Part shown: positions 1-64,000 of the stretch, piece by piece
How positions within the stretch are numbered: position 1 is the first letter of the stretch
How the letters are laid out: each line of letters opens with the position of its first letter
Assembly: GCA_038087875.1 (NCBI GenBank)
Contig: JAXLNO010003642.1
Span: 62,001 to 126,000, forward strand
Source of the DNA: Malacoraja senta
Taxonomy: Eukaryota
Length of the DNA stretch: 64,000 nucleotides
Direction of reading: 5' to 3'
The notes under the pieces: generated by a model
Databases searched by the model: none
What the model was told of the DNA's origin: nothing
The model's input: only the letters and a program-made list of their open reading frames with translations
Translations under genes and position numbers: made by a program

Positions 1-1353
1 CCTTATGATTACTCTTGTACTTTGCACCACCACTTCCCGCCCATCGCCCCAACCCCCGGCCCAATGATACAGTCAGGGACTGGCAATGGCAGAATTCTGC
101 CCACCCTCCAGAGCAAGTCATCCCACCCCACGGACTTCTTCCCAATACACACCAACAACACAGTGCCCACCCTCCTGTCTCCGGTCCCAAAACATGCCGC
201 CAAAGGTTTAGTTGCCGGGGCAGAGCCCGATTGATAAAGCAATCACTCCCTAGGCCCAAGATAGACAAAAAGAAGCTGGAGTAACTCAGCGGGTCAGACA
301 ACATCTCTGGAAACAGGATTGAGGTCGAGACCCTTCTTCAGATTGAGACAGCGGAAAGGGCTCCAATTTACAGTTAAATGCAAGCTAAACTTTGCATCAT
401 TACTACATCTCTAGTGGACACCGGAACTGCACCAAACCACAGAAATTACCCCATTTCTTTACCCACTTTGATAACATTTCCAAATTCTAATCAGTACTGA
501 AAAATGATTAGACGCGTGACTGAGTAGGCAAGAAGCATCTCAGAGCAACTTGTAAACTGAACACTGGCCATCCTGTTAAAAGATTATATTCACAAAACTT
601 TCCTCACCTGGCCTTGTGATTCCCTTCCATCAGCCAGTTGCTGTCTTTCCGTCTCGGATGTAAACCTGGCTTGTGATGAATCCACAAAGACTGCCTTTAT
701 CATCACCTCTTCCACATGCACCGCCCACCCCTCGCCCATCACCCCAACTCCACCCACCCTCCAGAGCCAGTCTCCCACCCCACTGACTACTTCCCAATAC
801 ACAGCCGGCCCCTCGTCTCTGGTCCCAAAACATTTGAACAAGAATGTTGTTGGTCTCCAGATTGACAAAGCAATCACTAGGCCCACTCATGTCAACGCGT
901 TAAATTGAACCGTGCCCAGCCGGAGTCCTACGTTAGTGGTGATGTTTACAGAATACAAACTGTGGTTCACCTGCAATTTACTTTCTCTTCAGATTTCCCG
1001 CCAACATTGTCCCTATAGGTGTGTGTCATTCACAGTGCCAGGAATTGTCATTTTGAATAATTTGCTGAAGATTTTTTAAATATTTTGTCAGACCTGGAAT
1101 CGCAGTTGCATCTTTGGGTCCAAATCCTAGCGGCAACTCATCTTTTCCTTTTAAAATGTACATTGTTGAAATTAATAATTACACCATTCACTCCACCACC
1201 CTCCCAACGCACACACAAACCAAATATTTAACACTAATTTGTATTGGTCATAGATAGTTGCCTGAATCTTTGTTCAGCAAAAATCTATCCATCATTAACT
1301 GCCAGTCTGAGCGGCGGACAGGTCTGTGAGTCAATAAGTGGCATTGAAACAAA

Positions 1354-1960
1354 GCCGAAGAGACAGACATCAGGCAGAGCCGTGGTTGTCGGGGACTCCA
1401 TCGTGAGAGGTACAGACAGGGGTTTCTGCAGCAACAGGCGGGATTCAAAGATGGTGTGTTGCCTCCCTGTTGCCAGGATCCAGGACGTCACGGACCAATT
1501 ACAGGGCATCCTCAAGGGTGAAGGTGAGCAGCCGGAAGTGGTCGTGCATGTCGGCACAAATGATGTCGGGAAGAAGAGGAAAGAGATTCTGCAGCGTGAC
1601 TTTACAGAGCTCGTAGAAGGCTGAAAAGCAGGACCTCCAGGGTGGTTATCTCCGGTTTGCTTCCAGTTCCTCGTGCTGGAGAGGGCAGGAACAGGGAGAT
1701 AGGGGATCTGAATGTGTGGCTGAGGAGCTGGTGCAGGGGGCAGGGATTTGTATTCTTAGCCCATGGGATCTGTTTTGGGGTAAAGGTGAACTGTACAAAA
1801 GGGACGGGTTACACCTTAACTGGCGGGGGACCAGCATTGTGGCAGGCAGGTTTGCAACTGCTACACGGGGGGTTTAAGGTAAATAGTGGGGGGGGGGACA
1901 AATTGGAAATACAAGGATGGAGTTAAAGGGAAAGAGAGTATAGGAAATGTTAAGAAAGAC
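1354..1960 (+). mobile_element. CR1 LINE ORF1 SGNH-esterase fragment
   Basis: VVGDSIVRG, VVHVGTND, VISGLLP, LNVWLRSWC and DGLHL, with frameshifts. Confidence 0.88.
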
Positions 1961-1964
1961 CCCA

Positions 1965-2835
1965 GAATTATTATTATTATTAATATTTTTTTATTATTAA
2001 TACTTTTGTTAGAAGCAATGTACAGTAGTATAAACCGTGTATAATATAATACATTTCGTGTACAACTTCTTGTTTTTAATTTAATAATAGAGAAGTAACA
2101 GAAGCAAGAAAGAAAGGGAAAGAGAAAGTTAAGTAAAGTAGTGATATTGATAGTTCGTGAAAGAATAGAAAGAAAGAGCCCGTGAAGATATAAAGAGAAA
2201 AAAAAGAAAAAAAGGGGATATACCTGCTTCATATCTTTCCACACCCCTCACCCAGTTCTGAAACAATTAATTTCCAGGGTTATGTTGCACCATACACTTG
2301 TAATGTTGATAAAAGGAGACCAAATCTTTAAGAATTGGTCTGATTTACCTGCTAGGACGAATCTCATATCTTCGAGATGTAACATTTCAGACATGCTTGA
2401 AATCCACATTTTAAGCGTTGAGGTGGGTGCATTTTTCCCGAATTTGAGTATAGGTTTTTTGCCATTATCTAGCCATAGTTTAGAAGACAGTTTTGGAACG
2501 AAGTCAGCTCAGAGCCGGCTTCCATTGTTCCAAAAATAATCAATTCTGTGTTGGGGTACAATTGTATTTTAAATAATTTTGTGAAAATTTCAAACATTTA
2601 TTTCCAAAATTTGTGGAGTTTTATGCATGGAAGTGTGCTATAGTTGCATCTTGAGATAAGCATTTATCACAGATGGGAGAGACATTTGGAAACCTTTTAT
2701 TCAGATTAGTTTTGAGTAATATAGTCTATGTAAAATTTTAAATTGAATTAAGGTATGTCTTACATTAATCGAACCTTTGTGTACGTATGACAAATATTTA
2801 TCCCATCTGTCTTTCGAAATTGTTATAGATAGTTC
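1965..2835 (-). mobile_element. L1 LINE 3-prime fragment
   Basis: Reverse complement resembles the L1 at 24.7-26.1 kb (IRFVLAGKSDQFLKIW), with a pyrimidine-rich UTR and A-rich tail. Confidence 0.8.
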
Positions 2836-3248
2836 TTGTTCCCACTCTCTTCTAATTGCATCTGACGATGGTATTTGTATATAAACACCAGAATTAATGG
2901 GACAGAAAGCTCACAAAGGGATAGGAGAGTATGGCCAAGTGAAATAGGGATCGATGTGAAAGATGAAAAGCATTCTGCCAACACACAGCTAAACCAAATA
3001 TTTAACACTAATTTGTATTGGTCATTCATGGTGACCTGACTCGTTGTTCAACAAATCTAACCATCATTAACTGATTACAGATCAAGTTGGAGGAAAGCAA
3101 AGAATTGCAGTCTGGCAAACCCGAGCTTTTGGAATGGCTTCTTACTGACAAGTGATTCATACTGTTGCTCCCAGGCAATTGCCCAATCCCCGGCCTCTGT
3201 CCTGCACCATCCCCCCAGCCACAGATGTTAATTTAGTTCAGTTTAGTC

Positions 3249-4328
3249 AAGTCAAGTCAAGTCAAGTCACATTTATTTATATCGCACATTTAAAAACAAC
3301 TCTCGTTGGCCAAAGTGCTTTACATTGGTATAAGAATAGTATAACAACAAACTACATACATATAGCCCTCGCTCAGAGGACGTCAAGAAAGGCTTGGGAG
3401 TACAGATGAGTTTTTAGTCTCGACTTAAAGGAGTCGATGGAGGGGGCAGTTCTGATGGGAAGAGGGATGCTGTTCCACAGTCTAGGAGTTGCAACCGCAA
3501 AGCGCGGTCGCCCCTGAGCTTATGCCTAGACCGCGGGATATTCAGCAACCCTAAGTCGGCCGATCTGAGGGACGTGGAGGTGGTGTGGTGGGTAGCAGAC
3601 TTTTAATGTAGGTGGGGGCAAGCCCATTGAGGGCTTTGTAGACATAAAGGAGGATCTTGAAATTTATTCGGAACCGCACAGGGAGCCAGTGGAGAGAGGC
3701 CAGGATCGGGGTGATGTGGTCCCTTTTTCAGGTGCCCGTCAGGAGTCTCGCTGCAGCGTTTTGAACCAGTTGCAGGCGGGACAGGGAAGATTGGCTGATG
3801 CCAGTGTAAAGGGAGTTGCAATAATCTAGGCGGGAGGAGATAAATGTGTGGATGATCTTTTCGAGGTCATCAAACTGGAGGAATTGTTTTATTTTAGCTA
3901 TCGTCCGAAGCTGAAAGAAGCTAGCTTTTACCACGGCATTGACTTGTTTGTCAAATTTCAGTGCTGAGTCAAATATCACCCCAAGGTTTTTGATGTGAGG
4001 TTTGAGTAGTGGGGTAAGGCTTCCAAGGCTGCCTGCTATCATTTTGATTGAGTCCGAGGGGCCGAGAAGGATGACCTCAGACTTACTCTTGTTTAGTTGG
4101 AGGAAGTTCTGGGCCATCCAACACTTTATATCCTCGAGGCAGTGGATAAGGTTAAGCAGATTTGATTGTTTTTTGGGCTTTAGGGGGAGATAGAGTTGTG
4201 TATGCTCTGCGTAGCAATGGGAGGAAATGCCGTGCCTTTCAATGACTTGGCCTAAGGGGAGCATATCCAGGGAGAAGAGAATGGGGCCAAGGATGGAACC
4301 TTGTGGAACCCCACAGCGGAGACTAGCT
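3249..4328 (-). mobile_element. L2-clade LINE 3-prime fragment (RT)
   Basis: GVPQGSILGP, QNFLQLN, KNLGVIFD, SRLDYCNSL and QNAAARLL; (TTGAC)n tail with AATAAA. Confidence 0.9.
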
Positions 4329-4333
4329 GAGAC

Positions 4334-4770
4334 TAGATTAGAAATACAGCATGGAAACAAGCCCTTCAGCCCACCGAGTCCGTGCCGACCAGCGATCTCG
4401 CACACTAACACTATTCTACACACTAGGGACAATTTCCAATTTTACCAAAGCCAGTTAATCTACAAACTTGTGTAAGAATGAATTGCACATACTGGTTTAA
4501 ACCGAAGATAGACATTAAAAGCTGGAGTAACTCAGCGGGACAGGCAGCATCTCCGGAGAGAAGGAATGGATGACGTTTTGGGTTGAGACCCTTCTTCAGA
4601 CTTGCACAAACTTGTACGTCTTTGCCGTGTGTGAGGAAACCGGCGCACGCAGAGAGAACCTACGCAGGTCATGGGGAGAACGCACAAACTCCGTATTCCG
4701 TAAGGACAGCACTCGTAGTCGGGTCTCTAGCGCTATGAGGCAGCAACTCTACCGCTGCACCACCTTCTAT
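4334..4770 (-). mobile_element. HE1/V-SINE-type tRNA SINE split by a Penelope terminal fragment
   Basis: tRNA-like head with A/B boxes at 4700-4765; CR1-like tail at 4334-4470. Confidence 0.75.
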
Positions 4771-5579
4771 GTCTGTGTACACAAACAACATAAGGAGAAA
4801 CAGCTCAGCTGGCAGAGGAACAGAGGCAATTGTTTCCTGGTCAACTGTAAAAGTCAGAGAAATCACAAAATGAAAGGTTTAAAACATGAGTGAAGTGTGT
4901 GAGGCCCTGTGCAGACAGAAAGTCTACAGCTTGTATCTGACAAATGCATTCTAGAGTGTCACTCCCAGGGAAGCACAGCCACTGAACAATTGTAATCACA
5001 CAAATAAATGTGTGAATGGGTGCACTCCACCTTCAACTTCAAAAGCTGCTGAGCACATCATTGTTGATGTTAGCGTTTCTTGTGAGCAGAGTTTTTTTTC
5101 TCTCTTTTCAAACACTTTATTTTTGTCAAACCTTTGAGTCTTAGACTTCCAGATTGCATCTAAATGCAAGCTAAACTTTGCATTTCTACATCTCTAGTGG
5201 CCACAGGAACTGCATCAGAACTGAATCTATCCGTCTCCTTTACGTCGATTAGCTTTCCAAATTCCAATCAGCAACTGAAGAATTGATGCAGACATGTGAC
5301 TCTCAGAATGCTGAAAAGGGCGAGAGGTTTCTCAGAGCAACTTGTAAACCTGCCATCCTGTTTACCCTGTTAAAAGACAACTTTCAGCCCAAGGAATTTG
5401 TTGTGTAGGAAGAAACTGCAGATGCTGGTTTAAACGGAAGATAGACAGAAAAAGCTGGAGCAACTCAGCGGGACACACAAATGTGAAGAAGGGTCTCGAC
5501 CTAAAACGTCACCTATTCCTTTTCTCCAGAAATGCTGTCTGACCCGCTGAGTTACTCCAGCTTTTTCTATTTATTTCTA

Positions 5580-5825
5580 GGAATCAGCTCCCTGCTCTGT
5601 CACTGGATCTTTGACTTTCTGACCCACAGACCACAAGCAGTGAGAATAGGTGAAACCTCCTCCATAATATTACTCAATACAACGATGCCAAGCAACGATG
5701 CGTTCTCAGTCCATTACTAAACTCCCTATACACTCACGACTGTACGGCCAAATTCAACGCTAACTCCATCCACAAGTTTTGAGGTGACACCAATGTACTG
5801 GGCTGCACTAGACAATTGCCTAACC
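5580..5825 (+). mobile_element. Rex1/Babar-type LINE RT fragment
   Basis: LCHWIFDFLTHRPQAVRIG..SLYTHDC pattern. Confidence 0.6.
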
Positions 5826-6020
5826 GCCAGTGACCTTGGTAGAAACAAAAAACTGCAGATGCTGGTTTATACCAAAGATAGACACAAAGTACTGGAGTAA
5901 CTCACTGGGTCAGAATTATTGCAGGTGTGTGACTATGAGAAGGCAACAGGTGTCTCAGAGCAACCTGTAAACTGAACACTAGTCATCCTGTTAAGGCAAC
6001 ATTCACTAAACCTTGCTCAC

Positions 6021-6090
6021 CTGGCCTTGCCTTTCTCCTCTGGCAGCCAGCTGCTGCCTCTGCTCCTCAGCCAGAAGGCTCATGATAAAT
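6021..6090 (-). other. Putative exon of an unidentified gene, MSLLAEEQRQQLAARGERQGQ
   Basis: Acceptor ctttgtag, ATG at 6083, donor CAG|GTGAG; degenerate paralog at ~608-690 with the same donor. Confidence 0.35.
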
Positions 6091-6553
6091 CTACAAAGGA
6101 TGCCTCTTGCACTTTCCACCACCCACCCCCACCCACTGACTTTTCCCAATACACAGCCGACAGAGCAGTGGGCCTGCCCCTCATCTCTAATCCCAAAACA
6201 ATGAGAAACATAGCAAATAGGTGCAGGAGTAGGCCATTCGGCCCTTCGAGCCGTTTAATATGGCTGCTCATCCAAAATCAGTACCCCGTCCCTGCTTTCT
6301 CTCCATATCCCTTGATTCCGTTGGCACTAAGAGCTTGGCCGTTAGCCGTAAGAATTGGGCAAGAACTTTCTGTGGGACACGGTAGGATTGTTAAACCAAT
6401 CATTTCCAAGCAAGGCTCACTCATGAATGTATGAAATGTAATTTAATTTGTAAACAACACCGCTAACCTTGGACTGTGGTGTAGTTTACAAATATATGAT
6501 CATCTTGTTGACATGCGTTGACTTTCTGATCAGATTGAGACTTTGGAGTCTCA

Positions 6554-6882
6554 TGGGCCTGTCCCACTTACGCAACTTTTTCGGCGACTTGCCGGCACCC
6601 GTCATAGGTCGTTGCAGGTCACAGAAAATGTTCAACGTTGAAAACCCAGCGGCGACTAGAACAAGGTACGACTCTTTGGGTAACTACTCACGACCATACA
6701 GGCTTCACCCCGCGACATGTCGCCTGTATGGTCGTGAGTAGTCTCCTCATTCGCCCAAAGAGTCGTCGCATCTTTCTGGACGCCACTGAATTTTCAACAT
6801 ATTGAAAATTTTCAGCGACCTGCAACGACCAATGACGGGTGCCGGCAGTCGTCGAAAAAGTCACGTAAGTGGGACAGGCCCA
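6554..6882. mobile_element. Harbinger-type MITE, 329 bp
   Basis: TIR TGGGCCTGTCCCACTTACG / CGTAAGTGGGACAGGCCCA with long subterminal inverted similarity; TCA duplicated on both sides. Confidence 0.88.
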
Positions 6883-7689
6883 TCAGAAGATGGTCAGTAC
6901 AATTTCCTAAAGACTTTTTCTTGAGCTATAATTGATTCTGAAAGCTCAGTTGAATTTTTGGGCCACATCCAAGTCACAGCTCATCCTTTCCCTTTAAAAT
7001 ATCAATTTCTGAAATGAATAAAAGCAAACTATTTGAGTCCACCACCACATCAACACACACAGAAACATAACATTCAACACTAATTTGTATCAACCATTGA
7101 TGATGGCCTGACTCTGTTCACCAAAATCAAACCTGAATTAACTGATTACAAATCAAATAGTGGCAAAAGCAAACTGCAGCTTATGCCTATCCACATATTG
7201 CTGCTGATTTTGGCAGTAGTGTTGAGATAAGAAACAAACTGCAAAGGTCAAGGAGTCACTGAATCACTGCAATAGGCAACGTTGGATGGGTTGAGCTGGC
7301 CTTAATGTCAATCATTGTCATATTGACAAGTTGGAAGATTAGAATTAGACCATTCGGCCCATCAAGTCCACTCCGCCATTCAATCATGGCTGATCTCTGC
7401 CTCCTAATCCCATTTTCCTATCTTCTCCCCATAACCCTCGACACCCGTTCTATTCAAGAATTTGTCTATCTCTGCCTTAAAAATATCCACTGACTTGGCC
7501 TCCACAGCCCTCTGTGGCAATGCGTTCCACAGATTAATTACCTCTGACTAAAGAAGTTCCTGCTCACCTCCTTTCTAAAAGAGCACCCTTTAATTTTGAG
7601 GCAATGATGCCACAGCAAGCATCCTCTCGTAGTTTCAGTTGATGGAATATGTACTGCAGAATGTTGTCAGATTAGCCAAACACTAGTGC

Positions 7690-8015
7690 TTGGTCTGCCA
7701 ACATACTGGATCTTCCAGTTGCTCACCATTTTAACTACCCTTCACATTCCCATCATAAGCTTTCTGTCCTCAGCCTCCTCCATTGCCAGAGTGAGGCAAC
7801 ACATAAACTGGAGAAGCAGCATTTCATCCACATTGAACATTGAAATCACTAACTTCTCTTCTAGTTTTCTCCCTCCTCCCGATCACCATCAATCTGAAGA
7901 AAGGTCTTGACCCAAAATATCACCTATCCATGTTCTCCAGAGATTCTGTCTGTCTGACCCATTGAGTTACTCCAGCACTTTGAGTCTTTTTTTGTAAACC
8001 AGCAACTGCAGTTGC
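7690..8015 (+). mobile_element. Penelope-like 3-prime fragment
   Basis: DLPVAHHF..KLEKQH..NIEITNF followed by the terminal repeat. Confidence 0.7.
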
Positions 8016-8350
8016 TGGTATTTCCTATACAAGCAGTTGGCTTAAAACTTTAAGAAATTGGCATCCATATAGAAGGTAGAAAGACAGGTAGCAGGACTTC
8101 CTGTTTAGAACATCTCAGTAAACCTTACCCCAGCACAAGTGTTACAAAAAATTAGGCCCCAAAGTGGAACTGAGAGAGGAGGCAGATGCAAGTGGGAGAC
8201 AGGGAGAGACGGTGAGAGGTGGGGGAAAGAGGTTTCAGTTGGACAAACAACCACTGGTAAAGCCATGGCTCGTTGCTTCTAGGAGAGTGGAGAAAATGTC
8301 CTCAATCGACAGACTGCAACTTCAGAAACCCCTCGTCTCGACCGCGCTGG

Positions 8351-8839
8351 AGATTTCCGCTGGTGCAAGGAACAAATGACCTAAAGTTTGCGTTGAGTGA
8401 ACTGAGTGTTCTTACCGTCCTCGTCGTACACCGGCGTTTTGTGAGAGTGGTTGTATCCCGGGATGCAGGGGTGGAGGAGTCAGCGGCCGACAGACAGGTG
8501 AGCGGGCCACGGTAGCTGGTGCCTCTCCCTCCGCTCACTCGCCGCTGGAAGAAGTGATACCTCTACACCCCGGGTCGAGAGCTGCCTCCTCCATCCCGCT
8601 GCTCAGCGGCAGCTGACTAGGATCCCACAGCATCACCGATGCCTCACATCAGCTCCTGATCCCCCGCCCGCCCGCCTGTCTGTCTGTCCGGATAATGTGA
8701 CCGACGTTGGTTGAGCTGAAGCTGGAATCCAACCACTCTCATAAAACGCCGGTGTCCGGCGGCGAGAATGTTAACAACACAGTTCACTCAACGCAAACTT
8801 CAGGTCCTTTGTTCCTTAGTTGCGCCCGTGGAAATCCCC
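8351..8839. repeat. Diverged inverted repeat (arms 8351-8459 and 8724-8839) around a CpG-rich spacer; candidate promoter
   Basis: Perfect 21-mer (8384-8404 vs 8780-8800) and a 25-mer with 1 mismatch (8428-8452 vs 8731-8755); high CpG density. Confidence 0.85.
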
Positions 8840-9004
8840 GCTCCCATCCATCCCAACCACGCACACACACACGTCTAATGTGTAGGAGGTGTGAAGGAGG
8901 CTCTTCTATCCACAGGTCCGCGGACGGGAGTGTCGGTCGGTCCAGGTCCGCAGGCAGTGCGGAGGGGAGACGCCGGTGGGGTTGAGCTGGAGTTGGTGCT
9001 TCTT

Positions 9005-9630
9005 ATCCACTAACAAGAGGATTTCAGTATAGGAGTAAAGAGGCTCTTCTGCAGTTGTATAGGGCTCTGGTGAGACCACATCTGGAGTATTGTGTACAGT
9101 TTTGGTCCCCTAATTTGAGGAAGGACATCCTTGTGATTGAGGCAGTGCAGCGTAGCTTCACGAGATTGATCCCTGGGATGGCGGGACTGTCATATGAGGA
9201 AAGATTGAAAAGACTGGGCTTGTATTCATTGGAGTTTAGAAGGATGAGGGAGATCTTATAGAAACATATAAAATTATAAAAGGACTGGACAAGCTAGATG
9301 CAGGAAAAATGTTCCCAATGTTGGGCGAGTCCAGAACTAGGGGCCACAGTCTTAGAATAAAGGGGAGGTCATTTAAGACTGAGGTGAGAAAAAACTTTTC
9401 ACCCAGAGTTGTGAGTTTATGGAATTCCCTGCCACAGAGGGCAGTGGAGGCCAAGTCAATGGATGGATTTAAGAGAGAGTTAGACAGAGCTCTAGGGGCT
9501 AGTGGAGTCACGGGATATGGGGAGAAGGCAGGCACGGGTTATTGATAGGGGACGATCAGCCATGATCACAATGAATGGCGGTGCTGGGTCAAAGGACCGA
9601 ATGGCCTCCTCCTGCACCTATGTTTCTATG
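9005..9630 (+). mobile_element. CR1 LINE 3-prime fragment
   Basis: [26 protein letters not shown]; UTR ending CTATGTTTCTATG. Confidence 0.9.
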
Positions 9631-10362
9631 ATGGGCCAGCGCCCCGCCGGGACAGGCAGAGTTGGAACCGGCACCAACCCCCCCGGCCCGGGGCCGGTCC
9701 GGACGGGACACTCGGGAGGGGATGGAGACTGGGACGGCCCAGCGGCGGCTGGATAGGGACAAGACGCAGGTCTGCATCCATCCAGTGGCACGGCCACCAC
9801 CAGTGTTTAGCCCGAGCCACCTATGACCTGTGCATTCAGTCGGAATACCGAACTGGCCTATTATAAATCGCTTTAGCGATAACATGTGACTCTACCTAGG
9901 CATGCTTATATTTAACATGTTTGCATGAATGGCCCTCAGACGCTTAGTCAATCTGTCCCAGTCGTCCACAATACCCTTGCTCATGTGTTTTGGGATTTGT
10001 AATGTGGGTCAGGCACTGTGCTGTTGGCTGTGTATTGGAAGGAAGTCTGTGGGGTGGGATAGTGTGCAGGCTTCTGCCATTGACAATGTCTGAATGTATC
10101 ACTGGGCTGGGGGTTGGAGTTGTGGGTGAGACCCCCTCTATCTCTGATGACCTTCCCTGCACCGACAGCCCTCCTTGCTCTCTGACGGCACACCTCGCAC
10201 TCCTGAACCGGGACGATTCAGGCTCCTATATCTTACTAGACTAAGTCCCAGTCACACGGGAGGGAGGCCTGGTTCCCCCAACGCAATATTCCACTACTCA
10301 CCCATAGCCCCTAACTTCCCCTCATCCCCAGCACTCCCTCACCCTCATAACGAGGGGAGGAG

Positions 10363-10822
10363 GGAAGTGGGGTGTGTGGCGGGGGAGGGGAGGTGTGTAT
10401 GTGGGCGGGAGGAGTGTGGGAGGGGGGAGTGTGTGGGCAAGGGAGAGTGTTTGCACGGGGGACCGGTGTGTGGATAGGTGAGGGGATGGGTGAGGAGGGG
10501 ATGGGTGGGGGGTTTGTGGGGGGAGCGGTGTGTGGATGGGAGGGTTTGTGGGGGAGGGGGTGTGTGGGTGGGGATGTGGGGGGGGGGGTTGTGTGGCGAG
10601 AGGGGTGTGTGGGTGGGAGGGGATGTGGGGGGAGAGGGGGTTTGTGGGGAGGGGGGTGTGTGGGTGGGAGGGGATGTGGGGGGAGGGGGTGTGTGGGTGG
10701 GAGGGGTTATGGGGGGGATTGTGCGGGGAGGGGGGTGTGGGTGGGATGGGGGTTTGTGGGGAGGGGGGGGTGGGTGGGAGGGGTTATGGGGGGGTTGTGG
10801 GGTGTGTGGGCGGGGGGGAGGG
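10363..10822 (+). repeat. G-rich low-complexity repeat (GGGTGTGTGGG-like units)
   Basis: Dense G-runs; the long Gly-rich ORFs here are compositional. Confidence 0.9.
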
Positions 10823-11021
10823 GTAGAGAGCTCGGAGAAAATACAGGGGAAGAGCCATGGGAAGAAGGGGGTATCACGGGAGCCAGCGAGGGGGACCAGA
10901 GGGGTAGTGGCTGGAATTGGCAGTGCTATGGGGACTCACAGTGGTCGCTGGTCGTTCTCCTACGCTGGGATCAGTCTCCGCTTTCCATTTGGCGACATCT
11001 CCGACTCAACTCCATACACCG

Positions 11022-11397
11022 CCTCCCCCACACCCTCCTCCCCCCACAACCCCAACCTCGCCCCTCCCCCCACAACCCCCCTCCCCCCACACACCCTCCT
11101 CCCTCACACTCTCCTCCCCCCACAACCCACCTCCACCACACAACCCCCCCTCCTCCCCCCACAACCCAAACCCCGCCCCACCCCCCACAACCACCCCTCC
11201 TCCACACCCTCCTTCCCCCACAACCCCAACCCCCCCTCCCCCCACAACCCCAACCCCGCCCCTCCCCCCACAATCCCCCCTCCCCCCACACTCTCTTCCC
11301 CCACAACCCCAACCCCGCCCCTCCCCGCACAACCCCCTCCCCCCCCCACAACCCCAACCCCGCCCCTCCCCCCACAACCCCAACCCCAACCTCGCCC
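11022..11397 (+). repeat. C-rich low-complexity repeat (CCCCACAACCCCAACCCCGCCCCT-like units)
   Basis: Dense C-runs. Confidence 0.9.
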
Positions 11398-11913
11398 CGG
11401 AGGCTCAGCGATAGAGTTGCTGCCTTAACACTCCGGGTTCCAGAGTTTGTACATTCTCCCCATGGGTTTTATAGACAATAGATAATAGACAATAGGTGCA
11501 GGAGTAGGCCTTTCGGCCCTTCGAGCCAGCACCGCCATTCAATCTGATCATGGCTGATCATTTTCTCCGAGATCTTCGGTTTCCTTCCACACCAAATACT
11601 GGTTCGTAGGTTAATTGTGTTGGTATAAATGTAATTTGTCCCTCGTGTGGGTCTTGTGAGTCTGTGGAATTCTCCACCACAGAGGACGCTTCTCTGGAAA
11701 CTTTCAAGAGAGAGCAAGATCGAGCTCTTGAAGATAGCGGAGTCAGGGGATGTGGGGAGAAGGCAGGAGCATGGTACTCATTGTGGATGATCAGCCATGA
11801 TCACATTGAATGGCGGTGCTGGCTTGAAGGGCTGAATGGCCTACTCCTGCACCTATTGTCTATTGATAGTGTTAGTGTGCGGGGATTCCTGGTCGCTGGT
11901 CGGTGCGGACTAA

Positions 11914-12550
11914 GGGCCTGTCCCACTTGGGCCGTCACTTACGCAACAGGCCGGTAGTGAAGGTCGCGCGATGGTCCCGTGAGAGTCGCGCGCGTCATCA
12001 TGCGCCCGCACAGCCGTCTGGAGCACGTGACGTCATTTGAAAATGGGCACAAAATGCAGGAGTAACTCAGCGGGACCGGCAGTATCTCTGGAGAGAAGGA
12101 ATGGATGATATTTTGGGTCGAGACCCTTCTTCAGTCTGAAAGAAGGGTCTTGACCCGAAACGTCACCCATTCCTTCTCTCAAGAGATGCTGCCTGTCCCG
12201 CTGAGTTACTCCGGCATTTTATGTCTATCTTGGATCGTCTTGGCCCCGATCTGGGAGTAGGAGTGGGGGCGGATCCGGATCCGCAACGGCTGTGAGCTGA
12301 GTTCGACGATCGTTTGCCTGCTTCAGCTGCTGTTGGAGGTGAGACGTTGCGTCGCGTCAGGGTCTTGGGCCTGTCCCACTTTGGCCGTCAGTTACGCGAC
12401 AGGCTGTTGGCACGTGAAGATTTTGTGCAGGACAAAGTCCACATTCCTCCACACCATACCATGCGCCCGTCCCCGTGCTACCCACGTACTACCTACACGC
12501 TAGCAAGTCGCGTAAATGGCGCGCGAAAGACAGCCAAGTGGGACAGGCCC
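11914..12550. mobile_element. Compound Harbinger-type MITE inside a SINE
   Basis: Left TIR GGGCCTGTCCCACTT at 11914 and again at 12367; right TIR ends at 12550; TAA/TTA flanks; carries a Penelope-derived palindrome. Confidence 0.75.
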
Positions 12551-12823
12551 TTAAGGCCCTGTTTCAGCACTGCATCTTTAAGCTAAACTAAAACATGGGT
12601 GAAGTCAGCACCAAAACTCAGAATCATAGTTCAAACACCAGTGAGTGAACTGTCAAATATTGGCACATGCCAGATTTTGGTTAACAGTAACTACATCGCA
12701 AAATATAGTTTGTAAAAGATAGATAAATATTTGAGGCAAAGGAAAATAAAAGCTTGCAGGAAAAGGCAAAGGTTATAGGATTGTTCCAGCAAAGAATCAA
12801 TGATCCTTTATTCACTTCCATAC

Positions 12824-12916
12824 CTGCACCTCAAACGTCTGGATTGAATCCCCTTCCTCGTTATACGTGTATGGTCCCAATAGGATCCCTTCGGCTTGAT
12901 TTTTATCATCCAAGCC
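12824..12916 (-). pseudogene. SUN domain exon GLDDKNQAEGILLGPYTYNEEGDSIQTFEVQ
   Basis: 93 nt, matches the GLxxxxQxEGxLLGxFTYxxxGxxxQxF motif; acceptor ttcacag, donor GTATGG. Confidence 0.9.
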
Positions 12917-13844
12917 CTGTGAACAAGTAGAAATTAGCAACCTTTACACACAGAAAATTACTCTCCAGTCACCCCAACAATTCTACCAGCTGGTGAAAGC
13001 AGGACTTTCACCCTTGCCTGGAAGAAAGCTTCAAGATTCAAGATTCAAGAGAGTTTATTGTCATGTGTCCCTGATAGGACAATGAAATTCTTGCTTTGCT
13101 TCAGCACAACAGAACATAGTAGGCATTGACATAGTAGGCAAGACATTGGTTGAATATATAAAGTCATTTCATTTCAAACAGTCAATTGGAAAAATGTCAT
13201 TGCCTCATTTAGCACATGAAGTGAATCTGTACACAATCAAACAGAATGAAACGATGCGTAGCATCAACTCTCATCTGTGGTAGAATCAGTGTGTCCCACC
13301 ACAGGTGTCTCATCAGGCACCTCTATACCTACTAGAGTGGAAGCAAGTCATCCTCAATCCTGAGAGAATACCAGTGAAGAATTGTTCACCCCCACTCAGG
13401 AAAGCACTTGGCATAAAAATTGTCCCTAGTATGTGTAGTGTTAACTTTAATCTCATCTATTGGTTGTAAAGTTGCTTCATCACTGTATGAAGCTTTTGTG
13501 GTTAGCAGTGTTGAGGATTGTGCAATAAAGTGACAAAACTCAGTGAAGACAGTGAAAACCCAGAATCACAGTTCAAACATCAGTATGAGCAACTTGTGTA
13601 GCATGGAAGATTGAAGATTATATTAGAGGGCCTTCTATTTGAGGGATTATTGTTCTGGACTGTGAAATGGAATTTACTCATTTTTAACAGAACTTGTTAA
13701 TGTTATTGACGTGGATTGTGAGACCACTCGGGACCCTGAACATGGAATCCAATGTCCAAGAATGCCTTGCCATGTTCAGCAGCATGCTCCACACAAACAC
13801 CATGGTTCCCAAACATTCACTCATATTCTATACGTTTCACTCAC

Positions 13845-14012
13845 ATAAACAGATTAGTCTTGAGGGGCACTTCTAATTGATCCACTCGAAGAAATGGATC
13901 TTGGAATGTGCTCTAGGGTAAAGGCTGTAGGCCTGATCCGGACAGCAAGCTCGATGACAACAAAGCCTTGGGAGCCTTTAAATGGCCAACAGTTCTCAGG
14001 ATAAACCTCCGG
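13845..14012 (-). pseudogene. SUN domain exon PEVYPENCWPFKGSQG...SAPQD*SVY with in-frame stop
   Basis: 168 nt / 56 codons as in SUN2. TAA replaces the Phe of KDF; PGNCW is changed to PENCW. Confidence 0.92.
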
Positions 14013-14129
14013 CTGCAAGAGAGAACAAGAACAAAACAATTAGGAAAGATTCTCAGTTTCATTTCGATATTCAGTGCGGAAACAGGAAATATTAACACTA
14101 TCCTACCCACACTCGGGAAATTTTTTTTT

Positions 14130-14326
14130 TTACATTTACTAAGCCAATTAACCTACAAACCTGTACGTCTTTGGAGAGTGGGAGGAAACCGAAGATCTAG
14201 GAGAAAACCCACGCAGGTCACTGGGAGAACGTACAAACTCCGTACAGACAGCACGCATAGTTGGGATCGAACCGGGGTGTCTGGCGCTGCAAGTGCTGTA
14301 AGGCAACAACTCTACCACTGTGCCGC
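14130..14326 (-). mobile_element. HE1-type SINE, 5-prime half
   Basis: Head GGCGGCACAGTGGTAGAGTTG..CCGGTTCGATCC. Confidence 0.8.
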
Positions 14327-16086
14327 CCACAATTCTCTACCCACAATTATCCCCCTTCCTTTCAACAGAACACTGATTCTTCCTAAAGGGACAGCAAAGA
14401 TTTGGATTTTTGGACACGATCCACCTGATATTTACAGAATAATGAAAGGCATAGAGTGGATGTGGAAAGGATGTTTCCACTGGTGGGAGAGTCTAGGACC
14501 AGAGGACATAGGCTCAGAATTAAAGGGTGCGCCTTTAGAAATAAGGTGAGGAGGAACTTCATTACCACAGAGGGCTGTGGAGGCCAAGTCAGTGGATATT
14601 TTTAAGGCAGAGATAGACCAATTCTTGATTAGAACGGGTGTAAAGGGTTATTTTGGGAACAGGGATGGGTTGTTGGGGTGGGGTTTGCTATGGCAGGAAT
14701 CTGCAGTCTCGACCCCTCAATGTTTTCTGCCAATTTACGTCAACCCTGCACAATGAGAAAACGCGCTACAATTTTCCAGCCGAGCCCATTTGCTGCTTTT
14801 GGTTCATGGTGTGACAATTATTAAGTTAATGCAGAGAACAGGAGTTACTGAGACATTTTTAACACACTGTCCCCAAGACAGATACTCTCACACCATTTAC
14901 AAAGTATCAGGACAAGTACCTGAACCAGCAGGACCTCTGTCTCGGGCAGTGTGATCAAATGCAACCCAAAATATGCTTTCTCCGATCTCCTCTAAATCTT
15001 TCTTTGCTTTAAAACCTCAACCCTCTGGACTTAGGCACCTCTGTAAGCTGCTGGCAAATGGGATTAGTTGTACGGGTACCTGATGGTTGACGTGGACATG
15101 TTGGGCACAAAAGGCCTGTTTCTGTGCTATATGACTCCATGTGGATTTAACAAATCTGAACTCAATTGAAGATTTGACAAACACACTGGCAATCTACATC
15201 CAGGTGAGAGGAATGGGGAGCAGAAAGCGTCAGAGTTTGGTTAAAGCAGATGGAAGGAGCCACTTTTCCTTAAGGAAGGATATTTTTGCTATGGAGGGAA
15301 CACATCAGAAGTGCAGCAGATTAACTGTAGGGATGGCAGGGCTGACGTATGAAGAGCAATCTGGTCAATATTCACTGGAGTTTGGAAGGAATGATCATTT
15401 TATAGAAACCTACAAAATGTAGAAGTTGTAACAGGACTGGAAAGATTCGAGGTAAGATGTTCCTGATGCTGGGGAGTTTCAGGACCAGGATCACAGTGCG
15501 AGGATAAGTTGAGGTCATGTAGAACTCAGAGGGGGAGAAATCTCTTCATCCAGAGTGGAGAACCAGAGGAATTATCTATCATGGAATGCAATTGAAATCA
15601 TATCGTTGAATATACTCATGAGTTAAATATTGTTCTTGTAGCTAGAGGGACCAAGAGGTAAGGGGAGAAAGGTATGGGGAGTCCCCCAACTGGGGACACA
15701 ATTTGGATAATCAGCCATGATCACACTGAGGGGTTGAGTGGGCTTGAAGGGCCACATTGCTTACTCCTGTTCATAATTTCCATGTTTCTATTCCATATCC
15801 CACAACTGTGGTACTGAACAAGCACGCATGGTGGGCCAGTGCATGATTTTTTGGACATATATATCAATACCTTGCATTCTTCTGACTGGGAAGAACTGTT
15901 ATGCAGACAGATTATGTTTCACATAAACCTGGGGAAAGCAGAGGACACACACTAGTTGTGGTGCCCCCAACAGTAAATCTTGAAGTTGTGGACCTATAGC
16001 GTCCCTGTACCTTGCTGCCTCTAGGAGAATATTCGAAGGTCACTGCTTTCAAGACAGAAGGGAGCAGCAGTACAAGGATTATATAC

Positions 16087-16199
16087 CTGAATGACAGCTG
16101 TGGGTGAGTGAGATTGGTACCACAGTGGAAAGCCAAACAGACTAAGTATAGTCTTGGTCTCTAACGTCTCTGTGCAGCGTGTGTGGATCACACTGCCAC
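16087..16199 (-). pseudogene. SUN domain exon GGSVIHTRCTETLETKTILSLFGFPLWYQSHSPTAVIQ
   Basis: Aligns to the SUN2 segment GASVISTRCSETYETKTALLSLFGIPLWY with a one-codon deletion. Confidence 0.92.
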
Positions 16200-17636
16200 C
16201 TAACAAGAGAAAACAGAATCATTATCATATCACTGAATGGACAAAGTTAATCATGAATCCTTCAAGAAATATGCAGGTTTGCAGGGAACTGCAAAACTCT
16301 GGCAGAGGGATTGGAAAGTTTTTGCTTGAGTGCTGACCACTAAGAAGAACTTTCCAATTTGTCCAACTGCAGAAATAATTTAATGTTACAATCACAATTG
16401 TTTAAGTAAACTTGAAAGCTAATTTTCATACAATGTCCAACAGGTTGGAGCACAGAATCCAGCTGAAACTTTCAATGCACAGCTGAATGGCGACCAGGTG
16501 GCAGTGGTTGGAAAAGTACCCTCCCAAATCTCAACCATTTACTTGCTCTCATCATTTTTCCATTCAACACAACTATAATAAACAAGGAGCTGTTTTTGCA
16601 AAAATTAAGTACAATGAGAAAGATTTCTGTAACATAAAATGGGAGTAAAATTTCTACCAGCTGACCAAGATATAAAAATATTGTTATTTGTGGGCAGTTA
16701 GCTGGGAACATGTGCAACCAATGACTGCTGTCTGCATAGGTTCTTTTTCTCAATTATATAAAGCCATATAGCATTACATCTGACCTAGTTTAGAGACTAA
16801 CCAGAAAGGACGATTTATCTTGTAGAACATATAATTTTTAAATATTGTAGAACATATATTTACATCGCAGAAACAGGCCCTTTTGTCCCACTGTGTCCAC
16901 ACCAACCATGATGTCAGCCTAACTCATCCCATCTGACTGGACATGGTCTACATCCCTCTACTCCCTGTCTGTACATGTATCTGTCCAAATGCCTTTTAAA
17001 GATTACTATTGTATCTGCTTCCACCACCTCCCCTGACAACACACCTACAGCTGTGCAAGAAAAACTTGCCTCACACATCTCCTTTAAACATCCCCCCTCT
17101 CACCTTAACTCTATGCCCTCGCGTATTTGACATTTCCACCCTGGGGAAAGACTGCCTACTCTATCTATATATCTCTCATAATTTTATATACTTCTATCAG
17201 GTCTCGTCTCAGCCTCTGACGTTCCAGCAAAAACATTCCGTTTGTCCAACCTCCCCTTATAGCTAATATTCTATTCTAACATTCTGTCTAATCCAGGCAG
17301 CATCCTGGTCATTCTGCCGATGGCTGAAACCTAAAGTAGATCTTCAGCTTTCTACACAATTCCAATTGTCCAATGTTAGCTTGAGAAGAACCAAGCTTCT
17401 ATCCACATTTCAAACCATGAGCATGTCTTCTTTTCTTGCTCTTCTACAGGTGTTTAAGATTTCATTCGTCTGCCACTATATGCATCCTCACCGATCCAGC
17501 TGGTATCGACATTCATCTCAAATATCTCCTGGTCTCCAGTCTATCTATTTTGTTCTCACTTTCTCTGCAACGTAAACTTTGCTTCACGGAATAAAACTGG
17601 CCATCCAACAGAAGATGGGAGCAATTAAATCAGGGC

Positions 17637-17830
17637 AGCACAGTGACGGATCGGTAGACCTCCTGCCCGACAGCACCAGAGACTTGGGTTTGATCCTGAC
17701 TACGGGTGCTGTCTGTACGGAGTTTGTACATTCTCCCTGTGACCGCATGGGTTTTCTCCTGGTGCTCTGGTATCCTCCCACACTCCAGAGATGTACAGGT
17801 TTGTAGGTTAATTGTAAGTTGTAAAATTGG
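17637..17830 (+). mobile_element. HE1-type SINE, 5-prime half
   Basis: GCAGCACAGTG..GGGTTTGATCCTGACTACGGGTGCTG. Confidence 0.8.
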
Positions 17831-18071
17831 CCAGAGGGCAGAATAAGACCCATCTTTTCTTCATACGCATTAAATGACTTGGAGTTCCAGATTTGTAGAT
17901 GATACTGTGAACTGGGGATATTCATGGAATTGGAGGCAAATACAGAATTGGGTTTGAACAGCTGTAATTCAAATGTGAAATATTTCATTTTGGGAGGAGG
18001 GATAAGGCAATGTAAACTAGAGGGCACAATTCTAAAAGGAGTGAAGAAACAACAGTGTCTCTGGAATGGGT

Positions 18072-18099
18072 GACGTTTCGGGTCGAGACCCTTCATCAG
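18072..18099 (-). ncRNA. Minimal hammerhead core (Penelope-derived)
   Basis: Minus strand GGT-CTGATGAAGGGTCTCGACCCGAAACGTC-ACC; 3-bp stem I. Confidence 0.5.
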
Positions 18100-18694
18100 A
18101 CCTTCACATCCTTCTTACACACGTGGGTGATATATGTGCCTAATTTACTGAAAGAAGGAAGTTTAGGATGTTGTTTAAAAACGCCTGTACTTTATAAATA
18201 ACAGCTCAGGGTACAAGAACAAAGAAGTGATGGGGAACTTTGTAAAACACAGGCTTGGCCACAGCTGGAGTAGTGCATCCAGTCCTGGCTGCCTGCCCTC
18301 AGAAAGGCATGAAGCTTCGGAGAGAGTGCACAAGAGAGTAACCAATGTGTTTGCAGGGATGGTGGAGCAGTGGACAGAATGAAGATGGCCGATGGTGCCC
18401 CAGGACAAGGCCATCCCACCGATGGCTCGGCCTTTAAATGAGTTGTGGCTGGTGCAACATCAAACAGTTACAAGTTAAATTAACATTCAGCAGTGTGAAC
18501 CTCAGCAGCTCTGGGGAAACCTGTACTGTCAACATAGATTTGTACTTGCCTATTCAGGACATATTGCCCAGTGTGAAAGAGACCCCATTCCACAGGAGCA
18601 AGTCAAACATGACTAAAGTGCCAGCCCACACAACACCCTTTCAGTCTGTTACATTCAGAGTTTTACTTGGCCCGGGCTTTTGTCTGATACTTAC

Positions 18695-18779
18695 CAGCAG
18701 ATTCCAGTGCATAATTCACCAATCCAACCCTGTCAGCGCTGTACAGTTTCAGGGCTTGCTCCACAATGCTTTTCACTTC
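18695..18779 (-). pseudogene. SUN-like exon EVKSIVEQALKLYSADRVGLVNYALESAG
   Basis: Matches the SUN1/2 pre-domain helix (ALKLYSxDxxGxxDxALES); acceptor ttggtag, donor GTAAGT. Confidence 0.9.
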
Positions 18780-19149
18780 CTACCAAAGAATAAAATAACA
18801 ATAATCTGGGATAAGAAGGGGGTAGTAGAGTGTAATAGAGTGCAGAGCCCACACATATACAGAAACCAGACAGGCAATGCTCCCTTCAACAGTTCCCACA
18901 AAATGATCCATCTTATCCATTCCCATAATCTGGAATTAGCAAGGTGTAATAAAAGTGAGCGATGGAGAGCCCAAGTTTACTGCATAGAAGGCAGCAGGAT
19001 TGTGTGATCAGGTCAATAATTATTACAGTACATTGACATGGATAGGACAGGTTTGGAGGGATCTGGGGCAAACGCAGGCAGGTGGGACTAGTGTAGCTGG
19101 GACATGTTGGCCGGTGTAGACTTAGGCAATGTTCCATTCAGTTTGACAT

Positions 19150-19740
19150 TGCCTTACTACCTGTCCTTCACAGAAAGGTTCCTGAAGAAAACTACCTGTG
19201 ACCACGTGATCAAGGTAGAACGAGCTACAGGCACTGTGGGAGAAGGACTCGATGGATCCCATCAGATGGCTCCCCAAGCAGACAGAGGAACTCGCCAACA
19301 GTAGTGTGAGGAGCCCTCCCAGTCAGACCCTGCCTGCTCTGTCAGAAAAGCACCCCACTGCACGCTGCCATTGAGATGGTTGTGGTGTGGACAACATTCA
19401 CCTCCTTATGCACTGGGTGTTTGACAGGAAGGTCAGAAGAAGAATGCAAGGGCTCTTGTCATGGTTCACCCTGAGCAGTTGTGCATTATTGATCTAGGAG
19501 CTGTTCACAGGGACGCACAACAAGATAAATGTCAACTGCTGCTGGAAGATCATTATCTCAGCGGAAGACTCACTTTGGTCTGCCTAAACATTGATCTTCC
19601 TGCATAAGATGTAGGTAAATAAATTGCTGCCGACTGGCACATTCCAGGGTGTGAGAGTATGTGGTGTGAGGGACACACTGAAGCTCAGTGTAGTCACTGC
19701 AGAGGCTGTGGGGGAATGGCCTTGGTCTAAGGTCCGGCCA
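19150..19740 (+). mobile_element. Tx1-like LINE ORF2 C-terminal fragment, decayed
   Basis: Degenerate LFTGTH..INVNCCWKII..DSLWSA..RDTLKL pattern. Confidence 0.55.
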
Positions 19741-22219
19741 CCACTAGACACTGAGGAGCTCTCAGACACTTCATGGGAGCACTGTTTAAGGATGTGGTGT
19801 TCATTGACACATTGCAAGTGAAAGTGCTGAATTGATGGAACGTAGAGTAAGACATGCCACAATTTCATTAACTGTATATATTATGAATACATTACTTTTC
19901 TGAAATACAATAGTGTGTTCCAGAGTTAGAGCCACTGGCTGCTTGCATGCTTGTACCTTAATAATCCCTGCTCTGACAGCTGCCGAGTGTGTCTCCATAC
20001 CGAACTGTGGTGGGGAACAGAAAGATCTTGGAGAGCTTGTTGTGTAGGAAGGAAATGCAGATGCTGGTTTACGCTGAAGATAGACACAAAATGCTGGAGT
20101 TACTCAGCGGTCCAGGCAGCATCTAATGCTCCAGAGATGCTGTCCATCCCGCTGAGTTACTCCAGCATTTTGTGTCTATCTTTAGAGAGCTTGTTCATGC
20201 GCCTTTGAAGATAGTGGGACAGGCATCTTGGAACTGTTAGCTCAGCTGTACCTGTAACATTGTGTGGATTCTGGTTGCCTCCCTACAGGATTGATGGGAG
20301 TTCACTAGAGAGGCACAAGAAATGTTTACGACCTTGGCAGGACTGCAGAAGAAAGGTTGCAAGGAGAGAGTCGCCAGGAACTGCAGCGGGTAGATTGTTT
20401 GAGTGGCTATAATATTATAGAAAAAAAGAAAAAATGCTGGAGTAACTCAGCGGGACAGGCAGCATCTCTGGAGAGAAAGAATGGATCATGTTTCGGATTG
20501 AGACCCTTTTTCAGACGTCTCGACCTGAAATGTCATCCATCCCCCCCCCCCCAGAGATGCTGCCTGTCTCACTGATGTCTATCTGTGGTGTAAACCAGCA
20601 TCTGCAGTTCCTTCCTACACATAAGGCGATGATATTTTGACTGGTTCATTCAGAGTAAACAAGGTAACCATCTTTCCTACACAAAGTTGGAAATGTAATT
20701 CAATTAGCAAGTCAAGTCAAGTGAGTTTATTGTCATGTGTCCCTGGTAGGACAATGAAATTCTTGCTTTGCTTGAGCACAACAGAACATAGTAGGCATTT
20801 ACTACAAGGCATTCTATAAATATATACACAATGGTCAATATACTGATAAAGTGCAAATAACAGTATTGGCTAGTAAAGTTCAGTGTTATGTCCGAGCCAG
20901 GTTTAATAGCCTGATGGCTGTGGGGAAGTAGCACAAGGGTTTGATGCAATTAGTACAGTGGGCCAAGGGTTCACTGCCTGAATGGTTGTTGGAAGCAGAA
21001 CTCACATTTACTGGGCACCTGGACCAGCAGTAGAAGAGGCTGTGAGTGAGATTCACCTGGCCTCCCAGCACGTAAAACAGAAGGTGGGAACTATAGGTCA
21101 ATTGACAGATACATGGATAGGACAGGTTTGGAGGGATATGGACCAAACGCAGGCAGGTGGGACCAGTGTAGCTGGAACATGTTGGTGGGTTTGGGGGAGT
21201 TGGGCCGAAGGGTCTGTTTCCACACTGTATCACTCTATGATTCTAATTCATCCAGCACTCATAGTTCACAAGAGGAAATAACTAATCATTTGGTAAGCTG
21301 CATCTAATCAAACGTAGCCGACATGGTTTAATGAAAATCATGTGTGATAAAACCTGACAGGATGTGATAGGGAGTTGATAAGGGAAACCTGTAAATGTAG
21401 GAGGAAGGAACTGCAAATGCTTGTTTAAACCAAAGATAGACACAATAAGCTGGAGTAACTTAGCGGCTCAGATAGCATCTCTGGAGAAAAGGACTTTTCT
21501 ATTTGTTTTCTCCAGAGATGCTGTCTGACCCGCTGAGTTACTCCAGCTTTTTGTGTCTATCTCCTGTAAATGTAATGTGTATTTAGATCTCCAAAAGGCA
21601 TTTGCCACATATGAGGACAAATGTGCTAACATGGACTGAAAGGTGGAAGTGATATAGAAAAACAAGTTAGAATAAATGCGTGAAAACTGCAGATGGAATA
21701 AATGTGAAAAACAAAATGCTGGGAACAATCGGGTCAGGCTGCATCTGTAGCCAGAGAAACAGAATTCATGTTTCAAGTCAAAGACCCTTCGTCAGAACTG
21801 GGGAAGTGACAACAGAAACTTGTAAAGCTGCACAGGTGGGTGGATGACTCTGATAGTGTCAAACCAGGTGACCATGGGGATAAGCTGCACACAAAGTTAT
21901 CTGGTCAAGGAGTGAATATGAGCGGTTAGGTTCTATATAAGGAAAATAGACAAAGATCGTAGCAGTTGCAAAATGCAGAGCAAGAAGACATGTCTAGGAA
22001 GGAACGGCAGATGCTGTTTAAACCAAAGATAGACAACGGGACAGGCTGCATCTCTGGAGAGAAGGAATGGGTGACGTTTCTGGTGGAGACGCTTTTCAGA
22101 CAAGACATGTCTGGCAGGTCAGCATGGACATGCCCTCCACTTTTGGATAGAGATTTTAAAAAACAAGCCAACTCAATTATCACAAATGGACAACTGATAC
22201 TAACAGAGGAATCAAGTTA

Positions 22220-22460
22220 CCCAAGATTATCAAATTCCGTTCAAGCCCAGAGGACTGCCAAGAGCACAAATGGAAGGTGAGATGCCATTCCTCAAGATTG
22301 CTTTGAGCCTCATTGCAACAGTGCAGGAAGTCACAGACTGTTCATTCACTCCCACATCCAAGAGTCAGAATGAGATAACAGGAAGCTCAGGAGTGCCCCA
22401 TGGATCCAACACAGGTGCTCCACAAAGTGGAAACCCAACGCCTGTTTGGTTTCTCCAATG
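22220..22460 (-). mobile_element. Penelope-like GIY-YIG 3-prime fragment
   Basis: IGETKQALGFHFVEHL..PELPVISH pattern. Confidence 0.7.
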
Positions 22461-22603
22461 TTGAGGACACCACGTCGTGAACACAGGGAAAGGAGCAGAG
22501 GGGGAAAAGGAGAGACAGTGAGAGAAAGGGAAGAACACAGTAGAGAGGGAGGGAGAGAGTGAGAGTTGGGTGTTAAAGAAGGGGAGGGAAGAGGGCAAGT
22601 TAC

Positions 22604-22642
22604 TTTCCACACTTTCCTCTTCACCTCAATCTCTTTGATCAT
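22604..22642 (-). pseudogene. Possible 39-nt SUN-like exon MIKEIEVKRKVWK
   Basis: Phase 0-0, after a 70-nt intron, donor GTAACT. It fits the frame but is not required. Confidence 0.3.
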
Positions 22643-22712
22643 CTCCAAGGTAGACGAAGTGCTAAGTTTTGGCCTTTTGCAGTTAAATAAAAAACTATTT
22701 GGGAAAACTTAC

Positions 22713-22869
22713 ATCAGTCATACTTTTAATTCTGTTTTCCAAAGCTTGCATGCTGGAGTCCATGTCCTTCTGTGCTGCACGTGCAGCCTGCAGCTCCAGC
22801 CGTGTCTGGCTGAGCTGCTCCTCCAGCAGCACCAGTGCAGTCAGAAGCTGCTTCTGTTCATCTGTCAAC
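22713..22869 (-). pseudogene. SUN-like coiled-coil exon
   Basis: LTDEQKQLLTALVLLEEQLSQTRLELQAARAAQKDMDSSMQALENRIKSMTD; acceptor ttatag, donor GTAAGT. Confidence 0.7.
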
Positions 22870-23162
22870 CTATAATAATAATAATCAATATAATGTTATT
22901 AGCCAAGTATGCATACATACAAAAACTTGCCTTGATGCTTTGGTTGCAAGGATAAAAACATGATATACAGTAGACAATTAAAAATAAAACATTATAATTT
23001 AAACATGTGGAAATAAAGTACCAGAGTAAAAAGAGGCTACAGATTTTTGGCTGTTGAGTAGAGCTACTGCTTGTGGAAAAATACTGTTTTTATGTCTGGC
23101 TGTGGCCCAGATCAAATCTGTCCTATACAGGACAAAGCAAGTCATCAGGGTGCAGGAGCAGA

Positions 23163-23312
23163 GGCGGCACGGTGGTGCAGAGTAGAGCTACGGCCTTACA
23201 GCACCAGAGACCCGGGTTCAATCCTGACTACCGGTGTAAGGGTGATCGTTGGTCTGCACGGACTCGGTGGGCCGAAGGGCCTGTTTCCACGCTGTACCTC
23301 GAAACTAAAAAA
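23163..23312 (+). mobile_element. HE1-type SINE with internal deletion
   Basis: GGCGGCACGGTGG..GGTTCAATCC head joined to the GGGCCGAAGGGCCTGTTTCC tail. Confidence 0.8.
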
Positions 23313-23654
23313 TGACGTTGACCTGTTTCACACAGCAACCGACGAAGCCCCCCTCCCCAGGTCTACTGCTACTCCACTCCTGTCTGGAAACACATAGCAT
23401 CAGCATTATACTGCTCACAGCTCAGCCACAGGCAAACCTGCTGCCGTGCCACACCCCAGGGGCATCTTGATGCATCTGCAGATACTGTGGCCGACAACAT
23501 CAACACCAAAACATTTGTGGCGTGATGACACTGATATGACGCCGGCAGTCACCGAAAAAATTGCCAAGTGGGGCAGGCCGTTAAATGAGTTATTTATCTC
23601 TATCGTTGTGAGCAGTTGATTAAGTCTGGAAACTGCCGCGGCGCAGCTCTGCAC

Positions 23655-23698
23655 CTTTCCACAGCAGATTCCATTTCCTTCGCCTTCTGCAACAACAT
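23655..23698 (-). pseudogene. SUN-like exon MLLQKAKEMESAVER
   Basis: Acceptor cctag and a weak donor AG|GTGCAG; phase 2 matches the next exon. Confidence 0.45.
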
Positions 23699-24282
23699 CT
23701 AGGAATAGAAATTAAAAACAAAGTTTATTTTCAAGTTTGGAGGCTTATTAATTCTACTCACAGCTACTTATTTCACAACATACACGTCAAATTTACAAAT
23801 ATGTAATGCAGGATAGTCACTTTTCCATACTTCATATTTCCTTATGACATAGGCCATTTCAGCCCATCAAATCAATGCCAGCTCTCAGAGAATCCCAGTC
23901 CTTCACGAATTGTCCTTGAAACTAGTTCCTCACAAATTCCCATCAATTGCCCGCAGAATCCACCATTCAATTGAAAGCAAACTTCACTGAACTGTAGCAG
24001 CTTAACACCCAGAAGATGTGAAATGCAGGGAATTCTCTGTCCAAGTGACTACGGAGTCCAGAATTGAGACCAGTTCAACACTGAGATGACTGGCCTTAAT
24101 ATTACGTAATTGAGAGTATGGCCTTAAATGGTGCCGAGATAAATGGTCTGACTGAAAGGCAGAGCAGCTGAGGGCAGCATGGTGGAACCAGAGGCCCAGG
24201 TTCGATCCCACTACGGGTGCTATCTGTACGGAGTTTGTACATTCTCCCCGTGACCTGCGTGGACGTTCTCCAGGTGCTCCGG

Positions 24283-26172
24283 CTTTGGTATGAAAACGCT
24301 AAAGCCGCCTTTGGTTTGAAAACGCTAATGTTGCCTTTGGTTTGAAAACGCTAAAGCCGCCTTTGGTTTGAAAACGCTAAAGCCGCCTTTGGTTTGAAAA
24401 CGCTAAAGCCGCCTTTGGTTTGAAAACAGCTAAAGCTGCCTTTGGTTTGAAAACAGCTAAAGCTGTCTCGTTTGAAAACGCTAATGCTGCCTATGGTTTG
24501 AAAACGCTAAAGTTGCCTAAGGTTTTAAAACGCTATGTGGACAAAAGTGCTGGAGAAACTCAGCGGGTGTAGCAGCATCTATGGAGCGAAGGAAATGGGC
24601 AACGTTCCAAAACGCTATCGTTGCCTAAGGTTTGAAAACGCTAAAGTTGCCTTTGGTTTCTATTACTGGGCGACTAATATCAAAAACGTAATCTACTGGA
24701 TGGATGACACATGCCAACAGGTAAACTGGTTAAAAATGGAGAGGGAAGATTGTTTGCCTTTTAATATAGCGCAATTCTTCTTTCTCCAACACATCTGAAT
24801 AAATCAATGTATGAGCAAAATCCGATAATACACAGTACCCTACGCATTTGGAAACAGGTGAAATCAAACCTCAAACTGAGAAATTTCTCTCTCCTTTTAC
24901 CAATCGCTAATAAACCCTCGTTTAAACCGTCTAATTTAGATAAGGCGTTTGCACAATGGAAAAACTCAGGAATTTAAACGGTGGGAGATCTTTACGAGAA
25001 GGGGATTTTCCTCTCGTTTCAAGAATTACAGGAGAAATATCACTTGAAAGCAAGTAATTCTTTCAGATATCTTCAAATCCGAGACTATGTGAAAACATAT
25101 ACACAAGACTGTCACTCTATGGGTCCAGATATACTAGATGACTGCATGAATAGACATGTTGATACAAGCAAGTTAATATCCTACATTTACAATACTCTTT
25201 TAACTGCATACATCCCATCTTCTGAGAGGCATAGGCGAGCATGGGAATACAAATTGGGTTTATTAATTTCAAAAGATAGCTGGGAGGAAAGCCTTCTATA
25301 CATACACTACTGCTCTCTCAATGTTCGGCACTCCCTGATACAATTTAAAATACTGCATAGACTCTACTATTCAAAGACCAAATTAAACAAGATCTTCCCA
25401 AATGTCTCTCCTATTTGTGATAAATGTCTCTTCCAAAAAGCGACTATAACCCATTCATTTTCCTCCTGTATAAAGTTACAAAACTTCTGGAGGGGAATAT
25501 TTGATATCTTCTCCAAAATACTTAACATTAAATTGGAACCAGATATAAAACGGATCACTTTAGGTATGTCAGATGCCTGCTCTAAATTAACGACATTCCA
25601 AAGACGTTTCCTCAACTATGGCCTAATAACGGCGAAAAAATTAATACTCAAATTCTGGAAACAGATAACAGTCCCTACAGTGAAGATGTGGATTACTGAT
25701 GAGTCCGATACACAACATTTGGAAAATATTAGGTTTGTCTTGGCGGGAAAAGCAGATCAATTTCTTAAGACATGGTTCCCTTTTACTGAAATTCTGCAAC
25801 AACAGAATGGTTAAACACAAATTTAAACCCGATGCCAGGGATAGGTGAGGGGGGAAGGTATATTTCCTTTTTTTTTCTTATTTCTTTTCTTTCTCTTGCA
25901 CTTCTTTGGTACCTTAGGGTCTATTTTCTAGCTTGTTCTTATTTTACTTCTCTTTTGTCATTCTTTTATTTTCTCTCTCTTTTTTTTCGATTTAGGTTCT
26001 AACGTTAAAAATGAAGCTGTACAATAATTGTATAAGTGTTATGTTGATTGCCTTATCCTTGTATAATCGCTTCTAATAAAAGAAATTCAAAAATAAATAA
26101 ACCCGCTAAAGCTGCCTTTGCTTTCAAACCGCTAAAGCTGCCTTTGGTTTCAAAATGCTAAAGCTGCCTTTA
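24283..26172. repeat. 26-bp minisatellite CTTTGGTTTGAAAACGCTAAAGCCGC, interrupted by a Penelope piece and an L1
   Basis: About 10 units at 24283-24535, about 2 at 24608-24657 and about 3 at 26100-26172. Confidence 0.9.
24658..26098 (+). mobile_element. L1 LINE 3-prime fragment (ORF2 C-terminus, zf-RVT region)
   Basis: YYWAT, FRYLQIRDY, LIQFKILHR and CDKC..HSF..C; T-rich UTR, AATAAA and A-rich tail. Confidence 0.9.
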
Positions 26173-27117
26173 GACAATAGATAATAGACAAGAGACAATA
26201 GGTGCAGGAGTAGGCCATTTGGCCCTTCGAGCCAGCACCGCCATTCAATGTGATCATGGCAGATCATCCCCAATCAGTACCCCGTTCCTGCCTTCTCCCC
26301 ATATCCCTTGACTCCGCTATTTTAAGAGCCCTATTTAGTTCTCTCTTGAAAGCATCCAGAGAAACTGCCTCTACCGCCCTCTGAGGCAGAGAATTCCACA
26401 GGCTCACCACTCTCTGTGAGAAATAGTGTTTCCTCGTCTCCGTTCAAATGGCTAACTCCTTATTCTTAAACTGTGGCTTCTGGACTCCCCCCAACATCGG
26501 GAACATGTTTCCTGCCTCTAGCATGTCCAAGCCCTTAACAATGTTATATGTTACAATGAGATGCCCTCTCATCCTTCTAAACTCCAGAGTGTACAAGCCC
26601 AGCTGCTCCATTCTCTCAGCATATGACAGTTCCGCCATCCCGGGAATTAACCTTGTAAACCAACGCTGCACTCCCTCAATAGCAATAATGTCCTTCCTCA
26701 AATTAGGGGACCAAAACTGCACACAATACTCCAGGTGTGGTCTCACTAGGGCTCTGTACAACTGCAGAAGGACCTCTTTGCTCCTATATTCGATTCCTCT
26801 TGTTATAAAGGCCAACATGCCATTCGCTTTCTTCACTGCCTGCTGTACCTGCATGCATACTTTCATAGACTGATGAACAAGGACCCCCAGATCTCGTTGT
26901 ACTTCCTTTTCCCAACTTGACGCCATATAGATAGTAATCTGCTTTCCTGTTTTTGCTACCAAAGTGCGTAACCTCACATTTATCCGCATTAAACTCCATC
27001 TGCCATGCATCTGCCCACTCCTCCAACCTGTCCAAGTCACCCTGCATTCTCATAGCATCCTCCTCACAGTTCACACTGCCACCCATCTTTGTGTCATCTG
27101 CAAATTTGCTAATATTA
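26172..27117 (-). mobile_element. CR1 LINE 3-prime fragment
   Basis: [25 protein letters not shown]; UTR and CAATAGA-type tail at 26172-26200. Confidence 0.9.
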
Positions 27118-28134
27118 AAAACATAGAAACATAGAAAATAGGTACAGGAGGAGGCCATTCGGCCCTTTGAGCCAGCACCGCCATTCATTGTGGTCATGTC
27201 CCCTATCAATAACCCGTGCCTGCCTTCTCCCCATATCCCTTGACTCCACTAGCCCCTAGAGCTCTATCTAACTCTCTCTTAAATCCATCTAGTGACTTGG
27301 CCTCCACTGCCCTCTGTGGCAGGGAATTCCATAAATTCACAACTCTCTGGGTGAAAACTTTTTTCTCACCTCAGTCTTAAATGACCTCCCCTTTATTCTA
27401 AGACTGTGGCCCCTGTTTCTGGACTCGCCCAACATTGGGAATATTTTTCCTGCATCTTGCTTGTCCTGTCCTTTTATAATTTTATATGTTTCTATAAGAT
27501 TCCCCCTCATCCTTCTAAACTCTAGTGAATACAAGCCTAGTCTTGTCAATCTTTCCTCATATGACAATCCCGCCATCCCAGGGATCAATCTCTTGATCCT
27601 ACGCTGCACTGCCTCAATCACAAGGATGTCCTTCCACAAATTAGGAGACCAAAACTGTACACAATACTCCAGATGTGGTCTCACCAGAGCCCTATACAAC
27701 TGCAGAAGAACCTCTCTACCCCTATACTGAAATCCTCTTGTTATGAAGGCCACCATTCCATTAGTTTTCTTCACTGCCTGCTGTACCTGTAAGCCAACTT
27801 TCAGTGACCGGTGTACAAGGACGCCCAGGTCTCGCTGCACCTCCCCCTTACCTAACCTAACCTAACCCCATTGAGATAATAATCTGCCCCCTTGTTTTTG
27901 CTGCCAAAGTGGATAACCTCACATTTATATATATTATACTGCATCTGCCACGCATCTGCCCACTCACTCAACCTGTCCAGGTCAACCTGCAACCTCCTAA
28001 CATCCTCTTCACAGTTCACACTGCCACCCAGCTTTGTGTCATCTGCAAACTTGCTAGTGTTGCTCCTAATTCCCTCTTCCAAATCATTAATATATATGGT
28101 AAACAATTGCGGCCCCAACACCGAGCCTTGCGGC

Positions 28135-31119
28135 CAGTGGCGGACTGGCCAGGGTGTCAGCTTGCCCGATGGCAAGTGGGCCCCCCCCATATCAAATAAA
28201 AATGCAATGTAGAACCAAACACAGATAACTGTTTTAGTAATGAAAAGGAATAAGATGTATCTGGCAGCTAGGATTACTCTGAAAGTTTAATTTTAAAAAT
28301 ATCCACGGTATCAACAGGGATGAACTACTTTTGAGCTAAAATTAGTCACAAAAATTAACATTCATTCAATCTCACAGGACTTATCTTATAATAATTAGTT
28401 ACAATATTCTCAGATTTTACCGCTCCAGTGTGATTTTTAATTCTTTGAAAAGGTTCTCCCAATACTTAAATGACACCAAATAATAATATACTCCCAAAAA
28501 ATTTTGGTTGGCAAGTGAGAAAATGTTGTATCAAAGATTTGTCCGTATTTTTGTCACACACACTTGAAAAGCCTCAGCCTGCCCCCCCCCCCCCGCTCTT
28601 ATTGAAGAGATGTTTAATTTTTTGAGTTTTTGTATATGTATAAAAGATCATTGTTGCATATAACATCTTGTTGCATCATTCACCAGGCGGCCAGACGTGG
28701 CGTGGCTCCTTTACCATTCTTTTTATATAGTTTTTCAAGTTTCGTAAAAAAAAATTATCGGTAAACAATATCCAAATTCAGCTACATGTGAGTTCAAATT
28801 TAGATATTAGAAAAACATAATTGTTACACCAGGGTAGGCTCCAGTTATCCATAGTAATTATCTGGTTATCAGTGACTGCATTGAAAATATTATATGAAAA
28901 GTTAATGAAGCCTGTTCTTCAGCATATGTGCTTAAACATAAGTTATTGTTAAAGCTATGTGAGAGGTATTATCAATACTCAGGATTTTTTCATATATATA
29001 TTCTTGTGAATCATTGTTCTCAGTGATGAACATTAAGTATCGTAATAGTAATAGCCTTACAGATGAAACTAGTAGTGCTTGAATATCTCTCAAGGTTAAC
29101 AAATATAAACCGGATATAAAATATGAGTCATCAGCGATGCAGCAGCAGGTCTCATTGATGCTAAATGTATAAAATGTCCACAATTATTATTGGGTATGTG
29201 CTTAAAGGTATTATCTGTGAGCGACTACTTTCAGTTGTGCCAAGTAATGATGGTACAGGACAGGGACTTTTTGATCTATTGATTGAAACATTACAGCATC
29301 TTAAAATTGACCCCCAAAAATGTTTATCTGATAGCACAGATGGCACTGCAAGCTACCATGGCCAGTATAATGGTTTACAAGGTAAAATTGCTGATGTGGC
29401 TGATCAACATGTTCATATACAATACAATACAATACGGTTTTATTCGTCACATTGCACATAAAGTGCAAGTGAAATGGTGCAATGCCCATGTCTTGAATTT
29501 GGTGATAGCTGAAACAACAAAATGTTGTGAGCCTGCAGTTTCTTTTTTCAATTTGCTCCAGAATAGAGCAACTTTTGTGAAAGCATCATACAAGAGAATG
29601 GCCGTATGGATAGAAGTTGTTGGAAAACATCTAGGATAAGAAAAAATGAAACGATTAAAGCTAATTGGTGAGACCAGATGGTCAGGAAAATCCAATGCAG
29701 CAACAACTATATTTGGAAGTTTTGATGATGCCGCTGCCAGTACTTTCGTAAATCTATTGACATGATTATCAATGATACAAGATTCAGAAAAGTTTGATGC
29801 AAAAACAAAACATGAAGCAAATGTTTTACTTCAAAGTCTTCTAAAGTTTGAAACCATATTGACAGCATTTATTTACTTGTATATATTTGAAACTACAACC
29901 CCATTATCAAGTTATCTACGGACAAGTGGTTTAGATGTGTTTACTGCATGGAGTTTGGTAGATTCAGCTACAACAAAGTTGAAGGAACAGACAAGAACAT
30001 TTAATAACGTTCACAGCAAGGCTTTGGAATTTGTAAAGAAATGTAATGACAGGATTTCACAGATGAATATGGATGAAAATCAAACATTGGAAATTATTGC
30101 GTTGGAAACAGCATTGCCAGTTAAGAGGCAGAGGAAGAAGAAAAGAATGGCAGATGAGCTTATTGATGATGAAAGAAATTCCTCAGATTCTCTAGCTGAT
30201 TTTTGAGTAAATGTGTTTAACCCAATAATGGATCGCATTGTCCAGTCACTAGAATCACGCTTTGTACAACACAAACAGTTGTATAAAGATGTGTCCTGCT
30301 TGGACCCAGCAAAGTTTAAAACTATTGCAGAGAAGGGCCTTGAAGATGAAGCATTGGAAGGCATTATTAAGCTGTTTCCACAAATCAGCAAAGATCAAGT
30401 AATATTGGAATTGTTTTCTTTTGCTTCAAACTTTGATGTATTAAAGTTGCTTAATGATGGTGAGAATATGGATTCCAGTTGCAACAATTGTAAAATGTGC
30501 AGCACTTGCCCATCGAGTGTACTAAACATTCTGGCATCCAACAGACTTCATGACTTGATAAAGGCATATGATAACCTTTATCAACTTTATAAAGTCATCT
30601 GCACACTATCAGTTACTCAAGTCCAATGTGAGAGGACATTTTCAAAGCTAAAGATCATAAAGACAAGGTTAAGAAATTCGCTGTCTGAGGGGAATTTGGA
30701 ATGATACATGTTGCTAACCATTGAAAAGGAATTGTTAGATGAATTGGATGCAGAAGCAATTATTAGCAGATTCGCACAATCATCTAGCGAACACAAACGA
30801 TTGCTCTTAATATAGTGGACTGCATGCAATGCTCTATTGTGCTTTTCAACTATCTGTTAATGTGTAAATTGTGCAGTAAATTATTTAAAAATATCAACCA
30901 ATTATTTAAAATTAAAAAAAAATTAAATTATAACATTCTGTATTTACATTCGGTATCTACTGCCAGTAATATGTACAGTACATGTACACTGTAATTACTA
31001 AGAACCATTTTTTTCACAAACATTTTAAATTGTACCCTTTTTTCCATATGTATTTTTTGAAAAATTTATTTATTCGTCGTCTCCTGGCCACCAATATTTT
31101 TAGACCCAGTCCGCCACTG
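28135..31119 (+). mobile_element. hAT DNA transposon, 2985 bp
   Basis: Perfect 14-bp TIR CAGTGGCGGACTGG and perfect 8-bp TSD CTTGCGGC (28127-28134 and 31120-31127). Confidence 0.95.
29180..30815 (+). pseudogene. hAT transposase (ZMYM1-like family), C-terminal two thirds, disabled
   Basis: STDG, WCNAHVLNL, ETRW and CERTFSKLKIIKTRLRNSL (hAT dimerisation motif). Stops at 29637, 30204 and 30702, a frameshift and a 55-nt insertion. Confidence 0.9.
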
Positions 31120-34109
31120 CTTGCGGCACTCCACTCGCCACTTCCTGCCATTCTGAAAAGGACCCGTTCACTCCTACTCTTTGCTTCCGGTCTGCCAACC
31201 AATTTTCTATCCATGTCAACACCTTACCCCCAATACCATGTGCTCTAATTTTAGTCACCAGTGTCCCGTGCGGGACCTTATCAAAGGCTTTCTGAAAGTC
31301 CAGGTACACTACATCCACTGGCACCCCTTCATCCATTTTACTTGTCACATCCTCAAAAAATTCCAGAAGATTAGTCAAGCATGATTTCCCTTTCATAAAT
31401 CCATGTTGACGGACTAATCCTTTTACTGCTATCCAAATGCCCCATTATTACCTCTTTAATAATTGACTCCAGCATCTTTCCCACCACCGAAGTCAGGCTA
31501 ACTGGTCTGTAATTCCCCGTTTTCTCTCTCGCTCCTTTCTTGAAAAGTGGGATAACATTAGCTATCCTCCAATCCACAGGAACTGATCCTGAATCTATTG
31601 AACATTGGAAAATGATCACCAATGCATCCACTATTTATAGAGCCACCCCCCTGAGGACCCTGGGATGCAGACCATCAGGTCCAGGGGATTTATGATCCTT
31701 CAATCCCATTAGCCTACCCAATACTATTTCTCGCCTAATGAAAATGTATTTCAGTTCCTCTACCCCCTTAGATCCTCTGTCCTCCAGTACACCTGGGAGA
31801 TTGTTTGTGTCTTCCTTAGTGAAGACAGATCCGAAGTACCTATTCAACTCTTCTGCCATTTCCTTGTTGCCCATAATAATTTCACCCGTGTCTGCCTTCA
31901 AGGGACCCACGTTTGACTTTGCTACCGTTTTTCCCTTAACATCTTTAAGCTTCTTTACTCAATACTCTGACTGATGAAGGACAAAGTGCCAAAATATTTT
32001 TTGACCACCTGATATACCAGCGACTCAACCTTCAAGGAACCATGCAACCATCAGCCATTCCTCTGCCCACCTGGCTAATTGATCGAGATCCTGCTGCAAT
32101 CTTTCACAACCATCTTCACTATTTGCAAATCCACTCACTTCTGTATCATCAGCAAACTTGCTAATCTTGCCCTGTTCTGTGACGTTTCACAGAGTGCTGG
32201 AGTAACTCAGCGGGCCAGGCTGAGTACAGAAGTTGGGAGGTCATGTTGCAGTTGTAGAAGTAGTTGATGAGGCCGCATTCAGAGTATTGTATTCAGTTCT
32301 GGGCACCATGTAATAGGAAAGATGTCATCAAACTGGAAAGGGTACAGTGAAGATTTACGAGGATGTTGCCAGGCCTAGAGGGCCAGAGCTGTAGGGAGAG
32401 GTTGAGTAGGCTGTGACTCTATTTGATGGAGCACATGAGGATGAGGGATGATCTAATAGAGGTTTATAAAATCATGATTTGAATAGATATGGTTGAGTCT
32501 TTTGCACAGAGTAGGTGAATCGAGGAGCAGAGGACATAAGTTAAGGTGAAGGGGAAAAGATTTAATAGGAATCTGACAGGTATATTGTTCACACAAAGGG
32601 TGGTAGGTGTATGGAACAAGCTGCCAGAGGAGGTAGTTGAGGCGGGGACTATCGCAACATTTAAGAAACACTTAGACAGGTACATGGATAGGACAGGTTC
32701 GGAGGGATATGGATCAAATGTGGACAGGAGGGACTAGTGTAGATGGGACATGCTGGGCCGAAGGGCCTGTTTCCACACTGTATCTCTCTATGACTCTATC
32801 TATCTTTCCCTCTCAAACCCATTCTCCTGCCTTCTCCCCATTACCTCTGACACCTGTATCAATCAAGAATCTATCAATCTCCTGAAAAATGTCCATTGAC
32901 TTGACCTCCACAGTTGTCTGTGGCAATGAATTCCACAGTTCACCACCTTCTGACTTAAGAAATTCCTGCTCATCTCCTTCCTAAAGGAATGTATTTTAAT
33001 TCTGAGGCTGTGGCCACTGGTCCTAGACTCTCCCACTAGTGGAAACATCCTCTCCACATCCACTCCATCCAGGTTTTTACCAGACTGGGACAGACGGCAA
33101 CAGCTTCACACCGTGTCCCAAAGCTTGTGTCCTGTCCTGCGTCACCCAGGCAGCAGATACATTATAGGAGAGGGCAAGCACCGTAACAAGTTAGTTCACG
33201 ATGGTTTGGGTAACATTCAGGAATGTCTATGCATGTCACATCATGAATATAACTGAAGAAGGGTCTTGACCCGAAATATAATCTATACCGTTTCTCCAGA
33301 GATGCTGCCTGACTCACTGAGTTACTCCAGCACTTTGTCTATTTTCCCTTCACCCATCTGCCCAAGCCCACTCTCCCCTCTCCTTTCCTATGTTCCTTTC
33401 CACCCATAAACCTCTCTCTGCCTTTACATTTCACTCCTCTGTCAAATCTGCTCTACTTATCTACATGCATTTTTCTTCTTAACTTTTTAGTCATAGAATG
33501 ATGCAGTGTGGAAACAGGCCCTTCAGCCCAACTTGCCCACACCAACCAACATGTCCCATCTACACTAGTCCCACTCACATGCGTGTGGCCCATATCCATG
33601 TAAACCTGTCCTATCGATGTACGTGTCCAAATGTCTCTTAAACATTAGGATAGTCCCAGCCTTAACTACCTCCTCTGGCAGCTTGTTCCATACACCCACC
33701 ACCCTTTGTGTGAAAAAGCTAACTCTCAGATTCCTGTTAATTTCTGAAATATTGGTCATGAATTTGATGCGAAAATGCTCCAAAATAAGGCTCAGAATGC
33801 ATCAGAGAGCATCTAAAACCCCTGAGCTTCCAGGGCCCTTAAGCGGGCCCTGGACCGCGGCATCGAGGGACTTCACGCTTCACGCTTGTGATGTGCACAG
33901 CGCGCACATTATTTCACATTACAATCTTTTTGTGATCCTGTCATGCCACCCCCCTTTTTGAAAAGCTTCGTACGGGCCTGAGTTAGGAAGGCATGTTGGT
34001 GCTTTACAGGTCATCAGCCACTGTGTAGCACTGGGAGATGGTACTGGTGAGTACAGTTTAGTCCTGGCACAGCAGTGTGTACTGATAGGGACAGATCTAT
34101 CACTGCATA

Positions 34110-34790
34110 ACAGAGAATGCTGGAGAAACTCAAGAGGTCAGGCAGCATCTGTGGAGTGAATGGACAGACAACATTTTTAGTTGGGACTATTCTTCACACG
34201 GATTGTAGTATGGGGGGAGAAAGCTGGAAAAGAAAGCTGCCGTCCAAAAAAGAAAACTTGAATAAGCCCTTGATATAAGCCTGGCCGATTGTTTCACTGA
34301 ACACCTTCACTCATTCCGCCTGGACCTACCTGATCTCCCGGTTCCCAAACACTTTACTTCCCCTTCCCATTCCCACACTGACCTTTCAGTCCTGGGCCTC
34401 CTCTTTTGTCAGAGTGAGGCCAAACGCAAATTAGAGGAACAGCATCTCATATTTCACTTGGGCAGATTACAACCAGTGGTATGAATATTGAGTTCTCTGA
34501 CTTCGTAATCCCTGCATTCCCTCTCTATCCATCCCTCCCCCACCCAAGTCGTACCAGCTTCAAAGTCCCTTCTCACCTAACAAACAGCTAACAATGGCCT
34601 GTTTTCTTTATCATCATTACTTTTGTGCATATCTTTCATTGATTTGATCTATAGCTCTCTACATCACCGTCTATATCTCCCGTTTCCCTTTCCCCAGTCT
34701 GAAGAAGGGTCTCAACCCGAAATGTCACCTTTTCTCCAGAGATGCTATCTGACCCGGTGAGTTACTCCAGCTTTTTGTGTCTATCTTCAG
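34110..34790 (+). mobile_element. Penelope-like element end: GIY-YIG C-terminus, pyrimidine tract, hammerhead-like motif, inverted terminal arm
   Basis: DCFTEHL..PDLPVPKHF..LSVLGLL..KLEEQHLIFHLG..NIEFS, then CTGAAGAAGGGTCTCAACCCGAAAT at ~34697. Confidence 0.8.
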
Positions 34791-34961
34791 TGTAAGCTAT
34801 AGCTTGCAAAAGGGTGGTTAATAAATATTATGTGAATGCTGCAGTGGGATTAAACAATGTCGACAATTGATGCGTAACTGACAGGAAGCAAAACTTTTTG
34901 TAAAATATCTCCTTTGTTCTGGAGGTGCATAACAATGTTGTCACTGCCCCTGTAGCATCTG

Positions 34962-34975
34962 GTGCCCTCTTGTGG
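34962..34975 (-). promoter_or_regulatory. CTCF-like motif
   Basis: Minus strand CCACAAGAGGGCAC in non-repetitive-looking sequence. Confidence 0.4.
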
Positions 34976-35489
34976 TCAAAGTGACAGTAATCTGGAGGTT
35001 GCTGTCCACAGATATTTTATTACAAATTTGGAACAAACAAAACTGATGCTGGGTCTCATCCCGGAATGTCAATAATTTCCTCCCTCCCCACAGATGCTGC
35101 TCGACCGCTGAGTTCCCCTAGGCTCCAGCAGTTTGTTTGTTGCTCCACATTATGAGAGGCGTAGACAGTCAGAACCATTTCACCAGTTTGGAAATGCTCA
35201 ACCTTAGAGGCCAGAGCTAGAAAGTGAAAGGGGGAAGGTTTAATGGAGAAGTAGAGGGCATGTTTCTTTATACAGTGGGCGGGCGGGGGGGGGGCTGGAA
35301 CGCACTGTATGGGTGGTGGTAGTGCAGATATGATAGTAGGATTTAAGAGACTTTCAGATAGGCACATGGAAGTGCGGGGAATAGAGGGATATGGGTCATG
35401 TACAGGCAGATAAGATCAGTTTAAGTAGGCATCATGTTGGCACAAACATTGTGGGCCAAAGGGCCATATTGTTCTATTCTAAATTTAAT

Positions 35490-35808
35490 TTCATTTTGTT
35501 TAGTTTTAGAGATACAGCGCTGAAATAGTCCCTACTTCCTACTGAGTCCGCGCCGACCAGCGATCCCCATACACCAGCACCATCCGACACAGGTGAGACA
35601 ATTTACCATTGTTTTTACCGAAGGACAATAACTTACAAACCTGTATGTCTTTGGAGTGTGGGAGGAAATCAGAGCTCCCGGAGAAATCCCATGTGATCAC
35701 GGGGAGAACATACAAACTCCTTACTGACAGCACCCGTTGTCAGGATCGAACCCGGGTCTCTGGCGCTGTAAGGCAGCAGCTCCACCTCTGCGCCATTGTG
35801 CCACCCCT
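35490..35808 (-). mobile_element. HE1-type SINE, full length
   Basis: tRNA head, body and (AAACT)n-like tail. Confidence 0.8.
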
Positions 35809-35859
35809 AAATATGTTCACTATTCTATTGCAGAATCTCCAATCTCTCCCTCAATGTCA

Positions 35860-36432
35860 GCAAAGTGAATTTAAAGGAGGTAGTTATCGACTGCTGGAAG
35901 GAAGATGGTGTTCTAGCCATAAGCTTCTGGGATGCACCGCAGCGGCAGAAGCAAATTACCACGGATCGACCAGGCGGCCGCCGAGAACAAAGATAGACTC
36001 GGCCGGTCGCCTGTAGCCATATGTGCCGGCAGGTTTGGTTCGCCGGTGTGAAGAGCAACCCGGTGGAAGCTGCTGAGCTTGGCCCCGAAACCCGGAGAGT
36101 CGTGGAGGAGGGAACCGCTGCCGCCGACGGACGCAAGGAGTGGGCCGCTAAGAGAGGGACTGAGGTATTACCTCCAGGATAGGGGTTGCCTCCCGGGACA
36201 CAGAGCCAGTTGGGCGACGAGAGGGACGTCAGTTGGCGGGCCGAGCTGGTCGAGGGTGACGGAGGTGGCCCCCCTGGCAATGAGCTAACCTGGATCGGGG
36301 GTCTCCAGTAAATCCAACATACAGACCGGACATTGGACTTTTTCATTTTCTTTTGTAAATACTGCCAAATTATGGCGACGGGAGCAAGAATTTCACTGTG
36401 CAGTGCACAAGTGACAATAAAGAATCATTGAC
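35860..36432 (+). mobile_element. CpG-rich non-autonomous retroelement with LINE-type tail
   Basis: Ends GTGACAATAAAGAATCATTGA; no recognisable protein. Confidence 0.45.
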
Positions 36433-36569
36433 ACATTGAAGTCAGAATCAATAGTGTAGAAGTGCGAGTGCTGAAGTGGGAATGGTGAAGAACTTCAAAT
36501 TCCTCGGCATGAACAACCTGTTGCATTTTAGTCACTGGGGCAGAACTTTGAAAATAATGAACGTTTAAC

Positions 36570-37050
36570 AATCCATCTGCAGCACTGATTAGAAACATAG
36601 AAAGCAGGTGCAGGAGTAGGTCATTAGGCCCTTCAAGCCAGCACCGTCATTCAATATGATCATGGCTGAGCATCCAGAATCAGTACCCTGTTCCTGCTTT
36701 CTCCCCATATCCCTTGATTCTGTAGCACTAAGATCTAACTCTCCCTTGAATACATCCAGTGAATTGCCTCCACTGCCTTCTGTGGCAGAGAATTCCACAG
36801 ATTCACAACTTTCTGGGAGAAAATGTTTTTCCTCATCTCAGTCCTAAATGGCCTACCCTTTATTCGTAAACTGTGACCCCTGGTTCTGGACTCCCCCAAT
36901 ATCGGGAAATTTTTTCCTGCATCTAACTGTCCAATCCCTAAGGAATTTTATGTCCCTAAGGAATTAATAAGATCCCATGTCATCCTAAATTCCAATGAAT
37001 ATAAGCCCAGTCAGTCCATTCTTTCATCACATGTTTGTCCTGCCATACCG
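36570..37050 (-). mobile_element. CR1 LINE 3-prime fragment
   Basis: Same UTR and tail as the other CR1 copies; partly inside the 562-bp duplication. Confidence 0.8.
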
Positions 37051-37930
37051 GGACAATAAATATTTTACTTTTTTATGAACAATATCCTTGATTTTATTGC
37101 TTTAAAAAAAAAATTATGTTCCAGTCCCACCACTAAGATTTTTGCTGTATAATTGTTTGGGTCCTTTCCGCCTTCAATCAATTGAAAGCCAGAGTGGTAA
37201 AGAAGCCATTATTCATAGCATTGAGTATAAGAGTCAGGAAGTCATATGCTGCTTTATGGAACTTCAAAGATAGACACAAAATGCTGGAGTAACTCAGCGG
37301 GACAGGCAGCATCTCTGGATAGAAGGAATGGGTGACATTTCTGGTTGAGTCCCTTCAGGCTGAAGAGGAACTTTCTGGGAGAAAATGTTTTTCCTCATCT
37401 CAGTCCTAAATGGCCTACCCTTTATTCGTAAACTGTGACCCCTGGTTCTGGACTCCCCCAATATCGGGAATTTTTTTCCTGCATCTAACTGTCCAATCCC
37501 TAAGGAATTTTATGTCCCTAAGGAATTATTAAGATCCCATGTCATCCTAAATTCCAATGAATATAAGCCCAGTCAGTCCATTCTTTCATCACATGTTTGT
37601 CCTGCCATACCGGGACAATAAATATTTTACTTTTTTATGAACAATATCCTTGATTTTATTGCTTTAAAAAAAAAATTCTGTTCCAGTCCCACCACTAAGA
37701 TTTTTGCTGTATAATTGTTTGGGTCCTTTCCGCCTTCAATCAATTGAAAGCCAGAGTGGTAAAGAAGCCATTATTCATAGCATTGAGTATAAGAGTCAGG
37801 AAGTCATATGCTGCTTTATGGAACTTCAAAGATAGACACAAAATGCTGGAGTAACTCAGCGGGACAGGCAGCATCTCTGGATAGAAGGAATGGGTGACAT
37901 TTCTGGTTGAGTCCCTTCAGGCTGAAGAGG
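36807..37930. repeat. 562-bp tandem duplication
   Basis: Copies 36807-37368 and 37369-37930; I count 3 substitutions by eye. Confidence 0.92.
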
Positions 37931-39221
37931 AAAGGGAGACATGGAGATAAGGAAGTGTAAGGTATGAAAGAATGACATCAAAGGAGATGTAGTTCAAGGA
38001 AAATGTAGAATAGATCATTGTTAGCTAGGAGAGGGTGTGAACGAAGCAGACAGATAATTTTTAATCAGGGGGGCAGTCAGACTGGTCGGAGAATAGAACT
38101 TCAGATAGGCGACTTTTAGAATATTATCGGCATTTCTAGTTGCCCCAATGCAGGATGAATTTGGAAGCATGGAATTAGTGCAGAGGTGGTTTGCCAGAAT
38201 GATGCACAGATTAGATATTAGCTAGAAGGAGAGGTTGGACAGACTTAGATTGTAATCGCTAGAATGCTGGAGGTTGATAAAAGTATATAAAACTATGAGA
38301 GGCATAGATGGGATAGAGAGTCAGAAACTTTTCCACAGGGTGGAAAGTAATGGAGAGCATAGTTTTCAGGTGAGTGGGACATGGTGTAAAGGGCCATGTA
38401 TTAATAGAAGGCTCGATGAGAGATTTCTGCACTGATGTTGAGACTGTGCTGCACGTTTACACCTAGACACAACTTTAAACTGAGCTCATGTCTCTCCTCC
38501 CAGCTGAAAAAAGAGACGCATGGTATTACCTCAAATAAGGGCTGGGAAATTATTACACATGCATTGTCCAATTTTTATTACTTAAGCAATAACAGTAAAG
38601 TGGACTAAAGACAGACACAAAAATGTTAGATGGAGCTCTAGGGGCTGGTGGAATCAAGGGATATGGGGAGAAGGCAGGCATTCATTGGGGACGATCAGCC
38701 ATGATCACCATGAATGGCGGTGCTGGCTCCAAGGGCTGAATGGCCTCCTCCTGCACCTATTTTCTATGCTTCTAAAAAGATGGAGTAACTCAGCAGGTCA
38801 GGCAGCACTTCTGGGAAAAAGGAAAAGGTGACGATTTGTGTCGAGACCCTTCCCGAAATGTCACCTACTCCTTTCCCCCAGAAATGCTGCCTGACCCGCT
38901 GAGTTACTCCAGCTTTTTGCATCTGCCTACAGTAAAACAAGCATCTGCAGTTCCTTCCTACACAGTAAAGTAGACTATCTGGTTTATCTAAAACTGCAGT
39001 TTGTGGAATTGACTGCATTCTGAATTGTAAAATAGTTATACTTTGAGAAACATCTATTCGGTTGTAAGATGCTATGTGAAATATGATTTTGTAATTGTTG
39101 TCCTTAAAACACCAATATAATCCCTACCATAAAACCTGATCCTTAAACTGTATTCACTGGTAATTAGTGACCAGAACAAGTGGTCTCATTCCCATTGTTA
39201 TCAGGTTTGTGTACACATGGA

Positions 39222-39308
39222 CCAATAATTAGCTTCACAGCAGAGTTCTGTTAAAAAAGTACAAGAGATTAAGTTACTGTTGCTGCATTTACTCTCCTGG
39301 TTAAATAG
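39222..39308 (+). promoter_or_regulatory. Candidate MHC proximal promoter: CCAAT and AT-rich TATA-like element
   Basis: CCAAT at 39222-39226 and TTAAATAG at 39301-39308 upstream of ATG 39330; motif match only. Confidence 0.3.
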
Positions 39309-39329
39309 TGCTGTGGGCGGCTGTTAAAC

Positions 39330-39381
39330 ATGCTTCTTTTTACCTTACTCAACACTTACGGTGTGGCCACTGTCTCCTCTG
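39330..39381 (+). CDS. MHC class I exon 1, signal peptide MLLFTLLNTYGVATVSS
   Basis: aaacATG context, 17 mostly hydrophobic codons plus G, donor GTAAGC. Phase 1 joins G+AT to give Asp1 of the mature protein. Confidence 0.8.
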
Positions 39382-42300
39382 GTAAGCAATGCTCCTTCTA
39401 CTTGTGAACTTTGAGGAAACAACAAAACTGATTCTATTTACTGTTGCACAGTCCCTGTGTTTGCCCTGGGTACATTGTCTTGGATGTATTAATTGAATGA
39501 TTGAATTGAATGTATTAATAATTTTGGGTAACGGTCTTTCCTTAGTTGTAAAGGCTCCTGTGGGAAGTTATATACACTATGGTTACCTTGGCAATCCAAT
39601 GAACAGAGGAACTGAATACAGGTAAATAATGAACATAGAACATAGGACAATACAGCACAGGAGCAGTTCCTTCAGTCCTTCAGTCTGAAGAAGGGTCTCG
39701 ACCTGAAACGTCACCCATTCCTTTTATCCAGAGATGCTGCCTGACCTGCTGAGTTACTCCAGCATTTTGTCTACCTTCGCCCACAATGTCTGTGCCGAAC
39801 AAAATAAACTAATCTCCTCTACCTGTATGTGATCTGTATCCGGCCATTCCCTGCCTATCTATGTACCTATCTAAAAGCCTCTGAAATGTAACTGTTATAT
39901 CTGCCACCACCATCACCACCACTGGCAGCGCAGTACAGGTGTCCACCACCCTCCACATAAAACAACTTGCTCCGCTCATCTCCTTTGAACATTGCTTCTC
40001 CAACCTTAAAGTGATGTTCTCTGGTCTTCAACATTTCCACCCTGGGAAAAAGGTTCTGGCTGTCCACTCTGTCTGTGCCTCTCACCATGTTATGCACTTT
40101 CATCAGGTCTCCCTTCAACCTCCAGTATACAAGAGAAAACAATCCATGTTTGTCCAATCTGTTCTTGCACTAATACCTCAGACAGAATTCAGGTAAACCG
40201 GTGATGTGCACTTTCAATAAAGAAGTGACTTCTGCATTAGTAGGTGTTCCACCTCTCCAAGATTTCCTCAGCTGGTGTTAGACACCCACATGATGGTAAA
40301 ATTCAGCCTGCATCAAATGACAAATCAATGTTGTGTTAATGTTGTTGCCATCTTGTTGTTTGTTGCATGCTTCCTGTACTGCAGACCCTATCCATTACAT
40401 CACCACCACTTCCATATAACCATATAATCATATAACCATTACAGCACGGAAACAGGCCATCTCGGCCCTTCAAGTCCGTGCCGAACACTTTTTTTTTCCT
40501 TCCCCCTTCTTTCTTCTTACTTCCCCCTAGTCCCATCTACCTGCACCCAGACCATATCCTTCCATTCCTTTCCCGTCCATATACACATCCAATCTATTTT
40601 TAAAGGATAAAATCGAACCTGCCTCCACCACTTCCACTGGAAGCTCATTCCACACAGCTACCACTCTCTGAGTAAAGAAGTTCCCCCTAATGTTCCCCCT
40701 AAACTTCTGTCCCTTAATTCTCAAGTCATGTCCCCTTGTTTGAATCTTCCCTACTCTCAATGGGAAAAGCTTATCCACGTCAACTCTGTCTAACCCGCTC
40801 ATAATTTTAAAGACCTCTATCAAGTCCCCTCTTAACCTTCTGCGCTCCAAAGAATAAAGCCCTAACTTGTTCAACCTTTCTCTGTAACTTAGTTGCTGAA
40901 ACCCAGGCAACATTCTAGTAAATCTCCTCTGTACTCTCTCTATTTTGTTGACATCCTTCCTATAATTAGGCGACCAAAATAGTACACCATACTCCAGAAT
41001 TGGCCTCACCAATGCCTTGTACAATTTTAACATTACATCCCAACTTCTATATTCAATGCTCTGATTTATAAAGGCCAGCACACCAAAAGCTTTCTTTACC
41101 ACACTATCTACATGAGATTCCACCTTCAGGGAACTATGCACAGTTATTCCTAGATCACTCTGTTCAACTGCATTCCTCAATTCGCTACCATTTACCATGT
41201 ACGTCCTATTTTGATTTGTCCTGCCGAGATGTAGCACCTCACATTTATCAGCATTAAACTCCATCTGCCATCTTTCAGCCCACTCTTCCAAATGGCCTAA
41301 ATCTCTCTGTAGACTTTGAAAATCTACTTCATTATCCACAACACCACCTATCTTAGTATCATCTGCATACTTACTAATCCAATTTTCCACACCATCATCC
41401 AGATCATTGATGTACATGACAAACAACAGTGGACCCAACACAGACCCCTGAGGCACCCCACTGGTCACCGGCCTCCAACCTGACAAACAGCCATCCACCA
41501 TTACTCTCTGGCATCTCCCATTCAGCCACTGTTGAATCCATCTTGCTACTCCACCATTAATACCGAACAATTGAATCTTCTTAACCAACCTTCCACGAGG
41601 AACCTTGTCAAAGGCCTTACTGAAGTCCATATAGACAACATCCACTGCTTTACCGTCATCAATTTCGCTAGTAACCTCTTCGAAAAATTCAAGAAGATTA
41701 GTCAAACATGACCTTCCAGGCACAAATCCATGTTGACTGTTCCTAATCAGACCCTGCTTATCCAGATGCTTATATATATTATCTCTAAGTATCCTTTCCA
41801 TTAATTTGCCCACCACTGACGTCAAACTAACAGGTCTATAATTGCTTTGTTTACTCTCACAACCCTTTTTAAACAACGGAACAACATGCGCAGTACGCCA
41901 ATCCTCCGGCACTATTCCTGTTTCTAATGACATTTGAAATATTTTTGTCATAGCCCCTGCTATTTCTACACTAACTTCCCTCACTGTCCTAGAAAATATC
42001 CTGTCAGGACCTGGAGACTTATCCATTTTCATATTTTTCAAAAGTGTCCGCACCTCCTCTTATTTGAATCTCATAGTTTCCATTGCTACTCTGCTTGTTT
42101 CCCTTACCTCACATAATTCCATATCCTTCTCCTTGGTGAATACCGAAGAAAAAAAATTGTTCAATATCTCCCCCATCTCTTTTGGCTCTGCAGATAGCTG
42201 TCCACTCTGACTCTCTAATGGACCAATTTTATTCCTTGTTATCCTTTTTCTATTAATATAGCTGTAGAAACCCTTTGGATTTACTTTCACCTTACTTGCA

Positions 42301-45300
42301 AAAGCAACCTCATATCTTCTTTTAGCTTTTCTAATTTATTTCTTAATATTCTTTTTATATTCTTTATACTCCTCAAGCACCTCATTTACTCCATGCTGGC
42401 AATTATTATTGTAGATCTCTCTCTTTTTCCGAACCAAGTGTCCAATTTCCCTTGAAAACCATGGCTCTTTCCAATTTTTACTATTTCCTTTCAACCGAAC
42501 AGGGACATAAAGATTCTGTACTCTTAAAATGTCACCTTTAAATGTCCTCCATTTCTCTACTACATCCTTCCCATAAAACAACATGTCCCAATTCACTCCT
42601 TTTAAATCCTTTCGCATCTCCTCAAAGTTAGACTTTCTCCAATCAAAAATTTTAACCCTAGGTCCAGTTCTGATCCTCTCCATAATTATATTGAAACTAA
42701 TGGTATTGTGATCACTGGACCCGAAGTGCTCCCCAACGCCCACCTCCGCCACCTGCCCTGTCTCATTTCCTAACAGGAGGTCCAGCATTGCCCCTTCTTT
42801 AGTAGGTACCTCTATGTATTGCTGCAAACAACTATCCTGCACACATTTTACAAATTCCAAACCATCCAGCCCTTTTACAGTATGTGTTTCCCAGTCTAAG
42901 TGTGGAAAATTGAAATCTCCCACAATCACTACCTTGTGCTTACTACTAATATCTGCTATCTCCTTACATATTTGCTCTTCCAATTCTTGCTCCCCATTAG
43001 GCAGTCTATAATACACCCCTATATGTGTTGCTACACCTTTCCCATTTCTCAGTTCCACCCAAATAGCCTCCCTAGACGAGCCCTCTACTCTATCCTGCCA
43101 AAGCACTGCTGTAATATCTTCCTTGACAAGCAATGCAACACCCCTACCTCTTGACCCTCCAATTCTATCACACCAGAAGCAACGAAATCCTGGAATATTT
43201 AGTTTCCAATCACAGCCCTCCTGCAACCATGTGTCACTGATCGCCACAACAACATACTTCCAGGTGTCAATCCAGGCTCTATCCACGACTTCCCCAGAAG
43301 ACGATAATGAGATTTAAGAAGCTTGAGGATAGGCACGTGGATATGTAGGGACTTGAGGGATATGAATCATGTACAAGCAGTTTAGTTTAACTTGACATCA
43401 TGTTCGGCACAGACATTGTGGCTGAGCTCTAACCCATTACACCCTTAATGAACAAAAATATATCAATCTAAATCTGGAAATTTTCAAGTGGGCGACATAT
43501 TCAACAGATTACAGAATCGAGAACCAGAAGACATAGGTTTAAATTGAGGGGGGGGGGGAGATTTAATGGGAATCTGATGAGCAATTTCTTCCCACACAAT
43601 GCTTCCTTTCTAACTATTCTGACAATCGTGAAGGCTTGGAGATTACAAACCTACTCATCCTGAAAGTTTAATCCCATTGTTATCAGATGAAAGTAAATAT
43701 AAAATGGTGATTCCCCTGTTGAAATAATAACATATAAAACAAAAATCCTTGGTTGTGGAGTGTTTTGGGAAGTCACGTGGATTTTATCATTACTGTATTC
43801 CACTAGCCTTCTTATGTTTCTCCTGGTAACACTGAAACAGACACTTCTAACTCTCCCTTTGGGGCCCCTTCTCACCTCACTTTGACACTGAACTTTGACA
43901 CTGTCTGGTGTGCTGCATGGAAACTTTATCACAGAACAAATACTGCTTATTCATGTAGAAACAAGAAAATGCAGATGCTGGTTAATACACATAAAATGCT
44001 GGAGTAATTCAGCAGGTCAGGCAGTATGTCTGGAGAACATGGATAGGTGATGTTTCAGTTTAGACATCAGTTTAGATGTGTAAGAAGGAACTGCAGATGC
44101 TGATTTAAACCGAAGATAGACACAAAAAGCTGGAGTAACTCAGCGGGACAGGCAGCATCTCTGGAGAGACGAAATGGGTGATGTTTCGCGTCTAGACCCT
44201 TCTTCAGACTGGTGATGCAGATGCTGGTTTACACCGAAGATAGACACAAAAAGCTGGAGTAAATCAGGAAGTCAGGCAGCATCGCTGGAGAAAAGGAATA
44301 GATGGCGTTTCAGGTCAAGGCACTTCTTCAGACAGAGTCGGAGGTATATTTTTTATTAATTTGTTCTATGTACCTTTTCATATCGCTTGGTTCCCTGTCT
44401 CCTGATTCTCAGTCTGAAGAAGGGTCTCGACCCGAAACGTCACCTTTTCCTTTTCTCCGGAGATGCTGCCTGACCCACTAAGTTACTCCAGTATGTGTCG
44501 AGTTTCAGTTTAGACCCTGTTTATTATAGTCTGCTCCGACCCCACCCCCACCCCCCACCCCACCCAAGCCTTGATAGTCGGGACTCATCAGTAAGGTCTT
44601 CTTTACACTTACTGTTACAGAATCCCAATGTCCTCATAAGTCAGAAGTGCCCCATTCCATGCAGAGATTTCCCACCAGATGGGCATTGCAGGGTTGCAGC
44701 TCATAGAGATGGTGCCTATGAGGACCTGGACTCAATCCCGATCTCTACTACAACCTGTGTGGCACTTTTATTCTTTCCCTGAAACCATGTGTGCTTCCTC
44801 TGGTTATTCCAGTTTCTCCCAATATTCCAAAGATGAGAGGCTGAGAGGTAAATTGGCCAGTGTGAATTGATCGTACATACTGTGACCTCCATAATGTTTC
44901 GGACAAAGACCCATCATATATTTATTTGCCTCTGTACTCCATAATTTGAGATTTGTAATAGAAAAAAATCACATGTGGTTAAAGTGCACATTGTCAGATT
45001 AAAAAAAAGGCAATTTTTTAAACATTTTGGTTTCACCATGTAGAAATTACAGCAGTCAATTTACATAGTCACAAAATACATAGTCTGCCCCATTTTAGGG
45101 CACCATAATGTTTGGGACACAGCAATGTCATGTAAATGAAAGTAGCCATGTTTAGTATTTTGTTGCATATCCTATGCATGCAATGACTGCTTGAAGTCTG
45201 TGATTCATGGACATCGCCAGTTGCTGGGTGACTTCTCTGGCGATGCTCTGCCAGGCCTGTATTGCAGCCTGTGCTTGTTTTGGGGGCTAGTCCCCATTCA

Positions 45301-48300
45301 GTTTTCTCTTTGGCATATCAAAGGCATGCTCAGTTGCGTTCAGATCGGGTGATGGTCTTGGCCACTCAAGAATTAACAATTTTTTAGCTTTGAAAAACTC
45401 CTTTGTTGCTTTAGGATCATTGTCTTGCTGTAGTATGAACCGCTGGGCAATGTGTTTTGAGGCCAATGTGTTTGAACTTGAGCATATAGGATGTGTCTAT
45501 ACACTTCAGAATTCATTATGCTGCTACCATCAGTAGCTGAATGGTCAACAAAGCTAAGTTAGCCAGTACCTTCAGCAGCCATACATGCCCAGCCCACAAC
45601 ACCCCCACCACCGTGTTTCACAGATGAGGTGGTATGCTTTGGATCTAGGGCAGTTCCTTCTCTCCTCCATACTTTGCTCTTGGCATCACTCCGATATAAG
45701 TTAATCTTTGTATCATCTGTCCAGAAGACCTTTTTCCAGAACTGTGGTTGCTCTTTTAAGTACTTCTTGGCAAACTGTAACCTGGCCATCCTGTTTTTGC
45801 GGCTAAACAGTGGTTTGCATCTTGCAGTGCAGTCTCTGTATTTCTGTTCATGAAGTCTTCTGCGGACAGTGGTCATTGGCAAATCCACACCTGACTCCTG
45901 ATGAGTGTTTCTGACCTGTCAGTCCCTTTGCGATTAGTAAAGGATTGGGGTTTTGTCTTTATTATAGAGAGAAGTCTTCTGTCATCAGCTGTGGAGGTGT
46001 TCCTTGGCCAGCCAGTCCCTTTGCGATTAGTAAGCTCAAAGTGCTCTCTTTCTTCTTAATGATGTTCCAAACAGTTTGATTTTGGTAAGCCTAAGGTTTG
46101 GCTGATGTCTCGAACAGTTTTATTCTTGTTTCTCAGTCTCATAATGGTCTCTTTTACTTTCATTGGCACAACTCTGGTCCTCCTGTTGATGAACAGCAAT
46201 AAAAGTTTCCAAAGGTGATGGAAAGACTGGAGGAAAGACTAGATGCTGAGTTCTCTTATACCTGCATTAAGGAGGCATTTAAATACCCCTGAGCAATTAC
46301 ATACATCTGCGAAGCCATGTCCCAAACATTATGGTGCCCTGAAATGGGGGGACTATGTATAAACACAGGTGTAATTTCTACATGGTGAAACCAAAATGGG
46401 CAAAAAATGAATACATAAGTTTAAAATGAGGGGGGAAAGATTTAATAAGAACCAGAGGCATAGCTTTGGTGGGAGTACTGAATGAACTGCCGGAGAAGGG
46501 AGTTCAGGCAGGTACTATCGCAACATTTAAGAAACATTTAATCTGGTACATGGATAGATAGGTTTAGAAGGATATGGGCCTCCTCAGACAGCCGTGGAGC
46601 CCACGTCAATGGATATTTCTCAGGTGGATATTGACAGATTCTTGATCAGTATGGGTGTCAAGGGTTATGGGGCGAAAGCAGGGAATGTGGTTGAGAGGGC
46701 GAGATAGAGCAGCCATGATTGAATTAGGCCATTCAGCCGTAGGCCCTGATTCCCTGCTGTATGACTCTTTGACTTTACCTCTCTATGATTTTATAAAATC
46801 TCCTTGACGTTGTCCATTTTCTTAATATAATAAAATATTCTTTGAATTTTGGAATATTGTAACTAGTAGGCTGTATCGACATGATAGATAATAATAGATC
46901 TTTGAAGATGGGAAGCAATCCAATAGGATCATTCAATACCTCGACCACAATTGGTGGAATAGGTATCAGAGCCCATCTAGCCAACTCTTGTAGAAGGCTC
47001 AGTGGTGCAGCATTAGAGATGCTGCCTTATCGCCCTTACAGCACCAATGCCCAGGTTGGATCCTGACTACGGGTCCTGTCTGTATGGAGTTTGTACATTC
47101 TCCACCTGACCGGGTGGGTTTTTCCTGAGATCTTCAGATTCTTCCCACATTCCATGACGTACAGGTTTGTAGTTTAATTGGCTTGGTGTAGAATGTAAAT
47201 TGTCCCTTGTGTGTGTAGGATAGTGTTAGCGTGTGGGGGTTGCTGGTCAGTGTGGACTCAGTGGCCCGAAGGGCCTGTTTCCATGCTGTATCTCTAAGCT
47301 AAAAACTAAACTAAAGGCTCCTGACACAAATTGTCACCTGATCATTGATGCTGCCTGCCCCACTGAGTTCATCCAGCACTTGCATCTGCAGGTCCTTGTG
47401 ACTCCCTTATTCAAAGTTATTGTATTGTTATCAGTTTTAGCATTAATAACTTAGTTATTTTCAGTGAATGATACAATCATACTTATTTTTGTTTATGCAT
47501 TGCAGATTTTCACCATCTTGCATTTTACTACCTGTTGAACCATGGATTGAGTGTGCTGCCTGAGTACAGTATGGTAGCAATGTTGGATGACCTCCAGATA
47601 GCATATTTTGACAGCACACTAGAGCGGGCTATTCCCAGACAGCGATGGATGGCCCAGTCTTTCCCGCAGGATCAATGGGATTCAATGGCCATCACAGTTG
47701 CAGGTTTTCATGGGATTGTCAGAGGAAATGCTGAGATAGTCTACCAACAGCAACATGGTATCTCGAGTAAGTGTCGTGACCGGACCTGGGGTAGACACCC
47801 AGTGATGGCACAAATGGATTTTGTTTTAGTTTTGTTGCTGTCACATGATTCTCTGATACACTTTTTTTGCATGTTAGTCAATCACATCAAAGAAAACTAT
47901 TCATAAATACAATCAAACCAAACTCGTACAATAGGTAGAGCAAAGAGTGCAGAATGTAGTTCTCAGCATTGTAATGTACCAGTGCCAGAGACAAAGTCCA
48001 GTGTCTACAATGGGGTTGAGGTGAACCCTAGCATAAGGGAGGACTGTTCAGAAACCTGATAACATAGGGGAGGAAACAGTTACTGAGTCTGGTGGTGCAC
48101 GCTTTAATGCTTACGTACCTTCTGCAGGAAGAAGAAGGAATGACCAGAGCGGGATGAATCTTTGATTATGTTGTCTGCTTTCCTGAGCCAGTTGAAATAC
48201 AGATGGATTCACTGGTGGGGAATCATGTTTGTGTGATCGATTGTGCTACATCTCCACCTCCCTGCCATTTCCAGCGGTATTGGGCAGAACTCTTTCCAAA

Positions 48301-51300
48301 CTAAGTTGTGATGCAACCTGTCAGTGTGCTTTCTATGGCACATTTGTAGAAGTTTGTAAGAGTCATTGGAGATGCCGCATTTCCTTAGTCTCCTGAGGCA
48401 GTAGGGGAACCAGAAACTCTCAACCTTTTTCACTTCAGCACCATTGATGCTGTTTCAGACATTTACTCCATCACATTTTGATAGAGACACGGCCCATCGT
48501 CTATATTTAATGTGTCCTAACTGCTGAACACCCATTGATAACAGTTGGCTGGTGATAGTCTCTTTATGGGTTAAGCATTTGATATTTAACACCAGTAAAA
48601 AGTGGATGGATTGGATCATCTGTTTTATTGGGCTGGAATGAGGGAGAAACCATAGTTTATTTATAGCCTGATCACCTAGAGATGGGACCTTGATTAAGCT
48701 GGTTGATGGTGACTATGATGTATTCCCTCAACAATAATATTCTGTTAATCCAGCATTCCCTCAATATTGGCAACAATCCACAGAGAGTGTAGCAATCCCA
48801 CACAGTGCAACAGCCTTGATGTACTTCCCATCTGCATTGCCTTAACCTTCAGACTGACCTGTTCACTGTATAACATTGCCCATCTGACAATGCACTCCTT
48901 CCTCTGTTCTTTATGTACGAAAGTGCAGAATCTGAGTTCTACCCTTCTGACACAGCAAAACTTCTTTAGTGTTACATCCGCAACAGTAAAGCTTCCCCCC
49001 TCAACACTTGAGGTTAGTCCATGCCCTCAGTATATAGACCATGGGTCATTGAGTCACACATCATGGAAACCGGCCCTTCTGCTCACTGAATCCACATTGA
49101 TCATCATTTGTACTAAGATGGAGTCACAGCAAACTGCAGATGCTGCCAATCTGAATTAAAAACAAACAGGAGGAACTCAACGAGTCAGGCAGCATGCTGT
49201 GGAAAAATGGACAGAAAACATATGAGACCAGGACCATTTAGAGTGATGGAGTAGGGTGGAGAAAGCTGGAAAATAAAAGTAGTCTGTGTAGGATACTGTT
49301 AATGTGCGGGGATCACTGGTCAGTGCGGACTCGGTGGGCCGAAGGGCCTCTTTCCGCGCTGTATCTCTGAGCTAAACCTGCTCCTATGCTGTACAGCTCC
49401 ATGTTGTGTTCTGTTATGCCTGTTTGTACCATGCTGAGAACTGATTTGTAAATTGCCTCTCCCTTCCATCCACTCTCCCCAACACAAATCCTCCACCCCT
49501 ACCTCAGCCCCAGCTGTTTGCTTTGTGCAGGGTTTCTGCGGCTGTGAAGTGGACAGTGACAATTCCACTGATGGGTTTGTCAGACTGGGTTATGATGGGG
49601 AGGATGCCTGTGCTTTTGACAAGGACAGAATGCGCTGGATTGCACTACGTCCAGATTTCCAGATGCTAGCAGATCGGTGGAACGTCAACACCTTCATGAA
49701 CAAGTATTTTAAAGATCTCCTGGAGAAGGACTGTGTGAAGTGGCTGCGGATATATCTGGAGTGTGGACAAGAAGCACTACAGAGGAGAGGTACACGACGT
49801 AGGCACTCTGACTGATGGGCCAGAGGATATCCTCTGGATAGATCAGGTGGGAAATATCATGCACTTCAGGCTGTCACTTGAGTAATTATTTAGTTTAGTT
49901 TAGTGATACAGCGCGGAAACCCACCGAGACCGCACCGAGCAGCCATGCCCGCACACTAACACTATCCTACACACACTAGGGACAATTTGCATTTATACCA
50001 ATCCAATTAACCTACAAATTTGTACGTCTTTCGAGTGTGAGGGGAAACCGAAGATCTCGGATAAAACCCACGCAGGTCACAGGGAGAACGTACAAACTCT
50101 GTAAAGACAAGCACCCGTAGTTAGTAACAAACCCAGGTCTCTGGCGCTGTAAGGCAGTAGCTCGACCGCTTCGCCACCCTGTTCTACAACGTGGGTATCA
50201 GTAAATTGTCTGGCAACGTGCCTCTTAGATGGAGCCAGTGGGTAGGAAGTGCAAGTGAAAGATAAATATTGTACCAGTGTCCTCTATCCACAGTCATATA
50301 GATATTCAGGAAATGGAGGGATATGTATCTTGGTCTTATGTTTAGCATTGACCTTGTGCCTGAAGTGTCTGTTGCTGCGCTGATCAGAAACCCAATCAGA
50401 TTCTCTATTTGCCTCTATTACTCCTTGGGATGGTGACATCCAATTTCCAACAGTTCTCTGGTTGAAGAACTTCTTCCTCCCATTCCCTCTTGGAATATTT
50501 AGTGTTATTATTCAGCTGAGATTCATGAACAAGTAGAAGCAATCATGTCTACAGTATCAATCCCAATGGTGAGTTATACTCCTCCATTGGGCCTGCATTC
50601 CCCTTACATCTGCGCTGTCAGTTCAAGTCTGGAGCTAAGATAAGGAGCATGTCAGTGATATTAAAACTAAATGTTTTGTTGTTTTGCCAGAAATGCAAAA
50701 TGAAAAGAGAAAAGGCTGTAAACTGTGTGCAAGATAGAACTGCAGATGCTGGTTTACACTGAAGATAGAAGATGTTGGAGTAACTCAGTGGGTCAGATAG
50801 CATCTCTGGGCATTCCTTCTCTCCAGAGATGCTGCCTGACCTGCTGAGTTATTCCAGCATTTTGGGTCTAGGCTGGAAACTTTGTTCAGCTGGAGAAAAA
50901 ACTGATTGGGAAAGAGGTGAGTTGCAGTGATCTTACAATTGAAGGCTTTTGTTCATGTCTTCACTGATTGTGACGCTTCCTACACTTGCAGAAACCCCTG
51001 AGGTGTTTATTGGGATTAAACGTGATGGGTCACAATCACTGAGACTCTCCTGCCTTGTCACAGGCTTCTACCCACGGGCCATCGATGTAACGTGGCTGAG
51101 AGATGGTGAGGGAGACCACGAGTCTGAATCCAGTGATCTGTTGCCCAATTGGGATGGGACTTACCAGCTGAAGAATACAATTCAACTGAGTAGAGAAGAT
51201 GTGGCAAAATTCTCCTGTTACATTGAACATGCAACTCTGCTGCAGGGAGTCAATGTTCCACAGGGTAAGTGGCAAGTCAATGAGGCTGATCACTTGAGAG

Positions 51301-54300
51301 AATAAACCTCCTGGACTGAGATAACAGCCTCAACACACTCTTAACTAAGCTGTGCATTTAGATTTTAGACTTTAGAGATATGGTGCAGATACAGGCCCCT
51401 CAGCTCACTGAGTCCTCGATGAACAGTGATCATCCCGTACATTTACACTAACCAACACACTGGGGACAATTTACAATTTTACCTAAGCCAAGTAACCTTC
51501 AAGCCTGTATGCCTTTGGAGTGTGGGAGGAAACCGGAGCACCCGGAGAAAACCCACGCAGTCACAGGGAGAACATACAATGTCCTTGCAGACAGCACCTG
51601 TAGTCAGGATCAAACCCAGGTCTCTGGTGCAGTAAGGCAGCAGCTCTACCGCTACGCCACTGTGCCACCCATCATTAATTTGTGGTTATCTAATTGCCCA
51701 GAATTATTGATAGTCAATGGAATGTGGTTTAATTTAAGAGATACAGCGCAGAAACCGGCCCTTTGGCCCACGAGTCTGCGTCAACCAGCGATCCCTGCAC
51801 ACTTACATTATCTTACTTATTAGGGGACAATTTACAATTATACCAAGCCAATTAACCTACAAACCTGTATGTCTTTGGACTGAGGGAGGAAACCGGAGAT
51901 CCAGGCAAAACCCACGCAGGTCCGGGGGAGAAGGTACAAAACTCTGTACAGATGGGACCCGTAGTTAGAATTGAACCGGGTCTCTGGCGCTGTAAGGCAG
52001 CAGTTCCACTAAGTGGGCAAAGCAGAGCCAAATGGAATACAGTGTAGCAAGTGTCTGGTTTTACATTTTGGCAGTCGGAATAAAGACCTAGACTATTTAC
52101 TAAATGGGGAGAGAATTCAGAAATCTGAGCTACAAAGTGGGAGTAGTAGTGCAGGATTCCCAAATAGTTCATTTGCAGATTGAGTCAGTGGTAAGTAAGG
52201 CAAATGCAATGCCAGCATTCATTTCGGGGGGACTAGAATATAAAAACAATGATATAATGCTGAGTATTTATCGGGCACTGGTGAAGACACATTTGGAATA
52301 TTGTGAGCAGTTTTGGGCTCCATATTAGAAAGGATGTGCTGGCTTTGGAGAGGGTCCAGAGGAAGTATGTCCTGGGGATGATTGATTTAACGTATGAGGA
52401 ACGTTTGAAGTCTCTGGGCTTCTACTCGTGGGAATTTAGAAGGATGAGGGGAAAATCTCTGAAACCTACCAGTTAATGAAAGTCCCAGTTAGTGGATGTG
52501 GATAGGATGTTTTCAGTAATGGGAGAGTCTAGCACAGCCTCACAATAAAAATACGTACTTTCAAAATGGAGATGAGGAGGAATTTCTTTAGTCACAGGGT
52601 GGTGAATCTGTGGAATTCATTGATACAGACAGCTGTGTGGGTCAAGTCATTGCATATTTTAAAGCAGAGAATGATAGGTTCTTGATTAGTACGGGTGCCA
52701 AAAGTTACAGGGAGAATGCTGGAGAATGGGATTCAGAGGTAAAAATAGATCTGCCATGACTGAATGGTGGAGTAGACTCAATGGACTGAAAGGCCAACTT
52801 CTGCTCCAATGGTAAAAATTATTCTTATGTCACCCTTAACTCACACATCCAAATGTAGGAAGCAAGATAGGCTGATCCTGGCCAAGGTCTCTTATCTTAT
52901 TTCTTGGGCATCTAGCTAATTTTTTAATAGTAGTTAGTTGCACAAAAGGCCAATAGTGGTGCCACATCCAACCCCATTATCAGGCTGAAGTAGCAGCACC
53001 TGTTCTGTAGCTGAATTATTTGTTCCAGTCAAGACCTCTGCAAATATCTTCACACCAGGGCCAAGCTGAAATGGTTAAAATTGCTGGTCAGTACAAATAG
53101 ACAGTAGTGTTAATGTCTGAGTGTGCGTGTGTGTGTGTGTGCGCTCATGCGTGTGAGACAGAGAGAGGGGGAGGGGGAGGGAGAGAAAGAGAGTGTGTGT
53201 GTGTGAGAATATCAAACTCTCAGATATTGAAATATCAGCAAAGTTTAAAACCTTTGAAGTTTTATCAACTATAAATGGGTTCACTTTTATTTGCTAAAAT
53301 AACAATGGTCAAGATAAGAAAATAGCCTTGTTGACCTCTACACTGCAAATAGACCAGCAGGGGGCGCTGACCTGTGTGCGGCTACCCAGCCAGCAGCTGT
53401 CTGTCCTTTCACCTTTATTTTTTTTATTTTAGTCAGTAAAGTGTTTTGTTTTGGAGGTCTAGACTTTTTTGTGTGGGGGGGGGGGAGGGGGAAACTACCT
53501 TTCAGGGTCCCTACCTGGCTGGAGAGGCAGCTTTTCTCCGGGCTGCAGCTTCGACCCGTCCTCGCGGCCTACCAGCGGGCCTGGAGCGGCGTTTCCTGTC
53601 GGGGACCGCCCAGAGCCTCGGCTTCGGCACAGCGCTGGAGCGCTATCGCGGAGCGGGCGGTGCCTTGCCCGGGTCGCCGCGCTGGAGCTCCGGTGTGCTG
53701 AGGATCGCTGGAGAAAACATCGCGGAGCTGCGGGACTGTGGAGCGACCAGCTGAACTTTACACCGGGAGCCTGGGATCTCTAGATGAGAGCGCCAGTTGT
53801 GGAGCTCCAACCGGCGCGGCCTTGTTGGCTTCGGAAGCCGCGGCCCCCAGTGCGGAAGCGGCCGTTCCAGGGTTCCGAGGCCGCTGGGAGGACTCTCCCG
53901 ACGCTGGAGCAACATCACCCGGCGAGAACGGCCTGGAACATCGGGCCTCCGTAGAGGCAACTGTGGAGGCCTCAATGGGCCCGACTATGGGTGAACTGGG
54001 GTTGGGGACTGGACTTTGTGCCTTCCCTCATGGTGGGACCCATTGTGGGGGGGTGTTCAGTGTTAAGACTATCTTGGTGTTGTGTCTGTATTCTCTCTCT
54101 TTTTTGTGTGCTGCATAATGGCAAAAAGCATTTCACTTCACTACACCCGGGTGTATGTGAATGTGACAAATAAAATATCTTGAATCTTGAATCTTTATTT
54201 ATGACATATGTTTGATTCTTTAAATTCATAATTAAATGCTGCAGATAAAATCTCAACGCTAATATGAACTTCAAAGATTTTTCATTGATCTATTTAAACA

Positions 54301-54672
54301 TCCATCGTCTGGACAATTACATAAATCTAAGACTTTGTTACTTTTTATTTAGATGTGAACAATGCTAGTTTAATGTAGATAATAAAATCATTTCAAAGTC
54401 ATAATTGATCAATAAATGTTTAAAATGAACTATATATGCCAACAGAGATGGCAGCGAAAGAAGATATAAAGATTAGGATCGTGACTGGAGCTGTAATCGT
54501 TCCTCTCTTTCTCCTGGGGATCATCCTTGGAATTGGTTGCTGGAAGAAGAGGAAAAAGATAAAACCTTTCAATGAACAGGGACCAGCTGACAACAGCAGA
54601 GACCAGGAGACGACTGCAGTGACCATGAAGCACAATCAACTTCCATTGGGATGCAGAGGTCTACCGGAATGA
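39330..54672 (+). CDS. Non-classical MHC class I heavy chain gene, 5 coding exons, 362 aa
   Basis: Exons 39330-39381, 47506-47766, 49514-49789, 50992-51264 and 54446-54672 are all GT-AG and phase 1. They sum to 1089 nt in one open frame: leader, alpha1, alpha2, alpha3 (C1-set Ig), TM plus cytoplasmic tail. Lineage not assignable without a search. Confidence 0.93.
39685..39712 (+). ncRNA. Minimal hammerhead core with a G-U closing pair in stem II
   Basis: CTGAAGAAGGGTCTCGACCTGAAACGTC. Confidence 0.4.
40412..43281 (-). mobile_element. CR1 LINE, 5-prime truncated ORF2 (APE endonuclease and RT), antisense in MHC intron 1
   Basis: ORF 42336-43286 (VGDFNFP, SSDH) and an uninterrupted 508-aa RT/C-terminal ORF 40527-42053; ATATGGTT-type tail; frameshifts between the domains. 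Confidence 0.95.
44414..44441 (+). ncRNA. Minimal type I hammerhead ribozyme core (Penelope-derived)
   Basis: CUGAAGA-A-GGGUC/UC/GACCC-GAAA-C-GUC; palindromic ACGU stem III; only 2 bp of stem I. Confidence 0.5.
44880..46405 (-). mobile_element. Tc1/mariner element, decayed, in MHC intron 1
   Basis: TVRRRL, ARLQFAK, WTDDTK, VKHGGG, WPRPSPDLNATEH and C-terminal GYATKY. Long IR with CCATAATGTTTGGGACA repeats; right IR truncated. Confidence 0.9.
46998..47312 (+). mobile_element. HE1-type SINE, full length, just upstream of the alpha1 exon
   Basis: tRNA head, body and CTAAACTAAA tail. Confidence 0.8.
47506..47766 (+). CDS. MHC class I exon 2, alpha1 domain
   Basis: Acceptor ttgcag, donor gtaagt, 261 nt. 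DFHHLAFYY..PEYSMVAMLDDLQIAYFDS..RAIPRQRWM..QWD matches the class I alpha1 pattern. Confidence 0.93.
49514..49789 (+). CDS. MHC class I exon 3, alpha2 domain
   Basis: 276 nt, the canonical length. Contains QGFCGCE, GYDGED, RW and DCVKWLRIYLECGQEALQR, with the C101-C164 pair conserved. Confidence 0.95.
49885..50178 (-). mobile_element. HE1-type SINE
   Basis: Same family, antisense in MHC intron 3. Confidence 0.8.
50992..51264 (+). CDS. MHC class I exon 4, alpha3 Ig C1 domain
   Basis: 273 nt with LSCLVTGFYPRAIDVTWLRDG, LLPNWDGTYQ and FSCYIEH; acceptor ttgcag, donor gtaagt. Confidence 0.95.
51362..52005 (-). mobile_element. Two tandem HE1-type SINEs (51362-51670 and 51735-52005)
   Basis: Two heads and two tails, antisense in MHC intron 4. 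Confidence 0.8.
52010..52810 (+). mobile_element. CR1 LINE 3-prime fragment in MHC intron 4
   Basis: IYRALVKTHLEYCEQFWAPY and the downstream CR1 UTR. Confidence 0.85.
53354..53367 (+). promoter_or_regulatory. CTCF-like motif
   Basis: CCAGCAGGGGGCGC matches the CTCF core consensus. Confidence 0.45.
53370..54195 (+). mobile_element. CpG-rich non-autonomous retroelement with LINE-type 3-prime tail, in MHC intron 4
   Basis: Ends GTGACAAATAAAATATCTTGAATCTTGAATCT; its ORFs are antisense/GC artefacts. Confidence 0.55.
54446..54672 (+). CDS. MHC class I exon 5, connecting peptide, TM and cytoplasmic tail to stop
   Basis: Acceptor aacag, phase 1. TM IVTGAVIVPLFLLGIILGIGCW is followed by basic KKRKK; TGA at 54670-54672. 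Confidence 0.85.
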
Positions 54673-55132
54673 TGCCTGGATTAGTGGGGTATTAGCCACA
54701 GGGAGAAGTTGGACACACTGGACAGTTGGATTGTTTTCTCTGGAATGTCGGGGATTGAGGGGAGACCTGACAGTAATATATCAAACTGGGAGGAGTAGAG
54801 ATAGGGTAGACCATCAGACTTTTTACCCAGGAAGGAAATATCAAACAAGAGCAGGTATAGCTTTACAATGAGTGGCAAAGTTTAAAAAAGATGTGCAGGA
54901 CAAGTGTTTTACGCCAAGGGTGGCGAGTGACTGGAATGTGCTGCCGGGGGTGGTGGTGGAAGCAGATATGATAGTGGCATTTAAGAGACTTTTAGATAGG
55001 CACATGTATATGCAGGGTATGGATGGATATGGATTATGTGCAAGCAGGTAACAATTGGTCTTGGCATCATGTTCGGCACAAACATTGTGGGTCAAAGGGC
55101 CTGTTCTTGTGCTGTACTGTTCTATGTTCTAT
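54650..55132 (+). mobile_element. CR1 LINE 3-prime fragment overlapping the MHC stop codon and forming the 3-prime UTR
   Basis: TGCAGAGGTCTACCGGAATGATGCCTGGATTAG matches the CR1 VQRRFTRMxPGL segment (compare 38188-38210); ends in a TTCTATG tail. Confidence 0.75.
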
Positions 55133-55596
55133 GCTCTTTATTGTATCAATGCTGACTGATGGCTTTACATTCAGCCATTAATTTTTCAAGTGCTGTCTTC
55201 ACTGCAGTTAAAGGTCTGTCTCACGAATCTGCGGTCATTGGCGGCGAAACGGGAAGAATCTGCCGCCATAGACCGCGCACTCGTGAGAAAGAACAATTCC
55301 CGGGCCGTGCGACGGTGTTCCCAACACCGCGCGGTGCAAAAATAAAATCGACAATGTCGAAAACACAATACTCACCGCACAACCTCCACCAGTGATGCAC
55401 GAGTGCGCACGGCCGCTCGCACGGCCCGCCGCCAGTATGGCTCGAGCGCCGTGCGTCAAGCCTCCACTGCCACAGCCTCCGCCAGTGAGGCACGTGCCGC
55501 CGCCAGTGACGCACGTGTGCTGCACGGCCGCTGGCACAGCCACCGCTGCAGCGCCGCGATCTGGACAGCTGCCGCCACAACCCATCAGATTCAAAA

Positions 55597-55604
55597 TGAC
55601 GTCA
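55597..55604 (+). promoter_or_regulatory. Perfect CRE (TGACGTCA) upstream of the Harbinger Myb gene
   Basis: Palindromic TGACGTCA about 125 bp before ATG 55728, in a CpG-rich subterminal region. Confidence 0.4.
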
Positions 55605-55727
55605 TCGCAGTCGGTCCGCCCTTTTTCTTTGCTGTTCACGTCCAAACCACGCGAGATCTGAGACTTCAACAGTGTAGCATTTTTACCGCGTTTTTCAAAC
55701 GGAGTATTTTGACAGTTGACTAGCAAC

Positions 55728-57513
55728 ATGGGGAGAACAAGGAGTGTGAAGAAATCGCTGCAGGATAAAGTACAGTATTCTAGTATGGGTGCTAATAAAA
55801 TTCAGGTGCTGGAGGGTCCAGCCACTGGCCCTGCCCCTGCCCCTGCCCCTGCCCCTGCCCCTGCCCCTGCTTCATTACCTGTCCCATCTCCTGCCCCATC
55901 TCCTGCCTCAGCTGCTTCCACATCTGCTGCCCCATCTGCCTCTCCATCTGCTGGTCCATGTCCTACTCCAGCTTATGTCCCTGGATGGGTGTGGAACAGG
56001 TCTGGCTCACAGCCATATAATTTTTTCCGAGAGCAAGAGGGGGACCTGGTGGAATGGTATCAGTCCCACCATGAGCTGTACGATAAGACCAACCGTGATT
56101 TTAGGAACAGGGGTCTCCGTAACCTCATAATTGGAGAAAAGGCGAAGGAGTTCCCTGACTGCTTTTGTAAGTACATATCTTTCAGTTTATCTACATTTCT
56201 GTGTTTGTAATTGAGGTTCAAATTCATATTATAATTTGCTCAACACTTATCTTCATTTATGCTATCTTTTCACAGATGACCAACTGTGCCAATGGCTAAA
56301 GAGTCAGAGGACACGGTTCGGCAAAATATCACAAGGTCTTGGCAAGTCTGGCTCTGGCAGCAGGAAACTGACTGACAGAGACCAGTGGATATATGACAAA
56401 TGGGGGTTCGTCCGGGACCACATTGTAAGAGTGCACACGAAGGAAAGTTGCAGGAAGGTGAGTAACTCAGAAAATTATGTGACAATAAATATTAGTTGGG
56501 AAGTCAGTACAAAACACTTTTAACAATGATAACTTGTTCACTTTCCCTGCTACGTCCGGATGGTCTTGCACATGTATGATACGCATTCACTTTCTTCTAG
56601 TGTACTGTGGGTGCATCAACGTGCGCGGACTCGAGTGAGGGTGAGCCTGATCCGCTAGAAGGACCTTCACATGGACCATCCGGGTCATGCACTGCGGTAG
56701 AACTGCAGCAGCATGCAAGACGGAAGCGGGTCAGCACAACTGCGTCAGATAGCGAGGTGCCTGTCCAAACTCTGCAACGGGACATGTTCAGGGATGTAAG
56801 TGCTTTTGGATTACCCATCATCAAATCTCTTTCACTCCGCCCTACTTCCACGTTTCTCCATCTCATCCCACAATATAATTATCATGATTGTACTCTCTTG
56901 TTGCAGATCATGGAACAGGCAAAGACAACGTCGGGCATGATCACCTCTTTCTCACAGCCAAGGACGTCCCATGAGAGAGTTGTGCATGCATATGCAATGT
57001 TCCTCAGGGAGGAGATGTTCTTAATCCCTGAGGAAAATTGGCAACGTTATAGCATGGAGGGATTGTCCTTGGCAAGGGCGCACAGACTTCCGCAGCCAGT
57101 AAAATATTTAAATCAAAGTTCATTGAAATTAAAAAAGTTTTAAATTAATGCCGTCTATGATTCATTTACTACTGTTTTCTTTGTGTTGCAGAGTCCGATA
57201 AGGCATATGCCATTAGTGCCACTGCAACAAAGGAGGATGCCACCACAATATCCCCACCAGGTACACTGTGAAACATTTTTGAGTCTTCAGCCTGACTCAT
57301 GATTTTCTCTAACACACAGCTTGTGAAAGTTTGTGATTTGTTTTATATGATTTGTTTGGCACCGATACATATTGATACGCTTATGTGTTTTGCCCACAGG
57401 CAAGGATGGAATACCGTCCTGTGACATACCCCTGGATGGCAGCCCCCCCCCCCACTATGTCAGTGGACACACCCCACCGCAACATAGTTCATCACGTGGC
57501 ATGGATAGTCTAG
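55728..57513 (+). CDS. Harbinger Myb/SANT (MADF-like) DNA-binding protein, spliced
   Basis: Inferred exons 55728-56166, 56276-56457, 56601-56795, 56907-57098, 57192-57260 and 57400-57513. MADF-like DLVEWYQSHHELYDKTNRDFRN..WLKSQRTRFGK; PA-rich N-terminus. The last two exons are less certain. Confidence 0.75.
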
Positions 57514-58036
57514 GGGAAGGCGAATTCCATGTACAATTTGAGGTTCCCGAAGATGGCACAAACTCCAGCACCGATGACGCAGACGTATATAATTAATAAG
57601 AATGACATGTGCCGTAGGAGTGACGTTGCCCCCAAAATTCACTGTTGTGCCTGCTTGTGTGTTGCACATTACCGTTCAATTCACTGTTTTCTCACGACGT
57701 TATTTGTTTGCTTTCACTAATGAACAATGTTCTGTTGAATTGCTTGTTTTTCAATATGTTAATTGTTTCCACTAAATAAACAGTTTAAATTTAATATAGT
57801 ATTGTGGAAAAAAGTGTCTGTTAATCGCGGCGTAGATCTCATATGGAAACAACCTGAAATGATGGAATGCATCTCACATACAAAATCATTGATTTATTAG
57901 AGAAATAAAACACAAACAGGCATAGAATAGCATTGAATTACAAAAAATTTTCATTATAAGCCATGAAAATAATACAATGGCATTTAAGCCCTTTCAAGAT
58001 CAGGCAACTTTAAAATAGGTGATGTAGGTGGTACTA

Positions 58037-59318
58037 TTAACACAGATTCAATAATTTCGCAATGTAAAACCATCCATCAACATACATAGATCGCACTTTT
58101 GTAAGATCTGGGGCCTTCATGATCGGGTACCTCTGCCGTGAAAACACAACCCTGACATCCCCTGTTTGCTTTTGATCCTCAAAACACATTGTCCTGGTGC
58201 GGATCAGGTTATGGAGGACACATGCCGCGTAGACAATGGCCTGCACATTCTCGGGCTCCTGCTCCATTGTTGTAAGCAGGCATCTGAATCTGCTAGCAAG
58301 GATACCAAAAGCATTCTCCACTACCCTCCTAGCCCTGGACAGCCTGTAATTGAAGATCCTTTGCTCCCTTGACACCCCCCCTGTGAGGGTATGGCTTCAT
58401 CATCCATGGCCTGAGTGCAAAGGCATCATCACCAACCAGTGCGTAGGGGATGTCAGGGATGTCAGGGTTGTCTTCTCCAGGCAGAGGTTCTGGATCCGGA
58501 AGGCCTGCTCTCCCTTCTTCCAATGCTTGCCCAAGGGAGGTCTCTCTCCAGATCCCTCCATCTGCGGCACTGCCAGGTGTGCCCACATTCACAAACATGA
58601 AGTTGTAGTTTGCATCTACCACAGCTAACAGCACGATGGAATGGAACTTCTTGTAATTAAAGTACACAGAACCTCCCCCGGGTGGACACCGGATGGCCAC
58701 ATGCTTCCCGTCAACAGCCCCACATGTGTGCAGGAAGTTCCATCTGCTTTGAAAGCCGTGCGCCACACTCCTCCACCCGTCTGGTGTAGTTGGGCAGTCA
58801 ATAAGCTCATCATATGTTTTGTTGATGGCATCACACGTCTCTCGGACTACACCGCTGATGGTGTTGTGAGCCACGCGGAAGTTGTACGACAGGCTCTTGT
58901 AGGAATCCCCTGATGCAAGGTAGCGGAGGGTGATGGCTAGGCGCAGGCCTGGTTCCAGTGACTTCCGCATGACGGTGTCCATTTTCTGCAGTAGAGGTCC
59001 GACTCGTGTCTTGAGCTCCTGAAACAGGTCAGGCGGGATCCTGGTGAAATTTCTAAAGGCAGCATCATCTACCCGCTGCAGATCCGTCATCATGGTCTCA
59101 TACTGGCCCAAAGTAGGTCTCATCAGGAACAAAGGCCTCATCCACACAGACCTCTTCCTGGGCTTCTTCTTCATAACCTTCTTTGTTGAACTGCTGCACG
59201 GATGACCTGCAACCATGATGGCTGCTGCTAAGAGAAGATTATGTTGGTGTAGCAGCAATGCAATGTCAATGTCTTCCATTGTGCAGTAGTTTACAGGTCC
59301 TAATCGAGTTTGCTGCAA
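58037..59318 (-). pseudogene. Harbinger DDE transposase (HARBI1/DDE_Tnp_4-like) with one frameshift
   Basis: [47 protein letters not shown] and CVLHN. The frame breaks at the C-run near 58375-58381. Confidence 0.92.
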
Positions 59319-60490
59319 GATTAAGAGAGAATAAGTGTGAATATTCCAAAAAATTTTACGTGTGGAGAGTTGACAGGTCTTTGTGGGCCAAAGGACCTGT
59401 TCCTGTGTTATACTGTTCTATGTTCATGGTCTCTCTAAGAAAATGGTTCTCAGATTTACAAACTCCATGCAGACAACCACGAGTGACCACTGATTTATTT
59501 TTGTATATACATCATCCTATTGTTATTACTAACTTTGTTATTGCTGGTCTACAATTGTTAGACCCTAACCCCTTTGTAAAATTGACTTTTATAAAACACA
59601 TTTCTATAACACATGTTGTTTTAAGAACAAAAAATAGCCAGCGACTTCTGTTTACCTGAAATAAAGATGGCGTCAGGCTCGAGCTTTCCAGACTCTGCTC
59701 CAAATGGCGTCAGGCCCGAGCTTGACTCCTCTCAAAATGGACGTCCCCCTCCCTCCTTCCCTCCAAATATGCTTATTTCCTTAAGAATGTAAACATGTTC
59801 TACTCAACTGATGAAATAAAGATCTTTTGGGCAATTCTAAAGCTAACTATAAGGCCTGTCTCACGAGTCTGTGGTCATTTATAAAATAGACTTTTATAAA
59901 ACACATTCCTTTACTTTTTGTTTACCTGAAATAAAGATGGCGTCAGGCTCGAGATTTCAAGACTCTGCTCCAAATGGCGTCAGGCTCGAGCTTGAAAAAA
60001 AAATGAACGTTCCCCTCCCTCCGTCCCTCCCGTCAAAGTCCGGGATCGCATGCTCGTTCGACAGGCCGTGCGATGATCACCCGACGTACGTGCAACAAAA
60101 GCTTCTGGTAAATCAACATTTTTTTTAACCTACCGCAAGCACGTGGGACCCGCCCTATTTGATTCACTCGGCCCCCGCGCAGCATCCGCGCGATGCTCCG
60201 GTGGATAGGCTCGACGCTCTCGCCGTTGCCGCGCGGACCTCGCTACCGTCTACACCGCGCTTCACCGCCGATGACCGCAAACAGGTAAGACACGGCCTTT
60301 ACCCTGTGATTCCAAAGTCATACATTGCGCCACATTTTGGAATAAAAGGTCGCCCATTTGATTGATTGATACTTTATTACCATATGTGTCATGTCACAGT
60401 GAAATTCTTTGTTTTGCATGACATACAACGAGTCACCATGTATAGGGTGTCGACACAGTTACAAAGTAATCATTACAGTCCCCAATGGTC

Positions 60491-60725
60491 CCTCTTTGTT
60501 CTCGGCAGCCCCTCCATGTTGGGTTCACCTGTGTTATCAACGGCCCCCCAACCCCGGGACCATCTTTGTTCTCGGCAGCCCCTCCATGTTGGGTTCACCT
60601 GTGTTATCAACGGCCCCCCAACCCCGGGACCATCTTTGTTCTCGGCAGCCACTCCATGTTGGGTTCACCTGTATTATCAGCCCCCCCCCCCCCCACCCCG
60701 AGACCCTCTTTGTTCTCGGCAGTCC
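60491..60725. repeat. 70-bp minisatellite, about 3.3 units
   Basis: TCTTTGTTCTCGGCAG starts at 60493, 60563, 60633 and 60707. Confidence 0.9.
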
Positions 60726-63597
60726 TCCCTTGCCAGGTTCTTCTTTAAAATAGCTACGAAGAAGATTTATTTTCCAGGAGGTGTATGATTTGCCTGAACA
60801 TTCTATTCCAGCTGTGAAGACAAGGTGAATGAATATTTTCCAGGTTGAGATATAGAGAGTTTTAGATCAGAAATGAATCAAAGGTAGCAGGAATAATGCA
60901 GTAAACTGATCGAAATCAGATTGGACATAATGTTATTGAATGATGCAGTCTGTTCAAGGGGGCTTACAGCTGATTATTAATCTTATTTTATATAAAACAT
61001 AAAAATGTTCATCTCAGGAAGAGGCCCTTTGGCCCACAATGTCTGTGGTGAACATGATGAGATGCTAAACTGATCCCATCCAACTGCAACATGATCCATA
61101 TCCCTCTATTTCCTGCAGATCAGTTTGTCAATCTAAAAGCCTCTCAAACATCATATACATATCTTGCCTGAGATAGACACAAAAAGCTGGAGAAACTCAC
61201 CGGATCTGACAGCATCTCTGGATACAAGACATAGGTGACATTTCGGGATGAGACCCTTGTTCAGACTCCAGAAATGCTGTTTGACCCGCTGAGTCACTCC
61301 AGCTTTTTGAGCCTATCTTTGGTTTAAACCTGCATCTGCAGTTCGTTCCTAGTTATTTTGCCACTTCTCTTTGTCACATACTGTAAGCTGCATTCCTTGT
61401 TCACATACCTGATGGTGTAGTGGAGAAGTAATTGCCTTTGCATTTAATGCTTCACTCAGTGCTTCAAGTATTTGATGGGCCAGTCAACAAGGATCTTTGT
61501 TTTCAATACGAACCATGCTCTACACCACAGCTTACATAATATTGCTTAGTTTAGTTGAGTTATACAGCATGGATGCAGAGCCTTCAGCTCATCGAGTTGA
61601 TACCAACCATCCAACACACCAGTTCTATGTTATCCCTCTTTCACATCTGCTTTCCATACACTAGAGCAATTTTACAAAGGCCAACTCACCTACAAACCTG
61701 TACATCATTGAGATGTGCGAGGAAACCGGAGTACCGGGAGAAATCCCACGTGGTCACAGGGAGCACATGCAAACTCCACATAGACAACATCCCAGTACCA
61801 TGTCCAGTGAATATTTATGGAACATGGTAACGTATGGGGGCTGTGTTTTGTTGACCTGACAGAGCACTGGGAACAATACTCATTATCGAAGATGTGGTGT
61901 AATAGCTGTGGAAGTGTTTTATGTGCAACAGACTGAGAATTTCATTGTATATCCACCAGTGTCATTTCTGAATTATGAGCATTTAATAAAATACTTTTGA
62001 ATGAGTTTTACCAAGACGTTAGCATGCTATATACTTGTTTTGTCATTGTTAATACTACAGACAGCTATTTACTCTATCATAAGTTCATAAGATCATAAGT
62101 GATAGGAACAGAATTAGGCCATTCGTCCCATCTACTTAGCTGTAAGGAGACACACTCTCTACAGTAACTTTCTCACATGACTGAACTTTGAGGATCAGTT
62201 TGCACATGGTATGTTTGAGAGCTAGTTCCATTTACTGGGAGACATCACAGCCTAGCCTGAACTAGACTGCATGCTACTCCATAGTTAAGGGCGAGAACAA
62301 GGCTTTTTGTCTGTCAGTCTGATATTGATTACAGTTGAATTCAGGAAACCCAATACCAAGCACAGCCTTTCACGAGGAAAAGCAAACAAATTGTGGCATT
62401 TACTTCAAGAAATACTCACTCTCCCTATTGGACAATGTTAATGAATTCTGTTTCAAACAATGAGTTCAAACCATGCTAAACAAGTCCAAAACATTCTTAA
62501 TGTAAACAAAGGAACTGCAGATGCTGGTTTAAGCCGAAGATAGACACAACATGTTGTAGTAACTCACAGGCACAGGCAGCATCTCTGGATGGAAGGAATG
62601 GGTGATGTTTTGGGTTGAGATCCATTGGGGGGAAAAATCCTCCTGGCCTATGTGTAAATCGCATGTCAATGAGAATGGAGATGTTGACTGTGAAATGTGA
62701 GTCAGTGGGATTTGGATGGAAATGTGAACTTATAAAATTTAAAAGTAGTCAGTTGGATCTGAACACATCTTGGTCTGAAGTAGGGTCTCGACCCACAATG
62801 TCACCCATTCCTTCTCTCTAGAGATGCTGCCTGTGAGTTACTCCAGCATTTTGTGTCTGTCTTCCGTGTAAACTGGCAGTTCCTTCCAGCACATTTGGTA
62901 TGTGAATCAGTATTGTGTGACTGGCTAATATTTTGAATGGGGGTGTTCTTCAGAATGGTGTTGGTGGGTGCATTTTTGAATGGGGTATGTGATTCAGAAT
63001 GGTGTGAATGGAGGAATTTTTGAACGGGGCATGTGATTCAAAATGGTGTGAACAGATCAAGCTTATCAATGACAGCTACATTTATGCAATTAATCTATAT
63101 TTATCATATCTAATTTTATAACATAAATATGAACTTCAAATTGAATTAATTACGTTCCACCCTGTTACTTGATCTTTTAGATAGTTGAGAAGATATTGAA
63201 AGAGTGCCTTGTTCACTCAAGACCCCAGGCAATAGTGGACAGTTTATCAGCAAACACTTGGCCCAGTGCCTGAGGTGCTCCAGTCACTAAGTGATGGAAA
63301 TGTATTTGTCATTCCACAAATCTCACATTGTGTAAGAGGTTGGGGCTGGAGTCTCAGCCCAACAGATCAGTCAGAAGAGGTACAGGTACAGAGGCAGGGT
63401 GAATGTGTGCTTTGTAGACTATCAAATACAGAATATTACAGGTCAGGAACTCACCCTTTGGCCCACAATGTACATGCCGAATGTAATGCCAAGATAAACT
63501 GACCTAGTCGAATGCAAACAGAAATTTTACATTCGATGAACTCTTTCACATCATACAACCCATCTCCAATGAAAATTATCTCCTTCCTTCCATGACT

Positions 63598-63900
63598 TTT
63601 AAACATAGAAACATAAGTGCAGGAGGAGGCCATTCGGCCCTTCGAGCCAGCACCGCCATTCATTATGATCATGGCTGATCATCCCCTATCAATAACCCAT
63701 GCCTGCCTTGTCCCCATATCCCTTGACTCCACTAGCCCCTAGAGCTCTATCTAACTCTCTCTTAAATCCATCCCATGATTTGGCCTCCACTGCCCTCTGT
63801 GGCAGGGAATTCCATAAATTCACAACTCTCTGGGTGAAAAAGATTTTTCTCACCTCAGTCTTAAATGACCTCCCCTTTATTCTAAGACTGTGGCCCCTGG
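63598..63900 (-). mobile_element. CR1 LINE 3-prime end
   Basis: Near-identical to 27125-27410. Confidence 0.88.
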
Positions 63901-64000
63901 TTTAGTTATGGAGTCATGGAGTGATACAGTTTTGGAACAGGCCCTTTGGCCCAACTTGTCCACAACGGCCAACATGTCCCAGCTACACTAGCCCCATCTG

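Follow-up and report, generated by a model that had tools for sequence, protein, structure and literature searches.

An intact MHC class I-like gene of Malacoraja senta belongs to a shark-ray lineage sister to UGA and has a conserved, strongly apolar groove

Of the living vertebrates that have an MHC, sharks and rays are the oldest, and recent proposals cast two of their nonclassical class I lineages, UFA and UGA, as lipid presenters, which would push CD1-like function back by ~450 million years. The UEA lineage is said to be multicopy and to have undergone expansion in sharks, and UDA, in the 2020 work of Almeida et al., is said to keep 8 of the 9 residues that anchor peptide termini. Lipid binding by both UFA and UGA, as seen by crystal structure and mass spectrometry, is stated in a review as a personal communication, the only form in which UGA is described (PMC12562908); UFA has also been called CD1-like (PMC10751288). 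Structures are deposited under PDB codes 9CH4, titled "shark nonclassical MHC class I, UGA" and released on 2026-03-18, and 8GM8, from nurse shark and titled "UFA", and no mention of either code was found in the accessible literature. Chicken YF1*7.1 (PDB 3P73, 9EB2-9EB6) presents N-acyl amino acids and lipopeptides in a narrow, hydrophobic class I-type groove.

Here, we analysed a window of 64,000 nucleotides from Malacoraja senta (contig JAXLNO010003642.1; positions are counted from the first letter of this stretch), which contains on its forward strand a five-exon gene encoding a type I membrane MHC class I-like heavy chain, with an open frame of 364 amino acids and no stop or frameshift. 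All exon borders are AG/GT in phase 1, and one phase-1 exon serves each domain (leader, α1, α2, α3, transmembrane segment and tail), as in class I genes. Exon 1 (39330..39381), found by tblastn with the leaders of shark orthologues (P0145 and P0147; 76% identity, E 1.5e-6), carries the start codon and a 17-residue signal peptide and ends in phase 1 (G|GTAAGC), the codon for Asp1 of the mature chain being split between exons 1 and 2. In the 1 kb upstream of the start codon, a simple scan returned no ISRE or NF-kB consensus; it returned two CCAAT boxes and one GAS-like site, too weak to interpret. After an 8.1-kb intron holding a LINE and a Tc1 remnant, exon 2 (47506..47766; 261 nt) encodes the α1 domain, mature residues about 1-88; it is 94% identical to P0001 of Leucoraja erinacea, a close skate relative, has UGA as its best PDB match (9ch4_A, 79.7 bits, E 1e-21) and reaches Pfam MHC_I at E 7e-5, under the gathering score when taken alone. 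The α2 domain is encoded by exon 3 (49508..49789; 282 nt; Pfam MHC_I E 2e-16, PDB search E 6e-17), which carries Cys101-Cys164, an invariant extra Cys99 and the sole N-glycosylation sequon of the ectodomain (N-S-T), and intron read-through beyond its donor meets a stop 10 codons on. A shorter α2 exon from 49531 was rejected, as the FVQG strand upstream is kept in all orthologues and supports the acceptor at 49508. Exon 4 (50992..51264) encodes an α3 immunoglobulin C1-set domain (Pfam C1-set E 5e-15) whose PDB matches are class I and CD1 α3 domains. Exon 5 (54446..54672), whose acceptor AG at 54444-54445 joins it in frame with α3, encodes a connecting piece, a transmembrane helix, a basic stop-transfer signal (KKRKK) and a polar tail of ~37 residues before the stop codon at 54670-54672; that the tail ends within this one exon is a prediction from genomic sequence.

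The first-pass annotation had placed an intact, non-classical class I gene with a mostly apolar, probably non-peptide groove at 47506-49789 and, with CD1-type molecules in mind, proposed a presenter of lipids or other hydrophobic ligands. The class I assignment is borne out by the two clean phase-1 exons in that interval and their Pfam and PDB matches; the interval itself spans genuine α1 and α2 exons, the other three coding exons lying outside it, and "intact" proves true of the whole gene. The chain combines an MHC_I platform with a C1-set α3 domain and has Cys101-Cys164, the α3 cysteine pair and Q96, D119, G120 and D122, as the class I fold does. HLA numbering was set from the landmarks H3, P20, D29/D30, F36-D37, P47-R48, W51, W60, C101, Y118-D119-G120, W133, W147, C164, W167 and Y171, and HMMER ranges agree with it (H-2Kb query 17-59 on chain 19-62; HLA-B27 query 6-92 on chain 95-181), with positions 45 and 152 hinging on the placement of one-residue indels. 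Under this numbering, we reproduced every anchor call (F7, Q59, Q84, A123, L143, R146, W147, L159 and Y171), the groove calls M24, M63, V67, F70, I73, V74, I80, V81, V95, V114, L116, M152 and F156, and the β2-microglobulin contacts Q96 and D119-G120-E-D122. From the classical anchor set (Y7, Y59, Y/R84, Y/F123, T143, K146, W147, Y159, Y171), W147 and Y171 are kept and R146 is a conservative change, which, together with a position outside the classical-like clade, upholds the description as non-classical. Q59 is private to the M. senta copy, with H in all 12 orthologues.

Phylogeny excluded the gene from the classical (UAA-like)/UBA-like clade (100/100) and placed it in a clade with 100/100 support to which each annotated shark or ray species contributes a single gene. 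The sister group of this clade is UGA (97/86), and UFA follows at 91/75. In each of 11 non-skate species, there is one orthologue cluster at 54-72% identity, after which identity drops to ≤36%. As these sequences place it, the gene is an intact member of a low-copy lineage that is older than the shark-ray split, distinct from UGA and UFA, and without a name or description that we could find in the accessible literature. The initial question of a known or a new lineage is thereby largely answered in favour of a distinct one, although its members are already annotated at NCBI, where the orthologues bear the automatic name "MR1-like"; the sawfish member is labelled "MHC-Ib" in a 2023 supplement. 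In sawfish, the orthologue sits between B2M/BRD2 and COL11A2/RXRB, beside three F10-like MHC-Ib genes that are probably UGA-type. Identity with UDA was rejected, given that the gene has 2-3 of the 9 anchors and that the 8/9 pattern appears in P0161, which is placed elsewhere in the tree. For UCA and UEA, none of the 86 relatives returned has a curated name or comes from Squalus acanthias, and no detailed description of either shark lineage was found in the accessible literature; the single gene per shark species fits poorly with an expanded UEA-type family, UEA being known here by description only.

The groove of this lineage is 71% apolar and 9% charged over 35 positions, the most apolar of the groups compared, in line with what had been read from the M. 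senta copy by eye. Its mean hydropathy is 1.47, against 1.15 for a CD1b-like protein, 0.78 for UFA, 0.75 for UGA and 0.24 for the classical-like clade. The lining combines the small residues G97, A123, A34 and A45 with aliphatic and aromatic side chains, and the residues that hydrogen-bond peptide ends are gone (Y7F, Y59H/Q, Y84Q, T143L and Y159L). Conservation between rays and sharks amounts to 75% for the groove, 68% for the remaining α1-α2 and 57.5% for α3. The resemblance to CD1 is one of analogy only, in the apolar groove, an expected low polymorphism and a β2-microglobulin-type architecture. As a statement of kinship or fold subtype, "CD1-type" did not survive: the chain is 24% identical to the CD1b-like protein, no CD1 chain occurs among the 50 best structural matches of its model, and the tail is without an endosomal Y-x-x-hydrophobic motif; no orthology to CD1 is claimed.

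For structural comparison, we used an AF2 model of the L. erinacea ectodomain, which is 92% identical to the M. senta protein and has pLDDT values of 92-98 over α1-α2. Its best match is UGA (Z 28.2, r.m.s.d. 1.7 Å), followed by peptide-binding class I molecules at Z 26-27, and its similarity to peptide-type class I and MR1 is about equal to that to lipid-binding molecules. Close matches include Mamu-B*098, which binds lipopeptide, and YF1*7.1 (Z 26.3-26.4), the best solved analogue for acyl chains, although YF1*7.1 is only 29% identical and of an independent avian lineage, and the M. senta lineage has also lost the F-pocket anchors. An open class I platform is the probable fold of the chain, which probably pairs with β2-microglobulin, since the Q96 and D119-G120-x-D122 contacts are kept.

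UGA is the closest relative, sharing the groove residues L5, Y9, T66, F70, G97, L116, A123, W147, M152, Y155, F156, L159, L160, D163 and Y171 as well as, in sawfish, probably the same MHC-Ib cluster. Nevertheless, the ectodomains are only 38-42% identical and form two separate 100/100 clades. UGA keeps Y7 and Y59, has K146 and F99, and is polar or charged at 67, 80 and 84, whereas the M. senta lineage has F7, H/Q59, R146 and C99 and is entirely apolar at 67, 80 and 81. A C-terminal Y-x-x-I/V ends 10 of the 17 UGA tails examined, and no Y-x-x-hydrophobic motif occurs in any of the 13 tails of the M. senta lineage, in which a Q-Q-G-x-A-E-x-S motif recurs in both rays and sharks. That 9CH4 could be UDA was rejected by its PDB title, and that it could be an orthologue of the present gene by the zebra shark orthologue (P0149), which is only ~45% identical to it and scores 214 bits against it, compared with 466 bits for the UGA-type P0009. 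UFA falls into the same wider tree group and the same sawfish cluster and shares G97 and the α1 motif MLDDLQI-YFDS, but is 27-31% identical, forms its own 100/100 clade, is present in several copies in rays, lacks the GCE and YDG motifs in α2, and has no cytoplasmic tail, its C-terminus being a short hydrophobic stretch, in contrast to the conventional transmembrane segment and polar tail encoded here.

Taking these observations together, we lean cautiously towards the reading that this intact gene of the lineage sister to UGA encodes a chain whose groove holds one conserved hydrophobic, non-peptide ligand. Candidates would be a lipid tail, an acylated small molecule or a lipopeptide, which may be displayed to T or NK-type cells. 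Given that the tail has no tyrosine sorting signal, the ligand would be loaded not in late endosomes but along the secretory pathway or on the cell surface. By analogy, such a ligand would fit the lipid binding attributed to UFA and UGA, a personal communication that concerns lineages other than this one, and class I-shaped lipid presenters such as YF1*7.1.

The same groove might instead present peptides of an unconventional kind, that is, short, very hydrophobic or N-terminally modified ones bound without the usual terminus clamps, as H2-M3 presents N-formyl peptides and HLA-E/Qa-1 leader peptides. The peptide-binding class I molecules that follow UGA among the structural matches and the retention of W147, Y171, Y155, D163 and, in place of K146, R146 speak for this, and groove conservation suits a fixed ligand set of either kind. 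However, the usual hydrogen-bond donors are lost at both the A-pocket (F7, H/Q59, L159) and the F-pocket (Q84, L143, A123), a loss that in H2-M3 affects one groove end only, and charged groove positions are scarce, so that we consider peptide presentation unlikely. It is decidedly unlikely, in our view, that the groove is empty and that the outer surfaces act as ligand or receptor, as in relatives of the FcRn, HFE, MIC and ZAG type. Ligand-free class I relatives are common, and an apolar groove would be equally expected to be conserved if the helices were packed shut and its hydrophobic residues against one another; against this, the model overlays open-groove molecules at 1.7-2.3 Å over 267 residues, the small floor residues (G97, A123, A34/45) make a cavity larger instead of filling it, conservation is higher at groove positions than in the remaining platform, and lipid binding is reported for UGA, the sister lineage (PMC12562908, personal communication).

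The automatic name of the orthologues would suggest a shark and ray counterpart of MR1 that captures small polar metabolites through a Schiff base, and MR1 chains are indeed the best PDB sequence matches of α2 (64 bits), with α1-α2 better conserved than α3 in both. This reading is extremely improbable, and MR1-like function was rejected: the Schiff-base Lys43 of MR1 aligns with Ala, the MR1 ligand set is replaced, largely by apolar residues (Y7→F, R9→Y, Y62→M, W69→F, R94→G, Q153→F, W156→L), and out of Lys43, R9, R94, Y152, Q153 and the aromatic cradle, Y152 alone is kept, while the phylogeny groups the lineage with UGA and UFA. A functional lineage could also include an unused copy, and the M. 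senta gene might be silent or a recent duplicate in decay, as its long, transposon-bearing intron 1 and a second, fragmentary L. erinacea hit (P0156) could suggest. We regard this as very unlikely, as the L. erinacea orthologue (locus L001) has the same five exons and the same long intron 1, its exon 1, 100% identical in protein, lying ~9.9 kb upstream of α1 and its exon 5 keeping the reading frame despite indels. All five M. senta exons are open with canonical splice sites, 108 of the 111 lineage-invariant positions are retained, the three private changes falling inside the range of other species (0-6), and dN/dS against L. erinacea is below 1 (~0.47, from few substitutions, 13 synonymous and 22 non-synonymous). 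A 12-residue insert between α2 and α3 in the L. erinacea RefSeq model was rejected as intron read-through (pLDDT 46, with a stop at this place in the window).

Cys99 lies on the groove floor in a C-G-C motif, is invariant and specific to the lineage, and has no conserved partner in sharks; the position is Phe in UGA and Trp or Leu in UFA. Going beyond the hydrophobic, non-peptide ligand that we favour, it is conceivable, as a long shot, that Cys99 offers a free thiol pointing into the groove that captures or senses a ligand by covalent or redox chemistry, and that UGA, UFA and this lineage share out the work in three ways. The thiol would then be the counterpart of the Lys43 Schiff-base trap of MR1, and the division of labour, if true, would run between the endosomal tyrosine motif of UGA, the tail-less end of UFA and the plain tail of the present lineage.

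The M. senta gene represents a third lineage of the UFA/UGA group, which dates back at least to the shark-ray split, exceeds the other two in the apolarity and conservation of its groove, and has a trafficking signature and a conserved groove cysteine of its own. With a ligand of the proposed kind, the lineage would bear on whether several specialised presenters of non-peptide ligands were already in place in early jawed vertebrates.

The window contained an intact MHC class I gene of five open exons on the forward strand, comprising a leader exon encoding the signal peptide (39330–39381) with a GTAAGC donor in phase 1, clean phase-1 exons for alpha1 (47506–47766) and alpha2 (49508–49789), both matching Pfam MHC_I, an alpha3 exon (50992–51264) matching Pfam C1-set, and an exon for the connecting piece, transmembrane segment and tail (54446–54672) with the stop codon at 54670–54672. 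AG/GT was present at every exon border, and the joined frame encoded 364 residues free of stops. The leader exon, located 8.1 kb 5′ of alpha1, was identified by matching shark orthologue signal peptides (76% identity, E 1.5e-6). A tblastn search with the core protein across the window detected no second class I gene. The window copy kept 108 of the 111 positions invariant in the other 12 members of its lineage, and its private changes at lineage-invariant positions lay within the range of other species (0–6 each), indicating an intact copy without signs of decay. Relative to the little skate Leucoraja erinacea, dN/dS was ~0.47 (22 non-synonymous and 13 synonymous changes).

Intron 1 harbored a LINE with reverse-transcriptase and endonuclease ORFs of 508 and 316 aa (40527–43286, minus strand) and a Tc1/mariner transposase remnant (45287–46199, minus strand), and the L. 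erinacea orthologue had a first intron of similar length. Upstream of the leader exon, one short peptide-coding match occurred twice, 562 bp apart (36848–36880 and 37410–37442), which suggests a local tandem duplication. Downstream of the gene, a 329-aa ORF carried a DDE_Tnp_4 (Harbinger-type transposase) domain (58329–59318, minus strand). Two well-conserved tandem arrays were found at 24279–24535 (26-bp unit, 9.9 copies, 89% match) and 60493–60722 (70-bp unit, 3.2 copies, 92% match), and a G-rich degenerate array at 10457–10823 was followed ~200 bp on by its C-rich reverse complement at 11033–11387, an inverted pair that accounts for both the 61% GC block and the spurious long ORFs at 10372–11481.

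An alpha1 query against 1.84 billion representative proteins returned a single near-identical match, P0001, a partial RefSeq model from L. erinacea with 94% identity. All five exons were present at the corresponding L. erinacea locus (JAMYXN010000384.1, 100–151 and 12983–18999), including a leader exon 9.9 kb upstream whose protein is identical to the window leader and which is absent from P0001. A 12-codon stretch between alpha2 and alpha3 in P0001 was rejected as intron read-through, being disordered in the AF2 model and interrupted by a stop in the window. L. erinacea also had a second, fragmentary model of the lineage, P0156.

Searching with P0001 revealed one orthologue cluster in each of 11 species, namely the rays Pristis (72% identity), Hypanus (67%) and Mobula (66%) and the sharks Pristiophorus, Heptranchias, Scyliorhinus, Stegostoma, Hemiscyllium, Mustelus, Cetorhinus and Chiloscyllium (54–60%), below which identity fell sharply to at most 36% for all other class I proteins returned. 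Over the ectodomain, the window protein shared 92% identity with L. erinacea, 79% with sawfish and 62–68% with sharks, compared with 38–42% for UGA-type and 27–31% for UFA-type proteins. The solved structure closest in sequence was 9ch4_A (9CH4, ‘shark nonclassical MHC class I, UGA’, released 2026-03-18), with 8gm8_A (8GM8, ‘shark nonclassical MHC class I, UFA’, released 2024-11-27) more distant. Neither is an orthologue: the zebra shark orthologue of the window gene scored only 214 bits to 9CH4, against 466 for a UGA-type sawshark protein, and the UFA-type proteins, at the low identity noted, formed a clade of their own.

A maximum-likelihood phylogeny (57 proteins, LG+C20 PMSF, following a quick tree of 103 rows) resolved the window lineage, UGA, UFA and a classical/UBA-like group as four clades at 100/100 each. 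The window gene lay outside the classical/UBA-like clade and was sister to UGA (97/86), with UFA joining the two at 91/75. Rays and sharks separated within the window clade (99/96), a split expected of orthologues; a UDA-like protein with 8 of 9 classical anchors (P0161) was placed elsewhere. In sawfish, the orthologue LOC127585976 maps to the interval from B2M/BRD2 to COL11A2/RXRB, adjoining three F10-like genes and near UFA-type genes, and is flagged simply as ‘MHC-Ib’ in the supplement of PMC10751288. None of the 86 relatives returned carried a curated lineage name, and no description of the lineage was found in the accessible literature, which does name UFA and UGA and portrays them as lipid-binding, CD1-like genes present in one or few copies (PMC12562908, PMC10751288). 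UEA, on its description as a family expanded in sharks, would fit poorly with a lineage of one gene per shark species. The question left by the first-pass annotation, whether the lineage is known or new, is thus largely answered by a distinct lineage that dates back at least to the divergence of sharks and rays, is sister to UGA, lies in sawfish in the MHC-Ib cluster, and has no name found in accessible print.

Mapping HLA numbering from conserved landmarks and HMMER ranges to the H-2Kb and HLA-B27 chains reproduced every residue read by eye in the first-pass annotation, whose description of an intact non-classical class I gene was accurate. The anchor positions read F7, Q59, Q84, A123, L143, R146, W147, L159 and Y171, so that the peptide anchors are lost; Q59 is private to the window copy, with H59 in all 12 orthologues. 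The apolar calls M24, M63, V67, F70, I73, V74, I80, V81, V95, V114, L116, M152 and F156 likewise held, the assignment of positions 45 and 152 hinging on the placement of one-residue indels. Q96 and D119-G120-x-D122, the beta2m contacts, were also recovered, and the protein probably pairs with beta2m.

Across the 35 positions lining pockets A–F in HLA class I, the window lineage was 71% apolar and 9% charged (mean hydropathy 1.47), compared with 57%, 13% and 0.75 in UGA, 54%, 16% and 0.24 in the classical-like clade and, with less certain alignment, 53%, 12% and 0.78 in shark UFA and 57%, 17% and 1.15 in a CD1b-like protein. From skates to sharks, 18 of the 35 positions were invariant (L5, F7, Y9, T66, N77, Q84, V95, G97, C99, A123, L143, R146, Y155, F156, L159, L160, D163 and Y171), and most of the others varied solely among apolar residues. 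Ray–shark identity was 75% at groove positions, 68% over the rest of alpha1–alpha2 and 57.5% in alpha3; higher conservation in the platform than in alpha3 is typical of molecules with a conserved ligand, for example MR1. Cys99 (codon 49535–49537, C-G-C motif, alpha2 exon), on a floor strand beside Cys101, was invariant in all 13 members, whereas UGA has Phe and UFA Trp or Leu at this position. No conserved partner cysteine was found in sharks of the lineage; batoid members have further cysteines at ~124 and 174, and the window copy alone carries a Cys four positions N-terminal to Q96.

The L. erinacea ectodomain, modelled with AF2 from 76 aligned relatives (pLDDT 92–98 over alpha1–alpha2), overlaid best on UGA (Z 28.2, r.m.s.d. 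1.7 Å over 267 residues), followed by peptide-binding class I, chicken YF1*7.1 (a presenter of N-acyl amino acids and lipopeptides) and MR1, with no CD1 chain among the best 50 matches. The predicted fold therefore points to an open platform resembling UGA and classical class I, and the earlier CD1-type analogy does not extend to the fold. The NCBI name ‘MR1-like’ arises because alpha2 resembles MR1. An MR1-like function was rejected, as MR1 Lys43 aligns with Ala; allowing for alignment offsets, the polar ligand residues R9, R94 and Q153 of MR1 are replaced by Y, G and F, and the aromatic Y62, W69 and W156 by M, F and L.

Each of the 13 window-lineage proteins had a transmembrane helix followed by basic stop-transfer residues and a polar tail, in which a Q-Q-G-x-A-E-x-S motif recurred and tyrosine motifs were absent. 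Among the related tails examined (including UGA-type P0243–P0253 and P0230, and UFA-type P0016 and P0257–P0269), 10 of 17 UGA-type tails ended in Y-x-x-I/V (YNAV, YNVI, YQNI, YENI and others), and UFA-type proteins ended in a short hydrophobic stretch, with the arrangement of a GPI-anchor signal and no cytoplasmic tail. Membrane and sorting signatures therefore differ among all three related lineages.

We hypothesize that the groove, probably open, would hold a conserved hydrophobic non-peptide ligand, which may be loaded outside late endosomes and recognized by T or NK-type cells. The same apolar groove, its classical anchors lost, might instead accommodate unconventional hydrophobic peptides, which we consider unlikely; that the molecule works free of ligand seems more doubtful still, and that the intact window copy is silent is the least likely of the three. 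The window gene is a new member, unnamed in print, of the known greasy-groove non-classical class I family of sharks and rays, and does not represent a novel type of molecule.
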